In this document: piece after piece, positions 1-64,000 of the stretch
Layout: every line of letters begins with the position of its first letter
How positions within the stretch are numbered: position 1 is the stretch's first letter
Source: an uncultured Alphaproteobacteria bacterium
GTDB lineage: Bacteria; Pseudomonadota; Alphaproteobacteria; HIMB59; GCA-002718135
Length of the DNA stretch: 64,000 nucleotides
NCBI GenBank assembly: GCA_902620425.1
Contig: CACNHX010000001.1
Location: forward strand, 414,903 to 478,902
Direction of reading: 5' to 3'
The notes under the pieces: model-generated
Database searches by the model: none
What the model was told of the DNA's origin: nothing
What the model saw: only the letters and a program-made list of their open reading frames with translations
Position numbers and translations under genes: made by a program

Positions 1-1404
1 TAAATCAAAAAGTTCACCGTAGTTAGCTTCTCGGTAAATAGAAATTTTATAATTATCATTAATGTAAGTTTTTAAATGTGGCATTCTTGGATTATGTCTA
101 TTTTCAACAAATATATGTGAACGGATACTTTCCTTGGTGCCATAAAATACATCCGTTTGATCCACTCCTTGCATTTGGGTTGGTATATCAATGCCCGCGA
201 CTTTTAAAAATGTTGGCGCAAGATCAACTAAACTCAATAAAGATGAAGATGATGAATTTTGAGGAACTTTATCTGGCCATCTAACAATAAATGGTAAACG
301 GAGCATATCTTCATAGTGGAATGGTCCTTTAGCAATTAAACCATGCTGTCCTATAAAGTGACCATGATCAGTAGTAAAAATAATTATAGTATTATCAAGT
401 TCACCCATTTGATCTAACTTATTAATTATTTTTCCAATATTCTTATCCATAAAACTAACCATGCCATAATAAATTGCCATATCTTTTTTTAATTCTTCCA
501 TAGGATACAGATGACTCATGCATCCATGAGCGTTAAATGGTGAATGCCAATTTTCAAAATCAGGATTTGTCGTTTGTGTTTTTCCAAAATGTGGTGGATT
601 TAATTCGTGTTCACCTTCTTTTAACGTTCCAGGTGACATGTCTTCTGGATTATACATTGATGCCCATGGTTCACTTAATACATATGGTGGATGTGGATCC
701 TGAAAACTTGTCCAAAGAAAAAATGGCTTGTCATCTTTTTGTTGATCTAAAAATTCAATTGATCTTTCGGCTGTCCAATTTGTGTAGTGATGTTTTTCGT
801 CTAACTTCCAAACCCTATCTGGTCTTGCCCAGTAGTCATATTCACGAGCAATTGGAGGAGCATATTTAGAAGTTTCACCAGGCACTGGTTGAAAATATTC
901 TTTCCAATCACTAAGACCGTTTTGTTCCATCCAAATTGCATAATGTTGACCTACATGACTTTCATCTGCATGATTACGTGCTAGCTCAATATGTTCAAAG
1001 CCATACCAAGGACCTTTAAAATTTTTCCAAAATTCTAAATCTCTTAAAGTTGGTTGTCCTTCTATAGATTCCTGACCTGGAACTGAAGTTAATGGCTGGA
1101 AATGTGCTTTACCAATTAACCCAGTAGAGTAACCATTTTTGTATAAAAGTTCTCCAATAGTTTCTACTTCTTCATCTAATTTAACTCCAATTGTCCAAGC
1201 TCCATGAGAAGACGGATATTGTCCAGTAATAATACTTGCTCTTGATGGTGTACAAACTGGTGATGGACAATAAGCTCTTGTAAAATTCATTCCCTCGTCA
1301 CAAAGCTTATCTAAATACGGTGTTTGTATTTTTGAATTAAATTTTCCAATAGTATCATGATGTTGTTGATCGGAAGTTATTAATAAAATATTTGGCCTTT
1401 TCAT
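1..1404 (-). CDS. Sulfatase (Cys-type formylglycine-dependent family), 3' end runs off the window start
   Basis: Not in ORF track. Manual translation from ATG at 1404: MKRPNILLITSDQQHHD...YCPSPVCTPSRASIITG (CxPxR signature), LIGKAH, later FTTDHGH...KGPFHYE. No signal peptide. I translated these segments, not every codon. Confidence 0.92.
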   Translation of the reverse strand, partial: MKRPNILLITSDQQHHDTIGKFNSKIQTPYLDKLCDEGMNFTRAYCPSPVCTPSRASIITGQYPSSHGAWTIGVKLDEEVETIGELLYKNGYSTGLIGKAHFQPLTSVPGQESIEGQPTLRDLEFWKNFKGPWYGFEHIELARNHADESHVGQHYAIWMEQNGLSDWKEYFQPVPGETSKYAPPIAREYDYWARPDRVWKLDEKHHYTNWTAERSIEFLDQQKDDKPFFLWTSFQDPHPPYVLSEPWASMYNPEDMSPGTLKEGEHELNPPHFGKTQTTNPDFENWHSPFNAHGCMSHLYPMEELKKDMAIYYGMVSFMDKNIGKIINKLDQMGELDNTIIIFTTDHGHFIGQHGLIAKGPFHYEDMLRLPFIVRWPDKVPQNSSSSSLLSLVDLAPTFLKVAGIDIPTQMQGVDQTDVFYGTKESIRSHIFVENRHNPRMPHLKTYINDNYKISIYREANYGELFDL

Positions 1405-1406
1405 AT

Positions 1407-2258
1407 TTAACCTTTTACAGCTCCTTGAACACCTTCAACGAAATATTTTTGCATAAACAAAAACAAAATAATTATAGGCAAAATAGTTATAACAGATGCA
1501 GCTGCCATACCAGACCAATCAACAAAGTATTCACCTTTAAAAGCGTACACACCTACAGATAGTGTTCGTATATCAGGATTACCTAATGTGATGACGACTG
1601 GTAATAAAAAGTCATTCCATGCATGTAAAACTTGTAGAATAGAAACTGTGGCTACTACTGGTTTTGTTAAAGGTAACATGATTGAAATAAATGTTCGAAC
1701 AAAACCCGCTCCATCCATTTTAGCTGCTTCTTCAAGCTCTACAGGAACTCTTGAAAAATATCCTGCAAACAATAAAATATAAATTACAGGGGTGTGTCCT
1801 GCTGTTGCGAGTGTTAATCCAATTAAGTTTTTAGAAATATTTAAATTATTTAATAAATCAAAAACAGGAATAATTGTGTAACCTTGAGGAATAAAAATTG
1901 TACTAATTAAAATTCCAATAAGTATTTTTTTTCCTGGAAAAGAATATCTTCCAATTACGTAACCAAACATACCAGTTGTTACGACAACTATAATCACAGA
2001 AACAACTGTAATAATAAGGGTATTAAAAAAATACCTACCCATATTTGCACCAAACCATGCTCTTTCAAAATTTTCCCAAACAAGCCGGTCAGGGATTAAA
2101 CCTAAGCCTCCCCAAATTTCAAAATCAGTTTTGAAAGAGGCTGAAAGTACCCACAGTAATGGATAGATCCAAAAGAAAGAGAAAATAATAAAAGCTATTG
2201 TTATAATTAAATATTTAACTTGGTTTTTTTCAGCAATAAAATTTAAGTATCTACTCAT
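1407..2258 (-). CDS. Carbohydrate ABC transporter (CUT1) permease 2
   Basis: EAA motif (ELEEAAKMDGA), MalG-like TM pattern. Start refined to ATG 2258 (MSRYL), which overlaps the upstream TGA as ATGA. Confidence 0.9.
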   Translation of the reverse strand: MSRYLNFIAEKNQVKYLIITIAFIIFSFFWIYPLLWVLSASFKTDFEIWGGLGLIPDRLVWENFERAWFGANMGRYFFNTLIITVVSVIIVVVTTGMFGYVIGRYSFPGKKILIGILISTIFIPQGYTIIPVFDLLNNLNISKNLIGLTLATAGHTPVIYILLFAGYFSRVPVELEEAAKMDGAGFVRTFISIMLPLTKPVVATVSILQVLHAWNDFLLPVVITLGNPDIRTLSVGVYAFKGEYFVDWSGMAAASVITILPIIILFLFMQKYFVEGVQGAVKG

Positions 2259-3169
2259 ATTCTTCGAGTTTTCCTCATCCATAATCCCTGAAGTACTGTA
2301 ATAAACAAAACAGCAACACCCCAAAATACTCCTGCAGCACAAGCGTATCCGAGCCGAGGCATTGTGCCAGAGTCAGTTACAAAAGCTGTTCTAAAAATAT
2401 ATATTTCCATAACTTCACTACTAAAGAATGGTCCTCCAGCGGTCATAGTTTCAATTAAAGGAAAAACATTTAGCGCTCCAACTGCCTCAACAAGAATAAT
2501 GACAATAGCAAAAGGTAGTACAATTGGTAAAATAATATGTATCCATAATCTGTATCCCTCAGCACCATCAATTTTTGCAGCATCGTAAACATCTTGTGGA
2601 ACTGTTTGTAAAGCAGCAAGCCAATACATCATGGTTATCCCTAACCATTTCCAAACATATACTCCCATTACAGTTGGAAGCACTGTGTCTGGATTTCCAA
2701 GAAAATCAATTGGAGCAGAAGTTAAATTAGTAGACATTAAAAATTTATTAGCAGGTCCATTAAATGGGCTAAATACAAAAGTCATTACAATACCAATGAT
2801 AGCAATTGCAGTAACTACAGGCATAAAGATTACAGTACGAAAGAAAGGGGCAAGTTTTAAAACCTGATTATTTAAAAATACTGCAATAATGAAACCTAAA
2901 ACTATTTTTATTGGAACTGTTCCAAACATAAAAATAAAAGAACGAATAAATGCATCCCAAAAAAATTCATCATTGACAGCTTCATAATAATTTTGAAGGC
3001 CAATAAATTTTGCTTCTTTTGTAAAACCACTCCAATCTAATAAAGAAAAATACCAAGACATTCCGATTGGATAAATGACAAACATCCCTGTAAGAATTGA
3101 ACATGGTAAAACAAATAAGTAACACCATCTTGCATCATATATTTGTTTGGATAGAGGTTTTTTGTGCAT
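2255..3169 (-). CDS. Carbohydrate ABC transporter (CUT1) permease 1
   Basis: EAA-like motif (DVYDAAKIDGA), MalF-like features (IGLQNY, WKWLGITM). Confidence 0.9.
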   Translation of the reverse strand: MHKKPLSKQIYDARWCYLFVLPCSILTGMFVIYPIGMSWYFSLLDWSGFTKEAKFIGLQNYYEAVNDEFFWDAFIRSFIFMFGTVPIKIVLGFIIAVFLNNQVLKLAPFFRTVIFMPVVTAIAIIGIVMTFVFSPFNGPANKFLMSTNLTSAPIDFLGNPDTVLPTVMGVYVWKWLGITMMYWLAALQTVPQDVYDAAKIDGAEGYRLWIHIILPIVLPFAIVIILVEAVGALNVFPLIETMTAGGPFFSSEVMEIYIFRTAFVTDSGTMPRLGYACAAGVFWGVAVLFITVLQGLWMRKTRRI

Positions 3170-3172
3170 AGT

Positions 3173-3203
3173 AAAAAAAGGCGAATTTAAAAAATTCGCC
3201 TTT
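3173..3203 (-). terminator. Intrinsic terminator-like hairpin downstream of SBP gene
   Basis: Perfect 12-bp stem AAAGGCGAATTT/AAATTCGCCTTT (3177-3203) with a T7 tract on the minus strand. Confidence 0.8.
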
Positions 3204-3214
3204 AGATATTTTGT

Positions 3215-4747
3215 TTAAAGTTCTTGATACTTTTCAGCACCGTAGTTTGAGTATACATCCCAATTAGGGAAGACCCAATCATCACGAGTTACATTAGCAC
3301 CGTCTGCTCTTGCCTCTTCAACAGCTTTATCAAGAGCATCTTCATACCTTTGATTACAATCTTTAAGTTGTGCTTCCACACCTTTAAGTTGTCCAGTATA
3401 CAACCCTTGAATAACTAGAGCCAAAGAAGGATCTGGTACTCTAGACTTTGCAGCTACAATACCAACATCTTTATTTCTTACAATTGGATTAGGTCCAACA
3501 AGTATGTTTTCAGCAAACATAGCTAAAGCTTGTGCTGATGGTCCGGTTAAACCAGCTTTAGCAACTGCATCTGGATTAACAGCAGGGTCTGCTGCACCAA
3601 CAGTTTGAGCCCAGTAAATTTGACCTTGCTCAGTTCCCATAAATCTAATCAGATCACCAGCAAATGGTCCCATTGTACTATTAGCACTTAACCAAAAAGT
3701 ATTTGATCCACCTTCTGCAATGTAAAGTGGTTGTGCTTCTTTTCCATCTGGAACTGGTTCACTTGCAATACCATATTTCCAATCTGGAGCATCTCTTCCC
3801 CAAACTCCAATACACCAAGGGCCTTGGAATATCATTCCTGCTGCACCTTGTGGCATCAAAGCTCTAGCTTGAGGAGCGTTCATACTCATAACTCCTGGGA
3901 AAGCACTACCATCTGATTTTAATTGAAGAAGTAATTCAACTGCTTCCATATATTGATCAGATGCAATTTGGAATTTACCATTTTGGAAGTTGATGTGTCT
4001 GTTTGTGAATCCACCTCTTCCGCTATGTGCTCCACCTACTTGTCCAAACGTATGGACAACATCTTCCCATCGATTAACTTGGTTACCACCAATAATCCAA
4101 CCATAATACTGACCATTACCATTTTTAGTAATTTTTTTTGCAGCATCTCTGATTTCAGAATAGGTCATACGACCAGCTTGAGGATCATAACCAGCCTCAC
4201 TCATGTATTTTTCACTATACAATAGACAGGTTCCCGTTCTCTTGTTTGCTGTTAAGCATGTACCATAAGTCTTTCCATTGAATTGGTTGACACCAGGTAG
4301 ATAAACACCACTAGGGAATGCAGCTAACCATTCATCGATATTTTCAATGTAGTCATCCCAAGGTTGCACCCAACCTTCAGCTACTGCAACACCTGGATCC
4401 ATTCCTAAAGGTAATTGGAATACATCATGAACAGTTCCATTTCTTATAGCGATTGGAACAATTTTGTTTATTTCTTTCCATGGCAATCCATCATATTCAA
4501 TAGTTATGCCTCTTGAAGCTGCATATTCTGGAAATAATTTTTTCCAAAAGACACCTTTCATATCACCACTATCAATCCATCGCATATTGCCACCAGTTGT
4601 TGGTAATGGTTTTAGTGGATCAGGAATATTATATTCTCCAGCAAATAGTTTTGAAGGTATAGATCCTGCTGACATCATTGCACCTGCAGCAAGAGCTCCT
4701 TTCATAACTGTACGTCTAGAGATTTTTAATTCTTTTTTCTTTTTCAT
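3215..4747 (-). CDS. CUT1 ABC transporter substrate-binding protein with Tat signal
   Basis: N-terminal twin-arginine motif ISRRTVMKGALAAG; family-1 SBP features (GAAGMIFQGPW); adjacent to two CUT1 permeases. Confidence 0.85.
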   Translation of the reverse strand: MKKKKELKISRRTVMKGALAAGAMMSAGSIPSKLFAGEYNIPDPLKPLPTTGGNMRWIDSGDMKGVFWKKLFPEYAASRGITIEYDGLPWKEINKIVPIAIRNGTVHDVFQLPLGMDPGVAVAEGWVQPWDDYIENIDEWLAAFPSGVYLPGVNQFNGKTYGTCLTANKRTGTCLLYSEKYMSEAGYDPQAGRMTYSEIRDAAKKITKNGNGQYYGWIIGGNQVNRWEDVVHTFGQVGGAHSGRGGFTNRHINFQNGKFQIASDQYMEAVELLLQLKSDGSAFPGVMSMNAPQARALMPQGAAGMIFQGPWCIGVWGRDAPDWKYGIASEPVPDGKEAQPLYIAEGGSNTFWLSANSTMGPFAGDLIRFMGTEQGQIYWAQTVGAADPAVNPDAVAKAGLTGPSAQALAMFAENILVGPNPIVRNKDVGIVAAKSRVPDPSLALVIQGLYTGQLKGVEAQLKDCNQRYEDALDKAVEEARADGANVTRDDWVFPNWDVYSNYGAEKYQEL

Positions 4748-4840
4748 TAATTCCTCCCTATTTTTTTTTTATCTTACGTGAAATAGGTAAAATAACAATT
4801 GAAAATAAAATTAAAATTGTGTTAATATTTATTAATTTTT

Positions 4841-5266
4841 ATGAAATATTTACACACAATGGTGAGGGTTGAGAATATTGATGCTTCGCTAGACTTTTAT
4901 TGTAACAAACTTGGATTAAAAGAAGTACGACGAGTTGAAAACGAAAAAGGTCGTTTTACCCTCATATTTTTAGGTGCTGAAAATAGCGATGAAAGAACGG
5001 GTCTTCTTGAATTAACATATAATTGGGATCCTGAAAAATATACTGGGGGCAGAAACTTTGGTCATCTAGCTTACAGTGTTAACAATATTTATGAAGTGTG
5101 TGAAAAATTAATGAATAACGGCGTCACAATTAATAGACCACCTCGTGATGGACATATGGCTTTTGTCCGCTCTCCCGATGGAATTTCCATTGAGATATTA
5201 CAAGAAGGGGAATCTTTACCAGAACAGGAACCATGGAAGTCTATGGAAAATTCTGGAAGTTGGTAA
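4841..5266 (+). CDS. gloA: Lactoylglutathione lyase (glyoxalase I, VOC family)
   Basis: MKYLHTMVRV, LELTYNW, FGHLAY, FVRSPDGISIE metal-binding motifs. Confidence 0.88.
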   Translation: MKYLHTMVRVENIDASLDFYCNKLGLKEVRRVENEKGRFTLIFLGAENSDERTGLLELTYNWDPEKYTGGRNFGHLAYSVNNIYEVCEKLMNNGVTINRPPRDGHMAFVRSPDGISIEILQEGESLPEQEPWKSMENSGSW

Positions 5267-5267
5267 T

Positions 5268-6500
5268 TTATAAAGCTAGTTGTTTTTTTCCTAAAGGAGT
5301 TAAGTCGTCAATTGTAGCTCTGTTTTTATAAGTAACTTCATAATCCTCAGCTGCAAAATCGGGTGGGCTTTTTCCCTCGATAAATTTTTTGGATTGCTTT
5401 TGAGCATAAGCTAAATTTTTTTCACAGTAAGGTGTGGATCCAACATACACCACATTTGAATAACCTGTTCCAGAATGATGATCTTCCACTGCATGAACTA
5501 CATCTGGATGCCACCACACTGTATCACCTGCATTCATTTTTGGAATTGAGACTAATCCCCTTAATAAAAGAGAGTGATACGTCGAATTAACAGACAGTGC
5601 CCTTGCTGGTTTAGAACCACATAATTCATTTTCATTTACATCCTCCATTAAGGCTCTTGTTAAAATAAAGGCCATGGACTTTGCTATTGGTATTAATTGC
5701 AGTGTACCATCTCCAGGACCTTGTTGAGTTAAAGCCACCCAACCTTGAAAAGTTCTAAAGACATGACTAACAGCAGGAGATTCTATTTCTTGAGTTTTAT
5801 TTCTATAAGAAGCATTAAAGGGATCATATTCTAGAAATTTGTCAGCAAAAACTTTTTCGTAAACTGATTGATACCCTTTATCTATCCATCTTTCAACTGA
5901 GCCAGCATCACAGTGAGGTGATAATCCTAAAGTTGAGTCTCCTGGTTCTCTTCTTCGAATACGATCAGCATAAACAAGTTCTTGATTAGGATCAAAAATT
6001 ACTTCATCTTTATTTTTATTGATCCAAAGATTATTTAACCATTTTTTTACAACATCCATTTCAGCAGATTGTCTTATTTGCACTTGTGTTTTTGACCAAT
6101 ACAATCCAAATATCTGCGGTTTACCTGATTTTAATTCACTGAAATATTTATCTAAATCAGCTTTTTTCTTTTGATCTTCATAATAGTTATTTTCTTCAAT
6201 ATAATTTTCTAAATTTTTATTCATTTCATCCATCATATTATCTTCAAAAACATCTCTTATAATAACACAACCTTTTTGTTTAACTTCTCTTTCAAATTCT
6301 TCTGTATTTGAATTTAAATCTTGGAATTTAATCTCTGGAATAATTTGTTTATTATTTTTCTTTAAGTCTTCTATTTTTATAATTTCACTTAAAATATATT
6401 TTTCAATTTTTGAAAAATTTTCTCTAAAATTCTTTGATTTATTTCTTAAAATATTTTTTTCTTTAATAATTATGTCTTCAATATTTTTTAAATCAATCAT
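5268..6500 (-). CDS. YbiU/DUF1479-family putative Fe(II)/2-oxoglutarate oxygenase
   Basis: YADRIRRREPG, PHCDAGSVERW (HxD), FRTFQGW, WWHPDVVHAVE (distal His). Confidence 0.8.
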   Translation of the reverse strand: MIDLKNIEDIIIKEKNILRNKSKNFRENFSKIEKYILSEIIKIEDLKKNNKQIIPEIKFQDLNSNTEEFEREVKQKGCVIIRDVFEDNMMDEMNKNLENYIEENNYYEDQKKKADLDKYFSELKSGKPQIFGLYWSKTQVQIRQSAEMDVVKKWLNNLWINKNKDEVIFDPNQELVYADRIRRREPGDSTLGLSPHCDAGSVERWIDKGYQSVYEKVFADKFLEYDPFNASYRNKTQEIESPAVSHVFRTFQGWVALTQQGPGDGTLQLIPIAKSMAFILTRALMEDVNENELCGSKPARALSVNSTYHSLLLRGLVSIPKMNAGDTVWWHPDVVHAVEDHHSGTGYSNVVYVGSTPYCEKNLAYAQKQSKKFIEGKSPPDFAAEDYEVTYKNRATIDDLTPLGKKQLAL

Positions 6501-6507
6501 AGTTCAA

Positions 6508-7485
6508 TTAAATTTTTACTTTATAATATTTTTCGGGATTAGTGGCCAAAGCTATAACAGATGGAAGAACAAGTCTATAAAATTCAAATAAGCTTTTGAA
6601 AGGTTTAGGTAATTGATCGTCTATTTCTTTTCTTAATTTTTTAAGATTATAGGAAGGTATCATCGGAAACATATGATGTTCTAAATGATATTCCATATGC
6701 CAATAAAGAAAACTTAAAATTGGGTTTATTCTTACAGAATAAGTGCTTAAGCGGTGATCTTTTGTGTCAACTTTAGCAGCTAGATGTTGAGTCACATTAA
6801 CAGCAAACCAAATTGGCTTCCCAATATAAGTTGGTAAAATAATATAAATTATTGGTAAAAGAGAACCTATGTAAAAAGAATATGCAATGACTGATAACCA
6901 AATGAAGAGATATAATCTTGAGTTCCAAAGAATTTTTTTCTTTTCTTCTTTAGGTGCTGTTATATCAATAACTGGAGTGAATTTTCCAAAAGCATGTTTT
7001 AAAACTTCAAATTTAATTAATTTATGTGGGTATAATAAATCTGTAAGAGGTATAAAATTCAAAAAGAATGCAAATAATTCTATCGGTCTTGATACTTGAA
7101 TTTCGTGATCATAATCATCTTCTGTTTGTAATGTTTTTGAATGATGAAAAGTATGACTCCAACGCCATCTAAAACCTTCAAAGTCACACATGAAAGAACT
7201 GATGTGATAAAAAAATTCGTTTATCCAACGAGTCTTGAATGCAGTTCGATGAACAGTTTCATGCCAGTTTGCTACACTGAAAGCGTAAATTGTACCATAA
7301 ATAAAAAAGAATAGATATGTCCACCACGTACTTAAGGTAATGTATGCTAAATATCCTGAAATAAATAAAAATAAAAAATAAAAGAAGAAATGGATTAGTC
7401 CAGGCAGATCTCTTCTTTTACTTAAGACTTTTAATTTTTTTCTGTCGACTTCTGGTCTGTACCAATCATCGAGATTAATTTCCAT
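6508..7485 (-). CDS. Membrane diiron fatty-acid-desaturase-superfamily enzyme, MocD-like
   Basis: Three His boxes HETVH, HTFHH, HLEHH. Segments HETVHRTAFKTRW and WRWSHTFHH resemble rhizobial MocD (recalled, not searched). Confidence 0.8.
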   Translation of the reverse strand: MEINLDDWYRPEVDRKKLKVLSKRRDLPGLIHFFFYFLFLFISGYLAYITLSTWWTYLFFFIYGTIYAFSVANWHETVHRTAFKTRWINEFFYHISSFMCDFEGFRWRWSHTFHHSKTLQTEDDYDHEIQVSRPIELFAFFLNFIPLTDLLYPHKLIKFEVLKHAFGKFTPVIDITAPKEEKKKILWNSRLYLFIWLSVIAYSFYIGSLLPIIYIILPTYIGKPIWFAVNVTQHLAAKVDTKDHRLSTYSVRINPILSFLYWHMEYHLEHHMFPMIPSYNLKKLRKEIDDQLPKPFKSLFEFYRLVLPSVIALATNPEKYYKVKI

Positions 7486-7499
7486 GCTTGATAATTAAA

Positions 7500-8435
7500 T
7501 TAATTATCCCAACGATCTAACCATGACCCATCAACTGTGGAGTCAAATTGGTCTTTTTTTGAAGTCCCTCTAAATTTAGTGTGTTGTTCTTCATAACCTT
7601 TAAACCAAGAATCCCAATCAGCTGTATAGCTTGGGTCTTCTGATTTTCTCATTATGATTGGATCAACCAAACCAGTATGAAAACCAGCTTCATCTTTTGG
7701 ATTTTGAAATCGTAGGTCAACGCTCCACCTTACATCCTCAGATAAATTTTCAAGTGATCGATGAGGAACTAATTGATGTAAAAATAAAACTGAACCAGCC
7801 TTCATTTCACAAGTAACAACTTTCTCTTCTGGAATATCTTTGTCTTCAATAAATAAATACCAAGAATCTTTTACTGAACCATCTTTCTTTTCTAATTTAT
7901 GATTCAAAACTCTTTCAGGTCTATGTCCTCCAGGAACAACTTGCATGCATCCATTATTTTTATTTACATCTAGAAATGGAATCCACGCAGCAGGCTGAGT
8001 GGTTTTTTCTGCTCCATCTTTTAAATAAGCAGAATCTTGGTGCCATGGAACTGTCATCCTAGCTGTCTGAGGTGTTTTAGATCTAATATTCCAAACTGGA
8101 TGACCAGAAATATCTTTGCCAACCCAATTTTCAACCATATCTAAAAGTTTTTTTGATCCCCATAAGTTAGCGAGGGCTGGTTTTAATTCGCCTCTATGAT
8201 GAATTAAAACTGAAGAACCTTTAAAATCTCTTTCGAGAGCAGCTAGTCTTTTAAAAACATCTTTATCATCATGTTTGTTTGTAATTTTTCCAGCTTGAAA
8301 AGCTTTTTCTGCAAAATCATCAACAATTTCTTCAAATTCATTTAATATTGGATTTAAATCATCCATACTAAAAACATTTTCAACGATCGTATAACCTTCT
8401 TCGTTATATTGTTTTATTTGCGCATCACTAATCAT
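7500..8435 (-). CDS. Phytanoyl-CoA dioxygenase (PhyH) family Fe(II)/2OG oxygenase
   Basis: VPWHQD (HxD), WIPF, GCMQVVPGGH, HQLVPHRS...RWSVDLRF. Start refined to ATG 8435 behind a GGAGG SD. Confidence 0.85.
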   Translation of the reverse strand: MISDAQIKQYNEEGYTIVENVFSMDDLNPILNEFEEIVDDFAEKAFQAGKITNKHDDKDVFKRLAALERDFKGSSVLIHHRGELKPALANLWGSKKLLDMVENWVGKDISGHPVWNIRSKTPQTARMTVPWHQDSAYLKDGAEKTTQPAAWIPFLDVNKNNGCMQVVPGGHRPERVLNHKLEKKDGSVKDSWYLFIEDKDIPEEKVVTCEMKAGSVLFLHQLVPHRSLENLSEDVRWSVDLRFQNPKDEAGFHTGLVDPIIMRKSEDPSYTADWDSWFKGYEEQHTKFRGTSKKDQFDSTVDGSWLDRWDN

Positions 8436-8449
8436 AATTCCTCCCAAAA

Positions 8450-9187
8450 TTATCCATTCACTAATAAATCAGTTAGATGATCTATTGTTGTGTCTTTTTT
8501 ATCCAAATCAGCAATTTTTTCACCTCTTGCCATTACACATAAATGATCAGCAATTGGATATACATGACTCAAGTTGTGAGTAATAAATATTGATGTCACG
8601 CCTTGGCTTTTTAATCCTTCTACAAACCTTAGTACTTTATTTGTTTCTTTTACTGATAAGTGGTTTGTTGGTTCGTCTAATATTAAAACTTTTGACTTAA
8701 AATACATTGCTCTTGCAATCACAACACCTTGTCTTTCTCCTCCAGACAATTGGTTAACTGGTGTATCTGGAGATCGAAGATGCAGTTCAACATCTGTTAG
8801 TGCTTTCATCGCATCGTCCTGCATGGTTTTAGTTTTCATTAAACCAAAATTGCCAACATTATATTGAGTTTGTTCACGTCCAATAAAAATATTTCTTGCA
8901 ATAGACATTTCAGGGATCAAAGCTGAATACTGATAAATTGTTTCAATGCCTAAATTCATTGCTTCTTTTGTAGATTTAAATTTAACCTTATTACCTTCAA
9001 AATATATATGACCTGAATCAGGTTGATGTGCACCAGATAAAATTTTAATTAATGTTGATTTACCAGCACCATTGTCTCCAATAAGACCGACAACAGAGTC
9101 TTTTTTTATCTTTAAGCTTAAATCTTTTAAAGCATGAACTCCTGAATAGTATTTGTTTAAACCCTCACAAACTATTATATCTTCCAT
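8450..9187 (-). CDS. Sugar ABC transporter (CUT2) ATP-binding protein
   Basis: Walker A GDNGAGKST, signature LSGGERQ, Walker B LILDEPT. Confidence 0.93.
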   Translation of the reverse strand: MEDIIVCEGLNKYYSGVHALKDLSLKIKKDSVVGLIGDNGAGKSTLIKILSGAHQPDSGHIYFEGNKVKFKSTKEAMNLGIETIYQYSALIPEMSIARNIFIGREQTQYNVGNFGLMKTKTMQDDAMKALTDVELHLRSPDTPVNQLSGGERQGVVIARAMYFKSKVLILDEPTNHLSVKETNKVLRFVEGLKSQGVTSIFITHNLSHVYPIADHLCVMARGEKIADLDKKDTTIDHLTDLLVNG

Positions 9188-9189
9188 CT

Positions 9190-10170
9190 TTAATCCTTTG
9201 CCTTGTTTTGACCAATTCGTGTCGCTCTTCTACTTATATAAGTATTAAACACTACAGCTATGATAATTAAAGAACCTAACCCTGCTCTAAACCATTCAGC
9301 ATCTATTCTAGCCATAATGATACCACTTTCTAAAAACCTGATTAGTATTGCGCCAATAACGGCACCAAAAACTGTTCCGATACCTCCAAATAAACTGACA
9401 CCACCAATAACTGCTGCAGCAATTGACTCTAGTTCTAATAAGTATCCTTGAGATGGTAATGGTGCTTCCAATCTAAATGTTTGAATCATTCCAGCAAAGC
9501 CAGCTAAGAAACCACATAAGATGAAACAAAACATTTTAACGTTTCCAGTTTTTATTCCCATTGAAGATGCAGCGTTTTGATCTCCGCCAGTTGCATAGAT
9601 CCAGTTACCAACATTACTTCTGTGAAGCATAACACCTAAAACAACGGCAACTAAAAGAGCCCAGTACAAGGACGCTCTAAATAACTCAAATTGATAAACG
9701 AATAACTCATTTGGTAAAATATGAGGAAATGGTGGTGGAAATCCTGCAGTAGCAACAGTTGTAAGACTTCTAGCAATATAGAGCATTCCAAGAGTTGCGA
9801 TGAAAGAAGGAATACCAAATCTTAAGGTAATAAATCCATTAACAAAACCAACAATGATACCAATCATTAATCCTAGAAAAATAGCGAACCAAGGTGGTAT
9901 CCCTTGATGCACCATTTGTACAATAGTCATCGGGACTAATGCAAAAACAGAGCCTACAGATAAATCAAATTCACCTGAGATCATTAATATTGCAATCCCA
10001 ATAGCAACAATAATATATTCGGGTGTAATACCCATAACTATTCTTATATTTCTTGCATCTAAAAATCTTTCATTAGCAATATAAAATCCAATCATTATTG
10101 CTAGAAACATTAAGAAGGTTGCTACTTCTGGTCTTACTAATAAACTTCTAAGACTAAAATTTTTACTCAT
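9190..10170 (-). CDS. Sugar ABC transporter (CUT2) permease
   Basis: RbsC-like: GEFDLSVGS, IPSFIATLG, LESIAAAVIGGVSLFGG. Confidence 0.92.
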   Translation of the reverse strand: MSKNFSLRSLLVRPEVATFLMFLAIMIGFYIANERFLDARNIRIVMGITPEYIIVAIGIAILMISGEFDLSVGSVFALVPMTIVQMVHQGIPPWFAIFLGLMIGIIVGFVNGFITLRFGIPSFIATLGMLYIARSLTTVATAGFPPPFPHILPNELFVYQFELFRASLYWALLVAVVLGVMLHRSNVGNWIYATGGDQNAASSMGIKTGNVKMFCFILCGFLAGFAGMIQTFRLEAPLPSQGYLLELESIAAAVIGGVSLFGGIGTVFGAVIGAILIRFLESGIIMARIDAEWFRAGLGSLIIIAVVFNTYISRRATRIGQNKAKD

Positions 10171-10184
10171 ATTTTTTTTATTTT

Positions 10185-10218
10185 AAAAAAAACCAGGCTC
10201 TATTTAAAGAGCCTGGTT
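10185..10218 (-). terminator. Intrinsic terminator-like hairpin downstream of SBP gene
   Basis: 11-bp stem AACCAGGCTCT/AGAGCCTGGTT (10191-10218) with a T tract on the minus strand. Confidence 0.8.
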
Positions 10219-10225
10219 AAGATAT

Positions 10226-11191
10226 TTATCTAACTGACATTCCTTTGAATGATCTGATTGTTTCAACATCATCAGGACCAATCATAGCTTTACCAGTGTT
10301 GATATCTAGTGCACTTAAACCATACTTGTTCATTAAGTATAATTGGTGAACTGACATGTAACCTTGGTAGTATGGTTGTTGGTCAACTGTTAGTTGAACA
10401 TAACCTTTGTCCATTTCTTCGAAAACTACGTCAACTAAGTCAAAACCAGCAAGAAGTATTTCACCAGGTCCGTAACCTAAGTTTCTTACTGCTGCAGCTG
10501 CACCAGCTTCCCAGAAACCTACATCAAGATATGCAGTTGTATTTGGGTTAGCTTGAACATAAGCTGCCACTCTGTTTCCAACAGTTGAAAGATCTAGACC
10601 TGACTCGATTTTCTCATAAGTTACTTTTCTATCAGGGTTTGCTGCTTTGTAATCTTCCATGAAACGTGCAATACCGTTTCCTCTAGTGTATGCCCATGAT
10701 TGGTTCATATCTGCAACACCGATTAGAACGTGAATATCTCCATCAGGAAACATTTCAGAAAGATTAGCTGTTAATTCATAACCAGCTGCTTCTAAGTCTT
10801 GTCCAACATATGCTAGTCTGTTACTACCAGCAGCACCTTCTGGATCATCAGTATTAGCTGTAATTACTGGAATACCAGCAGCTAATGCTTCATCAACTGC
10901 AGCATCAAAGATAGTTGGGTTAGTAATTGTTGTTACGATACCATCAACACCTTGAGCTATTGAAGACTCTAAGTTTTGTAATTGCTCTTGTTGGTCTCCA
11001 TCACCTGAAAGAGTTAACATTTGGCAATCAGCATTAATTTGTGCACAAGCATCTTTAAAACCTTTGTGAACAGCTGCCCAGAAAGCATTGTTCGTATCAC
11101 TGTGCATTACGAAGTTAAATTTGTATTCTGCCTTCGCTGAAGTAGCAAAAAGCGCTACAGAGGCAAGAATAATTGAAGCAATTTTTTTCAT
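10226..11191 (-). CDS. Sugar ABC transporter (CUT2) periplasmic binding protein
   Basis: Sec signal peptide, RbsB/LacI-type fold motifs (FWAAVHKG, AGFDL, TVDQQPYYQGY), AGGAGG SD. Strand verified as minus (CAT at 11189-11191); the track label is wrong. Confidence 0.9.
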   Translation of the reverse strand: MKKIASIILASVALFATSAKAEYKFNFVMHSDTNNAFWAAVHKGFKDACAQINADCQMLTLSGDGDQQEQLQNLESSIAQGVDGIVTTITNPTIFDAAVDEALAAGIPVITANTDDPEGAAGSNRLAYVGQDLEAAGYELTANLSEMFPDGDIHVLIGVADMNQSWAYTRGNGIARFMEDYKAANPDRKVTYEKIESGLDLSTVGNRVAAYVQANPNTTAYLDVGFWEAGAAAAVRNLGYGPGEILLAGFDLVDVVFEEMDKGYVQLTVDQQPYYQGYMSVHQLYLMNKYGLSALDINTGKAMIGPDDVETIRSFKGMSVR

Positions 11192-11302
11192 GCATTCCTC
11201 CTATAAATAATATTTTCCTAGCAAGAATGGGTATGTAAAACAAGGAGAAATATTGGGAATTAGGCTGTAAAATTATCGCACTAATCAATAGCTAAGCAAA
11301 AT

Positions 11303-12454
11303 TTATATTTTTTTTAGGATTTGCCTTATGAAATCGTCATGCATGGGTTCAGGCTTCACACACGAAGAACGGAGCTCTACTTCCACTTTATAAATTGAAG
11401 AAATCATAGCACATTCAATTACATCTAAAACGTGAAGAGCAAGTTCTCCATTACACCTATGCATTCTATTATTTTCGATGGCGTCAATCATTTCAGCTAA
11501 CCCAATACCCCTGTAGTTTGCTTGTTCAGGCGCTTCATTACTTCTTCCACTATGGTTAACAATATTTGTTTTTCCAAGGGGTTTATCTTCGACGCTAATA
11601 TCTTTCCATTCAGATCCAAACTCACCAGATATGGAAACTGGACCACCAAACATATTTGGATCAGGAACTACTATTGAACCTTTCGTTCCATAAAGCTCCA
11701 TATGATTACGTTTATGATTTAAAACATCAAATGAAATGAAGCCTTGAATAATAGCTTTATTTTGAAACTCAATATTAAACATATAAGAAGTTGGAATTTC
11801 AACATTAAAAGTTTCTCCTTTTTTTGGACCAGCTTTGTATTCTCTTTTATCAGAAAATTTGGCTCCTCTTCCTCTTATATTTTTTACAGGACCTAGAAGA
11901 TTAACAAGTGTTGTGAAAAAATATGGACCCATGTCTATTACAGGTCCTCCTCCTTCTTGAAACCAAGACTCAGGACTTGGATGAAAATCTTGAACACCAG
12001 GAAAAGCAAAAATAAAATTACCGGTTAAAACTTGTCCAATATCATTGTTGTCAATTAAATTTCGTGTAAGTTGACCTCCTCCTCCTAAAAAAGTATCTGG
12101 TGCATTACCAATATAGAGACTATTTTTTTTTGCTAAATTTAATAATTCTTTTGCTTCATCAAACTTAACACTCATTGGTTTTTCGCAATAAACATGTTTG
12201 TTTGCCTCAAGAGCTCTTTTAGATATTTCATAATGAGCTTGGGGAATTGTGAGATTAAGAATGATGTCTACATTCTTGTCATTAAGTATTTCATCAACTG
12301 ATAAAGGAATAATATTATATTGATCAGCTGTTTTTTTAGCAGCATCTAAATTAATATCAGCACAAGCAACAAAATTTATATTATTAAAATATTCCTGAGC
12401 CCGGAAGTAGGTCTCTGCAATATTACCGCAACCAATCAGTCCAATATTTTTCAT
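11303..12454 (-). CDS. Gfo/Idh/MocA-family NAD(P)-dependent oxidoreductase
   Basis: GLIGCGNIA Rossmann motif, HVYCEKP, GGGPVIDMGPY. Strand verified as minus. Confidence 0.9.
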   Translation of the reverse strand: MKNIGLIGCGNIAETYFRAQEYFNNINFVACADINLDAAKKTADQYNIIPLSVDEILNDKNVDIILNLTIPQAHYEISKRALEANKHVYCEKPMSVKFDEAKELLNLAKKNSLYIGNAPDTFLGGGGQLTRNLIDNNDIGQVLTGNFIFAFPGVQDFHPSPESWFQEGGGPVIDMGPYFFTTLVNLLGPVKNIRGRGAKFSDKREYKAGPKKGETFNVEIPTSYMFNIEFQNKAIIQGFISFDVLNHKRNHMELYGTKGSIVVPDPNMFGGPVSISGEFGSEWKDISVEDKPLGKTNIVNHSGRSNEAPEQANYRGIGLAEMIDAIENNRMHRCNGELALHVLDVIECAMISSIYKVEVELRSSCVKPEPMHDDFIRQILKKI

Positions 12455-12493
12455 AATTTGTTTCTATAAATCAATTGTAAAAAATGGAATAGT

Positions 12494-12526
12494 AAAAAAA
12501 AAGGCCGTAAAAAATTACGGCCTTTT
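12494..12526 (-). terminator. Intrinsic terminator-like hairpin downstream of SBP gene
   Basis: 12-bp stem AAAAGGCCGTAA/TTACGGCCTTTT (12499-12526) with a T9 tract on the minus strand. Confidence 0.8.
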
Positions 12527-12546
12527 AAAAATAATTTTGCTTAGAC

Positions 12547-13464
12547 TTACATAAAGTCTGCAGCGTTTTCTTTAGTAACTAATACAGTTCCAGTATCAAT
12601 GTTATCTGGAATGCTCTCACCATTAGCTAATTTAAGTGCATTTTCTACACCCATGTATCCCATGTTGTATGAGAATTGAGCAATAGTTGCTGACATTTCA
12701 CCAGCCATTACACTTGCAGCAGCATCAGGGTTAGCATCAAATCCAACAACGACAACATCATCTAGCATATCAGCATTTTTTAATGCTTGGATAGCACCTA
12801 GACCCATATTATCGTTAGAAGCAAAGATTGCTTTTAGATTTGGGTTACCAGTGATGATATCTTCAGTTACTGACATACCTTGTGCAGTATCCCAATTAGC
12901 TGGAAGTTCAGCAACAATGTTCATGCCACATGCTTCAAGACCTTTGTGTGATCCTTCAGCTCTGTGTTGACCAGTAGTTTGTGTGATCATTCCTTGAAGG
13001 ATTGCAACATCAGAACCACTTGGAACATTATCACAAATGTATTGAGCAGCTAAAGCAGCACCATTGATATTGTTTGTACCAATGAAAGTTACACCTTCAT
13101 TAATTCCATTAGTATCAATGTATACAACTGGAACACCTGAAGCCATTGCATCATCAAGAATTGGTGCAACTGCGTTAGGGTCAGTTGGTGCAATCGCTAT
13201 ACCGTCTACACCTTTAGCAATTTGGTCTTCAATTTGTGCTACCTGAGCCATAACATCACTCTCTTGTGGTGGTGAAAGGATAATAAGGTTTACACCTAAT
13301 TCTTCAGCAGCATCTTTAGCACCAGCTTCAACTGAAGCCCAAAAAGGGTTTCCAGCACCTGGTCCTTTAGTACTTAGCATAATTGTTTTTGCATGTGAGC
13401 CTGCTAAAAGACTACCTGAAAAAAACAATACAGAAGTAGTAATTATAGAAATAAAAAATTTCAT
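12547..13464 (-). CDS. Sugar ABC transporter (CUT2) periplasmic binding protein, RbsB-like
   Basis: Signal peptide, NPFW, IGTNN, AIFASNDNMGLGA, VVGFDA, ATIAQ. Strand verified as minus. Confidence 0.92.
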   Translation of the reverse strand: MKFFISIITTSVLFFSGSLLAGSHAKTIMLSTKGPGAGNPFWASVEAGAKDAAEELGVNLIILSPPQESDVMAQVAQIEDQIAKGVDGIAIAPTDPNAVAPILDDAMASGVPVVYIDTNGINEGVTFIGTNNINGAALAAQYICDNVPSGSDVAILQGMITQTTGQHRAEGSHKGLEACGMNIVAELPANWDTAQGMSVTEDIITGNPNLKAIFASNDNMGLGAIQALKNADMLDDVVVVGFDANPDAAASVMAGEMSATIAQFSYNMGYMGVENALKLANGESIPDNIDTGTVLVTKENAADFM

Positions 13465-13553
13465 TTTTCCTCCTAAAATTTTTTTTTAATCATTAATCAA
13501 AAATGAAATTCTAATCAAGTGACTGTTTGTCAGAAAGTGATTATTTTTTGATA

Positions 13554-14561
13554 TTATGTTCTGGTTGCAAGTTGTCTTCTTAGAACATCAATATAAACAG
13601 CCAAAATAATAATTGACCCAATAAGAACTTGTTGCCAAAAAACACTGACATTCATTAGATTTAGACCATTTCGGAGTATACCCATAATCATGACTCCAGC
13701 AAATACACCTAAAACAGTTCCTCTACCCCCAAAGAAGCTTGCTCCACCTATAATTACCGCTGCAATCGCATCTAGTTCAGATTGTAAACCGGCATTTGGA
13801 TAAGCGGAATTTGTTCTTCCAGCTAAAATTAAACCTCCAATACCAGCCAAGAAACCACAAAGGGTGTAAACTACGATTAAAATACGATCGACATTTATAC
13901 CTGCTGCCCTAGCTGCTCCTGGGTTGCCTCCAATCGCATAAATCCATTTACCTATTCTTGTATGATTTAAAAATATCCAAAAGATAAAGAATATAACAAT
14001 CATTAAAATTAAACTTGTGGGTATATACTCTCTAGCGCCTTCTCCAAAAATTACATCTAGTTTAATTTTACCATTTCCGATAACTCTAATCTGTTCAGCA
14101 AAACCTGTTATTGGCACACCTCCAGAAATAAGGTTTCCAATTCCTCTAAATATATACAGCGTGCCCAATGTCATAATGAATGGATGAGGCATGCGAAGTA
14201 AGGTAATGCCAATACCATTAAACATACCACACAAAAATCCAATTGCTGGCGCAACTAACATGACAACGTACCAAGGCATTCCTGCCTTCGAAGCAATAGC
14301 GAGTCCCATTAATGATAACATAATAATTGAACCGACTGATAGATCTATACCTGCAGTTACAATGACCATAAAGACACCAAGTGCTAACATAGACTGCCAA
14401 GAAACTTGTTTAAAAATATTTGTTACATTTCTCCATGATAAAAAAACATCAGGTTGCAACAAATGCAAAACAGCAATCATTATTAGGATAAGTAATAAGA
14501 TTCCATATCTTTCAAAAAAAGGAATAAGTCTGACAAATAAAGATTCTTGACTCTTATCCAT
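13554..14561 (-). CDS. Sugar ABC transporter (CUT2) permease
   Basis: AGIDLSVGS, PFIMTLG, YAIGGNPGAARAAGI, ELDAIAAVIIGGASFFGG. Start refined to ATG 14561, which overlaps the upstream TAA. Confidence 0.92.
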   Translation of the reverse strand: MDKSQESLFVRLIPFFERYGILLLILIMIAVLHLLQPDVFLSWRNVTNIFKQVSWQSMLALGVFMVIVTAGIDLSVGSIIMLSLMGLAIASKAGMPWYVVMLVAPAIGFLCGMFNGIGITLLRMPHPFIMTLGTLYIFRGIGNLISGGVPITGFAEQIRVIGNGKIKLDVIFGEGAREYIPTSLILMIVIFFIFWIFLNHTRIGKWIYAIGGNPGAARAAGINVDRILIVVYTLCGFLAGIGGLILAGRTNSAYPNAGLQSELDAIAAVIIGGASFFGGRGTVLGVFAGVMIMGILRNGLNLMNVSVFWQQVLIGSIIILAVYIDVLRRQLATRT

Positions 14562-15307
14562 TAATCTTTTTTCCCCATGATCCATCCAATCACTTCGTCT
14601 CTTGAAGTGTTTTTTAATTCTGATTCAGCGAAGTTTGTTCCTTGAAAAAGTGCCATTACGCGATCACAAACAGTAAAAATATCATCCATTCGGTGACTAA
14701 TTACTATTACACTAACACCTAACTTTTTAAGATTTAAAATTAAATCTAAAACTTTCCCAACTTCCTTAACAGCAAGTGCAGCTGTCGGTTCATCCATCAA
14801 TACAATTTTTGCATTAAAAGCTGTAGCTCTAGCAATTGCAACTGCTTGTCTTTGTCCACCTGATAATTCTTCAACCTTTTGATCAGCACTTTTTACATTT
14901 ATTTTTAGTTTTGCAAGATGCTCTTCGGTTAACTGTTTTCTTTTTTTATGATCTAAAAAATTAAAAGGGCCGACTTTTCTTGTTGGCTCTCTTCCTAAAA
15001 AAATATTATCACCGATAGGGAGATTCCCAGCTAGCGCTAAATCTTGATAAACCATTTCTAAGCCCAAATTTTGTGAGTCTCTGGGACTATTTAAAGTTAC
15101 TTTTTCCTTATCAAAAAAAAGTGAACCTTCACTTGGCTTGTATAATCCTGATAAAACTTTCATTAATGTAGATTTCCCAGCACCGTTATCGCCGACGACA
15201 CCAAGAACTTCACCTTTATTTAAATGAAGATCTACATTTTGAAGAGCTGTGATAGTACCAAAAAATTTTGAAACTGATTTAGCTTCCAGTACTAAATTAT
15301 CTGACAT
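14561..15307 (-). CDS. Sugar ABC transporter (CUT2) ATP-binding protein
   Basis: GDNGAGKST, LSGGQRQ, LMDEPTAAL. Confidence 0.93.
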   Translation of the reverse strand: MSDNLVLEAKSVSKFFGTITALQNVDLHLNKGEVLGVVGDNGAGKSTLMKVLSGLYKPSEGSLFFDKEKVTLNSPRDSQNLGLEMVYQDLALAGNLPIGDNIFLGREPTRKVGPFNFLDHKKRKQLTEEHLAKLKINVKSADQKVEELSGGQRQAVAIARATAFNAKIVLMDEPTAALAVKEVGKVLDLILNLKKLGVSVIVISHRMDDIFTVCDRVMALFQGTNFAESELKNTSRDEVIGWIMGKKD

Positions 15308-15328
15308 AAGTGTGTTTTTAAATAAATT

Positions 15329-16357
15329 TTAATTAATATCAACTGGTTTTGATCGTAAATATTTAACAGTTTCTCTCTCAGCTTTTTTACATAATTTAGG
15401 AGGCAGGCCTTTTGAAATAAGTTTTAAATCTTGAATTACTAATTCACCCATCTCTTTAAATGCACTGTTTAATGCGCCAGCCCTATGCGGAGAAAAAATT
15501 ACATTTTTGAGTTTTCTTAATTTATGATTTTTAGGAAATGGTTCTTTTGGAAAAACATCAATGGCAGCAAACACATTTCTATTTTTTAAAAAATTAAAAA
15601 AATCATCAAAATTTATTATGGCTGCTCTACTCATTAAGACAAACACTGATCCATCTTTTATTAATTTAAGTTTAGAGCTATTAATCATAGATTCATTAGA
15701 GGAAGTAATGGATGCAAGTACATAAATGATGTCAGCATTTTTGAGTAATGAATTTAAACTGGTTGGCTTAACATCCAATTTTTCAATTTCTTTATTGGGA
15801 ATCCAAGGATCATAGGCAATGATATTGTTAGAGAATGCTTTTAGTATAGGAGTAAGTGATTTGGCTAAATCTCCAAAACCAATTAAACCGAATGTTTTAT
15901 TTTTTAATAAAAAATTATTCTGACTAATTGCACCACCATATTTTTCTTTTTTTAAAATAAAGTCTGAGTGAGCAATATGGATACTTCTGGCTATAGATAA
16001 AGTAAGGCCCATTGCCATTTCAGCAACAGGTTGAGCAAACACAGGCGATGTTGCTAAAACGTGTATTCCATTTCTAAAACAATAATCATAATCCATATTG
16101 TCCATAAAATTACTCTCTACATTAAATATTGCTTTAAGTTTTGCAGATTTAGAAATTAAAGATGAAGGTAAATTGGGTTGCCCAAATATATAATCTGCCT
16201 TTGGTAGATTTTTTTCATAAAAATTATTTTTATTTTTTTTAGGAGCAGTAATGAGTTTAAAATTTTTTTTTAAGTATATTAAATTTTCTTTAGAAAAAAG
16301 TAGATCCATTGTTCTTGGATATGGATCTATTAAAATTATAGGCTTGTTTTGACTCAT
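15329..16357 (-). CDS. D-isomer-specific 2-hydroxyacid dehydrogenase family protein
   Basis: GLIGFGDLA, AYDPW, LMSRAAII, AIDVFPKEP, FSPHRAG catalytic motif. Confidence 0.85.
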   Translation of the reverse strand: MSQNKPIILIDPYPRTMDLLFSKENLIYLKKNFKLITAPKKNKNNFYEKNLPKADYIFGQPNLPSSLISKSAKLKAIFNVESNFMDNMDYDYCFRNGIHVLATSPVFAQPVAEMAMGLTLSIARSIHIAHSDFILKKEKYGGAISQNNFLLKNKTFGLIGFGDLAKSLTPILKAFSNNIIAYDPWIPNKEIEKLDVKPTSLNSLLKNADIIYVLASITSSNESMINSSKLKLIKDGSVFVLMSRAAIINFDDFFNFLKNRNVFAAIDVFPKEPFPKNHKLRKLKNVIFSPHRAGALNSAFKEMGELVIQDLKLISKGLPPKLCKKAERETVKYLRSKPVDIN

Positions 16358-16391
16358 ACAATTTTTAAACTTTAGAAAAATAAATTTATTT

Positions 16392-18236
16392 TTATACGCC
16401 TTTACGTTGTTTATTTTTTCCTTCTAAAAATTCATTAAGAGCTGATTTCTTACCTTCGGTATTATCTACTTGAAGTGTTGGGCTTTCCCAAAAAGCTGTT
16501 CCTTCTAACCATTCATATCCATCTGTTTTCATAGAAATTACGTATGTTTTGTCTGATTCTTTTGCTCTTTTAAAAGCTGCCTCCAACTCTGAAATAGATT
16601 TAACAGTCTCACCGTTTGCCCCCATACTTTTTGCGTGAGCTTCAAAATCTACAAACTGTACATTTGTCGCTCTTGCAGCATTCAGATTGCAAAGATATTC
16701 ATTTCCACCTTTTGCTAGTTGCAATCTATTAATAACCATGTGACCACCATTATCACAAACAACTATAATTAATTTTTTATCATATAAAACTGAACTGTAG
16801 ATGTCGCTATTTTGTAAAAGGTATGAACCATCACCTACAAATACAATTACATCTTGTTCAGGTTTTGCCATTTTGATTCCGAGTGCACCTGATATTTCAT
16901 AACTCATGCAACTAAATCCCCATTCAGTTTCAAAAGTATTTAGTTCTTTAGGTTTCCATATTTGAACTACTTCACCTACTAATCCTCCAGCTGCGGTTAC
17001 AACAATATCTGATGAGTCTGAGTTTCTATAGACTGCACCTACAGCATGAGCATAGGATGGTAATTCTTGATTTGTTGGTCCACTTTCTTTGGCAACATAT
17101 TCATCCCATTTATTTCTTTCCTCAATTGAACGCTGGTACCAATTATCTGGTGCTTTCCAATCTCCTAATGCCTTTGATAATTCTTGAAGTCCAATTTTTG
17201 CATCGCTTACAACAGGAGTAGCGCGATGTTTTGTAGTATCAAATCGTGAAGTATTTATTGATACAAGTTGAAAATTTTCGTTTTCAAAATTAGTCCAAGA
17301 GCCAGTTGTAAAGTCTCCTAACTTTGTTCCCACAGCTAGTGCTAAATCTGTATCAGTAGCAAGATTATTAGATGAGCCTTCCCCTAAGCATCCAATTGCA
17401 CTTATGTAATAAGGATCATCTTTATTCATACAACCAATACCCATCACAGTTGCTGTTACAGGAATATTATGTTTTTTTGCAAAAGCGGAAATCTCCTCTT
17501 CTGCTTCTGAATATAAAACACCTCCGCCTGAAATAATAATTGGTTGTTTAGATTGTTTTAATTTATCAGCTGCCTTTTGTATTTGATTTGGATCAGGATG
17601 AATTCTTCTAATTTCATGAATTTTTTCTTCAAAAAAGATTTCAGGATAATCATACGCTTCTCCTTGAACATCTTGAGACATAGAAATTACTGCTGGGCCA
17701 CAGTCTGCAGGATCAAGCATTACATTAATTGCCTGAGGTAAAGATGTTAAAATTTGTTCAGGTCTAGTAATTCGATCAAAATATCTTGATACAGATTTAA
17801 ATGAATCATTTTGAGTTTCTGAGGGAGAATTAAAATGTTCAACTTGTTGTAAAACAGGATCTGGAAAACGACTAGAAAATGTATCACCTGGTAAAAGTAA
17901 AATTGGAAGTCTATTACTTAAAGCAACTGCAGCAGCTGTAACCATATTAGTAGAACCAGGTCCTACAGATGAAGTTGCAACAAATATTTGTTGTCTTCTT
18001 TTGGCACGAGCATATGCAATACCTGTTAGTGCCATATTTTGTTCATGATGACCTCTGTATCCAGGAAGTTCATTTTGATATTCTTCCATCGCTTGTCCGA
18101 TACAAGCAACATTACCATGGCCATAAATACCAAAAGCACCTGGAAATAGTGGTTCTTTTTTTCCATTAATTAAAATTTTTTGCATAGTTAAATATTTAAT
18201 TAATGCATGTGAACATGACATTCTAACTGTTTTCAT
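16392..18236 (-). CDS. iolD: 3D-(3,5/4)-trihydroxycyclohexane-1,2-dione hydrolase (ThDP-dependent)
   Basis: GIYGHGNV, HHEQNMA, SSVGPGSTNMVT, RFPDPVLQQVE, EWGFSCMSYE, GDGSYL ThDP motif. Start refined to ATG 18236. Confidence 0.88.
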   Translation of the reverse strand: MKTVRMSCSHALIKYLTMQKILINGKKEPLFPGAFGIYGHGNVACIGQAMEEYQNELPGYRGHHEQNMALTGIAYARAKRRQQIFVATSSVGPGSTNMVTAAAVALSNRLPILLLPGDTFSSRFPDPVLQQVEHFNSPSETQNDSFKSVSRYFDRITRPEQILTSLPQAINVMLDPADCGPAVISMSQDVQGEAYDYPEIFFEEKIHEIRRIHPDPNQIQKAADKLKQSKQPIIISGGGVLYSEAEEEISAFAKKHNIPVTATVMGIGCMNKDDPYYISAIGCLGEGSSNNLATDTDLALAVGTKLGDFTTGSWTNFENENFQLVSINTSRFDTTKHRATPVVSDAKIGLQELSKALGDWKAPDNWYQRSIEERNKWDEYVAKESGPTNQELPSYAHAVGAVYRNSDSSDIVVTAAGGLVGEVVQIWKPKELNTFETEWGFSCMSYEISGALGIKMAKPEQDVIVFVGDGSYLLQNSDIYSSVLYDKKLIIVVCDNGGHMVINRLQLAKGGNEYLCNLNAARATNVQFVDFEAHAKSMGANGETVKSISELEAAFKRAKESDKTYVISMKTDGYEWLEGTAFWESPTLQVDNTEGKKSALNEFLEGKNKQRKGV

Positions 18237-18335
18237 GTGTTCCTTTCCCAAAAAAAATAGATACTATTATAATAAAAAAATAATTTAAAGAGTTAAACAA
18301 TTTATTTTTCTAATATTTTAGAATATAAATTATTC

Positions 18336-19301
18336 ATGAAAGTTGGGGTTGTTGGTGAAATTCATCCAAGTGGATATGAGATATTTGATAAAAATAATAT
18401 TGAGTACTTTGTCACTAATAATATTGATGAAGATCATCTAATAGAAAAATTACGAGATGTGGATGGTATTGTTGTTAGAACGGCAGAACTAAATAAAAAT
18501 ATTCTCTCAAAAGCAAAGAACCTAAAAATTGTTGCAAGACACGGTGTTGGCTATGACAATGTGGATACTGATTATTTAAATAATAATAAGATAGCTATGG
18601 CCATTACTGGAACAGCAAATGCGACCAGCGTAGCTGAACATGTAATGACAATGATGCTTTGTTTAACAAAAAATATTTTTGAATCAGATAGATTAGTGAA
18701 ATTAGGTAAATTTCAAGAAAAGGGCAATCTACCCAACTACTTTGAACTCTATAATAAAAACATTTTAATTCTTGGTTTTGGTCGAATAGGAAAAGCTTTA
18801 GCAAAAAGATGTAGTGGGTTTGAAATGGAAGTTTATGTACATGATCCATTTATTTCGGATGAAGAAATAAAAAATCATAAATGTATTCCAATCAATAAAG
18901 AAGAAGGCTTAAAAATTGCTGATTATATAAGTATCCATTTACCTTTAAATGAAGAAACTAAAAATATGATTTCTTTTGATCAGTTTGAAACCTTTAAATC
19001 TAATTTGATTTTAATTAATACCGCAAGAGGTGGTATAATTAATGAAGATGCCTTATATGACGCTTTAAAAAATAAAAAAATTTTTGGAGCTGGTGTTGAT
19101 GTATTTGAAAAAGAGCCGCCAACAGAAAATCATAAACTATTTTCTTTAAGCAATACTTTGTTGACGCCACATAATGCTGCTTTAACTCTAGAATGCAGAA
19201 AAAGGATGTCTGTAGAGTCTTGTGAAAATGTTTTTGATTTTTTAACTAAAAGTAAAAATTTAAATAAAAATAATATTATAAATCTTAAGATTATAAGTTA
19301 G
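18336..19301 (+). CDS. D-3-phosphoglycerate dehydrogenase-like 2-hydroxyacid dehydrogenase (no ACT domain)
   Basis: RHGVGYDNVD, GFGRIG, INTARGGII, DVFEKEP, LTPHNA. Confidence 0.85.
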   Translation: MKVGVVGEIHPSGYEIFDKNNIEYFVTNNIDEDHLIEKLRDVDGIVVRTAELNKNILSKAKNLKIVARHGVGYDNVDTDYLNNNKIAMAITGTANATSVAEHVMTMMLCLTKNIFESDRLVKLGKFQEKGNLPNYFELYNKNILILGFGRIGKALAKRCSGFEMEVYVHDPFISDEEIKNHKCIPINKEEGLKIADYISIHLPLNEETKNMISFDQFETFKSNLILINTARGGIINEDALYDALKNKKIFGAGVDVFEKEPPTENHKLFSLSNTLLTPHNAALTLECRKRMSVESCENVFDFLTKSKNLNKNNIINLKIIS

Positions 19302-19618
19302 ATATTTAAGTAAATATTTCCATCCTCTTCAGAGATGTCAAAGATCTTAAGACCATCTAATTCAGGATCACTAATACAATCACCCGAAACAATACTATAA
19401 GTCTTACCACAACCAACACACTCTAACTCTTCTCCTTCAATTTCAGATTCACTCAAAGGTGCTTTCTCCTCACAATTACAGTTTCCCTGTGTGCAAAAAA
19501 ATCCTGGCTCTAAATGATAAACCGCATAATTAACATCGTCATGTTCAAAACTTTCTACAGTTCCAATTTCGATATCATCAGTTTCACCAACTAGTATTGG
19601 ATCAATTTCATCATTCAT
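19298..19618 (-). CDS. Rieske-fold (MocE-like) ferredoxin with His-to-Cys substituted metal motif
   Basis: Acidic 106-aa protein with Rieske ferredoxin layout. CxH...CxxH is replaced by CNC...CVGC. Strand verified as minus. Confidence 0.72.
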   Translation of the reverse strand: MNDEIDPILVGETDDIEIGTVESFEHDDVNYAVYHLEPGFFCTQGNCNCEEKAPLSESEIEGEELECVGCGKTYSIVSGDCISDPELDGLKIFDISEEDGNIYLNI

Positions 19619-19678
19619 AAAAAATTTGTAAAATAAAATTGAATTAGAATAAATATTTTTTTTAAGAAAGTTGTTGAT

Positions 19679-20833
19679 TTATCTGAATTTTAAATTTTTT
19701 CTTGTGAGTTCTTTTACGTTAGAAACTCCCATTAATTTCATATCTCGTTCAATTTCATTGCGTAAATTAGATAAGCTTTTTTCGACACCTTTTTGACCTC
19801 CTGCTGCCAAGGCGTATAAATACATTCTTCCACCAGAACAGGCTTTTGCACCAAGTGATAGTGCTTTTAAAACATGAGTACCTCTTCTGATTCCTCCTTC
19901 ACAAATTACATCTATTTTATCTCCAACTGCATCAACAATTTCAGCTAGTTGATCAAATGGTGATCTTGAGCCATCTAATTGTCTGCCTCCATGATTTGAT
20001 ACCATTATGGCTGAAGCACCTACATCTACAGCTTTTTTTGCATCGTCTACGGACATTACTCCTTTAATTGCAAATTGTCGTCCCCACTCTTTATTAATAT
20101 TTTCTACATCTTTCCAACTCATGGAATTATCAAGCATTTTTGTGAAGTAATCTCCTATGGTTGTCATTACTGTTGTACCTTCATTAATGTGATCCTTTAG
20201 ATTACTTAATTCCCATTTTGGTTTTGTAAAATAATCTACTGCCCATTTTGGATGGAGCATAAAACTTAAAACACTATTAAGTTTTAACTTCATTGGGATA
20301 GTAAAACCCGTATACAAATCTCGTTCACGGTTACCTCCAACAGCAGTATCTACAGTCACAGCCATTGCTTCAAAATTTGATTCTTTACATCTTTCTATAA
20401 GAGCTTTGTTCAGGCCTTTATCTTTGTGAACATAAAGTTGAAATAATTTTGGTGTTTTGACTAAATTTGATATTTCTTCAATACTGGCAGTACCTAAAGA
20501 AGAAATTCCAAACATTGTTCCAAATTTTTCAGCTGCTTTTGCAACTCCAATCTCACCTTCATGGTGAAATAACCTTTGCAGAGCAGTTGGTGCGCAATAC
20601 AAAGGCATATCTAACTTTTGTCCCATTACCGTAGTTGACATATCAACTTTATCAACACCGCTTAATACATTTGGAATTAAATCACATTGCTCGTAAGCGT
20701 CTGTGTTTCTTTTATAGGTTATCTCATCATCAGCAGCACCGTCAATGTAATGGAATATTGGACTAGGTAATCTTTTTTTTGCTAAGTTTCTAAAATCTTT
20801 AACATTATGACAATTATTGATATTGCCGAACAT
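19679..20833 (-). CDS. lldD: FMN-dependent alpha-hydroxy acid (L-lactate) dehydrogenase
   Basis: HYIDGAADDE, APTALQRLFH, FQLY, VSNHGGRQLD, EGGIRRG. Strand verified as minus. Confidence 0.85.
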   Translation of the reverse strand: MFGNINNCHNVKDFRNLAKKRLPSPIFHYIDGAADDEITYKRNTDAYEQCDLIPNVLSGVDKVDMSTTVMGQKLDMPLYCAPTALQRLFHHEGEIGVAKAAEKFGTMFGISSLGTASIEEISNLVKTPKLFQLYVHKDKGLNKALIERCKESNFEAMAVTVDTAVGGNRERDLYTGFTIPMKLKLNSVLSFMLHPKWAVDYFTKPKWELSNLKDHINEGTTVMTTIGDYFTKMLDNSMSWKDVENINKEWGRQFAIKGVMSVDDAKKAVDVGASAIMVSNHGGRQLDGSRSPFDQLAEIVDAVGDKIDVICEGGIRRGTHVLKALSLGAKACSGGRMYLYALAAGGQKGVEKSLSNLRNEIERDMKLMGVSNVKELTRKNLKFR

Positions 20834-21681
20834 TACGCCTGAATAGTTTTTTGAGTTTGTTCTCCTAGACCTTCAATACCAAGTTTCATTACATCACCTG
20901 CTTTTAAAAATACTTGTGGTTTCATTCCCATACCAACACCTGGCGGTGTTCCTGTAGATATGATGTCTCCAGGTTGTAATGACATAAATTGGCTTAAATA
21001 ACTTATTAAAAAGTTTACTCCGTAAACCATTGTGCTTGTTGACCCATCTTGCATTCTTTTACCATTTACATCCAACCACATTTTTAAGTTTTGAGGATCT
21101 GGTACTTCATCAGCAGTAACCAAATATGGTCCAATTGGACCAAAGGTGTCACAAGACTTACCTTTAACCCATTGACCAGAATGTTCTATTTGAAATTCTC
21201 TTTCACTTAGATCATTGATAACACAGTAACCGGCAATATGTGATTGTGATTCGTTCTCAGAAATATACTTTGCTTCTTTTCCAATAATAACACCAAGTTC
21301 AACTTCCCAATCAGACTTTACTGATTTTTTTGGAATCTCTACATTATCGTTTGGTCCAATAACGGCACTTGTTGCTTTTGCAAAAATAATTGGTTCAGGT
21401 GGAACTTTCTGACCTGTTTCTTCAGCATGATCAGAATAATTGAGGCCGATACAAATAAATTTTCCAATACTTTCTTTACAAACACAAGGTGCATATCCAT
21501 CACTATTTTCGACTAGAGGTAAAGATGTAGGATCAATTTTTTTCACTTCATTCAATTTGCTAATAGTTACATTTTTATTATCCCAATCCTTAACTAGAGA
21601 TGACACATCTCGAATATTTCCTTCTTGATCAAGTATTCCTGGTTTAACTTCATTTCCAATTCTGTATCTTAAAGTTTTCAT
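20833..21681 (-). CDS. Fumarylacetoacetate hydrolase family protein
   Basis: CIGLNYSDH, DWEVELGVIIG, NDLSERE, WVKGKSCDTFGP, GDIISTGTPPGVG. Start refined to ATG 21681. Confidence 0.92.
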   Translation of the reverse strand: MKTLRYRIGNEVKPGILDQEGNIRDVSSLVKDWDNKNVTISKLNEVKKIDPTSLPLVENSDGYAPCVCKESIGKFICIGLNYSDHAEETGQKVPPEPIIFAKATSAVIGPNDNVEIPKKSVKSDWEVELGVIIGKEAKYISENESQSHIAGYCVINDLSEREFQIEHSGQWVKGKSCDTFGPIGPYLVTADEVPDPQNLKMWLDVNGKRMQDGSTSTMVYGVNFLISYLSQFMSLQPGDIISTGTPPGVGMGMKPQVFLKAGDVMKLGIEGLGEQTQKTIQA

Positions 21682-22418
21682 TATAAAGTCCATCCTCCAT
21701 CAATTAAGTTTAATGTTCCAGTAACAAAGTCTGATTCATCACTTGCTAAATAAGTTGCAAGAGATGCTATTTCTTCTGGTTGTGCTAATCTTCCCATTGC
21801 CTGTCTTGCTATAAAATCTGATCTTGCTTTAACAGGATCATCAGCCATGTTAACTCTTCCCTCCCATGAAGGTGTTTCAACAGTTCCTGGCAAAATAGCA
21901 TTACAGCGAATTCCATCTTTAATGTGATCTATAGCTATAGCTTTTACAAATCCATTTAGTGCTGCTTTTGTAGTTCCATAAATAAACCTATTAGGCACAC
22001 CTTTAACATTAGATGCAGCAGAAGAAACAATAACGATATTACCTTTCTTTTCTTTCAGCATTTTTGGCAAAAGATTGTAGGTCATTAAATATGCAGAAAA
22101 TATATTAACATTGATTGATCGTGAAAATTCATCTTCATCACAATCAAGAATTGTTCCGTGATGTACAAAACCTACTGCGTGAAATAAAACATCAATCTTG
22201 TCTACAGAAGAACAAAAGGCCTCTACATCTTTTTTGTTAGTTGAATCCAATTTCATAGTTTGGATACTCTCATTATCTTTTTTTAATTCATTTAGTTTAT
22301 CTTCATTAATATCAGTTGCTAATACTTTAGCCCCTTCATTTGCAAACTTAAGAGCGGTTGCTCTTCCAATACCTTGTGCAGCTGCAGTAACTATAATATT
22401 TTTTTTATTTAATCTCAT
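21681..22418 (-). CDS. SDR oxidoreductase, 2-keto-3-deoxy-L-fuconate dehydrogenase/BDH2-like
   Basis: TAAAQGIG, YGTTKAA (YxxxK), NAILPGTVETPS, LASDESDFVTG. Confidence 0.85.
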   Translation of the reverse strand: MRLNKKNIIVTAAAQGIGRATALKFANEGAKVLATDINEDKLNELKKDNESIQTMKLDSTNKKDVEAFCSSVDKIDVLFHAVGFVHHGTILDCDEDEFSRSINVNIFSAYLMTYNLLPKMLKEKKGNIVIVSSAASNVKGVPNRFIYGTTKAALNGFVKAIAIDHIKDGIRCNAILPGTVETPSWEGRVNMADDPVKARSDFIARQAMGRLAQPEEIASLATYLASDESDFVTGTLNLIDGGWTL

Positions 22419-22554
22419 ATGTTAGCACAATATGTCTATCTTTAGCATTAGCAGACTTTATTTTGAATTCAATAAATAAAGAGACTCATAATATTAGTCA
22501 TTTATAAAATATATCAATTTTAAATTAATTAATTATAATTTATTAGATACTAAT

Positions 22555-23538
22555 ATGAATTTTCTTTTAACGGGTGGTGCAGGATATATCGGAAGTCATG
22601 CCGCTCTTTCTCTTCTAGATGCTGGTCATAATGTTCATATTATTGATGATTTATCTACTGGAAACGAAAGTCTTATTCCTAAAAATGCATTTTTTACAAA
22701 ATGTAATATTAATGATGAAGAAGTAATTTCTGAGCTGATAAAATCTAATAGCTTTGATTTATTGATGCACTTTGCTGGTTTTATTCAAGTTGAAGAATCT
22801 GTTAAATATCCGCAAAAATATTTTGATAATAATACTGAAAATGCAACTAAACTATTTCAAACTTGTAAAAATAATGGATTAAATAAAATAGTATTTTCTT
22901 CAACAGCTGCTGCATACGGATCGGTAAGTGAAAATAAATTAATCAATGAAAATACAAATTTAAATCCTCAAAATCCATATGCTGAATCTAAAATAAAAAC
23001 AGAAAATTTTTTATTTGAAAATAAGCATGACTACAAATTTATAATATTGCGATACTTTAATGTTGCTGGTGCTGATAAAAAATTAAGATCAGGTCAAATA
23101 TCTAAAAGATCAACACATTTAATAAAAATTTTATCTGAAGTAGTTGTAGGTAAAAGAGATCATATTGAAATATTTGGCAATGATTATAATACAGCTGATG
23201 GAACAGCTATCAGAGACTATATTCATGTCTCTGACCTTGCTGATATCCACTTAGAAGTTGCAAAATATTTATTAGAAAATTCAGAATCTAACTTATTTAA
23301 TTGTGGTTATGGAAATGGTTTTAGTGTTTTAGATGTTATAAATACTGCAAATAAAATTTCAGAAGATAAAATTAATTACAAATTTTCAAATAGAAGAGAT
23401 GGGGATGTTGAACAATTAATTGCAGATACATCAAAAATATTAAAACATATTGATTGGAGGCCGAAATATAATGATTTAAGTGAAATTATAAATTCTTCAA
23501 TTAAATGGGAAGAAAAAATTAATGAATCAAATACATAA
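22555..23538 (+). CDS. galE: UDP-glucose 4-epimerase
   Basis: GGAGYIGSH, FSSTAA, YAESK, LRYFNVAGA, DGTAIRDYIHV. Confidence 0.93.
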   Translation: MNFLLTGGAGYIGSHAALSLLDAGHNVHIIDDLSTGNESLIPKNAFFTKCNINDEEVISELIKSNSFDLLMHFAGFIQVEESVKYPQKYFDNNTENATKLFQTCKNNGLNKIVFSSTAAAYGSVSENKLINENTNLNPQNPYAESKIKTENFLFENKHDYKFIILRYFNVAGADKKLRSGQISKRSTHLIKILSEVVVGKRDHIEIFGNDYNTADGTAIRDYIHVSDLADIHLEVAKYLLENSESNLFNCGYGNGFSVLDVINTANKISEDKINYKFSNRRDGDVEQLIADTSKILKHIDWRPKYNDLSEIINSSIKWEEKINESNT

Positions 23539-24571
23539 AAGAATTTTTATAAGAAATGATAAAAAAGAACTCTATCTTTATGGCTATAAGGAACATAAAG
23601 AATCCCCAAGCCAAGAACTTGAGGTAACAGAAATTCCTAAACCTCATATGAGATGGAACCCTTCAAGAGAAGAATGGGTTACCTACTCAGCAGGAAGAAA
23701 AAATAGAACTTCATTTCCACCAAAAGAATATTGCCCACTTTGTCCAGGGGCAAATTTAAATTATCCTACAGAAATACCATTTTCAAACTTTGAAGTTGCA
23801 GTCTTTCCAAATCGTTGGGCTAGCTTTAATTCAAATGGAGAAAATATATTTTTAGAAAAAATTTTAAGTAAACCTTCAAAAGGAGAGTGTGAAGTAGTTG
23901 TATATTCCCCAGCACATCTAGATACAATTTCTGAAATGCCTTTAGACAGAATACAATTGTTAACTAAAGTTTGGATTGATAGATATGTGGAGTTACAAAA
24001 AAAACCAGAAGTGAAATATGTTCTACCTTTTGAAAACAGAGGGGAAGAGTGTGGCGTTACCTTACATCATCCTCATGGTCAAATATATGCATATCCTTTT
24101 ATTCCTCCTGCAATAGAAAAGGAAATAAGATCATTTAAAAAAGAAAACTTTTTAATTAATATTATGAGTCAACTAGAAGAAAAATATTATGTATATCAAA
24201 ATAAAAACTTTATTGTGGCTATACCACCATTTGCGAGATATGCTTATGAGGTATGGATAATACCAAGAAATCAAATTGAAGGTCCATGGAAATTTAATGA
24301 TGAGCAAATTGAAGATTTTTCTAAATGTATTCAGCAAGTTGTTAAAGGATATGATAATTTTCTTAATAAAAGATGCCCATATATAATGGGTTTACACGCA
24401 TCTCCTGAATTAAATGATAATGACTTTCATTTTCATGTAGAATTTTATCCACCTTTACGACACGGCGATAAACCAAAAATTTTAGCAGGATCAGAATCAA
24501 TGGCTGGTGTTTTCATTATGGATGTATTGCCTGAAGATTCTGCTAAAGTGTTAAGAAAATTTATGTCATGA
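23522..24571 (+). CDS. galT: Galactose-1-phosphate uridylyltransferase
   Basis: CPLCPG, VFPNRW, FENRGEECGVTLHHPHGQIYA (HPHGQ active site). Confidence 0.9.
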   Translation: MNQIHKRIFIRNDKKELYLYGYKEHKESPSQELEVTEIPKPHMRWNPSREEWVTYSAGRKNRTSFPPKEYCPLCPGANLNYPTEIPFSNFEVAVFPNRWASFNSNGENIFLEKILSKPSKGECEVVVYSPAHLDTISEMPLDRIQLLTKVWIDRYVELQKKPEVKYVLPFENRGEECGVTLHHPHGQIYAYPFIPPAIEKEIRSFKKENFLINIMSQLEEKYYVYQNKNFIVAIPPFARYAYEVWIIPRNQIEGPWKFNDEQIEDFSKCIQQVVKGYDNFLNKRCPYIMGLHASPELNDNDFHFHVEFYPPLRHGDKPKILAGSESMAGVFIMDVLPEDSAKVLRKFMS

Positions 24572-24981
24572 AAACAATTGAAGAAAAAATAAATTACTAC
24601 AAGGAGAGTCTAGATCTATTCGATGACGGAATGGACAAGTATAAGTTTTTAATTGATCAGGCGAAAAATGCTAAACATTTTCCAGAAGAATATAGAAATG
24701 ACTCGTTTAAAGTTTCTGGATGTCAGGCACAAGTTTGGTTGGTTCCTAAACTAAAAGAAAATAAACTTTCATTTTATTACGACTCAGATGCATTTATATC
24801 AAAGGGTATGGTAACAATTCTATGCGATATTTATGGTGACAGAAATCCATCTGAAATTAAAAATTCTGATTTTAGTATGTTAAATACTTTAGAGCTTGAT
24901 ACTCTTTTAACTCCAGGGAGAAGGAATGGGGTCTATTCTATGCTTGAAAAAATAAAAGAATACGCAAATTCTTATTTATAA
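24568..24981 (+). CDS. sufE: Cysteine desulfurase activator SufE family protein
   Basis: VSGCQAQVWL, DSDAFISKG, LTPGRRNG. Confidence 0.88.
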   Translation: MKTIEEKINYYKESLDLFDDGMDKYKFLIDQAKNAKHFPEEYRNDSFKVSGCQAQVWLVPKLKENKLSFYYDSDAFISKGMVTILCDIYGDRNPSEIKNSDFSMLNTLELDTLLTPGRRNGVYSMLEKIKEYANSYL

Positions 24982-24989
24982 AATAGATA

Positions 24990-25592
24990 ATGTTTTATGA
25001 GCCAAAAAAAGGAAGTCCTTTTAAAATAGATCCATTTAAGTCACTAGTTTTTCCTAGACCTATTGGATGGATTTCTTCAATTAGTAAAAATGGAATAGCG
25101 AACCTAGCACCATATTCATATTTTAACGCTGTGGCTGATGAGCCTCCTCAAGTTATGTTTTGTTCAAATGGTAGTTCAACATATGGGAAATATAAGGATA
25201 CGTTATCAAATATTTTAACTACAAAAGAATTTGTTGTAAATTTTGCAACCGCCACTTCAAGAAATCAAATGAATATATCTTCCAGGGATTACAAACCTGA
25301 TGAAGATGAGTTTATTTTATCAAATTTAAAAAAGAAAAAATCAAGACTTGTTAAAACTCCATCAGTTAAAGATAGTCCTGTTAATTTAGAATGTAAATTA
25401 GTTAAAACAATTAAATTAAAATCAAATTCAAAAAAAATCTCTACAATGATTATTGGTGAAGTAATTGGAATTTTTATAAATAAAAAATTTATTAAGAATA
25501 ATAGAGTTGATAGTGTTGCAATGAGATATATAGCAAGAATGGGATATAGTGAGTACACGACTATTTCTTCAAAATTTAATCTAAAAAGATAG
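24990..25592 (+). CDS. Flavin reductase-like (DIM6/NTAB) FMN-binding protein
   Basis: PRPIGWISS, NLAPYSYFN, KDTLSNI...EFVVN, LECK, ARMG. Confidence 0.85.
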   Translation: MFYEPKKGSPFKIDPFKSLVFPRPIGWISSISKNGIANLAPYSYFNAVADEPPQVMFCSNGSSTYGKYKDTLSNILTTKEFVVNFATATSRNQMNISSRDYKPDEDEFILSNLKKKKSRLVKTPSVKDSPVNLECKLVKTIKLKSNSKKISTMIIGEVIGIFINKKFIKNNRVDSVAMRYIARMGYSEYTTISSKFNLKR

Positions 25593-25662
25593 TCGTAATA
25601 AAAATAAATAAATCATTAAAACTAATAGACTAATAATTAAATCCAGAGTAAACCTTAACTAA

Positions 25663-25706
25663 GGGAGTATGGCGGAACTGGTTGACGCGCCGGATTCAAA
25701 ATCCGG
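25663..25706 (+). pseudogene. 5' fragment (44 bp) of tRNA-Leu(CAA), direct repeat of 26764-26807
   Basis: GGGAGTATGGCGGAACTGGTTGACGCGCCGGATTCAAAATCCGG matches the full tRNA at 26764 except one D-loop base, then diverges right after the anticodon stem. Confidence 0.9.
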
Positions 25707-25783
25707 GAGTTATTTTAAAAAGCTTAGCTTATCCAATATAATTATTCTTATTTAATATTTTAAGACACTTACACGACACTTTT

Positions 25784-25828
25784 CTACAGATCTAGAGGTT
25801 AGGAGTTCGACTCTTCTCGGATGTGCCA
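25784..25828 (+). pseudogene. Orphan tRNA 3' half (anticodon-loop remnant, T-arm, acceptor 3' strand, CCA), tRNA-Arg-like
   Basis: CTACAGATCTAG-AGGTT-AGGAG TTCGACT CTTCT-CGGATGT-G-CCA. The T-arm folds, but no matching 5' half lies upstream. Arg identity is from recalled similarity. Confidence 0.7.
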
Positions 25829-25985
25829 ATCTTTACTTACATTTTTTCTAGTACAACAAAATTATTTTAGTAATTTGTTGCACTCTGTAGTACTCGGTTT
25901 TGAAAACGGAGTGATTAAGACAAAACAATTTTATTATAATTTATTAAATCTAAACTTTTATATTTTTTAGTGATAAAAGTCTTTT

Positions 25986-26567
25986 ATGACTACTTATGTT
26001 GTGTGTGACATAGAAGCGGACGGACCTATTCCAGGACCACATTCTATGATAAGCCTTGGTGCTGTAGCCGTTAATAAAGAAGGAGAAAATTTTGGAGAAT
26101 GTGAAATTAATTTCTTGCCACTAGAAAATGCCAAACCTCACTCCGCTACTATGCATTGGTTTACAACAGAAGCGCCAGAAGCTTTAAAACATACTCAGCA
26201 TAATCAAATCTCACCCAAAGAAGGAATGAACAAATTTGGTGATTGGCTTCTTACATTGCCAACACCGCGAGTTATGGCTGCTCATCCAGCTCCATTAGAT
26301 TTTATGTGGATCAATTGGTATATCCAAACTTTTCTTACAGAAAGATTAGAAAAAATTCCTTTCTCTATGCCTTTTTTTGATAAGAATGGACAAACAGCCT
26401 TTGATATCAAATCCTATGCTGCTGCTGTGCTGAAAAAAGATTATAAAGATATAGGTAGAGATAATTACTCTATAGAATTACATGATAATACAAAACATAC
26501 TCATAAAGCCATAGACGACGCAAGAGAGTACGCACAATTATTAATTAAACTTCTTAATCATAAATAA
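25986..26567 (+). CDS. DEDDh 3'-5' exonuclease (Rv2179c-like exoribonuclease family)
   Basis: Exo I CDIEADGP, Exo II APLDFMW, Exo III HTHKAIDDA. Confidence 0.82.
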   Translation: MTTYVVCDIEADGPIPGPHSMISLGAVAVNKEGENFGECEINFLPLENAKPHSATMHWFTTEAPEALKHTQHNQISPKEGMNKFGDWLLTLPTPRVMAAHPAPLDFMWINWYIQTFLTERLEKIPFSMPFFDKNGQTAFDIKSYAAAVLKKDYKDIGRDNYSIELHDNTKHTHKAIDDAREYAQLLIKLLNHK

Positions 26568-26582
26568 TTAAAGTTCCACTAT

Positions 26583-26720
26583 TTAAGAGGTGCAAATCTG
26601 TAACACTTCAATTTCATTTTTTTCACTCAAGGAATGATTTTTAGCAGTCCCAGTTTTAATCAATAATTGAGCGACACTCTTACGACGCTTTTCGAATTCA
26701 ATTTCTTCAAATAAGCTCAT
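26583..26720 (-). CDS. Possible 45-aa hypothetical protein
   Basis: Manual translation MSLFEEIEFEKRRKSVAQLLIKTGTAKNHSLSEKNEIEVLQICTS*. It fills the gap between the exonuclease and the tRNA; no clear SD. Confidence 0.3.
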   Translation of the reverse strand: MSLFEEIEFEKRRKSVAQLLIKTGTAKNHSLSEKNEIEVLQICTS

Positions 26721-26763
26721 AGACTTAGTTTTCAAAACCAAGTATTACTGGGAAAAATAATAT

Positions 26764-26848
26764 GGGAGTATGGCGGAACTGGTAGACGCGCCGGATTCAA
26801 AATCCGGTCACTTCGGTGGTGTGGGTTCGATTCCCTCTACTCCTACCA
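26764..26848 (+). tRNA. tRNA-Leu (anticodon CAA)
   Basis: Acceptor GGGAGTA/TACTCCT, discriminator A, encoded CCA, anticodon arm CCGGA-TTCAAAA-TCCGG, long variable arm, GGTTCGATTCC T-arm. Confidence 0.97.
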
Positions 26849-28004
26849 ATTTATCTTCACGCATTATAAAAAACATTAGTAAAGCAATCAAAAACATTAT
26901 TACGCCTAATGCATACATATTAAATGTTAAACCAAAAGCTTCAGCTGAAATTCCAACGACAGCAGGTCCAAATATAGCTCCAACAAAAGCAATACTTGAT
27001 ACATGAGAAATAGTAACTGGAATTGGATTTTGAGAATTTTTTACTGCCTGTCTAAATACTATGGGCATAACGTTGGAAATTAACATTCCAAAAAGTGTTA
27101 TTGCTATAAAAATAATAATTATATTTTGAGAAAAAATACTTAACACCAATATTGTGGATCCAACCATTGCAAAACATGGACCTACAATTACTTCACCAAG
27201 TTTTGTAATTAATTTTGATGCAAACATATTACTTATGATCTCACCTAAATTAAAAAAAATAACTATTGAACCGACTAAAAAAATTGGCGCAGAAAGATCA
27301 GTAACGAGCCATAAAGGTGACCATTGAATTATTATTCCCATAAATGCGATAATACACATGTTAATTGATGCGAACATGATAATTTTATAGTTTGGAATTG
27401 AAAATCTAGGATTTTTGTTAACTACATCATACTTTACATGCAATCCAAAAAAGTACATTGTCAAAGTTGATATAAAAACAAACAAACCTACAATAAAAGT
27501 AGTATTAACAGGGTCAATTTCTAAACCTAGACATAAACTAGATATTCCTGCACCAAAAAGAAATCCAAAATTAAACGATGATTTAAAAATTGGATTAAGA
27601 ATTTTTTTAGTTTTTTCTTCTATTATCGCAACTTGTGTAAAAATATTTGGTGCTTGTATGCCAATAGAAATACCCCACAACATAGATACAAAAATAAAAA
27701 AATTATAAGAAGAGAAATAAAAAATAGAAAAAGGAATAAATGCATACAATAGCCTGGCAATAATTAAACAATTTGTGCTTCCTATTTTTGGGAGTAAAAA
27801 ACGGGTTGTTAGTTGATTGGTAATTACATTACAAATACCAAAAATAATAAATCCTATAGAAAATTCTGTTTTTGTCATATCAATCAAATCAAAAAGAATT
27901 GGTGAATTTACCATGAACATACTGAAGGTAAGCGTTGCAAAGAATCCTTGTGAAAAGGTAGCATAAAATGCGGTTTTTAATTCTTTAGTTTCTATATTTT
28001 CCAT
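26808..28004 (-). CDS. MFS transporter
   Basis: About 12 hydrophobic segments, MFS-like topology. The last ~13 codons are the antisense of the tRNA-Leu 3' half. Confidence 0.8.
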   Translation of the reverse strand: MENIETKELKTAFYATFSQGFFATLTFSMFMVNSPILFDLIDMTKTEFSIGFIIFGICNVITNQLTTRFLLPKIGSTNCLIIARLLYAFIPFSIFYFSSYNFFIFVSMLWGISIGIQAPNIFTQVAIIEEKTKKILNPIFKSSFNFGFLFGAGISSLCLGLEIDPVNTTFIVGLFVFISTLTMYFFGLHVKYDVVNKNPRFSIPNYKIIMFASINMCIIAFMGIIIQWSPLWLVTDLSAPIFLVGSIVIFFNLGEIISNMFASKLITKLGEVIVGPCFAMVGSTILVLSIFSQNIIIIFIAITLFGMLISNVMPIVFRQAVKNSQNPIPVTISHVSSIAFVGAIFGPAVVGISAEAFGLTFNMYALGVIMFLIALLMFFIMREDKLVGVEGIEPTPPK

Positions 28005-28079
28005 GTAGGTAATATTTATGATAATTTAGATTTAGTATCATTAATAGTATAAATCAAAATTATAAAAAAAAATAATTAA

Positions 28080-28664
28080 ATGAATTTTCTTAAAAAAACT
28101 TACAATTGGACTTTAGAAAAAGCACAACATAAAAATGCAAAATGGTATTTAAGTTTAATATCATTTGCAGAAAGCTCATTTTTTCCAATTCCACCAGACA
28201 TATTGTTAATACCAATGGCATTAGCTTCCAAAGCAAGGGCTTTGTTTTATGCTTTTATGTGTACACTGTTTTCAGTTCTAGGTGGAATACTAGGATACGC
28301 AATAGGATATTTTTTTTATAATTCATTAGGTATTTATATTGTAGACTTTTATCATTTAGAAAATTCTTTTAATATTTTTGAAAATTATTACAAAGAATTT
28401 GGTATATTGATTGTTCTTGGCGCTGGAATAACTCCATTTCCTTATAAATTTATTACAATTGCGAGTGGTGTATTTGGATTAAATATTTTTTTGTTTATTA
28501 TTGTTTCTATTATTGGTCGAGGATTAAGATTTTTTTTAATTGCAATACTTCTTTATTTTTTTGGTGAAAAAATTAAGTTAATTATTGATAAATATTTTAA
28601 TATTTTAACTATTGTGTTTATTATTTTACTTGTTGGTAGTGTTTTTATAATTAGATTTTTATGA
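28080..28664 (+). CDS. DedA/YqaA family membrane protein
   Basis: SFAESSFFPIPPD, GITPFPYK, GRGLRFF. Confidence 0.88.
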   Translation: MNFLKKTYNWTLEKAQHKNAKWYLSLISFAESSFFPIPPDILLIPMALASKARALFYAFMCTLFSVLGGILGYAIGYFFYNSLGIYIVDFYHLENSFNIFENYYKEFGILIVLGAGITPFPYKFITIASGVFGLNIFLFIIVSIIGRGLRFFLIAILLYFFGEKIKLIIDKYFNILTIVFIILLVGSVFIIRFL

Positions 28665-29155
28665 TAATTCGTAATTGGACAACACTTTTATTTTTTATTT
28701 CGCTTATTTCGATATCATCAGCGTTAATTGCAGAATATTTTTTTAATCTTCAGCCATGTGAATTGTGTTTAAAGCAAAGACATCCGTATTATTTAATTTT
28801 AATATGTTTAATTTTGATATTTTTATTCAAAAATTTAAATAAAATTTGGCTTTATTTAATTATACAGTTTGCATCAGTTTATGGTCTTTTTTATTCTATA
28901 TGGCACGTAGGAGTTGAAAATAAAATTCTTAAAGGACCAGCAGGTTGTTCAGCAATGCTAACTAACAGTGATAATGCTGCAGATCTCAAAGCGCAGATAT
29001 TATCAAAGCAGGTAATTAGTTGTGATGAAGTTATTTGGAGTTTTTATGGAATTTCTGCTGCTTCAATTAATACGCTTGTTTTACTAGTTATTTTTATTTT
29101 AAATGCTATTTATTTATTTAGAAACTATGGCTCTAAAAAAGAAAAAAACGTCTAA
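28661..29155 (+). CDS. dsbB: Disulfide bond formation protein B
   Basis: PCELCLKQR (CxxC), second Cys pair (AGCS...SCDEV), TM pattern. Confidence 0.85.
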   Translation: MIIRNWTTLLFFISLISISSALIAEYFFNLQPCELCLKQRHPYYLILICLILIFLFKNLNKIWLYLIIQFASVYGLFYSIWHVGVENKILKGPAGCSAMLTNSDNAADLKAQILSKQVISCDEVIWSFYGISAASINTLVLLVIFILNAIYLFRNYGSKKEKNV

Positions 29156-29696
29156 AAAAAAATCTTCGTCAAATAGAACTACTCATAGGGAGATTTTAGA
29201 AGAAATTATAAGAGTCGATCATGCTGGTGAATATGGTGCCACTAAAATATATGATGGTCAAATAGCAGTTTTTGGGAAAAGTTCAAAGCTTGGCAAAACT
29301 ATTCAACATATGGCTGATCAGGAACAAGAGCATATTGATAAATTTAATGAATTAATATTAGAGCATAGAGTTAGACCAACTGCTCTTTTACCTTTGTGGA
29401 ATGTTGCGGGTTACGCGCTTGGCGCATCCACTGCCTTAATGGGTGAAAAAGCTGCCATGGCATGTACTGTTGCTGTTGAAAAAGTAATTGGTGAACATTA
29501 CCAAGAACAATTAGAGCTCTTAGGAGATGACCATAAAGATTTAAAAAAAACAATTTCCAAATTCCGAGATGATGAACTTGAACATCATGATATTGGAATA
29601 GAACATGATGCAGAAAGTGCGCCAGGGTATAAAATTATGTCAAAAGTAATAGAACTTGGATGTAAAACGGCAATCGCTATATCAAAAAAAATTTAA
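29127..29696 (+). CDS. coq7: Demethoxyubiquinone hydroxylase (Coq7/Clk-1 diiron family)
   Basis: RVDHAGEYGA, QEQEH, AMACTVAVE, DELEHH. Start refined to ATG 29127. Confidence 0.9.
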   Translation: MALKKKKTSKKKSSSNRTTHREILEEIIRVDHAGEYGATKIYDGQIAVFGKSSKLGKTIQHMADQEQEHIDKFNELILEHRVRPTALLPLWNVAGYALGASTALMGEKAAMACTVAVEKVIGEHYQEQLELLGDDHKDLKKTISKFRDDELEHHDIGIEHDAESAPGYKIMSKVIELGCKTAIAISKKI

Positions 29697-30247
29697 TTTT
29701 CTAATTCTGTATCCCAATATAAATAGTCTCTCCAAGTCTCATGCAAAAAATTAGGAGGGAAATTTCTACCATTATTTTGTAATTGAATTGACGATGGTCG
29801 AAGAGGTTTTTTAAAAAGTTTCATATCTGTATTCTGTATAAGTTTTCTTCCTTTTTTTAAATTACAGGATGTGCACGCAGAGACAACATTTTCCCAAGTA
29901 GTTTTTCCATTCAGACATTTAGGAACTAGATGGTCAAATGTTAGTTCGTTTGCAGGAAAACGATTGGTACAATACTGACAAGTAAAATTATCTCTCAAAA
30001 AAACGTTAAAACGTGTAAAAGCAGGTCTTCGTTGTGGAGTAACATAATCTTTTAAAGCTATTACACTTGGTAACTTAAAAGTAAGATTTGGAGAATGAAC
30101 TTCTTGTTCGTAATTTTCGATTACTGAAACTCTTTCTAGAAAAACGGCTTTGATGGCATCTTGCCATGAACATAAAGAAAGTGGGTAATAAGATAGCGGC
30201 CGAAAATCAGCATTAAGAACCAAAGCTGGATTTTCTGCGGTACTCAT
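29693..30247 (-). CDS. HNH endonuclease family protein
   Basis: RFNVFLRDNFTCQYC, TFDHLVP, WENVVSACTSCNLKKG. Confidence 0.88.
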   Translation of the reverse strand: MSTAENPALVLNADFRPLSYYPLSLCSWQDAIKAVFLERVSVIENYEQEVHSPNLTFKLPSVIALKDYVTPQRRPAFTRFNVFLRDNFTCQYCTNRFPANELTFDHLVPKCLNGKTTWENVVSACTSCNLKKGRKLIQNTDMKLFKKPLRPSSIQLQNNGRNFPPNFLHETWRDYLYWDTELEN

Positions 30248-30311
30248 TTTAGTTTCTACTCACCCAAGTCATAATATTCAGATAGTAATATAATATGAAG
30301 ATTCGATTACT

Positions 30312-30986
30312 TTAAATATTTTTTTTAATAAAATTTTGGAAAAAAGTTATTGTTTCTTGTGACATTGTATGCTCGTCAGTTTTAATAAGATAATTTTCAT
30401 AATTGTAGTTATACTTTTTTAAGACTTCAAGTGACTCGTTGTAATTGGAAATAGGCAAAACAGCATCTTGAGCTCCATGAGAAATAAAAATTGGTGTTTT
30501 TAAAAATGCATTATTAGGCTTATGCTCTTTTGATATAATTCTTGAAGATATAAGTGCTAAGCCTGCCAACTGATTTTGAAGTATTTGCCCAAGTTCAAAT
30601 GCCATCATACCTCCTTGAGAAAAACCCATAACAAAACAATCGGTCATTTTTAAATTTAAATTTTCTAATAAAAGAGAAATAGAGTTATAAATTTTTTCAA
30701 CATTCTCAAAAATTTTCTTTTTGGCTACATCATATTCTTTTACACCAGCATTAGAAATATGAGTGCCATTGAGATATAATTGAAACCATTCATGCCCCAT
30801 AGGATAATCTTGAATTGTATCTGGTGCATTTAAAGCAACATATTTCATCCCAAATTCATCTTGATCAATTAAATTTGCAATTTGAATAAAATTAGTAGCG
30901 TTATCTCCATATCCATGAAGCATAATCATCAATTTTTTTGGATTTTGATGTTTAGTAATTGACGGGCCTTTTAAAATATCAACCAT
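30312..30986 (-). CDS. Phospholipase/carboxylesterase (alpha/beta hydrolase)
   Basis: LHGYG, GFSQGG nucleophile elbow, HGAQDAVLP, distal His (EHTMS). Confidence 0.85.
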   Translation of the reverse strand: MVDILKGPSITKHQNPKKLMIMLHGYGDNATNFIQIANLIDQDEFGMKYVALNAPDTIQDYPMGHEWFQLYLNGTHISNAGVKEYDVAKKKIFENVEKIYNSISLLLENLNLKMTDCFVMGFSQGGMMAFELGQILQNQLAGLALISSRIISKEHKPNNAFLKTPIFISHGAQDAVLPISNYNESLEVLKKYNYNYENYLIKTDEHTMSQETITFFQNFIKKNI

Positions 30987-31048
30987 AATAAAACACTTTA
31001 TTCAAGTTATCTTGTTTCATAGAATAAAAGTTTTATATAGATATTATT

Positions 31049-31243
31049 ATGAGCACAATGCAAATAATACTTGTCTTGTTCATGGCAGCAACTCTAGCAG
31101 TTGTTGTTGTTGGTGTTATTGCCATGGCAGTAAATGGAAAGCTTAACAAAAATCACAGCAATAAACTAATGCGGTTGAGAGTACTATTTCAGGCAATTGC
31201 TATATTTGTCTTTGTTGTAATTGTTTGGTTAGCTAGAAATTAG
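31049..31243 (+). CDS. Twin-transmembrane-helix small protein (HIG1-domain-like)
   Basis: Two hydrophobic helices joined by SNKLMRLRVLFQ. Confidence 0.8.
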   Translation: MSTMQIILVLFMAATLAVVVVGVIAMAVNGKLNKNHSNKLMRLRVLFQAIAIFVFVVIVWLARN

Positions 31244-31298
31244 CAAATTAGAGTCTAGAAATATTTCATAATATTTAGTATATAGTTGCCAGGTTTAT

Positions 31299-31481
31299 AT
31301 GGGCATTCACTTTAATCACAAATCTAAAGCGGGAGACCGCAAAATGCAGAAAGAGCTTAAACTAAAAATGAAAGCTGAGGAACGCAAAAGAAAACGTGAA
31401 GAGCAAGAAAAGCTTAAAATGGAAGAGGAAATGCGTAAACTCGAAGAACTTACAAGACCTGATAAAGAAGAAAATCGGTAA
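31299..31481 (+). CDS. Small highly charged hypothetical protein
   Basis: 60-aa Lys/Glu/Arg-rich ORF filling an intergenic gap; no recognised family. Confidence 0.6.
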   Translation: MGIHFNHKSKAGDRKMQKELKLKMKAEERKRKREEQEKLKMEEEMRKLEELTRPDKEENR

Positions 31482-31519
31482 TAGCAGAAATATTAATTAA
31501 TAAAAATTTTTAAAATTTA

Positions 31520-32335
31520 CTAACTGGGTAAAGGATAATGTTCGGCTATAAATTTCTTTAGAATTTCTAATGTTTGATCTGCTTCTTCTAGGAGCATCAT
31601 ATGACCACAATCTTCAATGATCTTTACTTCCGATCCTTTAATATAATCAGCAAGAATTTTTCCATCTTTTAAACGGCACATTCTATCTTGTGCACCTAAT
31701 ATAGAAAGAGTAGGTAAATCCAATTTCTTAGCAACCTCAGGTCCATTTTTATAATTATCACATGCTCTAAAATCAACACCTAGAGTATCTTTAATTTCTT
31801 TATTTTGAACAATCATGGAACCAACATTTAGGTGATATAAACCTGGAACAGGATGGCCTCCAAAATGTCCTGCAGGCCCGTGCGCAAAATCCATCATAAG
31901 ATCAACGGCCTTAGGATTACTCTCTTCAGCAAGCCTTAATAGTTCAGGATTCATTGGAATTGCAGATGCGCCACCCATAAGAGTTAACGTTTTAATTTTT
32001 TCTGGGTGTTGAGCAACACATTCCATTGTTACAAGACATCCTTGGGAATGTCCAACTAGTGAAGCTTCTTTACATCCAACTGCTCCAATTACATCACCAA
32101 CCCAGTTTCCCATTTCTTCAATAGTTTTTAGACTTTCACCAGAAGAAAGTCCGTGACCTGGTAAATCAACGGCTAAAACGCTGTATCCACGAAATGCAAA
32201 GTAGCGTGTTTGTAAAACCCAAACCATGTGACTTAGTCCACTACCGTGAACGAAGATTATAAGAGGTTTGTTTTTATCAAAAGGTCTGCCTCCAGTGGAG
32301 GCAAACGTATCAATTCCGCGAACTTTAAACTTCAT
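31520..32335 (-). CDS. Alpha/beta-fold hydrolase
   Basis: FVHGSG, DLPGHG, GHSQG, catalytic Asp/His (GAQDRM, CGHMM). Strand verified as minus. Confidence 0.87.
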   Translation of the reverse strand: MKFKVRGIDTFASTGGRPFDKNKPLIIFVHGSGLSHMVWVLQTRYFAFRGYSVLAVDLPGHGLSSGESLKTIEEMGNWVGDVIGAVGCKEASLVGHSQGCLVTMECVAQHPEKIKTLTLMGGASAIPMNPELLRLAEESNPKAVDLMMDFAHGPAGHFGGHPVPGLYHLNVGSMIVQNKEIKDTLGVDFRACDNYKNGPEVAKKLDLPTLSILGAQDRMCRLKDGKILADYIKGSEVKIIEDCGHMMLLEEADQTLEILKKFIAEHYPLPS

Positions 32336-33646
32336 TTATTTGTTTGCAACTAAACGAGGTTTTTTTGCAGCTCTAAATCCATCTTCGAAATCGTTTACGA
32401 TATCTTCAAAGTCTTCTAGGCCAACAGACAATCTAATCATATCATGAGATAGTCCAGCAAATTTTAAAGTTGCCTCATCCATTTGTGAGTGCGTTGCAGA
32501 TGCTGGATGTATAACTAGTGTTCTCGCGTCACCTACATTTGCTAAATGAGATGCAAGCTTAACATTATTAATGAAAGCTGCACCTGCTTCTTTCCCACCT
32601 TTAATTCCAAAGGCAATCATTGATCCAGTTCCTTTAGGAAGAATTTTTTTTGCTAGTTCCTTATCAGGATGTCCTGGTGCACTTGCATGGGATACCCAAG
32701 CGACACTTTCATGATTAGATAAATACTCAACCATCTTTAAAGCATTGGAGCAATGTTTTTCCATACGAAGAGAAAGAGTTTCAAGTCCGTGTAAAATGTT
32801 CCATGCATTTTGAGGAGCTAAGCAAGGTCCCATGTCTCTCATTCCTTCAGCTCTTGCCATCATTGTAAACGCTGTTGGGCCAAATTCTTCTGCAAATGAC
32901 AATCCATGATAGCCTTCATAAGGTTCTGTCATTGAAGGAAACTTATCATTTTGCATCCAATCAAATGTTCCACCTTCAACTAAAATACCAGCCATAGAAG
33001 AACCATTACCACTCATCCATTTAGTTAAAGAGTGAACTACAAGGTCAGCTCCGTGTTCAAAAGGTCTACACAAATAAGGAGTTTGATACGTACTATCAAT
33101 TATTAGTGGGATACCTGCTTCTTTTGCTATGTTTGAAACTTCAGGCATATTCATCAATTCATTACCAGGATTACCAACAAGCTCACCAAAAATACCTTTG
33201 GTATTTGGTTGAATTGCTTTTTTAAAACCTTCTGTATCTCTTGGTTTTACAAAAGTTGTTTTAATACCAAACTTAGGAAGCGTTAATCTAAATAAATTTA
33301 CAGTTCCACCGTAAAGCTGAGAAGAAACAACCATGTGATCACCGGCGTTACAAAGGGTCATAATAGTTAAAAATATTGCGCTCATTCCAGATGCAGTTGC
33401 AAGAGCAGCTGTTCCTCCTTCAAGTGCACAAACTCTTTCTTCAAGGACTTGTACTGTTGGGTTGGACATACGACTATAAATATGACCACCTCTTTCTAAA
33501 TTAAAAAGTGCTGCCGCATGATCAACATCATCAAACATATATGAAGTTGTTTGATAAATTGGTACTTGCCTTGAGCCAGCGTTTTTACTTGGTTGATAAC
33601 CAGCGTGTAGACTTAGTGTGTCAAATTTATAAGTTTTTGGATCCAT
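32336..33646 (-). CDS. metY: O-acetylhomoserine aminocarboxypropyltransferase (sulfhydrylase)
   Basis: VPIYQTTSY, IYSRMSNPT, HSLTKW (PLP lysine), HLANVGD, HPASATH, IRLSVGLE. Confidence 0.87.
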   Translation of the reverse strand: MDPKTYKFDTLSLHAGYQPSKNAGSRQVPIYQTTSYMFDDVDHAAALFNLERGGHIYSRMSNPTVQVLEERVCALEGGTAALATASGMSAIFLTIMTLCNAGDHMVVSSQLYGGTVNLFRLTLPKFGIKTTFVKPRDTEGFKKAIQPNTKGIFGELVGNPGNELMNMPEVSNIAKEAGIPLIIDSTYQTPYLCRPFEHGADLVVHSLTKWMSGNGSSMAGILVEGGTFDWMQNDKFPSMTEPYEGYHGLSFAEEFGPTAFTMMARAEGMRDMGPCLAPQNAWNILHGLETLSLRMEKHCSNALKMVEYLSNHESVAWVSHASAPGHPDKELAKKILPKGTGSMIAFGIKGGKEAGAAFINNVKLASHLANVGDARTLVIHPASATHSQMDEATLKFAGLSHDMIRLSVGLEDFEDIVNDFEDGFRAAKKPRLVANK

Positions 33647-35278
33647 TTATAACTCCTTTGCTTTTGTTCTTAATTCAAACTTTTGTATCTTCCCAGTTGA
33701 TGTTTTTGGTAATTCACCAAAGATTACATGCTTTGGTCTTTTAAATCCAGCCATATTTTCTTTGCAAAACTGAATTATATCATCTTCTGTGGCATTTTTT
33801 CCAGGAGCTAGTTCTACAAAAGCACATGGTGTTTCACCCCACTTATCATCTGGCTTGGCAACTACTGCAACCAAGGAAACAGCTGGGTGTTTAGCAACAA
33901 CATTTTCCACTTCCACAGATGAAATATTTTCTCCTCCAGAAATTATGATATCTTTCGACCTATCTTTTATTTGAATATATCCATCAGGATAGACTACAGC
34001 TAAATCACCAGAGTGAAACCATCCTTTTTTCATAGATGTTTCAGTTGCCTCTTTATTTTTGTAATATCCTTTCATTACAACATTTCCTCGAATTAAAATC
34101 TCTCCCATGGTTTCTCCATCCATTGGAACTTTTTCATAAGTCTCTGGATCTGCTACACAAACTTCTTCAGTGTTTGGATAACGAACACCTTGTCTTGCTT
34201 TAATATCAGCTTTTTCAGATTTTGATTGTGATTCCCATTCTTCATTCCAAGCACACTGAAGAATATGACCATATGTTTCAGTTAATCCATATACGTGCAT
34301 AACTTCAAAACCTAAGTTATCCATCTTTTCAAGTATTGCACTCGTTGGTGGAGCCCCAGCAGTTAATACGTATACTTTATGATTTATTTCTTTTTTATCT
34401 TTCTCATCTGCGTTAGCAATTAAACTTAAAACTATAGGAGCACCTCCAAAATGAGTTACTTTATATTTATCTATTAAGTTATAAATATCTTTTGCAACAA
34501 TGTATCTGCAGCAAATAATCTTTGCATGTATTAAAGCAGCTGTCCAAGGATACCCCCATCCGTTACAGTGGAACATTGGAACTGTATAAAGAAATGTTAA
34601 TTTATTAGGCATGTTCCATGCCGTAACACTTCCTGTTGACATTAAATATGATCCACGGTGGTGATACACAACGCCTTTTGGTTTACCAGTTGTACCTGAT
34701 GTATAGCTTAGTGAGATTGCTTGCCATTCATCTTTAGGTAAAGACCAATTATAATTATCATCACCTGTTTGTAAAAATTCTTCATATGTCATTTCACCAA
34801 TTTTTTCACCCTCACCATCTTTAAAAACTGCCTGATCATCATGAATGTCAATAATAGGAATATTCTTCCCATATATTTTTAAAGCCTTTTTCATTGTAGG
34901 TGAAAATTGAGTATCAGTTATAAGAAGTTTTGCATCACTATGATCTAGAATATACGCAATTGTATCTGCATCAAGTCTAGTATTGATCGTATTAATAACG
35001 CCACCAGTCATTGGGATAGAATAATGTGCTTCGAATAATTCTGGAGTATTTGCCGCTATGATTGAAACGGTACTTCCTTTTGTAATTCCTTTTTTTGCTA
35101 ATGCACTAGCAAACTTGGTACATCGATTATAGGTTTCAAGCCAAGTGTAACTTCTTTTTCCATAAACTAAAGAGTCATAGTTTGGATAAATATCTTTCAC
35201 GCGAGTTATAAAACTTAATGGTGATAGTGGAACAAAATTGGCTGAATTTTTATCTAGGTTTGTATCAAAATTACTCAT
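33647..35278 (-). CDS. dmdB: Acyl-CoA synthetase, 3-methylmercaptopropionyl-CoA ligase (DmdB)-like
   Basis: YTSGTTGKPKG AMP-binding motif, YGLTE, PKTSTGKIQK. N-terminus (LDKNSANFVPLSPL) and GSYLMSTGSVTAWNMP resemble Pelagibacter DmdB as recalled; substrate not proven. Confidence 0.7.
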   Translation of the reverse strand: MSNFDTNLDKNSANFVPLSPLSFITRVKDIYPNYDSLVYGKRSYTWLETYNRCTKFASALAKKGITKGSTVSIIAANTPELFEAHYSIPMTGGVINTINTRLDADTIAYILDHSDAKLLITDTQFSPTMKKALKIYGKNIPIIDIHDDQAVFKDGEGEKIGEMTYEEFLQTGDDNYNWSLPKDEWQAISLSYTSGTTGKPKGVVYHHRGSYLMSTGSVTAWNMPNKLTFLYTVPMFHCNGWGYPWTAALIHAKIICCRYIVAKDIYNLIDKYKVTHFGGAPIVLSLIANADEKDKKEINHKVYVLTAGAPPTSAILEKMDNLGFEVMHVYGLTETYGHILQCAWNEEWESQSKSEKADIKARQGVRYPNTEEVCVADPETYEKVPMDGETMGEILIRGNVVMKGYYKNKEATETSMKKGWFHSGDLAVVYPDGYIQIKDRSKDIIISGGENISSVEVENVVAKHPAVSLVAVVAKPDDKWGETPCAFVELAPGKNATEDDIIQFCKENMAGFKRPKHVIFGELPKTSTGKIQKFELRTKAKEL

Positions 35279-35316
35279 CTGTTTCCTAAAAGGATCAAAT
35301 ACTACAAGAAATTAAT

Positions 35317-37551
35317 TTAATTTACTAATGGTTTTCCAGTTTCAAGTGTATGTTTTATTCGCTCTTGAGTTTTAGGCATCTGGATAAGTCTCATGAAAGC
35401 TTCCAATTCAAGATTATAAAGATCATCTTCACTTAATTCATTATCAATATTTGTATTTCCACCACTAAGTACAAAAGCAATTTGCTTACCTACTTCTAAC
35501 CCGTGGTCTAAGATTTTATTTTCATTATATAGTGCTTCAAGTTTTTCAAACATTTTATCTCTGACAGCACTACCGCCTAAATTGAATTTAGGTTGAGATG
35601 GTTTTTCATAATCTCCCTCAATATTATTTAATAAATCGATAGCTGTTGATAATTGTCTGTCTCTATTTATTACCACCTTATCCTTTTCTAAAAAGAATTG
35701 ATTTGGCAGCGCTTCATTTGGTGAGGTAGCAGTAATAGCATAACCAATAAGATCAAAAACTTTCATAGAAGCATGTTCAGAATTTTCTTTACCTTCTGGA
35801 GTTTGTAACCAACGCCACAGCATTTCCTTACAACCCCCACCAGCAGGAATGAGTCCAACTAAAGATTCAACTAGTCCAAGAACAACATTTGTATGAGCAA
35901 CGTTATAATCACAATGCAATACCACTTCAAAACCACCGCCAATAGCAAGTCCTGATGGCGCAGCAATAAAAGGCTTATCTGCATATTTTATTTTTTTACA
36001 CGTTTGTTGGAAATCAATTATAAATTTTTCAATTTTAGACCATTCATTATTTTTAGCAAATTCCATGACATAATTTAAATTTACACCAGCAGAAAATTGC
36101 ATTGCATCATTAATCACAATTGTGCTTTTATTATTTTGAGCAGCTTCTTTTAAAGCTAACATAGAGTCAGTATCTAAAGCGTTTGCCTTAGTAGTAAATT
36201 CAACAACCTGATATGATGAAGCATTTTTAATATTAGCAGAAGGGTTCTCAAAAGTTTTTTGTAAATTTAAAGATCTTAAATTATCAATACTTGATTCTAA
36301 ATATCCTGGTCTTTTTTTAAATTCAAAAACTCCCTTTAGATCTTTAAAGAAGTTAATATCAGTATTTTGATCAATAAAATTTTTTGTATCAATATTTGAA
36401 AGCATTTCAAAAGGGCCAACAGTCCAATTAAAACCTAATCTTAGTGCATCATCTATGTCTATATATTTTGATGATACATCAGGGATTAAATATGCAGCAT
36501 ACCTAATTACTTTTGTCAGAATTGATTTTGCATATTCACCATATTTGTCTTTTCTTTGAATGAGTTTATTTATGTCAATTTTATCTCCGATACCTAAATT
36601 AATTTTCTGACTTGGGTGATACTCGCCAGTTTCTAAATTAATTGCTTCAAGAATTTTTTTACCATCAGATTTATTCATTCTATAAAAACCACCCTTACCT
36701 TTTCTTCCTGTATACCCAGTCTCAATAAGTTTTGTGACCAATGGAATTTCTTGTGCAACCTCGTGGAAAGGATCTTCTTTTGGGAGTTCTTTGATAAAAC
36801 TTTTTAAAACATCAGCCATCAAATCGATACCAATTAAATCGTATAGCCCAAAAATTCCAGTCTTCGGGATACCCATTGGTCTTCCAAATACTGCATCAGC
36901 TTCTTCAATTGATATCTTCATTTTAAAAGCTTCAGTCATAGCAACTTGCATTGCATAAACTCCAATTCTGTTTCCAATAAATCCTGGAGTGTCGTTACAA
37001 ATAATGACACCTTTACCAAGTTTTTCATCACAAAATTGTTTTAATAAATTTATTTTTTCAATATCATTAACTTCTTCAGTTACTATCTCGAGCAATGCCA
37101 TATATCGAACTGGGTTAAAAAAATGGGTAATGCAAAAATTTTTTTTCATTTCATCTGACATATTTGCAGATAAGATTTTCAATGGAATTGTAGATGTATT
37201 AGATGAAATTATAGAATTGTTCTTTCTTGTAGTTTGAATTTTATCATAAATGTTATGTTTAATATCTATTCTCTCAACAACAGCCTCCACAACCCAATCA
37301 GCTTCTGCAACTTCATTAAAGTCATCCTCAATATTTCCAACCTTAATTAATTCTGCTTTGTTTTTTTCTACTAAAAGTGGAGGTCGTGATTTTATAATTC
37401 TTTCTTTAGCGTTTTCTGTAATTTGGTTTCTAGATCCTTCTTTTGAAGGTAAGTCTAGAAGTGTAACATCAATATTAGCATTTGCTATTTGGGCTGCGAT
37501 TCCACTGCCCATAGTGCCAGATCCTATTACTACTACTTTTTTAATATTCAT
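35317..37551 (-). CDS. 3-hydroxyacyl-CoA dehydrogenase/enoyl-CoA hydratase fusion (FadN-like)
   Basis: GSGTMGSGIA, EAVVE, SSNTSTIP, HFFNP, DTPGFIGNRIG; C-terminal crotonase domain (FSAGVNL, GGGFE). Confidence 0.88.
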   Translation of the reverse strand: MNIKKVVVIGSGTMGSGIAAQIANANIDVTLLDLPSKEGSRNQITENAKERIIKSRPPLLVEKNKAELIKVGNIEDDFNEVAEADWVVEAVVERIDIKHNIYDKIQTTRKNNSIISSNTSTIPLKILSANMSDEMKKNFCITHFFNPVRYMALLEIVTEEVNDIEKINLLKQFCDEKLGKGVIICNDTPGFIGNRIGVYAMQVAMTEAFKMKISIEEADAVFGRPMGIPKTGIFGLYDLIGIDLMADVLKSFIKELPKEDPFHEVAQEIPLVTKLIETGYTGRKGKGGFYRMNKSDGKKILEAINLETGEYHPSQKINLGIGDKIDINKLIQRKDKYGEYAKSILTKVIRYAAYLIPDVSSKYIDIDDALRLGFNWTVGPFEMLSNIDTKNFIDQNTDINFFKDLKGVFEFKKRPGYLESSIDNLRSLNLQKTFENPSANIKNASSYQVVEFTTKANALDTDSMLALKEAAQNNKSTIVINDAMQFSAGVNLNYVMEFAKNNEWSKIEKFIIDFQQTCKKIKYADKPFIAAPSGLAIGGGFEVVLHCDYNVAHTNVVLGLVESLVGLIPAGGGCKEMLWRWLQTPEGKENSEHASMKVFDLIGYAITATSPNEALPNQFFLEKDKVVINRDRQLSTAIDLLNNIEGDYEKPSQPKFNLGGSAVRDKMFEKLEALYNENKILDHGLEVGKQIAFVLSGGNTNIDNELSEDDLYNLELEAFMRLIQMPKTQERIKHTLETGKPLVN

Positions 37552-37655
37552 GTGAGTTCTATAAAGGTGAGCTTATATAAGAAAAATTTGCTGTATGAAA
37601 ATAATTTAAGCATAAGAGTGGAAATTAATATAAATATCTCTTATAGGCGCGCAAA

Positions 37656-39038
37656 ATGAAAAAAAATCCTTCAAGAAATGTCCATTTTTCAAAAGGACCT
37701 AGTGAGATTTTAGATGCAATTAATTCGTCTATAGATATCGATCAACGTCTGTATAAAGAAGATATAACTGGGTCAATAGCGCATGCTAGAATGCTAGGTA
37801 AACAAAAAATAATAAATAAAAAAGAACAAAGTGCAATAGTCTCTGGACTTAAAGCAATTGAAAGAGATATTGAAAAAAACAAGGTCGTATTTTCAAAAAA
37901 ACTTGAAGATATTCATATGAACATTGAAAGTTTATTATTTAAGAAAATTGGAAAAATTGCAGGAAAGCTTCATACTGCAAGATCTAGAAATGATCAGGTA
38001 GTAACTGATTTAAAATTATGGGTTAAAAAAGAATCTAAAATTTTAGATAGTGAACTAAAAAAATTTCAGAGAACTTTAATTAATATTGCAACAAAAAATA
38101 CTGAAACAATTATGCCAGGTTACACTCATTTACAGATTGCTCAACCAATAACATTGGCTCATCATGTTTTAGCTTACGTTGAAATGATTGGTAGAGACAG
38201 AACAAGACTTGAAGATTGTTTATATCGTCTTAATGAAAACCCATTAGGCGCAGCTGCACTTGCAGGGACTTCTTTTCCTATTGATAGAAAATATACAACT
38301 AAAAAGTTGGGATTTAGAGAGCCAACAAAAAATGCTATGGACACTGTCTCAGATAGAGACTTTGTAATAGAATTTTTATTTGTTCTATCACTAATTGCTG
38401 TTCATTTATCAAAAATAGCAGAGGAAATAGTACTTTGGTCAAATCAACAATTTAATTTTATCAATTTACCAGATGATCTTTCAACTGGTAGTTCAATTAT
38501 GCCTCAGAAAAAAAATCCAGATGGTGCAGAGCTTGTTAGAGGAAAAACAAGTATTATCATTAGTAATTTAAGTTCAATGCTTAATGTTATTAAAGGGTTA
38601 CCGCTTTCTTATAGTAAAGACTTACAAGACGATAAACAAATAACATTTAATTCATACGACAATGTTTCTTTATGTATTAAAGTTATGAATGAAATATTAT
38701 CAAAATCTACATTCAACAAAACTAGAATGAAAGAGTTGATTGATAATTCAAATGCAACCGCTACCGATTTGGCTAATTGGTTGGCTCAAAATCTTAAATA
38801 TTCATTTAGAGATGCTTATGTTGTTACAGGAAAGATTGTTTCTTATTGTTCAAAACAAGATAGAAACATAGATTCATTATCTCTTGGAGAATTAAAAAAA
38901 TTTGACAAAAATATAACAGCTGACGCAAAAAAAGTGCTATCAGCTACTAACAGTGTTAAATCAAAATCAAGTTTTGGGGGTACGGCTCCTGAAATTACTA
39001 AAAAAATTATAAAACTTGTTATAAAAAAATACTTATGA
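37656..39038 (+). CDS. argH: Argininosuccinate lyase
   Basis: HTARSRNDQ, MPGYTHLQ, GSSIMPQKKNPD. Confidence 0.96.
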   Translation: MKKNPSRNVHFSKGPSEILDAINSSIDIDQRLYKEDITGSIAHARMLGKQKIINKKEQSAIVSGLKAIERDIEKNKVVFSKKLEDIHMNIESLLFKKIGKIAGKLHTARSRNDQVVTDLKLWVKKESKILDSELKKFQRTLINIATKNTETIMPGYTHLQIAQPITLAHHVLAYVEMIGRDRTRLEDCLYRLNENPLGAAALAGTSFPIDRKYTTKKLGFREPTKNAMDTVSDRDFVIEFLFVLSLIAVHLSKIAEEIVLWSNQQFNFINLPDDLSTGSSIMPQKKNPDGAELVRGKTSIIISNLSSMLNVIKGLPLSYSKDLQDDKQITFNSYDNVSLCIKVMNEILSKSTFNKTRMKELIDNSNATATDLANWLAQNLKYSFRDAYVVTGKIVSYCSKQDRNIDSLSLGELKKFDKNITADAKKVLSATNSVKSKSSFGGTAPEITKKIIKLVIKKYL

Positions 39039-39223
39039 TGATCAGATTAATATTATTATCATTTCTATTGTTTACTTTTAGCTGTGGTAAAGTTGGTCCT
39101 TTAAGTTTGCCAGAAGATCAAGTAGACAAATCCGTAATTACATATCCATGTGATGAGGCATGTTTAGAGAAATTAGAAGAAGAGAAAAAACGTCAACAAT
39201 CCGTTATTATAAATACTGAATAA
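39035..39223 (+). CDS. Small lipoprotein (YifL/LptM-like)
   Basis: Lipobox then CGKVGPLSLP; typical position between argH and lysA. Confidence 0.75.
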   Translation: MMIRLILLSFLLFTFSCGKVGPLSLPEDQVDKSVITYPCDEACLEKLEEEKKRQQSVIINTE

Positions 39224-40465
39224 ATGCTCACTTATAAAAATAATGAACCGTATATTGAGGGTACTTCTTTATATGACTTAGTTAAAGTTTGTCAGACACC
39301 TTTTTATGTGTATTCACAACAAAAAATTATAAATCAAGTAAATAAAACTAAAGAAATTTTAGGTAACAACATTTTTTATTCAATTAAATCTAATTCAAAT
39401 CAAGCTATTTTGAAATTAATGAACTCGTTAGATATTGGAGCAGATGTAGTGTCAGTTGGTGAATTAAAAAGGGCCTTGGAAGCTGGTTTCGATCCAAAAA
39501 AAATAATTTTTGAAGGTGTTGGAAAATCTGAACAAGACTTACTCTATGCTATGCATAAAAATATACGTTTAATTAATACTGAATCTTTAGAAGAAATAAA
39601 ACTACTCGATAATTTAGCAAATGAAAAAAATAAAAACGTTGATATTGGTGTTAGACTTAATCCAGATGTTGATGGTGAGACTTTAAGTAAAATTTCAACA
39701 GGAAAAAAAACTGATAAGTTTGGTATTGAATTTGAAAATTTAGATAAAATTATCAAATTAGTTAAAAGTTGTAAAAATTTAAATTTAATTGGTATTAGTT
39801 GTCATATTGGAAGTCAAATTAGTAAAATTGAGGCATATAAAAATACGTTTTCTCAAATGAAAATGGCTGCAAATAAGTTTATTGAATCAGGTATTAATAT
39901 CAAGCATGTAGATTTGGGTGGAGGTTTTCATGTTAAATATGAAGAATCTGATCCTGATTTTAATATTGAGATGGTAAAAGAAGAACTTGATAATTGTTTT
40001 ACGCAAACAAACTATGAATTATCGTTTGAGCCTGGTAGGTATTTAATTGCTGAGGCTGGAGTTATAGTTACCTCTATTCTTACAATTAAGAATAATGGAG
40101 GTATAAATTATTTAATTGTTGATGCTGGTATGAATACATTGATACGTCCAGCGATGTATGGTGCACATCATGAAATATCAGCGATAAATGTAAACTCAGA
40201 GGAATTTATGGATTATGCTATTGCTGGTCCTATTTGTGAAAGTTCAGATGTTTTTTTAAAAAATATTAAATTGGCTAAACAAAAAATTGGCAATCTACTG
40301 GTTATAAAAAATACAGGAGCCTATGGAAAAGTAATGTCTTCAAATTATAACGGTAGACCACTGCCCTCTGAAATTTTAGTACACAATGATAATTATGCAA
40401 TTATTTATTCTCCAGAGAAAATTGAGAAAACAATTGAAGCTGATATTATTCCTAGCTGGTTGTAA
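39224..40465 (+). CDS. lysA: Diaminopimelate decarboxylase
   Basis: YSIKSN (PLP Lys), CHIGSQ, DLGGG, EPGR, GPICESSD, GAYG. Confidence 0.94.
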   Translation: MLTYKNNEPYIEGTSLYDLVKVCQTPFYVYSQQKIINQVNKTKEILGNNIFYSIKSNSNQAILKLMNSLDIGADVVSVGELKRALEAGFDPKKIIFEGVGKSEQDLLYAMHKNIRLINTESLEEIKLLDNLANEKNKNVDIGVRLNPDVDGETLSKISTGKKTDKFGIEFENLDKIIKLVKSCKNLNLIGISCHIGSQISKIEAYKNTFSQMKMAANKFIESGINIKHVDLGGGFHVKYEESDPDFNIEMVKEELDNCFTQTNYELSFEPGRYLIAEAGVIVTSILTIKNNGGINYLIVDAGMNTLIRPAMYGAHHEISAINVNSEEFMDYAIAGPICESSDVFLKNIKLAKQKIGNLLVIKNTGAYGKVMSSNYNGRPLPSEILVHNDNYAIIYSPEKIEKTIEADIIPSWL

Positions 40466-40909
40466 CTAATTTAAAGTATTGTGTATAATTTTAGCTAAGT
40501 CTGAAATTATCAAATTTAAATTAAAGAAAAATTCCCTAATATAGAAATCAATAATAATAAAAGTATTTACACCGTAGGATCGATAAATCCATATTGCTAA
40601 AATTACAACTATAGCTAGAGCAATTACTATCGTTGAATTAATAACACTTGGTTTTTCTTGTCTTACAACTGTGCTTGGTAAATTTCTGACTGGATCTTTT
40701 TCTAATTTTTCTTTTTGGTTATTATTTTTTATATTTTGATCTAATTCTTCTTTTTTTGTAGATGGGACTGATGATGTAATGTCAGTATCATCTAATTCTT
40801 GAAACCATTGATGATTACAATTTGCGCATTCAACCATTCTACCATTTGGTTTAAGATCTGCAGAATTTACTAAATACTTGAATTCACAATTAGAGCAAAC
40901 AATGAACAT
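40466..40909 (-). CDS. MJ0042-type zinc-ribbon domain membrane protein
   Basis: CSNC...VECANCNHQW and one TM helix. Strand verified as minus. Confidence 0.8.
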   Translation of the reverse strand: MFIVCSNCEFKYLVNSADLKPNGRMVECANCNHQWFQELDDTDITSSVPSTKKEELDQNIKNNNQKEKLEKDPVRNLPSTVVRQEKPSVINSTIVIALAIVVILAIWIYRSYGVNTFIIIDFYIREFFFNLNLIISDLAKIIHNTLN

Positions 40910-40959
40910 AAATTATATATAGATCAGTCAGGCTAGTATATAAAACAAAATCATTAAGT

Positions 40960-41667
40960 ATGTTAATTTTAAAAAGTATAATATTTTATATTTCCTTGGT
41001 TATCTGGACTGTGTTGATGGGTATTGTATGTTTACCTTTTCTCTTATTACCAAGTTATTTACTTAAATATCCAACAAAACTTTGGATACGTATTATTTTT
41101 GTTTTTCTTAATCTTATATGTAATATTAAACATAAAATTGAGGGTTTAGAAAATATTCCAAATGAAAGTGTCTTAATTACGTCTAAACATCAGTCCGCAT
41201 TTGAGACACTTGCACTCTATTACTATTTAAAAGATTGTTTCTTTATCCATAAAAGAGAGCTTTTCTTTATACCAATTTTTGGACAATATTTATTCAAGTC
41301 TAATATGGTTGCAATTAATAGAGATGGTGGAACAAAAGCTATGAGAGATATGTTACAAAAAGTTCAATCAAAATTATCTTTTGGATCTTCAATTATTATT
41401 TTCCCCGAGGGAACAAGAAAGCTGCCTGGGAGCAAACCTGATTATAAGACAGGTTTTATTGGAATTTATAATCATACGAAAAGAAAAATCCTTCCTGTAG
41501 CTTTAAATTCAGGTTTATGTTGGCCAAAACAATCATGGGTACTAGAAAAAGGATTAATTACTATAAAATTTTTACCGACGATTGATGAAGGTTTAGATAA
41601 AAAAGTTTTATTAAACGAAGTTCAAAATAGAATAGAAACTGCTTCAAATTTATTATTGGATAACTAA
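40960..41667 (+). CDS. plsC: 1-acyl-sn-glycerol-3-phosphate acyltransferase
   Basis: KHQSAFET (HxxxxD/E), IFPEGTR, PVALNSG. Confidence 0.88.
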   Translation: MLILKSIIFYISLVIWTVLMGIVCLPFLLLPSYLLKYPTKLWIRIIFVFLNLICNIKHKIEGLENIPNESVLITSKHQSAFETLALYYYLKDCFFIHKRELFFIPIFGQYLFKSNMVAINRDGGTKAMRDMLQKVQSKLSFGSSIIIFPEGTRKLPGSKPDYKTGFIGIYNHTKRKILPVALNSGLCWPKQSWVLEKGLITIKFLPTIDEGLDKKVLLNEVQNRIETASNLLLDN

Positions 41668-42575
41668 TTCTTTTCTGTGGGATCAAAAGTTCCTGCTTGA
41701 CCAATCTCTTCAATAATTTTTCTAATTTCTTTTGATTTTATAAATTTTTCTTCCAAATATTTTAAATCATTATTTCTTATTGCTTTTTGATAAGTAAGTA
41801 GATCTTCACTGAAACGACCAAGCATTTCTAAAACGGCTTCTTTATTTTTTTCATAAACATCACGCCACATTACTGGATCACTACCTGCCAATCTTGTGAA
41901 ATCTCTAAAACCTGCAGCTGAATACTTAATTACTTCATCTTTCATTTGAGATTCAAGCTCTGTTGCAGTTCCTACGACAGAATATGCAATGAGTTGTGGA
42001 ATATGAGATGTCATAGCTAGTACTCTGTCATGACGTTTAGGTTCCATGATTTCTATATTCATTCCAAATGACTCCCAAATATCTGAAATTGATCTTGTTA
42101 TCTCACTCTGAGTTTCTATTGGGGTCAAAATACAATACCTATTTTCAAACAGCTTTGCGAAACCAAATTCTGGTCCGCTTTTCTCTAATCCTGCAATAGG
42201 GTGAGCAGGAACAAATAAAATTTTTTTATTATTAATTGATTCTTTAAAATCTTCTATAACACTTACTTTTGTTGAACCAACATCTGTTACTAGTGTTGTT
42301 TTATTAACATAGCTATTCAATTGCTTAAATATATCCCTATATGAGCTCAAAGGCGTACAAATAAAAATAATATCAAATTGTTGATTATATTTATTTAAAT
42401 CACTCTCTATTGCATCCACAAGATTTAAATTTTTTGAAATATTTATTACCTCACTATCTCTATCAATAGCAAAAATTTTTTTTGATATTTGTTTTTCCTT
42501 GATTGCCCTAACTATGGATGATCCAATTAATCCCATACCAATGACCAGAGCTGAATCATAAGTTATTTTAGACAT
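41664..42575 (-). CDS. tyrC: Prephenate/arogenate (cyclohexadienyl) dehydrogenase
   Basis: IGMGLIGSS, TDVGSTK, HPIAGLEKSG, HDRVLAMTSHIPQ, GFRDFTRLA. Confidence 0.9.
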   Translation of the reverse strand: MSKITYDSALVIGMGLIGSSIVRAIKEKQISKKIFAIDRDSEVINISKNLNLVDAIESDLNKYNQQFDIIFICTPLSSYRDIFKQLNSYVNKTTLVTDVGSTKVSVIEDFKESINNKKILFVPAHPIAGLEKSGPEFGFAKLFENRYCILTPIETQSEITRSISDIWESFGMNIEIMEPKRHDRVLAMTSHIPQLIAYSVVGTATELESQMKDEVIKYSAAGFRDFTRLAGSDPVMWRDVYEKNKEAVLEMLGRFSEDLLTYQKAIRNNDLKYLEEKFIKSKEIRKIIEEIGQAGTFDPTEKN

Positions 42576-43917
42576 TAAATTTCTTCAAACTTTCAACTGT
42601 CAAATCCATTTCTTCTTTTGTACCAATACTAATTCTCAAAAAATTGGGCAGATTATAACTATTTAAACGCCTTATAATAATGCCATCATTCATAAGATGA
42701 TTACTAATTTTCTCAGCTTCTTCTTCTGAAGTTTCAATTAAAGTAAAATTACCTTCAGTTTGTCTGGTTTTAATATTTAGGAGTTTGAGCTCTTTTTCAA
42801 ACCAATCTTTAATTTCAGAATTTAATTTAACAGAGTTTTCAATATGTTCTTTATCCTCCAAAGCTTTAATTGCAAGAGACTGTGAAATAGTTGTCGTATT
42901 AAAAGGAGGTTTTATTTTATTAATTATATCAGCTATTTTTTGACTGGTATAACACCAGCCTACTCTTAAAGCTGCGAGTCCATATGTTTTTGAAAATGTT
43001 CTTGTTAAAATAATATTCTCATATTCATCCGTTAAACTAAATCCTTTATCATAATCGTCTTTTTGCACATATTCGACATATGCTCCGTCTATAACAACTA
43101 TAATATTTTTAGAAATACTATTCATTAATTTAACAAGTTGGTCTCTAGACAAATAAGTGCCGGTTGGATTATTAGGTGATGCAATATAAATTACTTTGGT
43201 AGCGTCATTTGTTTGATCTATGAGATTTTCAATATTTAAATTGAAATTTACATCTTCCTTAATTTTTTTTGGAACTGCACCAACTACTTTACTGACAATT
43301 GAATACATCTCAAAGCCGTGGTTTGCGTGGAGAATTTCATCGCCATCTTGACAAAATGCCAAAGCTGCAAATAATAAAACTTCATCTGAGCCAGAGCCAA
43401 GAATAATTCTATTATTATCAATAGAAAAATTTTTAGCTATTGCTTCTCTTAATGATGATCCATCAATTTCTGGGTATCTATGTAAATCATGATTAATATT
43501 TTTTGTTTCCAACAATTCAATTGCTTTCGGTGAAGCACCATAGGGATTTTCATTTGAAGAAAGTTTGATAACTCTTTTATTGTTATTTAACTTTGCCTTA
43601 CCACCTTTATAAACATTAATGTTTTCTATAGATCTTTTTGATTGAATATTTTCTTTAGTTAACTTTTGAAGTTTTTCAGAAGATTGAAAAATTTCTCTCC
43701 AAAGTCTAACGATAGTATCTTTTGGATAAGATCCTGTAAATTTAGAACTTAATCTGTCGAGAATTTTTTGTTCTCTATCTAGATCAACAACTGAATTATC
43801 TTTTTTGTGTTTTCCTATTTCTAAAACAATTTTAGATCGATTAGATAATAAAGATAAAATTTCATCATCAATGTTATTAATTTTGCTTCTTAAATTGTCT
43901 AATTCTTTATTTTTCAT
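42568..43917 (-). CDS. hisC: Chorismate mutase (AroQ-type) fused to histidinol-phosphate/aromatic aminotransferase
   Basis: N-terminal LRSKINNIDDEILSLLSNR...DREQKIL, then KLSSNENP, PNNPTG, DGAY, RTFSKTYGLAALRVGW in one ORF. Start refined to ATG 43917. Confidence 0.85.
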   Translation of the reverse strand: MKNKELDNLRSKINNIDDEILSLLSNRSKIVLEIGKHKKDNSVVDLDREQKILDRLSSKFTGSYPKDTIVRLWREIFQSSEKLQKLTKENIQSKRSIENINVYKGGKAKLNNNKRVIKLSSNENPYGASPKAIELLETKNINHDLHRYPEIDGSSLREAIAKNFSIDNNRIILGSGSDEVLLFAALAFCQDGDEILHANHGFEMYSIVSKVVGAVPKKIKEDVNFNLNIENLIDQTNDATKVIYIASPNNPTGTYLSRDQLVKLMNSISKNIIVVIDGAYVEYVQKDDYDKGFSLTDEYENIILTRTFSKTYGLAALRVGWCYTSQKIADIINKIKPPFNTTTISQSLAIKALEDKEHIENSVKLNSEIKDWFEKELKLLNIKTRQTEGNFTLIETSEEEAEKISNHLMNDGIIIRRLNSYNLPNFLRISIGTKEEMDLTVESLKKFNV

Positions 43918-43995
43918 AATTTTGGACGTTTCTTTACAAACTATCTTACGATAAATCAAAATAAAGTAGTATTTAATTTAAAAAATGACGATTTA

Positions 43996-44023
43996 TTGAC
44001 TTAGAAAGATATATAAATATAAG
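43996..44023 (+). promoter_or_regulatory. Putative sigma70 promoter for the riboswitch-metXW transcript
   Basis: TTGACT (43996-44001), 16 bp spacer, TATAAG (44018-44023), just upstream of the aptamer. Confidence 0.45.
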
Positions 44024-44030
44024 ACCAATT

Positions 44031-44079
44031 ATCACCGATTTGAGACAGCTTGCGGGTGGAGCAATAATCAGCTAAAGCG
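44031..44079 (+). ncRNA. SAM-II (SAM-alpha)-like riboswitch aptamer
   Basis: TCACC-GATTTGA...CTTGC-GGGTGG...GCTAAA matches the SAM-II pseudoknot pattern and lies directly upstream of metX. Confidence 0.78.
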
Positions 44080-44126
44080 TTTACACTCCTCCTTCATTCT
44101 TTCAAATAGTGTTAGACTAAAAAGAT

Positions 44127-45275
44127 ATGAAAACAAAATTTACTACTGACACAAAACTTGAAAGCGAAATAGCCTATTTCCAGAATATTAATTTAAAACT
44201 AGAATCAGGAGATATAATAGATAGTTTTAAACTAGCATTCAAAACATATGGCAAATTAAATCCTGATAAAACTAATGCTATTCTTGTTTGCCATGCTTTA
44301 ACTGGAGATCAATATGTTGCTGGGAATAATCCCATTACTGGGAGAGAAGGTTGGTGGTCTAGAATGGTTGGGCCTAATAAACCAATTGATACAAACAAAT
44401 TTTTTGTAATTTGCTCAAATGTACTCGGCGGTTGTGCTGGCTCAACGGGTCCTAAAGAGTTACAAAATGGAAGTGATATTGCATATGGTGGTAATTTTCC
44501 TTCCGTAACAATAAAAGATATGGTGAAGGCTCAATCTTTATTGATTGAAAATTTAAATATAGAGAAGTTATTTTCTGTCATTGGTGGTTCGATGGGAGCA
44601 ATGCAAGCGCTTCAATGGGCAATCGATTTTCCAGATAAAATTTTAAATATAATACATATTGCGGGCGCGTTAAAACATTCGGCTCAAAATATTGCATTTC
44701 ATGAAGTTGGGCGACAGGCAATAATGAGTGATCCTATTTGGAAAAATGGAAAGTATTTTGAAAATAATGAAGTGCCAGAAAGAGGTCTATCAGTAGCAAG
44801 AATGATTGCGCATATCACATATTTATCCGAAAATGCAATGCATAGAAAATTTGGAAGAAAACTTCAATCAAGAGATATTATTTCTTTTGGATTTGATGCT
44901 GATTTTCAAGTTGAGAGTTATCTGAGATATCAAGGTAAATCATTTGTTGAAAGATTTGATGCAAATTCATATCTTTATTTAACAAGGGCTATGGATTATT
45001 TTGATCATGATGAAACATTTAGAAAAAATATTGAGTTTAGTCATAATCCAAATAATCATTTAAAATATTTAATTGTCTCATTTACCTCGGATTGGTTATT
45101 CCCTACAATAGAAAGTAAAATGATTGTAAATCAATTAAATTCTCTATCAAGAGAAGTAAGCTTTCTAGAAATTGATACTGATAAAGGGCATGATAGTTTT
45201 TTATTAGAGGAACCACAGTTAGATGATGTAATAAAAGGTTTCCTAACAAACAACTTTGCGAAAATAGATGAATAA
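44127..45275 (+). CDS. metX: Homoserine O-acetyltransferase
   Basis: CHALTGD, GGSMGAMQA, RFDANSYL, SDWLFP, GHDSFLL. Confidence 0.93.
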   Translation: MKTKFTTDTKLESEIAYFQNINLKLESGDIIDSFKLAFKTYGKLNPDKTNAILVCHALTGDQYVAGNNPITGREGWWSRMVGPNKPIDTNKFFVICSNVLGGCAGSTGPKELQNGSDIAYGGNFPSVTIKDMVKAQSLLIENLNIEKLFSVIGGSMGAMQALQWAIDFPDKILNIIHIAGALKHSAQNIAFHEVGRQAIMSDPIWKNGKYFENNEVPERGLSVARMIAHITYLSENAMHRKFGRKLQSRDIISFGFDADFQVESYLRYQGKSFVERFDANSYLYLTRAMDYFDHDETFRKNIEFSHNPNNHLKYLIVSFTSDWLFPTIESKMIVNQLNSLSREVSFLEIDTDKGHDSFLLEEPQLDDVIKGFLTNNFAKIDE

Positions 45276-45951
45276 AATTAATAGCATAAGAAAAGATTGG
45301 TCTCTTATTGAAACACTTATCGCAGAAGATAGAAAAATCCTAGATATTGGATGTGGTGATGGCGGTCTTATGGAACAATTAGAAAATAATCGTAATGCGA
45401 TAACTCACGGCATTGAATTAAATAGAGACCTAGCTGCAAATGCTATTGCAAGAGGTTTCAATGTTGTACATGGAAATGCCGAATTAGATTTGTCCCAATA
45501 TTCAAATAATAGTTTTGATTATGTAATTTTAAGTCAAACTTTACAAGCAATGATGAAGCCTAAAGATATTCTGTCTGAATTATTAAGAATAGGATCAAAA
45601 GCAATAGTTTCTTTTCCTAACTTTGGACATTGGAAAATAAGATTACAGCTTTTAATATCTGGAAGAATGCCAGTAACAGAAAGTTTACCTTATACATGGT
45701 ATGACACACCTAACATTCATTTTTTTACAATTAAGGATTTTTTGAATTTGTGTAATGAAATGAATATTGTAATTGAAAAAAGTATTGGATTAACATCAAA
45801 AGGTAAGCAATTTGATATAAGTGAATCAATTACTGGAGTTAATTTTTTCACTCACGAAGCTATCTTTTTATTAAGTTATAAAAATTTTGAACCAATAAAA
45901 ATTAAATCATCAAAAAAAGTTTTTGCAAAAAATTCTGTTATTGCAAATTAG
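45268..45951 (+). CDS. metW: Methionine biosynthesis protein MetW
   Basis: LDIGCGDG, SQTLQA, SFPNFGHW, WYDTPNIH; follows metX. Confidence 0.92.
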   Translation: MNKINSIRKDWSLIETLIAEDRKILDIGCGDGGLMEQLENNRNAITHGIELNRDLAANAIARGFNVVHGNAELDLSQYSNNSFDYVILSQTLQAMMKPKDILSELLRIGSKAIVSFPNFGHWKIRLQLLISGRMPVTESLPYTWYDTPNIHFFTIKDFLNLCNEMNIVIEKSIGLTSKGKQFDISESITGVNFFTHEAIFLLSYKNFEPIKIKSSKKVFAKNSVIAN

Positions 45952-45958
45952 TTATTAG

Positions 45959-46711
45959 ATGAAAGTTGAAATTATAAATCAATTAAAAGACAACTACTCT
46001 TTTGTTTTATATAATGACACACTTAAGAGTTGTGTTATAGATCCTGCTGACAGTAATCCTATATTAAATTTTGCTCTTGAAAACAATTTAACCATAGAAG
46101 ATATATTTATTACACATCATCATAAAGATCATACATCAGGTGTAAAAGGAATACTTAATGCTTTTCCAGAAGTTAATATACACTCTCCCAGTGCTCAGAT
46201 TGAAAATACAAGATTCGTTTTACGTGATGGAGATGAAGTCAACTCCTGCTTAAATACATTTAGAATAATAAAAACACCCGGGCATACATTAGATCATATA
46301 ATTTACTATGATGAAAACAATGGTGTTTTATTTTGTGGTGATACACTGTTCAGACTTGGTTGTGGTCGTGTGTTCGAAGGAACATTAAATGAAATGTTTA
46401 ACAGTTTACAAAAAATTAATGAATTTGATAAAAATACAATTATTTATTGTGGTCATGAATATACTTTAAACAATTTAAATTTTCTTGAGAAAACACTCAA
46501 AAAAGAAAGTTCTTATTTGACAGTTAGAAACAAAATTAATGATGATTTAAATAATAAAGGAAAATCCGTACCTTTTTTATTAGATGATGAACAACGCTAT
46601 AACTTATTCCTGAATCAAAATTCAAAAATAGGTACTATAATTAAGAAAGAGCTAGGTTTTACAGACTTTGAATTATTTGCTTATTTGCGAAAAGCAAAGG
46701 ATAGCTTTTAA
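45959..46711 (+). CDS. gloB: Hydroxyacylglutathione hydrolase (glyoxalase II)
   Basis: THHHKDH, TPGHTLDH, FCGDTLF, YCGHEYT. Confidence 0.9.
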   Translation: MKVEIINQLKDNYSFVLYNDTLKSCVIDPADSNPILNFALENNLTIEDIFITHHHKDHTSGVKGILNAFPEVNIHSPSAQIENTRFVLRDGDEVNSCLNTFRIIKTPGHTLDHIIYYDENNGVLFCGDTLFRLGCGRVFEGTLNEMFNSLQKINEFDKNTIIYCGHEYTLNNLNFLEKTLKKESSYLTVRNKINDDLNNKGKSVPFLLDDEQRYNLFLNQNSKIGTIIKKELGFTDFELFAYLRKAKDSF

Positions 46712-46791
46712 GGTCTTTATTTCCAGTATTTACGCCATATTTTTAATTTGACTATTAGCATAGTTCACTATAAACCGCGCCATCTAAAGAT

Positions 46792-47313
46792 ATGTTAGCA
46801 ATTTTCAAAACTGGTGGAAAGCAATACTCAGCAAGAGCTGGTCAGGTACTTAAGGTAGAAAAACTTGAGGGATCCAAAGGTGATAAAGTGTCTATTACTG
46901 ATGTATTAGCGATCAGTGATAAAAGCACAAATAGCTTAGGCGAGCCATTACTAAAAGATGCTTCAATTGAAGCAAAAATTGTTGATCAAATCAGAGATAA
47001 AAAAATAATAGTTTTTAAAAAAAGAAAAAGACAAAATTACAGACTAACACAAGGTCATAGACAATATCTAACTGTATTAAGAATAGAATCAATTTCTTAT
47101 GGTGGAAAAAAATCCACTGCTGAACCTGAAACAAAAAAAGTTAAAAAAACTGAAACTAAAGTTACTAAAGAAAAAATTGAGTCTAAAGAGGTAAAAGTTA
47201 CAAAAAAGAAGACGGTTGCAAAAAAAGCAGTAAATAAAGCTTCACCTACTAAGAAAAAATCAGTAAAGAAAACTGTTAAAAAAACTGTTAAAACTAAAAA
47301 AGAAGATAAATAA
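46792..47313 (+). CDS. rplU: 50S ribosomal protein L21 with Lys-rich C-terminal extension
   Basis: KTGGKQY...GHRQ core plus a ~70-aa basic tail. Confidence 0.95.
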
Positions 47314-47570
47314 TGGCAACGAAAAAAGCAGGTGGTAGTTCTAGGAATGGAAGAGACTCGGCGGGTCGAAGACTTGGAGTTAAGAAATTTGGCGGTGAAA
47401 ACGTAATAGCAGGAAACATTATTATTAGACAAAGAGGTACAAAGTTTCATCCAGGTGATAATGTTGGCATAGGTAAGGATCACACAATATTTGCTACAAT
47501 AAATGGAAAAGTAGCTTTTAAAAAAACAAGAGTAAGAACTTTTGTATCAGTTGTTCCCACAGAACAATAA
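47313..47570 (+). CDS. rpmA: 50S ribosomal protein L27
   Basis: [34 protein letters not shown]. Confidence 0.98.
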
Positions 47571-47584
47571 TCCCAATTAATTAA

Positions 47585-49678
<2,094 letters not shown>

Positions 49679-49682
<4 letters not shown>

Positions 49683-50932
49683 GTATTGAAAATAATATTA
49701 TTGAATTAGGCAAAAAAGCAAAATCTGCCTCTCTAAATATGAAAGTCTGTAGCAGTGATCAAAAAAATCTTGCTTTAACAAAACTCACTAAAAATTTAGA
49801 TAAAAATAGAAATAAAATTCTTGAAGCAAATAAAATAGATTTAGAAAATGGTGAAAAAAAATCTTTAGCTAAGCCTTTAATAAATAGACTTACATTAACT
49901 GAAAAATCTATTGATGGATTGATTACATCAATTGAAGATATAATCGAAATACCAGATCCAATTGGCATTACGTTAGAAGAATGGGAAAGACCTAATGGTT
50001 TAAAGTTTCGTAAAATTTCAACACCACTTGGTGTATTAGGGGTAATTTATGAATCCAGACCGAACGTCACTGTTGATGCGTCTTGTCTTTCCATAAAATC
50101 TGGTAATTGTATAATTTTAAGAGGCGGTAGTGATAGTTTTCATTCCTCTAAAGAATTGGTAAATAATATTACAAATGCTTTCACGGAAGCTGGCCTCCCA
50201 GAACATTGTGTCCAAATGATTAATACACCTGAAAGAGAAGCAGTTGATCATTTACTAAGCATGAGAGATTATGTTGACGTTATTATTCCTAGGGGTGGCA
50301 AAGGTTTGATTGAAAAAATTAATTCAGCAAGCAAAATACCCGTTATCAAACATTTAGATGGTATATGTCATGTGTATGTAGATAAAGATGCTGATTTAAG
50401 CATTGCTGAAAAAGTAGTTTTTAATAGTAAAATGAGACGTCCTGAAATTTGTGGTGCTGCAGAAACACTTTTAATTGATGAAAAAATTAAAGACGAAGCA
50501 ATGAAAATATTAAAACCTCTAAAAGAAGTAAATTGTGAAATTCGAGGCGATGAATATATTCAGTCTTTAGATAACGATTTTAAAACGGCAAGTGAAGAAG
50601 ATTGGTCATTAGAATATTTAGATAAAATTTTATCAGTAAAAATTGTTTCAGGAGTTGATGAAGCGGTTAAGCATATAAATAATTATTCTTCTGGACATAC
50701 GGAAAGTATAATTACACAAAGTGAAAAAACCTTTGAAAAATTTTATAATAAAATTGACAGCGCAATAATACTTAAAAATGCATCTACACAATTTGCAGAT
50801 GGCGGTGAATTTGGTTTTGGTGCTGAGATAGGAATCTCAACAGACAAAATACATGTAAGAGGACCAGTGGGAACAAAACATTTAACTACATTTAAATATG
50901 TAGTTAATGGTAGTGGTCAGGAAAGACCTTAA
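49679..50932 (+). CDS. proA: Gamma-glutamyl phosphate reductase
   Basis: IYESRPNVT, ICGAAET, FADGGEFGFGAEIGIST, RGPVG. Confidence 0.96.
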
Positions 50933-51511
50933 TTGAAAAAGATTGGACTTCTGGGAGGGTCTTTTGATCCACCACATCGAGGGCATCTATTTATTTCAAA
51001 TGAAGCTAAAAAAGTATTACATCTAGATGAAATTTGGTGGTTAGTTACACCTCAGAACCCTTTGAAGATTTCAAAACCTGCAACATACGAAGAAAGATTA
51101 CAAAATTGTAAACAAATTACAAAAAATTTTCCTATAAAAATATTAGAAGTAGAAAAAAAAATTAAATCTCAATACTCTTATCAAACAATTAAATTTCTAA
51201 TTCAATATTATAAAAATATTAAATTTTTTTGGTTAATGGGTGCAGACAATTTAGTTAATTTCCACGAATGGGAAAAATGGCAATCAATTTTTCATATTAT
51301 CTCTATTGTTATTTTTAGAAGACATGGATATAATACAAATGCTTTGAAAAGTGTTGCAGCAAAAAAATTTATTCATCACAAATATATAGCTCAAGACATA
51401 GAACATGTTTCAAAAAAAATTCCTGCATGGACTTTGATTCAAAATAAAGAAATTAAAATTTCATCATCTGAAATTAGAAATCAAAGAAATAAATTAAGAG
51501 GCAAATATTAA
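50933..51511 (+). CDS. nadD: Nicotinate-nucleotide adenylyltransferase
   Basis: GGSFDPPHRGH, LMGADNL, ISSSEIR; TTG start. Confidence 0.92.
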   Translation: MKKIGLLGGSFDPPHRGHLFISNEAKKVLHLDEIWWLVTPQNPLKISKPATYEERLQNCKQITKNFPIKILEVEKKIKSQYSYQTIKFLIQYYKNIKFFWLMGADNLVNFHEWEKWQSIFHIISIVIFRRHGYNTNALKSVAAKKFIHHKYIAQDIEHVSKKIPAWTLIQNKEIKISSSEIRNQRNKLRGKY

Positions 51512-51860
51512 TAAAATTACTTCATTAACAGAAAATATTGTATCAATACTAAGTGATGCAAAAGCTGAAGATATAAAAGTAATTGATTTATCTAATAAAT
51601 CATCCGTTGCTGATGCCTTTGTGATTGCTACCTGTAGATCAACTAGACATTCAGATGCTACAGCAGATGAAATGGTAAAAAAATTAAAAAAAGCAGGGAT
51701 AAAATGTCCGAATCCTGAAGGAAGACCTCAATGTGACTGGATAATTGTTGATGCAGGTGAGATCATTGTTCATTTGTTTCGACAAGAAATTAGAGAATTA
51801 TATGCATTAGAAAAATTATGGGAAGTAAGCTTTGATTCTTCACAAACTAAACTAGCTTAA
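51507..51860 (+). CDS. rsfS: Ribosome silencing factor RsfS (probable non-canonical ATT start)
   Basis: In-frame extension upstream of the track's GTG gives KAEDIKVIDL...ADAFVIATCRSTRH, plus WIIVDAGEIIVHLF and YALEKLW. Start coordinate is inferred. Confidence 0.85.
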   Translation: MNKITSLTENIVSILSDAKAEDIKVIDLSNKSSVADAFVIATCRSTRHSDATADEMVKKLKKAGIKCPNPEGRPQCDWIIVDAGEIIVHLFRQEIRELYALEKLWEVSFDSSQTKLA

Positions 51861-51865
51861 AATAT

Positions 51866-53161
51866 ATGATAATTTCAAAAAATGTATTTTTAAAAGTAAT
51901 ACTACTGTTCACCCTCGTTACACTTCTTGCACCTAAAACATATGGATCTTCTTCAGATGAAGAAAAATATAAATATTTAGATCTATTTGGACAAGTATTT
52001 GATAGGGTAAGATCTTCCTATGTGGAAGAGGTTACGGATCAAGAATTAATTGAAAAAGCGATTGATGGAATGTTGTCAGGTTTAGATCCTCATTCTGGTT
52101 TTATGAATGAAGAAGTATTTCAAGAAATGCAAATGGATACTGAGGGTAAATTTGGTGGATTAGGTATTGAAATTACCATGGAGGAAGGTTTTGTGAAAGT
52201 CATTGCTCCGATAGAAGACACACCGGCATATGATGCTGGAGTTCTTGCAGGTGATTATATTATTCAAATAGACGAAACACCTGTTTTTGGTCTAACTCTA
52301 AATGAAGCTGTTGAATTAATGAGAGGTAAAAAAGGTGAGCCAATAGTAATTACTATTTCAAGAGCAAATACTGAACCCTTTGAGATTGAAATTATCAGAG
52401 ATTATATCAAAATTAGATCAGTTAAAAGTGAAGTGCTTAACAATATTGGATACTTAAGAATAACATCTTTTAATGAACAAACAGAAAGTGGTCTTCTAAA
52501 TGCTATAAAAAAGATTGAACAAGAAAAGAAAATAAAAGGTTACGTTTTAGATGTACGGTCAAACCCAGGCGGTCTTCTTACACAAGCAGTTAAGGTAACG
52601 GATATATTCTTGGAAAGAGGAGAAATTGTTTCAACAAGAGGTAGAGATAAAAAAGACATAAGAAGATATCGTGCAAAAAAATCTGATAGAACTAATGGAA
52701 AACCACTTGTTGTAATTATTGATGGTGGTTCTGCATCAGCTTCTGAAATTGTTGCAGGCGCACTTCAAGATCATAAAAGAGCAATCATTATAGGTACACA
52801 ATCTTTTGGAAAGGGTTCAGTTCAAACAATAATTCCTTTCCAAGTTTCAAATAGTGATAATCTAACTGGTATAAGATTAACTACCGCCAGATATTATACT
52901 CCTTCAGGTGAATCAATCCAAGGCAAGGGTATTGTTCCAGATATAATCATTGAACAAGGAGAATTTGAATCTTTTGATTATAAAAGATTTTCTGAATCGG
53001 ATCTAAAAGACTCTCTTGATAAAAATAATGAAGAAGATGTAGAAGAAAATGAAGATAATGAATTAAGTGAATTTGAAAAACGTTTAGAGATTGATTATCA
53101 ACTTCGAAGAGCCTTTGATCTTGTGCAAGGTGTAAGTCTCTTTAATGAAACTCAAGAATAA
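51866..53161 (+). CDS. ctpA: Carboxy-terminal processing protease (S41)
   Basis: LDPHS, GGLGIE (PDZ), DVRSNPGG, SASASEIVAG, FGKGSVQ. Confidence 0.93.
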   Translation: MIISKNVFLKVILLFTLVTLLAPKTYGSSSDEEKYKYLDLFGQVFDRVRSSYVEEVTDQELIEKAIDGMLSGLDPHSGFMNEEVFQEMQMDTEGKFGGLGIEITMEEGFVKVIAPIEDTPAYDAGVLAGDYIIQIDETPVFGLTLNEAVELMRGKKGEPIVITISRANTEPFEIEIIRDYIKIRSVKSEVLNNIGYLRITSFNEQTESGLLNAIKKIEQEKKIKGYVLDVRSNPGGLLTQAVKVTDIFLERGEIVSTRGRDKKDIRRYRAKKSDRTNGKPLVVIIDGGSASASEIVAGALQDHKRAIIIGTQSFGKGSVQTIIPFQVSNSDNLTGIRLTTARYYTPSGESIQGKGIVPDIIIEQGEFESFDYKRFSESDLKDSLDKNNEEDVEENEDNELSEFEKRLEIDYQLRRAFDLVQGVSLFNETQE

Positions 53162-53163
53162 TA

Positions 53164-53628
53164 ATGCAAAAAAAATATAGAAAATGTGTGGGAATGATGA
53201 TTCTCAATGCAAGAAATCAAATTTTAGTTGGTCGAAGATTAGATCATCCAAGTGGATATTGGCAAATGCCTCAAGGTGGTATCGATGAAAATGAAAATCC
53301 TGAAGAAGCAGTTTGGAGAGAAATGATGGAAGAAATTGGGACCAATAATGCTGATTTACATAAAATTTCTTCACAGTGGATTAATTATGAAATTCCAGAG
53401 GAGACCTTAAAACACCTTCCATGGGGAAAAACTTATATTGGTCAGACTCAAAAATGGTTTATTTTTAATTTTACTGGAAATAATGAAGACATAAATGTTG
53501 AAACACAAAATCCAGAATTTAGTGAATGGAAGTGGATAGAGCATTCAGAGCTTATTGAAAATGCTGTCCCTTTTAAAAGAAAAGTTTATGAGACTGTTTT
53601 GGCTGAATTTGAAGATAAATTTAATTAA
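53164..53628 (+). CDS. rppH: RNA pyrophosphohydrolase (Nudix)
   Basis: WQMPQGGID...REMMEEIG Nudix box, GQTQKWF, PEFSEWKW, PFKR. Confidence 0.92.
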   Translation: MQKKYRKCVGMMILNARNQILVGRRLDHPSGYWQMPQGGIDENENPEEAVWREMMEEIGTNNADLHKISSQWINYEIPEETLKHLPWGKTYIGQTQKWFIFNFTGNNEDINVETQNPEFSEWKWIEHSELIENAVPFKRKVYETVLAEFEDKFN

Positions 53629-53654
53629 ATAAAATTCAAACATCAAAATATCCT

Positions 53655-56600
53655 TTAATCATAAACGTTAGATAAAAGATCCACATTACCTCCCATTGCA
53701 ACTACATTATTTGAAATACTATATTCATAACAAAATTTCTTTAGATATTCAGGACCTCCTGCCTTAGGTCCTGTTCCTGACTTATTGTGTCCGCCAAATG
53801 GTTGTGAACCAACAACAGCTCCTACAATGTTCCTATTTATATATATATTTCCAACATTTATATTATTAATCACAGTACTTATTACTCTATCAATTCTACT
53901 ATGAATTCCTAAAGTTAAACCATAATTCAATGAATTTATTTGATTGCATAATTCATTTAAATTTTTCGATTTAAAAGTTAACACGTGAAGAACGGGGCCA
54001 AATATTTCATCCCTTACATCACTTATATTTTCAATTTCTATAATTGCAGGAGGGATGAAATTTCCCTGATTGACGTCTATAGCTAGTTGAAATTTTTTAT
54101 TAAACTGACTTAAATACCTCTCTATTTTTTCTAGAGACTGAACATCAATGACTGGGCCAACATCGGTAGAAATTAATTCTGGAGATGAAATAGATAGAGT
54201 CTCTAATGCCCCTTTTAGCATTAACATAGTTTTATTGTATACATTCTCCTCGATAAATAAAATTCTACACGCTGAACATCTTTGTCCAGCACTATTAAAT
54301 GCTGAATTAATAACATCATCCACCACATGTTCGGTAAGAGCAGAACTATCAGCAATAAGACAATTTAGTCCTCCTGTCTCAGCAATAAGATTAATTAGAT
54401 CTTCTCTTTGATGAAGTTGTTGTTGAATGATTTTAGCTGTGTTTAAAGACCCTGTAAATACAACGTTTTGCAACCCCTTTGTAGAAAAAACTGTTGGTCC
54501 AATATTTTCTCCTTTTCCAAGTACTAATGCTGCAGCCTCTTTTGGCAGACCTGCTTTTAATAATAACTTAAAAATGAAATAACTAATACCCGATGTTTGT
54601 TCTGCAGGTTTAACTAGCGTAACATTGCCAGTAATCAATGAAGCTATCATTTGACCAACATAAATAGCAACAGGAAAATTCCATGGGCTAATAACACATG
54701 TTAGACCACGTGCTTTTAATTTGTAGATGTTTTTTTCACCAGTTGGTCCTGGTAAATTATTTTCCTGAAGAATTTTTTTTGCTTCTTCAGCGTAATATCT
54801 ACAAAAATCTACAGCTTCACGTATGTCTGCGATAGAGTCTTGAATAGTTTTACCTGCCTCTTGAACGCAATAAGATACTAAGTTGTGATAATTTTTTTCT
54901 AATAAGTTTGCAAATTTATGGACTATTAAAATTCTTTCATCAAGAGAGCTACTTTTCCAATTTTGACTAAACCCATTTAGAGATTTAATTGCAGCGTTGA
55001 TTACAGACTCATCAGCAAAATAAGCCTCACCTATTTTTAAATTTAAGTCATATGGCTTTGCTATTTTTTCTTTTACTTTAGTAATTTGATCAATTCCATT
55101 AATAATAGAATAGGCCTTAACATCATGCAAAATTTGTAAATTTGAAAAAGTTGTAATATTTTTTTCTTCCGTTAGATCAACGCCATAAGAATTTTTTCTA
55201 TTAGGAAAAATACTTTCAGGTTTATTTATTTGGTTGTGCTCTATCATCGGTATTTTAGATAAAGGAGATTGGGTCAATTCATCTATAGTTGAATTTTTTT
55301 TATTCAACTGATGGATAAATGATGTGTTTGCTCCATTTTCTAGAAGTCTTCTCACTAAATAAGGGAGAAGGTCATTGTGTCCACCAACTGGCGCATATAC
55401 TCTGCATGAAAAATCTTCGTTATTATCAAAATGGTTGTAAATTTCGTCTCCCATTCCGTGTAGTTTTTGAAACTCATGAGGTTTATCCTTAAATAAGCAT
55501 TGCACATAAGCGATGGTAAAAGCATTATGAGTTGCAAACTGAGGAAAAATATTTTGTGATGTTTCTAAGATGTGAGCACATCTCAAATAAGATAAATCGG
55601 TTATAAATTTTTTAGTAAAAACAGGATAATTAATTAAGCCTTTTTCCTGCGCTAATTTTATTTCTGTATCCCAATATGCTCCTTTAACAAGACGCACATT
55701 CATTTTTTTATTTAATAATAAGAGTTTTGAACTTAACCAATGCAAAACAAACATCGCTCGTTGTTGATACGCTTGAACAGCTATACCAAACCCCGTATAT
55801 TCGCTATCAATTAGATCGCTATTCAAAATATCTTCAACTAAAAATAGAGATAGATTTAATCGATCCGCTTCTTCCGCATCAAAACAAATATCAACATTCA
55901 TGCTTTTAGCTAAATTTATTAATTCAAATAATTTTGGTAACAGTTCCTTTCTTAGAAGATCAAGTTTACTACGTTCATAACGAGGATGTAATGCTGATAA
56001 CTTAATAGAAATGCTATGTTGTTTTTTAGAAGTTGACTTACCTATCGTTAATATTGCATTTTTATAATTCTCAAAATACTTTGTTGAATCTGCATAAGTT
56101 CTTGCTCCTTCACCAAGCATATCAAAGGAATAGGCGTATATTGAGTCCTTTAACTTTGAAGAAAGCTTTGATGCTTTATGAATATCTTTTTCAAATATAA
56201 ATTGTTTAGCTAATAAATTAATTGATTGTTTAATTATTGTTCTTAAAACTGGCTTACTAATATTTTTTAATGCGGAGATGAATATATCAGTTTCATTTAG
56301 TTCCCCTTGCCTTAAGATTTTTCCTGTCATCAAAAAAGCAATAGATGAGATATTTACGAATATACTATTATCATTTTTAATATGATCTTTCCATTTACCT
56401 GAAGGTATTTTGTCTTCAATTAAATCATTAATGGTTTTGCTATCTGGAATTCTTAGCAGAGCCTCAGCGAGACACATCAATACTATACCTTCATCACTGG
56501 ACAAATCATATTCTTGCATTAACTTTTCAAAAGCATTGTAAGAATTATATTGCTTAGCAGAATCAATTATCTTTTTAGCATTATCTTTTATTTCATATTC

Positions 56601-56693
56601 ATGAATTGCCAGATACTCTGTAATCTGGGGAGTTAAATGCTCATGAGTAAATCTGACTTGATCAGTAAATTTGTTATTAAGTACATCTTTCAT
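53655..56693 (-). CDS. putA: Bifunctional proline dehydrogenase/P5C dehydrogenase (minimal type, no RHH DNA-binding domain)
   Basis: FDMLGEGA, SIKLSALHP, FDAEE, RLVKGAYWD, ATHNA, YLVRRLLENGAN, SAGQRCSA. Start refined to ATG 56693. Confidence 0.95.
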   Translation of the reverse strand: MKDVLNNKFTDQVRFTHEHLTPQITEYLAIHEYEIKDNAKKIIDSAKQYNSYNAFEKLMQEYDLSSDEGIVLMCLAEALLRIPDSKTINDLIEDKIPSGKWKDHIKNDNSIFVNISSIAFLMTGKILRQGELNETDIFISALKNISKPVLRTIIKQSINLLAKQFIFEKDIHKASKLSSKLKDSIYAYSFDMLGEGARTYADSTKYFENYKNAILTIGKSTSKKQHSISIKLSALHPRYERSKLDLLRKELLPKLFELINLAKSMNVDICFDAEEADRLNLSLFLVEDILNSDLIDSEYTGFGIAVQAYQQRAMFVLHWLSSKLLLLNKKMNVRLVKGAYWDTEIKLAQEKGLINYPVFTKKFITDLSYLRCAHILETSQNIFPQFATHNAFTIAYVQCLFKDKPHEFQKLHGMGDEIYNHFDNNEDFSCRVYAPVGGHNDLLPYLVRRLLENGANTSFIHQLNKKNSTIDELTQSPLSKIPMIEHNQINKPESIFPNRKNSYGVDLTEEKNITTFSNLQILHDVKAYSIINGIDQITKVKEKIAKPYDLNLKIGEAYFADESVINAAIKSLNGFSQNWKSSSLDERILIVHKFANLLEKNYHNLVSYCVQEAGKTIQDSIADIREAVDFCRYYAEEAKKILQENNLPGPTGEKNIYKLKARGLTCVISPWNFPVAIYVGQMIASLITGNVTLVKPAEQTSGISYFIFKLLLKAGLPKEAAALVLGKGENIGPTVFSTKGLQNVVFTGSLNTAKIIQQQLHQREDLINLIAETGGLNCLIADSSALTEHVVDDVINSAFNSAGQRCSACRILFIEENVYNKTMLMLKGALETLSISSPELISTDVGPVIDVQSLEKIERYLSQFNKKFQLAIDVNQGNFIPPAIIEIENISDVRDEIFGPVLHVLTFKSKNLNELCNQINSLNYGLTLGIHSRIDRVISTVINNINVGNIYINRNIVGAVVGSQPFGGHNKSGTGPKAGGPEYLKKFCYEYSISNNVVAMGGNVDLLSNVYD

Positions 56694-56825
56694 ATATTGC
56701 AATTTTAATATATTTTATGCAATAATTTTTACTGATAATTCTTAATTTATAATAAATTTTTCTTGTTAAAACGTGATAAATAAAATATTTTATTATAAAT
56801 ATACATAAATACGAGAAATTTTATT

Positions 56826-57263
56826 ATGATAGATAAAATAGATGATCAAATAATACGTATATTGGCAAAAAATGGACGCATTACTCTCAGTGATCTTGCC
56901 AAAGAAGTTAATTTGTCAATTTCTCCCTGCCAAGCTCGCTTAAAAAAATTAGAAGAAAAAAAATACATACTAGGATATCATGCAAGGATAAATTACGAGC
57001 AACTCCAAAAAGCTCATGTAGCTTTTGTTCAGGTAGTTTTGTCTGATACCAGGGCAAGTGCGTTAGAAAATTTTAATAGAGAGGTTAGTAAGTTAGAAAG
57101 TATAGAGCAATGTCATATGATAGCAGGGAGTTTCGATTATTTGTTAAAAGTAAGAACAAAAAATATATCAGAGTATAGATTGTTACTAGCAGAAAAAATT
57201 TCTTCTCTACCTAACGTAGCGTCCACGTCTACTTTTGTTTCAATGGAGTCGGTTAAAGATTAA
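56826..57263 (+). CDS. putR: Lrp/AsnC-family regulator divergent from putA
   Basis: N-terminal HTH (IDDQIIRIL...LSISPCQARLKKLE), CHMIAGSFDYLLKV; divergent from putA. Confidence 0.82.
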   Translation: MIDKIDDQIIRILAKNGRITLSDLAKEVNLSISPCQARLKKLEEKKYILGYHARINYEQLQKAHVAFVQVVLSDTRASALENFNREVSKLESIEQCHMIAGSFDYLLKVRTKNISEYRLLLAEKISSLPNVASTSTFVSMESVKD

Positions 57264-57268
57264 AACTA

Positions 57269-57666
57269 TTAAATCTTTTCGTAAAAACTAGAGTCAAGTG
57301 CTTCAATTTTTGCTTTAGCAATCGCTAGTTGATCTTTAGCTACATCAGTTTCTTGGCCACTTAGCTCCTCAATTTCTTTTTCAATAGATTGTTTTTCAAT
57401 TGTGTTTATTTCGTTAACACTCTCTGCTAAAACAATACACTTCTCCGGATTTACTTCAGCAAAACCACCAGAGACAAAGAAAGCCTTAAGAAGGTTTTTA
57501 TCTTCACCATAAACCATTACTCTTCCTGGTCTCAGTGAAGACATTACTTTGCTGTGTCCAGGAAGAACACCAAAATCGCCATCCTTTCCTGGAACAATAA
57601 TCATTCCAACCTCATCATTAAAAATGAGATTTTCAGGTGAAACTAAATCAAAAGAAATTGTTGCCA

Positions 57667-57667
<1 letters not shown>
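57269..57667 (-). CDS. atpC: ATP synthase F1 epsilon subunit
   Basis: LVSPE, GDFGVLPGH, VSGGFAEV. Confidence 0.96.
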
Positions 57668-59996
<2,329 letters not shown>

Positions 59997-59999
59997 AGA

Positions 60000-61535
60000 T
60001 TAGTTACTTGCAAACTTTCCAACCAAATCATCTAAGATTGATTTTAATTTATCATCATTTTCTTTAGATAATTCTTTTTCATTAGCAATCGCGTCTAATA
60101 AATCACTATGCTTAGTTCTAATCTCATTTAAAACTTTTGCTTCAAACTTGACTACATCGCCTACTGCAACTTTATCAAGATATCCGCGCACACCTGCATA
60201 AATAGATACCACTTGCTCTGAGACCGTTAGTGGTGAATACTGACCTTGTTTTAAGATTTCAACAAGTCTTGCACCACGATCAAGTAATTGTTTCGTTGAA
60301 GCGTCTAAGTCTGATGCAAACTGAGCAAAAGCAGCCATCTCACGATACTGAGCTAATTCTAGTTTTACCGGACCAGCAATTTTTTTCATTGCTTTTGTTT
60401 GAGCTGCAGAACCAACACGACTTACAGAAAGACCAACGTTAATAGCAGGACGAATACCAGCAAAGAAGAGGTTTGTTTCTAGGAAGATTTGTCCATCTGT
60501 AATTGATATTACGTTTGTTGGAATATAAGCAGACAAGTCACCAGCCTGAGTTTCAATAATTGGCAGGGCAGTTAAACTTCCGCCACCATGCTCATCACTC
60601 ATTTTAGCTGCTCTTTCTAAAAGACGACTATGAATATAAAATACATCTCCAGGATATGCTTCACGTCCAGGAGGTCTTCTTAATAAAAGAGACATCTGTC
60701 TGTAAGCAACAGCTTGCTTTGATAAATCATCATAAACGATTAATGCATGCATACCATTATCTCTAAAATACTCACCCATTGTACAGCCAGTATAAGCAGA
60801 TAAAAATTGCAACGGTGCAGGCTCTGATGCAGTTGCAGATACAACAATTGTATATTCCATTGCACCATTATCTTCTAGCGTTTTTACAATTTGAGCAACT
60901 GTTGATCTTTTCTGACCAATAGCAACGTAGATACAATATAGCTTTTCTTTTTCATTGTCTGATTGATTTACAGATTTTTGATTTAAGATTGTATCAATAG
61001 CAACAGCAGTTTTACCTGTTTGTCTATCACCAATTATTAATTCACGCTGTCCTCTTCCAACTGGAACAAGAGCATCAAGTGCTTTAATTCCTGTCTGCAT
61101 AGGTTCAGATACACTTTGACGAGGAATAATACCTGGGGCTTTTAATTCAATTCTTCTCTTTTCAGAAGATTGAATAGGACCTTTTCCATCAATAGGATTT
61201 CCTAAACCATCAACAACACGTCCTAACAATTCTTTTCCAACAGGAACGTCAACGATTTCTCCTGTACGTTTAACTGTGTCACCTTCTTTAATTCCAGTAT
61301 CATCACCGAAGATTGAGACACCAACGTTATCCATTTCAAGGTTGAGGGCCATACCTTTAATGCCGCCTGGGAATTCTACCATCTCTCCAGCTTGTACTTG
61401 ATCAAGACCATACACACGTGCAATTCCATCTCCAACACTTAGTACTGTTCCAACCTCAGCAACATCAGCTTTAGTTTCAAAATTAGCTATTTGGTCTTTA
61501 ATTACAGATGATATTTCTGCAGCTTTAATTTCCAT
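60000..61535 (-). CDS. atpA: ATP synthase F1 alpha subunit
   Basis: [20 protein letters not shown]. Confidence 0.99.
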
Positions 61536-62092
61536 TATGCCCCCTTCATTGCAATTTTAAGTTTATTAATTTTATTCGCTATAGATGTATCAATCATTTT
61601 GGAACCAACCTTAACAATTAAACCACCAATAATGTCTTCATCAACATCAAAATTTAAAGATAATTTTTCACCTAAAGATTTTTTAAGTTGATTTGTAATA
61701 TTATTTTTTTCATCATCAGATAATATGTTTGCTGATGTTATGTCAGCAGTAATATCACCTCTTTTTTCAGAGTTTATTTTTTTAAATTGTAAAATAATAG
61801 AACCGATATTTGAAATTCTTTTATTGTTATCAAGAACTTTTAAAAAAGTTGTCGTAAGATTATGTAAATTTGCTTTAGAAAATAATTTTAGCAAAATATT
61901 AAGCTTCTCATCTGAATTTACTAATGGACTTTTAATTACTTGTCTTAATTCTGAACTTTCTTTCAATGCTTTTAGCACTAATTCAAAGTCATTTAGAATA
62001 TCATCAATACATTTTTTTTCAGAAGCAAGATCATAGAGAGCAGCTCCGTACCTTTCAGATATAAGGACTCCAGATAATGTATTAGATGCCAT
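61535..62092 (-). CDS. atpH: ATP synthase F1 delta subunit
   Basis: [24 protein letters not shown]. Confidence 0.96.
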
Positions 62093-62210
62093 AAATTACG
62101 CTCATAAGAAGTTTAGAGATAGGCTATTAACACATCAGAAAAAGTAGGTAAACTGTCAGTTTGTGCGTCAAATGAGTTAAATCGAAGATATTTTTAAAAT
62201 TGTGGGTAAA

Positions 62211-64000
62211 TTACATAAATGAGTAGGGATCGACATCAATAATTAACTTTACAGAAGAAGGTAATTTAGTCTTTTCGACAATTTTTTTTGTGAATTTATT
62301 CAGATTTTTTCTACTATTGCTCTTCAATAATATTCTGTACCGATATTGTCCTCTAAGCAAAAAAATTGGAGCTTCAACTGGACCTAGAATTTTAATATTT
62401 TCAGTATTTTGATCTTGTTGAGCCAGTCTTGAAGCTTGTTTAAGAACTAAAGCTTTTGTATGACTAGAAAGAATTATTGAAGTCATAAAACCAAAAGGAG
62501 GTATATTAAAATTCTTTCTCTCTTCCAAAGCCCTTTCAATAAAAGCTTCTCTTTCTCGAAGTTGAATCGACTTAATTATTTCTTGGTCTGGAAAATATGT
62601 TTGAAGAAAAACTTTACCAATTTTTTTTCCTCTACCAGCTCTTCCTCCAACTTGCTGAAGTAGATTAAAAGTTTTTTCTATAGCTCTAGGATCACCACCA
62701 AATAATCCTGCGTCCGCATCAACTATTCCTACTAATGACAAATTTGGAAAATCATATCCTTTTGCCATTATTTGTGTAGCTACAATTATATCTATATCTT
62801 TGTTGTTTATATCAGTAATAAATTTTTTAATTTTGTTTGGTGTGTTAACGTTGTCGCTAGACATGATGGAAATATTTTTCCCAGGAAAGAATTCTTTTAG
62901 CTCCTCTGCAACTCTCTCAACTCCAGGACCAACAAATTTTATACTATCTTTTTCATTACATTGAGGACAATCTAAATTTAATTTTTTTATAGTTCCACAT
63001 TGATGACATAAGAAAACTTTTTTGTGTTGATGCATAACCATCCATGATGAACACTGATCACATTCATATCTGAATCCACAACTGTTACATAAGGTTAATG
63101 GAGAATATCCTCTACGGTTTAAAAAAATAAGAGTTTGTTCCTTATTTTCTAAGCACTGAGAAATAGAATCTATAATTGATTGTGAAATCCATTTATCTTT
63201 ATCAAGTTTATTTTTATTTAAATCAATTATAGAAATTTCAGGTAATGGAGTTCCAGAAAATTGTTTTGATAAATAGACTTGATCATATTTTTTAATTTTA
63301 ACATTATTTATTGTTTCTAAAGACGGCGTTGCTGAAGCTAATAATATAAAATTTTTTTCAATTTTAGCTCTTACAACTGCAAGATCTCTTGCTTGGTAAC
63401 GTATATTGTCCTCTTGTTTATAACTAGAATCATGTTCTTCATCGACAACAATCAATCCTAAGTTTGTAAAAGGAAGAAACAAACTTGAACGAGCACCAAT
63501 AACAATTACTGGATCTCCAGCAAAACATTTATGCCAAATTTTTTGCCTATTTTTTTTTGTAATTTTAGAATGCCACAAACACACTTCCATTCCAAAACGC
63601 TTCTTTACTCTTGACTCTAATTGCGGTGTTAGGCTAATTTCTGGAACCATTATTAATATTTGTTTTTTTTCTTTTAAAAATTTATCTATTATTTCAAAAT
63701 ATACTTCAGTTTTACCAGAGCCTGTTACACCTTCTAATAAAACAGGTTTATTTGATTTATTAAATGATTGAGTAATTTCTTTGAATGAATTTGCTTGCTC
63801 TTCACTTAAGGTCACTAAAGAAGGTTTGGTGTTATTGAAACTATCTAATTTTTCGTTATCAAATTCAACTATATCATTATTAATAAGAAATAATTTTAAA
63901 ACTGCTCCTAGTGGAGCTAAAGTATAATTTGCGATCCAATTTATAAAATCGATTGAAGAACTCTGAAGGATAAGATCATTACAAATTTTTGTAACCTCTT
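62211..64000 (-). CDS. priA: Primosomal protein N' (5' end lies beyond the window end)
   Basis: GVTGSGKTEVY, VDEEHD, SATPS, CxxC zinc motifs, QVGGRAGR. The frame stays open from the track's GTG (63815) to the window end (…FINWIANYTLAPLGAVLK…). Confidence 0.96.
   Translation of the reverse strand, partial: EVTKICNDLILQSSSIDFINWIANYTLAPLGAVLKLFLINNDIVEFDNEKLDSFNNTKPSLVTLSEEQANSFKEITQSFNKSNKPVLLEGVTGSGKTEVYFEIIDKFLKEKKQILIMVPEISLTPQLESRVKKRFGMEVCLWHSKITKKNRQKIWHKCFAGDPVIVIGARSSLFLPFTNLGLIVVDEEHDSSYKQEDNIRYQARDLAVVRAKIEKNFILLASATPSLETINNVKIKKYDQVYLSKQFSGTPLPEISIIDLNKNKLDKDKWISQSIIDSISQCLENKEQTLIFLNRRGYSPLTLCNSCGFRYECDQCSSWMVMHQHKKVFLCHQCGTIKKLNLDCPQCNEKDSIKFVGPGVERVAEELKEFFPGKNISIMSSDNVNTPNKIKKFITDINNKDIDIIVATQIMAKGYDFPNLSLVGIVDADAGLFGGDPRAIEKTFNLLQQVGGRAGRGKKIGKVFLQTYFPDQEIIKSIQLREREAFIERALEERKNFNIPPFGFMTSIILSSHTKALVLKQASRLAQQDQNTENIKILGPVEAPIFLLRGQYRYRILLKSNSRKNLNKFTKKIVEKTKLPSSVKLIIDVDPYSFM

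What the first reader, a model, noticed from the sequence alone, without database searches (positions are those of the whole stretch)
31520..37551. Coupled dmdB-like ligase, metY and alpha/beta hydrolase operon: candidate MMPA/methanethiol-to-methionine module
Seen: ligase/metY (33647|33646) and metY/hydrolase (32336|32335) abut with zero gap, downstream of a FadN-like dehydrogenase/hydratase. Established: DmdB activates methylmercaptopropionate from DMSP demethylation, the pathway releases methanethiol, and MetY-type sulfhydrylases can join methanethiol to O-acetylhomoserine, supplied by MetX (44127). Inference: an operon coupling MMPA breakdown to direct methionine synthesis, with the hydrolase as an unassigned step (e.g. 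thioesterase) and FadN perhaps doing the hydration step. No dmdA or dmdC is in the window.
Basis: partly seen in the sequence, partly recalled or inferred. Interest (0 to 1): 0.65.

Follow-up and report, generated by a model that had tools for sequence, protein, structure and literature searches.

The report
Sulfur-salvage operon joining DmdB and MetY
In an abundant open-ocean bacterium of the HIMB59/AEGEAN-169 group, the enzyme that can make methionine from methanethiol is encoded in one tightly packed operon with counterparts of the SAR11 genes that degrade the DMSP product methylmercaptopropionate and with an unstudied hydrolase that follows metY throughout the Alphaproteobacteria, which gives testable candidates for the unresolved last step of a globally important sulfur pathway.

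Summary
Four co-directional genes (FadN-type dehydrogenase/hydratase, acyl-CoA ligase, metY, alpha/beta hydrolase) abut exactly as described, and a Shine-Dalgarno site for metY lies inside the ligase's last codons. The ligase fails NCBI's curated DmdB model. It is nevertheless the sister clade (65-69% identity) of the ligase in the SAR11 cluster dmdC-ligase-(hydrolase)-dmdA. The hydrolase is the counterpart of the uncharacterised SAR11 "mhpC" gene. About 65 species-level genomes of the HIMB59 order keep ligase-metY-hydrolase with gaps of 0 or ±1 nt, and one also carries dmdC. The genome has two dmdA genes elsewhere. It has no sulfite reductase, no methanethiol oxidase and only one metY. Two results are new here. 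First, metY-hydrolase is an ancient pair: metY lies beside the hydrolase in 46 of 47 alphaproteobacterial genomes, and most of these lack dmdA. Second, a FadN-type gene, sometimes only its dehydrogenase half, lies beside that pair in 8 of 16 dmdA-positive genomes and 0 of 23 dmdA-negative ones. The hydrolase's reaction is still open, and its link is to MetY rather than to DMSP alone. This is a new variant of a known pathway cluster.

The parts
35317..37551 (-). FadN-type bifunctional enzyme (744 aa): N-terminal 3-hydroxyacyl-CoA dehydrogenase and C-terminal enoyl-CoA hydratase. It is the first gene of the operon.
   Evidence: Pfam finds 3HCDH_N, 3HCDH and ECH_1. Both crotonase catalytic Glu motifs (GGGFE, LVE) align with 3-hydroxybutyryl-CoA dehydratase 5JBW. 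It is 58-60% identical to the FadN upstream of dmdC in SAR11 loci L006/L013 and in L141. It is the only FadN in the genome.
33647..35278 (-). Short/medium-chain acyl-CoA ligase, the orthologue of the SAR11 dmd-cluster ligase (DmdB/'fadD'). It is the candidate MMPA-CoA ligase.
   Evidence: It scores 841 bits on NF006020 (cut-off 677) and 336 bits on NF005426 DmdB (cut-off 822). It forms a sister clade (support 100/99) to the SAR11 ligases that lie between dmdC and dmdA. The His237/Trp241 gate and Lys530 are conserved relative to Ruegeria DmdB 6IHK, with 11 of 17 mutagenised residues shared.
33653..33658 (-). Shine-Dalgarno AAGGAG for metY, inside the last codons of the ligase gene (translational coupling).
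   Evidence: The sequence reads ...GCA AAG GAG TTA TAA ATG.... Gaps of 0/+1/-1 nt are conserved in 65 related loci.
32336..33646 (-). MetY, O-acetylhomoserine sulfhydrylase (436 aa). It is the only copy in the genome and the candidate enzyme for capturing methanethiol.
   Evidence: It scores 647.2 bits on NF006004 (cut-off 636) and 594.6 bits on TIGR01326 (cut-off 495.1). Its only paralogues are a CGS/CGL-type enzyme and MetC at 23-25% identity. No SAM riboswitch was detected.
31520..32335 (-). Uncharacterised Ser-Asp-His alpha/beta hydrolase (271 aa). It is an ancient partner of metY and the counterpart of the SAR11 'mhpC' gene between dmdB and dmdA.
   Evidence: The triad is Ser97/Asp217/His245. 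Family-specific conserved residues are W39, W78, W150, D188, A191-C192, M219 and E250. No curated family is met. metY lies immediately upstream in 46 of 47 alphaproteobacterial genomes examined. The closest solved structure is AF-Est2, 5FRD. The AlphaFold model has pLDDT 86, and fold matches are generic esterases and enol-lactonases.
37552..37655 (.). Intergenic region of 104 nt, divergent with argH; presumed promoter region of the operon.
   Evidence: ORF map and sequence. No Rfam element was found. The promoter scan was no better than chance.
44127..45951 (+). metX-metW (homoserine O-acetyltransferase and its partner), which supply O-acetylhomoserine. They lie in a separate transcription unit about 10 kb away.
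   Evidence: NF001209 scores 510.5 bits (cut-off 331) and TIGR02081 scores 235.1 bits (cut-off 189.5).

Best explanation
The four genes form one operon. It joins the CoA-dependent breakdown of methylmercaptopropionate (MMPA, the product of DMSP demethylation) to the capture of the released methanethiol as methionine.

Proposed route:
- DmdA (two copies elsewhere in the genome) makes MMPA.
- The ligase, an orthologue of the SAR11 dmd-cluster ligase, forms MMPA-CoA.
- The genome's single long acyl-CoA dehydrogenase, a paralogue of DmdC encoded next to fadA, forms methylthioacryloyl-CoA.
- FadN's crotonase domain hydrates it, which leads to methanethiol release. FadN's dehydrogenase domain and/or the hydrolase may take part in this step or the next one.
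- MetY, translated from the same mRNA directly after the ligase, condenses methanethiol with O-acetylhomoserine from MetX/MetW to give methionine and acetate.

The hydrolase is an ancient, translationally coupled partner of MetY. Its exact reaction is not known.

Shown: gene order, translational coupling, orthology to the SAR11 cluster, conservation across the order, the genomic presence or absence of the other pathway genes, and the statistical link between FadN adjacency and dmdA.

Inferred: every substrate assignment. In this 1.5-Mb genome the same ligase, FadN, dehydrogenase and thiolase probably also serve ordinary short-chain fatty acids.
For: Orthology and synteny. SAR11 loci show leuB-dmdC(587 aa)-ligase-hydrolase-dmdA(602 bits, cut-off 410)-asd. 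The HIMB59-order and SAR11 ligases are sister clades with support 100/99, and their hydrolases fall in one clade with support 100/99. The published SAR11 cluster is drawn as dmdA-mhpC-fadD-mmgC (PMC3160333).

Conservation. There are 59 loci with fadN-lig-metY-hyd, 6 with lig-metY-hyd at contig ends, and 1 with fadN-dmdC-lig-metY-hyd. Gaps are 0/±1 and 0/-4 nt. The metY SD sequence lies inside the ligase.

Independent re-clustering in other lineages. G136 has dmdA-like-metY-hyd-FadN-ligase. G297 and G150 have dmdA divergent from metY-hyd-FadN.

Association with dmdA. A FadN/HCDH gene is adjacent to metY-hyd in 8 of 16 dmdA-positive and 0 of 23 dmdA-negative genomes (Fisher p=2e-4). By family the count is 5 of 12 against 0 of 20 (p=0.004).

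Genome context. There are two dmdA genes over the cut-off, a dmdA-OsmC-enoyl-CoA hydratase cluster, no NIR_SIR sulfite reductase, no SBP56 methanethiol oxidase and a single metY. The ligase is the only short/medium-chain candidate; the others are Acs, acetoacetate-CoA ligase and a FadD-like enzyme.

Literature. The model DMSP -> MeSH -> MetY + O-acetylhomoserine -> methionine is accepted for Pelagibacter, and DmdD is missing there (PMC5069961).
Against: - The ligase scores far below the curated DmdB cut-off and shares only 11 of 17 functionally tested residues with Ruegeria DmdB.
- DmdB/DmdC-type enzymes are broad-specificity fatty-acid enzymes (PMC5395565). Here they are the genome's only beta-oxidation set.
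- metY is the sole housekeeping copy. The metY-hydrolase pair occurs in 62 genomes without dmdA.
- The PRK08162-type ligase also lies within 6 kb of metY-hyd in 5 of 23 dmdA-negative genomes, so the link may concern another acid.
- There is no SAR11-type DmdC in this genus.
- dmdA is not in the operon.
- In Ruegeria only 33-50% of methionine comes from direct methanethiol capture (PMC7157515).
Confidence: 0.6

Rival explanations
1. Neutral juxtaposition. fadN-ligase are ordinary short-chain fatty-acid beta-oxidation genes, and metY-hydrolase is the ordinary methionine-synthesis pair. In a streamlined genome they were packed into one transcription unit without any shared sulfur chemistry.
For: metY-hyd is an ancient pair independent of dmdA. 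The ligase, FadN, ACAD and FadA are the only beta-oxidation enzymes in the genome. PRK08162-type ligases are widespread in non-marine Proteobacteria. DmdB/DmdC enzymes are generalists (PMC5395565).
Against: The same gene families re-cluster in different orders in at least four lineages: HIMB59 order, SAR11, G136 and family f151. FadN/HCDH adjacency to metY-hyd is seen only in dmdA-positive genomes (p=2e-4). dmdC joins the operon in L141. Translational coupling of ligase to metY is kept across an order-level divergence.
Confidence: 0.2
2. The hydrolase does not act in MMPA-CoA breakdown at all. It is a general helper of MetY. Candidate reactions are hydrolysis of homocysteine thiolactone, of N-acetylhomoserine (a rearrangement product of O-acetylhomoserine), of homoserine lactone, or of S-methyl/thio-acid thioesters formed non-enzymatically from sulfide or methanethiol and acyl-CoAs. 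Its presence in dmd clusters would then simply follow metY, and in SAR11 it would be a remnant left after metY moved away.
For: metY is immediately upstream in 46 of 47 alphaproteobacterial genomes. 62 of 78 carriers lack dmdA. SAR116 has bhmT-metY-hyd, a pure methionine context. 7 of 17 SAR11 dmd clusters lack the hydrolase. Fold neighbours include enol-lactonase and AHL-lactonase-type esterases.
Against: In SAR11 it is kept with 4-nt overlaps between dmdB and dmdA although metY is elsewhere. FadN/HCDH sits directly beside it in dmdA-positive genomes only. Its closest solved relative binds CoA with the pantetheine pointing into the active site (PMC4861933).
Confidence: 0.35
3. Acetate-recycling loop. 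The PRK08162-type ligase re-activates the acetate released by MetY to acetyl-CoA for MetX. This would explain why the ligase lies near metY-hyd even in dmdA-negative genomes.
For: The ligase lies within 6 kb of metY-hyd in 5 of 23 dmdA-negative genomes (P about 8e-9 by chance). From my own memory, not checked here, plant members of this ligase family (AAE7/ACN1) use acetate and butyrate.
Against: The genome has a canonical acetate-CoA ligase (1054 bits). In SAR11 and L141 the ligase sits with a long acyl-CoA dehydrogenase and FadN, which have no role in acetate activation.
Confidence: 0.08
4. The hydrolase is a shortened MetX-like homoserine O-acyltransferase that supplies O-acetylhomoserine to MetY.
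For: It has the alpha/beta-hydrolase fold with a Ser-Asp-His triad like MetX, and it is translationally coupled to metY. Several first-stage notes proposed this idea.
Against: Every carrier genome already has a canonical acyltransferase. MetX is over the cut-off in 51 of 78 genomes, and MetA is present in 25 of the other 27. The two exceptions are one 68%-complete genome and one with a split MetX-like gene. The window itself has metX-metW. The hydrolase has no similarity to MetX models at E<=0.001.
Confidence: 0.05

Closest known systems
DMSP-demethylation cluster of Ca. Pelagibacter (SAR11): dmdA - alpha/beta hydrolase ('mhpC') - dmdB ('fadD') - dmdC ('mmgC') (PMC3160333). From my memory of Reisch et al. 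2011 and Bullock et al. 2014, the locus tags are SAR11_0246-0249 and the recombinant SAR11 DmdB and DmdC were active; neither paper was held.
   Same: The ligase is orthologous (65-69% identity, sister clade). The hydrolase is orthologous (37-43% identity, same clade). Some SAR11 subclades have an orthologous FadN (58% identity) upstream of dmdC. Neighbouring genes overlap or abut.
   Different: Here metY is inserted between the ligase and the hydrolase, while dmdA and dmdC are absent from the operon. This genus has only a paralogue of dmdC at 47-49% identity. In SAR11, metY lies elsewhere behind a SAM-V riboswitch (PMC5069961); no riboswitch is present here.
Ruegeria-type DmdB (MMPA-CoA ligase; NCBIfam NF005426; structure 6IHK/6IJB, PMC6850173)
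   Same: Both belong to the ANL adenylate-forming superfamily and have similar length. The His/Trp gate, the catalytic Lys and most CoA/ATP residues are conserved.
   Different: The match to 6IHK is weak (246.7 bits). The score on the curated model is 336 bits against a cut-off of 822. Residues equivalent to Pro333, Lys438 and Trp443 differ. The ligase belongs to the PRK08162 subfamily.
DmdD / AcuH, the crotonase-type methylthioacryloyl-CoA hydratases that finish the pathway in roseobacters
   Same: FadN's C-terminal domain is a crotonase with both catalytic glutamates. An ECHDC3-like hydratase also follows dmdA-OsmC elsewhere in the genome.
   Different: DmdD both hydrates and hydrolyses the substrate and needs no dehydrogenase. 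Here the hydratase is fused to a 3-hydroxyacyl-CoA dehydrogenase, and a separate serine hydrolase is co-encoded.
Direct capture of methanethiol by O-acetylhomoserine sulfhydrylase (Pelagibacter model PMC5069961; Ruegeria isotope study PMC7157515)
   Same: The same enzyme family (MetY) and the same proposed reaction with O-acetylhomoserine from MetX.
   Different: In those organisms metY is not physically linked to MMPA-degrading genes. Here it is translationally coupled to the ligase.
AF-Est2 carboxylesterase of Archaeoglobus fulgidus (PDB 5FRD, PMC4861933)
   Same: It is the closest solved relative of the hydrolase (profile E 2e-33), with the same fold and triad. AF-Est2 holds CoA with the pantetheine pointing into the active site.
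   Different: The two share about 25% identity. AF-Est2 has no thioesterase activity on acetyl- or succinyl-CoA. Its CoA-proximal Cys172 aligns 6 residues before the family-conserved Cys192 of the hydrolase.
FadN (B. subtilis) / FadB (S. aureus) dehydrogenase-hydratase fusions of beta-oxidation
   Same: The same domain order, with the dehydrogenase at the N-terminus and the hydratase at the C-terminus.
   Different: The score on NF052272 is 485 bits against a cut-off of 999. This subtype is found next to dmdC/dmdB or metY-hydrolase, and in some dmdA-positive genomes it is replaced by a dehydrogenase-only homologue.

Membership tests
DmdB, 3-(methylthio)propionyl-CoA ligase (NCBIfam NF005426, Ruegeria type) | Score at or above the curated whole-protein cut-off (822 bits) | tested here: not met
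   335.8 bits. No other gene in the genome reaches the cut-off either.
DmdB, 3-(methylthio)propionyl-CoA ligase (NCBIfam NF005426, Ruegeria type) | Residues shown by mutagenesis to bind MMPA, ATP or CoA in R. lacuscaerulensis DmdB | tested here: inconclusive
   11 of 17 are conserved, including His231, Trp235, Arg432, Lys434, Asp435, Gly440-Glu442, Glu474, Lys523 and Lys526. Those that differ are Gly302/303 (register ambiguous), Trp326->Tyr, Pro333->Gly, Lys438->Ile and Trp443->Asn.
SAR11-type DmdB (ligase of the Pelagibacter dmd cluster) | Orthology: same clade, and conserved neighbourhood with dmdC, dmdA and the hydrolase | tested here: met
   Sister clades with support 100/99 at 65-69% identity. 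The shared neighbours are the hydrolase, FadN and (in L141) dmdC.
SAR11-type DmdB (ligase of the Pelagibacter dmd cluster) | MMPA-CoA ligase activity | not testable with these tools
   This needs an enzyme assay. Activity of the SAR11 enzyme is recalled from Reisch 2011 and Bullock 2014, which were not held.
MetY, O-acetylhomoserine sulfhydrylase | Curated HMM cut-offs (NF006004 at 636 bits; TIGR01326 at 495.1 bits) and the Cys/Met PLP fold | tested here: met
   647.2 and 594.6 bits, and PF01053 at 418.9 bits. The PLP lysine motif SLTKW is present in the translation.
MetY, O-acetylhomoserine sulfhydrylase | Use of methanethiol rather than sulfide in vivo | not testable with these tools
   The evidence is indirect only: no sulfite reductase, no SBP56 methanethiol oxidase and a single PAPS-reductase-family gene.
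DMSP demethylation pathway (DmdA-DmdB-DmdC-DmdD/AcuH) | dmdA present in the genome | tested here: met
   Two genes at 531 and 528.5 bits, cut-off 410, on contigs C10 and C7.
DMSP demethylation pathway (DmdA-DmdB-DmdC-DmdD/AcuH) | dmdC orthologue present | tested here: inconclusive
   There is only one long ACAD. It is 47-49% identical to SAR11/L141 DmdC and 66% identical to a paralogue that sits with fadA and fadN2. The same holds in same-genus genome G209.
DMSP demethylation pathway (DmdA-DmdB-DmdC-DmdD/AcuH) | DmdD or AcuH hydratase | not tested
   No DmdD-specific model was run. The candidates are the FadN crotonase domain and an ECHDC3-like hydratase beside dmdA.
FadN/FadB dehydrogenase-hydratase fusion | Domain order 3HCDH_N-3HCDH-ECH with the catalytic Glu pair | tested here: met
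   Pfam domains. GGGFE and LVE align to the catalytic Glu residues of 5JBW. The curated S. aureus FadB model is not met (485 bits against 999).
Known alpha/beta-hydrolase families (BioH, PcaD, MenH, PHA depolymerase, MetX) | Curated cut-off of any named family | tested here: not met
   The best score is 94.7 bits against a cut-off of 307. BioH scores 60 against 207, PcaD 80 against 256 and MenH 54 against 209. There is no MetX hit. Database names are generic.
metY-linked alpha/beta hydrolase family (unnamed; defined here) | Ser-Asp-His triad plus W39, W78, W150, D188, A191-C192, M219 and E250, with metY immediately upstream | tested here: met
   Conservation in at least 44 of 47 sequences. metY is upstream in 46 of 47 genomes.

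The most novel reading that the evidence does not exclude
In DmdD-lacking marine Alphaproteobacteria (HIMB59 order, SAR11, SAR116 and others) the demethylation pathway may end by a beta-oxidation-like oxidative route. FadN would hydrate methylthioacryloyl-CoA. Its dehydrogenase half would oxidise the 3-hydroxy-3-(methylthio)propionyl-CoA to an S-methyl thioester of malonyl-CoA. The serine hydrolase would then cleave that thioester, giving malonyl-CoA and releasing methanethiol directly beside its translationally coupled partner MetY. This would conserve the carbon as malonyl-CoA instead of acetaldehyde plus CO2. It would also explain why the dehydrogenase half, the hydrolase and MetY travel together specifically in genomes that carry dmdA.
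Probability: 0.15. Interest if true: 0.85.

Novelty: new variant of a known kind. Interest (0 to 1): 0.62.

Why it matters
Demethylation is thought to take the larger share of oceanic DMSP and decides whether its sulfur enters the food web or leaves as gas. In SAR11 the step that releases methanethiol is unassigned because DmdD is absent (PMC5069961). The HIMB59/AEGEAN-169 group is another very abundant oligotroph, and the main genomic description of it does not mention sulfur, methionine or DMSP at all (PMC10308909).

This operon links MMPA activation and processing physically to the methanethiol-fixing enzyme. It also points to two concrete unstudied proteins: the FadN-type dehydrogenase/hydratase and the metY-linked hydrolase. 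Both can be cloned and assayed to settle how methanethiol is produced and handed on.

The hydrolase is also a conserved, unexplained partner of MetY in about a quarter of alphaproteobacterial genomes. Its function therefore bears on methionine biosynthesis in general.

Tried and rejected
- SAM riboswitch or other RNA element in front of the operon or of metX: none was found at the gathering threshold or at E<=1.
- Promoter and terminator pattern scan: no better than shuffled sequence.
- Finding Ruegeria pomeroyi DmdB1/DmdB2 by genome position, using a Ruegeria alba homologue as query: R. pomeroyi did not appear. This ligase subtype is rare in roseobacters, so no direct tree with the characterised roseobacter isozymes could be built.
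- Papers by Reisch (2011) and Bullock (2014): not held. Statements on the activity of the SAR11 DmdB therefore rest on my memory.
- 'Short MetX' reading of the hydrolase: rejected as unnecessary, because MetX or MetA is present in 76 of 78 carrier genomes.
- Fold search of the hydrolase model: only generic esterases, haloperoxidases and enol-lactonases came back, with no specific function.
- est224 and the HNH gene downstream as members of the operon: rejected, because two convergent small ORFs separate them from the hydrolase.

Full report
**Observation.** The window is C1:414903-478902 of a 1.54-Mb, 19-contig, roughly 31% G+C genome. The nearest public relatives are single-cell genomes and MAGs labelled HIMB59 or 'uncultured Alphaproteobacteria'. 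Both downstream junctions are TAA|ATG with no spacer. The ligase's last codons (AAG GAG TTA TAA) carry a perfect Shine-Dalgarno sequence 6 nt before the metY start. The unit is bounded upstream by divergent argH, across a 104-nt spacer. Downstream it is bounded by two small convergent ORFs. The esterase and HNH genes further down therefore do not belong to it. No riboswitch or other Rfam element occurs between 30000 and 46000.

**What the genes are.**
- MetY passes two curated models (647 bits against 636; 595 against 495).
- The ligase passes the PRK08162 'acyl-CoA synthetase' model (841 against 677). It scores only 336 bits on NCBI's DmdB model (cut-off 822).
- FadN has an N-terminal 3-hydroxyacyl-CoA dehydrogenase and a C-terminal crotonase. 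Both catalytic glutamates of the crotonase are in place.
- The 271-aa protein is a Ser97-Asp217-His245 alpha/beta hydrolase. It meets no named family, and databases give it only generic names.
- metX-metW lie about 10 kb away, as stated.

**The ligase is the SAR11 dmd-cluster ligase.** Its closest relatives outside the HIMB59 order are Pelagibacteraceae proteins at 65-69% identity. In those genomes the gene order is leuB - 587-aa acyl-CoA dehydrogenase - ligase - 258-aa hydrolase - DmdA (602 bits, cut-off 410) - asd. This is the cluster drawn by Sun et al. 2011 as dmdA-mhpC-fadD-mmgC (PMC3160333). It is treated as DmdA/DmdB/DmdC in Pelagibacter physiology papers (PMC5069961). In a maximum-likelihood tree the HIMB59-order and SAR11 ligases are sister clades with support 100/99. 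Against the structurally studied Ruegeria DmdB (6IHK), 11 of 17 mutagenised residues are conserved. The protein is therefore not a member of the roseobacter-type DmdB family as curated. It is an orthologue of the SAR11-type enzyme. From my memory of Reisch 2011 and Bullock 2014, the SAR11 enzyme has MMPA-CoA ligase activity; neither paper was held.

**Conservation.** Searching with the hydrolase returned about 65 species-level genomes of the HIMB59 order:
- 59 have fadN-ligase-metY-hydrolase.
- 6 have ligase-metY-hydrolase at a contig end.
- 1 (L141) has fadN-dmdC-ligase-metY-hydrolase, and its dmdC is 61% identical to SAR11 dmdC.

Gaps are 0/+1/-1 nt for ligase->metY and 0/-4 nt for metY->hydrolase. 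The condition 'genes unlinked in relatives' is therefore not met. In SAR11, 10 of 17 loci carry the hydrolase in or next to the dmd cluster, and 7 have dmdC-ligase-dmdA without it. Two subclades also carry a FadN (58% identical to the window's) upstream of dmdC.

**Rest of the pathway in this genome.**
- Two dmdA genes exceed the curated cut-off. One is followed by an OsmC-like gene and an ECHDC3-like enoyl-CoA hydratase.
- The only DmdC-like gene lies after a fadA thiolase and is cut by a contig end. It is 47-49% identical to SAR11/L141 DmdC and 66% identical to a paralogue. The same-genus genome G209, which is 96% complete, has only that paralogue.
- There is one metY, one FadN and one ligase of this type. 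The other CoA ligases are Acs, acetoacetate-CoA ligase and a FadD-like enzyme.
- No sulfite reductase domain and no SBP56 methanethiol oxidase were found. The control genomes gave hits for both searches. This agrees with the lack of assimilatory sulfate reduction reported for strain HIMB59 (PMC5069961).

MetY is therefore the only recognisable enzyme that could consume methanethiol. Sulfide from sulfate is not available to it.

**The hydrolase is an ancient partner of MetY.** A profile of the family finds one copy in 78 of 301 evenly sampled alphaproteobacterial genomes. metY lies immediately upstream in 46 of 47 genomes where the flank could be read, including 55-70% G+C genomes of 3-6 Mb. 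Only 16 of the 78 have a dmdA over the cut-off. SAR116 genomes have bhmT-metY-hydrolase. The pair is therefore not a DMSP invention. The idea that the hydrolase is a short MetX is unnecessary, because 76 of 78 carriers have MetX or MetA. The SAR11, HIMB59-order and SAR116 hydrolases form one clade with support 100/99. The SAR116 sequences are nested among the HIMB59 ones, which suggests transfer of the pair. The nearest solved structure is AF-Est2, which binds CoA in its active-site groove but has no thioesterase activity on common CoA esters. The AlphaFold model (pLDDT 86) matches only generic esterases and enol-lactonases. Beyond the triad, the family conserves W39, W78, W150, D188, A191-C192, M219 and E250.

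**A specific link to dmdA.** Other lineages rebuild the same neighbourhood in different orders. G136 has dmdA-like-metY-hydrolase-FadN-ligase. G297 and G150 have dmdA divergent from metY-hydrolase-FadN. I extended the flanks for 16 dmdA-positive and 23 dmdA-negative carriers. A FadN-type gene lies directly beside metY-hydrolase in 8 of the 16 and in none of the 23 (Fisher p=2e-4). By family the count is 5 of 12 against 0 of 20 (p=0.004). In three of these genomes the neighbour is a 435-463-aa protein that matches only the dehydrogenase part of FadN (residues 1-397), with no hydratase nearby. The dehydrogenase half is therefore the recurrent partner. The canonical DmdD route does not need a dehydrogenase. 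The PRK08162-type ligase lies within 6 kb of metY-hydrolase in 5 of 23 dmdA-negative genomes as well (P about 8e-9 by chance). Its link to metY may therefore be older or broader than DMSP.

**Interpretation.** The operon co-expresses MMPA activation (ligase) and processing of methylthioacryloyl-CoA (FadN) with the methanethiol-fixing enzyme (MetY) and MetY's ancient partner hydrolase. DmdA, a DmdC-like dehydrogenase and MetX/MetW are encoded elsewhere. All substrate assignments are inferences. The same enzymes probably also handle short fatty acids. The hydrolase's reaction is open. It could act at the thioester stage of the MMPA route, on a CoA or an S-methyl thioester. It could instead be a general MetY helper acting on a thiolactone, a lactone, N-acetylhomoserine or stray thioesters. 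The most novel reading still allowed is an oxidative, beta-oxidation-like end of the pathway, in which FadN's dehydrogenase makes an S-methyl thioester that the hydrolase cleaves next to MetY (probability about 0.15).

**Novelty.** The flow DMSP -> methanethiol -> MetY -> methionine is established as a model (PMC5069961; PMC7157515). The SAR11 cluster, including its hydrolase, has been drawn (PMC3160333). I found no description of the HIMB59-order operon, of metY-hydrolase as a conserved pair, or of the dmdA-specific FadN/HCDH adjacency. The AEGEAN-169 genome paper does not mention DMSP, sulfur or methionine. No held paper contains SAR11_0247. Earlier AI notes of this scan reached similar readings on other genomes. 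I re-derived their main claims independently, but those notes are not independent evidence. Verdict: a real, conserved and functionally suggestive new variant of a known pathway cluster, with two good candidates for an open biochemical step. Interest 0.62.

Noticed in passing
window 31049-31243 (+) and 31299-31481 (+): Two small ORFs converge on the 3' end of the operon. One encodes a 64-aa protein with two hydrophobic helices. The other encodes a 60-aa, extremely Lys/Glu-rich protein. In some relatives (L132-L135) this spacer holds inserted ORFs on the opposite strand: 673-809 aa in L132-L134, and 260 and 426 aa in L135.
   Followed up: no
window 29693-30986 (-): An Abhydrolase_2 carboxylesterase (224 aa) and an HNH endonuclease (184 aa, weak IscB/Cas9d-type HNH hit) are conserved downstream of the operon throughout the HIMB59 order. 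The esterase is unusually variable (33-96% identity) next to near-identical neighbours.
   Followed up: partly
G000:C10:26594-28997 (locus L093 6594-8997): One dmdA copy is followed by an OsmC-like gene and an ECHDC3-like enoyl-CoA hydratase (PRK08139, 370 bits against a cut-off of 313). This hydratase is a second candidate for methylthioacryloyl-CoA hydration. In Pelagibacter, osmC is one of the genes induced by sulfur limitation.
   Followed up: partly
L283 10067-11458, L284 5492-6799, L287 5560-6873: Stand-alone 435-463-aa homologues of the dehydrogenase half of FadN (36-37% identity, no hydratase domain) lie divergently beside metY-hydrolase in dmdA-positive high-GC Alphaproteobacteria.
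   Followed up: partly
L162-L169 (SAR116) compared with the HIMB59-order loci: In SAR116, metY (72-75% identity) and the hydrolase (69-70%) are nested within the HIMB59-order clade, although the two orders are distant. This suggests lateral transfer of the metY-hydrolase pair. In L163 and L164 the gene upstream of the pair is a betaine-homocysteine methyltransferase; the others have a 309-366-aa ORF in that position that I did not annotate.
   Followed up: partly
L007-L010, L012, L014, L042 (SAR11): Seven of 17 SAR11 dmd clusters have dmdC-ligase-dmdA with no hydrolase between them, so the hydrolase is dispensable there or encoded elsewhere in those subclades.
   Followed up: no
L053 1960-4521 (Rhodospirillaceae MAG): Here metY-hydrolase is followed by a YbgC/FadM-type hot-dog acyl-CoA thioesterase, and a PRK08162-type ligase lies 2.5 kb away on the other strand.
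   Followed up: no
L294 (G048:C1:1588205-1588987): This is the only genome of 47 in which the hydrolase orthologue has no metY within 8 kb.
   Followed up: no
L005 (contig binned as 'Desulfobacula'): A ligase 68% identical to the window's, branching at the base of the HIMB59+SAR11 clade, sits on a 143-kb contig assigned to a Desulfobacula MAG. This is either mis-binning or a transfer.
   Followed up: no

What the first reader, a model, noticed from the sequence alone, without database searches (positions are those of the whole stretch)
51495..51860. rsfS has no ATG/GTG/TTG for its conserved N-terminus: probable AUU initiation
Seen: between the in-frame TAA (51495-51497) and the internal GTG (51621) lie 41 sense codons with no ATG, GTG, TTG or CTG, yet they encode the conserved RsfS N-terminus (ILSDAKAEDIKVIDL...ADAFV). 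An ATT at 51507 follows AGAGG (51497-51501) by 5 nt and overlaps the nadD stop. Established: AUU starts are rare and IF3-discriminated (infC, pcnB). Inference: the ribosome silencing factor is kept low or tuned by IF3 via its start codon.
Basis: partly seen in the sequence, partly recalled or inferred. Interest (0 to 1): 0.65.

Follow-up and report, generated by a model that had tools for sequence, protein, structure and literature searches.

The report
rsfS gene starting at AUU
The gene for the ribosome silencing factor RsfS in this marine alphaproteobacterium almost certainly begins at a weak AUU codon; its whole family keeps that codon, and a similar AUA/AUC/AUU start recurs in about a quarter of sampled alphaproteobacterial families, so gene finders usually cut the protein short.

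Summary
The rsfS frame is open from 51498 to 51860 and has no ATG, GTG, TTG or CTG before GTG 51621. The Pfam RsfS domain starts at about 51534, so a GTG start would delete a third of the domain.

ATT 51507 lies 5 nt after AGAGG and shares its last base with the nadD stop (ATTAA). In 73 distinct junctions from the family (6 genera, single-cell and metagenome assemblies) this ATT is invariant. A G-rich Shine-Dalgarno sits 5-7 nt upstream in all 73, and 27 have no canonical start at all. Close relatives carry TTG six codons downstream, but that codon varies TTG/TTA/CTG/ATA like an ordinary Leu/Ile codon.

The pattern reaches beyond this family. In 141 alphaproteobacterial families, 37 have an in-frame ATA/ATC/ATT behind a strong Shine-Dalgarno, peaking 16 codons before the domain. 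Only 11 have a canonical codon with such a site. Forty-two non-alpha Pseudomonadota use ATG/TTG/GTG.

I found no paper describing this. NCBI has annotated ATT starts for rsfS in two records, one at a different ATT.

Control by IF3 is an inference.

The parts
50933..51511 (+). nadD (nicotinate-nucleotide adenylyltransferase). Its TTG start abuts the proA stop, and its stop TAA at 51509-51511 overlaps the rsfS start.
   Evidence: PF01467, E=9e-22. The same nadD-rsfS order is seen in relatives' called genes.
51497..51501 (+). Shine-Dalgarno AGAGG, 5 nt upstream of the AUU start, lying inside the last nadD codons.
   Evidence: A G-rich SD occurs 5-7 nt before the ATT in 73/73 family junctions: AGAGG 58, GAGG 11, AGGG 3, AAGGA 1. 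Its phase relative to nadD codons differs between lineages. Only about 12% of this genome's genes have an SD. The 16S 3' end is the canonical CCTCC.
51507..51509 (+). ATT, the proposed initiation codon of rsfS (read as fMet).
   Evidence: Invariant in 72/72 distinct CDS, whereas all 7 other conserved Ile columns vary. Invariant in 8/8 metagenome contigs. It is the only near-cognate codon with an SD.
51507..51860 (+). rsfS coding sequence as proposed, 117 aa (MNKITSLTENIV...).
   Evidence: residue 7 aligns with residue 6 of the 105-aa E. coli RsfS, so the N-terminus is of normal length.
51525..51527 (+). TTA (Leu7). This codon is TTG in most close relatives, and gene finders use it there as the start (111-aa product).
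   Evidence: Column 8 of the family alignment: TTG 41, TTA 23, ATA 3, CTA 2, CTG 1 and others. No SD precedes it.
51537..51539 (+). Third in-frame ATT. NCBI uses the equivalent codon as the CDS start in a record with an identical junction (107-aa product).
   Evidence: This column varies ATT/ATC/ATA/GTC/GTA/GCT in the family and has no SD.
51621..51623 (+). GTG, the first canonical in-frame start. Automated gene calling on this contig starts here (79-aa product).
   Evidence: The 79-aa product is on record for 281 contigs, one of them 485,882 bp long, which matches the length of the window's contig C1.
51866..53161 (+). Downstream C-terminal processing protease gene (ctpA-like), 5 nt after the rsfS stop. 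It shows that the genes are tightly packed and probably co-transcribed.
   Evidence: (Peptidase_S41/PDZ).

Best explanation
rsfS is translated from AUU at 51507-51509, decoded by initiator tRNA as fMet, and gives a 117-aa full-length RsfS. The Shine-Dalgarno AGAGG five bases upstream positions the 30S subunit in an unstructured, A/U-rich region. Because the AUU shares its last base with the nadD stop codon (AUUAA), ribosomes finishing nadD can also re-initiate there. The near-cognate codon is not a lesion. It is kept by selection throughout the family and is the local form of a habit seen widely in Alphaproteobacteria (AUA/AUC/AUU behind a strong SD). By analogy with E. coli, AUU/AUA/AUC initiate several-fold less well than AUG and are the class that IF3 rejects. 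The likely effect is therefore to keep RsfS synthesis low relative to nadD and to make it depend on initiation fidelity (IF3 level). Shown here: the anatomy, the conservation and the lack of alternatives. Inferred: fMet decoding, coupling, low output and IF3 sensitivity.
For: The domain begins at about 51534 and no canonical start precedes it.

Family survey:
- ATT is present in 73/73 distinct junctions from 6 genera.
- An SD lies 5-7 nt upstream in 73/73.
- The nadD stop overlaps the ATT (T+AA or T+AG) in 71/73, and ATT is kept in the 2 junctions without overlap.
- 27/73 have no ATG/GTG/TTG from the in-frame stop to codon +12.
- The nadD last codon varies (TAT/AAT/GAT), and the SD changes phase within nadD. 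The conserved elements are therefore the motif and the ATT, not the NadD residues.
- The start column is the only Ile-coded column without synonymous change.

Other evidence from this lineage:
- 8 metagenome contigs all show ATT.
- Genome-wide, rsfS has the second strongest coding signal in a start-less leader, after the prfB frameshift.
- SD motifs are rare in this genome (12% against a 5% background), so this one is meaningful.

Class survey:
- In-frame ATH with an SD of 5 nt or more: 39 sites against 10 and 9 in the other two frames (p=1.6e-7), peaking at -16.
- ATA is enriched 5.8-fold upstream of the domain relative to the gene body (p=3e-9).
- ATA is conserved in a second family.
- The outgroup uses canonical starts.

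Annotation and literature:
- NCBI annotates an ATT start with the same ATTAG overlap in a Sphingomonadales MAG.
- In an E. coli reporter, AUU was 6-8x weaker than AUG (PMC3592434).
Against: - There is no direct evidence of the protein's N-terminus or of initiating ribosomes.
- The T of ATT is also the first base of the nadD stop, so part of its invariance could come from nadD.
- 41 of 72 family CDS have a TTG six codons downstream that could serve as a second or main start in those genomes.
- infC in this genus starts with TTG, so the classical AUU-based IF3 autoregulation is not documented in this lineage.
- In E. coli extracts, non-AUG starts do worse under nutrient limitation and ppGpp (PMC5499595). 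That does not fit simply with a starvation factor.
- My SD scoring and gene models are crude.
Confidence: 0.82

Rival explanations
1. Translation starts at the downstream canonical codons that gene finders choose: TTG at the position of 51525 in relatives, and GTG 51621 in this genome. The ATT and SD would then be conserved only as part of the nadD 3' end.
For: The 111-aa TTG product is the call on at least 1000 contigs and the 79-aa GTG product on 281. TTG is present in 41/72 family CDS. The T of ATT belongs to the nadD stop.
Against: - This genome has TTA, not TTG.
- The codon varies TTG/TTA/CTG/ATA/CTA/ATT/ATG like an internal hydrophobic residue, and no SD precedes it.
- The divergent lineages (65-78% identity) lack it altogether, yet keep an intact, indel-free frame from the ATT.
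- A GTG 51621 start removes profile positions 1-32 of 98 and the equivalent of E. coli RsfS residues 1-37.
- The NadD C-terminal residues vary while ATT and GAGG do not.
Confidence: 0.08
2. Initiation is at another near-cognate codon: ATT 51537 (the NCBI choice in GCA_028141035.1) or ATT 51516.
For: NCBI starts the CDS at the equivalent of 51537 in a record with an identical junction. Both codons are in frame and upstream of most of the domain.
Against: - Neither has an SD.
- 51516 is TTT or GTT in some close relatives and a non-Ile codon in divergent ones.
- 51537 varies ATT/ATC/ATA/GTC/GTA/GCT (column 12) and lies inside the Pfam match (profile position 3).
Confidence: 0.05
3. RsfS is made as a NadD-RsfS fusion by a +1 frameshift, or by read-through, near the nadD stop, with the SD acting as the stimulator as in prfB.
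For: An SD close to a stop codon with a frame change is the prfB geometry, and this genome has a typical prfB frameshift. In several lineages the SD lies 5-8 nt before overlapping stop/start codons.
Against: - The rsfS frame has a stop (TAA 51495) only 4 codons before the ATT, which leaves about 10 nt for a shift.
- There is no slippery sequence.
- The last nadD codon differs between lineages (TAT/AAT/GAT/ACA).
- In many alphaproteobacterial loci the upstream gene ends 5-116 nt before the AUH, so no single shift site is conserved.
Confidence: 0.02
4. Artefact or decay: an assembly error at the start, or an rsfS pseudogene in this genome.
For: The genome is a draft (19 contigs, 90.8% complete), and reads could not be inspected.
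Against: The same junction occurs in dozens of independent single-cell and metagenome assemblies. The ORF is intact and 97-100% identical in protein to relatives. The exact 79-aa tail product is seen on 281 contigs.
Confidence: 0.02

Closest known systems
E. coli infC (IF3) and pcnB, the classical AUU-initiated genes
   Same: A near-cognate AUU start that is conserved among orthologues, preceded by a ribosome-binding site and close to the stop of the upstream gene (thrS-infC: UAA GGU AUU, PMC3592434). For infC, the product is also a translation factor that keeps ribosomal subunits apart.
   Different: No experiment shows IF3 dependence here. The gene is rsfS. In this genus infC itself starts with TTG. 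Here the start overlaps the upstream stop (AUUAA) rather than following it.
E. coli rsfS (ybeB, b0637)
   Same: It is the same protein family, and the N-terminus is of similar length. It also uses a weak start codon behind a strong SD: AGGGGG-N6-TTG.
   Different: UUG counts as canonical for IF3, whereas AUU does not. In E. coli the gene is separated from nadD by cobC and about 260 nt, so there is no overlap.
NCBI annotations of rsfS with ATT starts (GCA_016124315.1 Sphingomonadales MAG; GCA_028141035.1, junction identical to the window)
   Same: The pipeline already accepts ATT as the rsfS start. The Sphingomonadales case has the same SD-N-ATT-AG overlap with nadD.
   Different: For the window's own lineage NCBI picks the third ATT (equal to 51537), which has no SD and is not conserved. 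I found no publication and no statement that the trait is family- or class-wide.
Enterococcus faecalis ebpA ATT start (PMC4447247)
   Same: In silico analysis placed the start at an ATT upstream of the annotated ATG. The paper's title links this rare start codon to attenuated expression.
   Different: That gene is a lineage-specific pilus gene. This one is a universally conserved ribosome factor with a class-wide pattern.

Membership tests
RsfS / Iojap (PF02410) | Full-length match to the family profile | tested here: met
   E=1.1e-31, profile positions 2-98 of 98, only if translation starts upstream of about 51534. PDB RsfS chains align from their residue 6.
Genes initiated at a near-cognate AUU (infC/pcnB type) | No ATG/GTG/TTG available upstream of the essential part of the protein | tested here: met
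   41 codons without a canonical start. 27/73 family junctions likewise.
Genes initiated at a near-cognate AUU (infC/pcnB type) | The near-cognate codon is conserved among orthologues while neighbouring codons change | tested here: met
   ATT 72/72; codons 2-11 are the most variable in the gene; the other Ile columns vary synonymously.
Genes initiated at a near-cognate AUU (infC/pcnB type) | Ribosome-binding site at functional spacing | tested here: met
   AGAGG at 5 nt; SD at 5-7 nt in 73/73; anti-SD present in the 16S.
Genes initiated at a near-cognate AUU (infC/pcnB type) | Mapped protein N-terminus or initiating ribosome at the AUU | not testable with these tools
Genes initiated at a near-cognate AUU (infC/pcnB type) | Expression rises when IF3 is limiting | not testable with these tools
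   This needs reporter or IF3-titration experiments.
Translationally coupled overlapping gene pair | The stop of the upstream gene overlaps or abuts the start of the downstream gene on one transcript | tested here: met
   ATTAA at 51507-51511. The overlap is kept in 71/73 junctions. ATAG/ATAA/ATTAG overlaps occur in other alphaproteobacterial lineages. Coupling itself was not measured.
Programmed +1 frameshift (prfB type) | Conserved slippery codon before an in-frame stop, with an SD about 3 nt upstream | tested here: not met
   There is no slippery site. The last nadD codon varies. The SD spacing fits initiation (5-7 nt), not a prfB-type shift.

The most novel reading that the evidence does not exclude
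Across much of the Alphaproteobacteria, synthesis of the 50S-binding anti-association factor RsfS may be wired to initiation fidelity through a conserved AUA/AUC/AUU start codon. RsfS output would then rise when IF3, the 30S-binding anti-association factor, is scarce and fall when IF3 is abundant. This would be a homeostatic circuit between the two factors that keep ribosomal subunits apart, working like infC autoregulation but acting on a second gene.
Probability: 0.3. Interest if true: 0.8.

Novelty: new member of a known kind. Interest (0 to 1): 0.62.

Why it matters
Conserved near-cognate start codons are few, and where they have been studied (infC) they are regulatory devices. A second translation factor that keeps such a start across a whole family, and in similar form across many alphaproteobacterial families, gives a concrete and testable link between ribosome silencing and start-codon proofreading.

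There is also a practical consequence. Automated gene calls truncate this protein on more than a thousand public contigs: 111 aa where a TTG happens to exist, and a non-functional 79 aa where it does not. One NCBI record picks a different ATT. Family-aware start rules would fix these calls.

Tried and rejected
2. Chance argument. The lack of canonical codons over 41 codons is not unusual in this genome (27-30%), so I dropped it as evidence.
3. TTG at +6 as the true start. Rejected because the codon shows synonymous and conservative variation and is absent in divergent lineages.
4. NadD-RsfS frameshift fusion. Rejected.
5. IF3 regulon support from infC. infC in this genus starts with an invariant TTG, so it gives no support.
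6. mRNA structure masking the start. None found: -7 kcal/mol, z=0.47.
7. Literature. Six searches found nothing on rsfS with AUU/AUA starts or on nadD-rsfS coupling.
8. Exact look-up of ten AUH-start RsfS versions from other alphaproteobacteria. None is in the 15-billion-protein collection. That shows they are not called there; it does not show that the starts are wrong.
9. CTG starts. The in-frame excess (13 against 3) is what codon usage in high-GC genomes predicts, so I do not count it.
10. Family f2 (the genus that includes a complete 1.41-Mb genome). It mostly has GTG 15 codons before the domain. One genome has GCG there, and an in-frame ATT follows. This overlaps nadD coding sequence and I could not resolve it.

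Full report
**Observation.** In the rsfS frame, TAA at 51495-51497 is followed by 41 sense codons with no ATG, GTG, TTG or CTG. GTG follows at 51621, and the stop is at 51858-51860. AGAGG (51497-51501) lies 5 nt before ATT 51507. The last base of that ATT is the first base of the nadD stop (TAA 51509-51511). Pfam RsfS matches the stop-to-stop translation from residue 13 (about 51534) over profile positions 2-98 of 98. A product starting at GTG 51621 keeps only positions 33-98. Against solved structures, residue 7 of the ATT-start product aligns with residue 6 of the 105-aa E. coli RsfS. The ATT start therefore gives a normal N-terminus, while the GTG start would remove the equivalent of E. coli residues 1-37. 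The bare absence of start codons is not significant: 27-30% of in-frame 41-codon windows in this 29% GC genome lack ATG/GTG/TTG. What matters is where the gap lies.

**Identity of the organism.** The window is contig C1 of a 1.54-Mb, 19-contig draft. Near-identical loci come from marine single-cell genomes labelled uncultured Alphaproteobacteria or Pelagibacteraceae bacterium AG-.... The sister family contains a complete 1,410,127-bp genome. From memory, that size matches strain HIMB59, which would place the window in the HIMB59/AEGEAN-169 group. I did not verify this.

**Family survey.** I searched the order (121 genomes, 106 with rsfS) and fetched the junctions. Among 73 distinct junction sequences from the window's family (genus g1 plus five other genera; protein identity down to about 46-60% in the other genera):
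- The codon aligned with 51507 is ATT in all 73.
- A G-rich Shine-Dalgarno precedes it in all 73: AGAGG 58, GAGG 11, AGGG 3, AAGGA 1. The spacing is 5, 6 or 7 nt.
- The nadD stop is formed by the T of ATT plus AA or AG in 71. The two junctions without the overlap still have ATT.
- 27 of the 73 have no ATG/GTG/TTG anywhere between the in-frame stop and codon +12.

The last NadD residue varies (Tyr/Asn/Asp), and GAGG sits in a different codon phase of nadD in different lineages. The conserved elements are therefore the nucleotide motif and the ATT, not the NadD residues.

In a codon alignment of 72 distinct CDS, the start column is the only Ile-coded column with no variation. The seven other conserved Ile columns all show ATT/ATA/ATC or Val/Leu changes. 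Codons 2-11 are the most variable in the gene, yet they contain no stops and almost no indels. Eight metagenome contigs matched with the start triplet left free all read ATT.

**The other candidate starts.**
- *TTG six codons downstream.* Most close relatives carry TTG at the position of 51525-51527, where the window has TTA. Gene finders use it: the 111-aa product is on at least 1000 contigs. Across the family that column reads TTG 41, TTA 23, ATA 3, CTA 2, CTG 1 and others. That is the pattern of an internal Leu/Ile residue, and no SD precedes it.
- *GTG 51621.* Where TTG is absent, callers fall back to this codon. The 79-aa product is on 281 contigs, one of them 485,882 bp long, which matches the length of the window's contig.
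- *ATT 51537.* NCBI annotated a record with an identical junction (GCA_028141035.1) from the ATT equal to 51537. That column varies ATT/ATC/ATA/GTC/GTA/GCT and has no SD.
- *ATT 51516.* This codon is TTT or GTT in some close relatives.

**Genome context.**
- A crude genome-wide scan (1536 gene models) ranks rsfS second for coding signal in a start-less leader. First is the known prfB frameshift. One membrane-protein gene on C10 is a weaker third. AUU initiation is therefore not a general habit of this genome.
- SD motifs precede only about 12% of genes, against a 5% background. The conserved SD here is therefore meaningful.
- The 16S 3' end is canonical.
- The region folds no better than shuffled sequence.
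- proB, proA, nadD, rsfS and the ctpA-like gene overlap or nearly abut (gaps of -4, 0, -5 and 5 nt, counting from the ATT start). This implies one transcript.
- infC in this genus starts with an invariant TTG.

**Class-wide pattern.** I sampled one genome per family for 151 alphaproteobacterial families (143 with RsfS) and analysed 141 junctions.
- In the 45 codons before the domain, an ATA/ATC/ATT preceded at 4-10 nt by a match of 5 nt or more to AAGGAGGTGA occurs 39 times in frame. It occurs 10 and 9 times in the other two frames (binomial p=1.6e-7). The positions peak at -16 (13), -15 (6) and -17 (4).
- 37 loci have such a site, against 11 with an equally supported ATG/GTG/TTG.
- In the 81 loci with at least 55% GC, in-frame ATA is 5.8-fold more frequent upstream than in the gene body (32/3138 against 16/9056, p=3e-9). 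Half of the upstream ATAs are at -16 or -15.
- Fourteen loci have no canonical codon within 60 codons. Nine of them have SD+ATH.
- In several lineages the upstream gene's stop overlaps the start as ATAG, ATAA or ATTAG.
- Within a second family, ATA plus SD is conserved across four genera.
- Forty-two non-alpha Pseudomonadota have ATG, TTG or GTG at -8/-7 in almost every case. E. coli rsfS starts with TTG after AGGGGG.
- The Firmicutes and gammaproteobacterial loci also have canonical starts.

**What is already known.**
- Six literature searches found no paper on rsfS with AUU/AUA starts.
- NCBI annotates an ATT start with the same overlap geometry in one Sphingomonadales MAG. Related Novosphingobium and Qipengyuania genes use ATG.
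- Ten AUH-start versions from other families are absent from the protein collection.
- Earlier first-stage notes of this scan flagged rsfS without a canonical start in at least eight other genomes. These are unverified leads that agree with the survey.

**Mechanism.**
- *Shown:* the anatomy, the conservation and the lack of alternatives.
- *Established knowledge:* AUU, AUC and AUA are decoded by initiator tRNA at reduced efficiency and are not among the triplets IF3 treats as canonical (PMC5499595). In an E. coli reporter AUU was 6-8x weaker than AUG/GUG, and closely spaced cistrons are translated about half by re-initiation (PMC3592434).
- *Inferred:* RsfS is made from the AUU by SD-directed initiation plus re-initiation after nadD, at a low level that depends on IF3. 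The direction and physiological meaning of that dependence are open. In E. coli extracts, nutrient limitation and ppGpp disfavour non-AUG starts.

**Limits.**
- No reads, RNA or protein data were available.
- The genomes in the surveys are unnamed, so the taxonomic spread within the class is not mapped.
- SD scoring and anchoring by profile coordinates are approximate.
- Related genomes are not independent samples.

Noticed in passing
class-level loci L167-L307 (e.g. L192, L183, L229, L259, L273): In 37 of 141 alphaproteobacterial families, rsfS has an in-frame ATA/ATC/ATT behind a strong SD about 16 codons before the domain. ATA, otherwise very rare in these high-GC genes, is the commonest of the three. 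42 non-alpha Pseudomonadota use canonical starts.
   Followed up: yes
genome contig C10:7349-8647 (+), outside the window: A 432-codon membrane-protein ORF has a 71-codon leader with no ATG/GTG/TTG and a positive coding score (LLR 18.4). It may be a second non-canonical start in this genome.
   Followed up: no
genome contig C3:6328-6861 (-), outside the window; loci L308-L330: infC (IF3) in this genus starts with an invariant TTG. The ATT just before it varies (ATT/ACT/ATC/AAC), so the classical AUU start of infC is not used here.
   Followed up: partly
genome contig C2:214423-215454 (+), outside the window: prfB shows the usual programmed +1 frameshift (a 128-codon start-less second frame). 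It served as a positive control for the scan.
   Followed up: no
window 50930-50935: nadD starts with TTG directly abutting the proA stop (TAATTG). proB/proA overlap by ATGA. The whole proB-proA-nadD-rsfS-ctpA run has gaps of 5 nt or less.
   Followed up: no
whole genome G000: Shine-Dalgarno motifs precede only about 12% of genes (5% background) even though the anti-SD is canonical. Start usage among 1066 confident genes: ATG 865, TTG 138, GTG 63.
   Followed up: partly
L029 (G031, sister family f2): The sister genus uses GTG 15 codons before the domain. One genome has GCG there and no other canonical start. An in-frame ATT four codons downstream is conserved but overlaps nadD coding sequence.
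   Followed up: partly
public protein collection, cluster of the window's RsfS: Gene callers split this one gene into three products: 111 aa (at least 1000 contigs), 79 aa (281 contigs) and 107 aa (1 NCBI record). The 117-aa product proposed here is in no source.
   Followed up: yes
window 51860-51866: rsfS is followed after 5 nt by the ctpA-like protease gene, with no rlmH in between (also noted by another first-stage entry). In the Sphingomonadales loci rlmH (SPOUT_MTase) follows rsfS.
   Followed up: no
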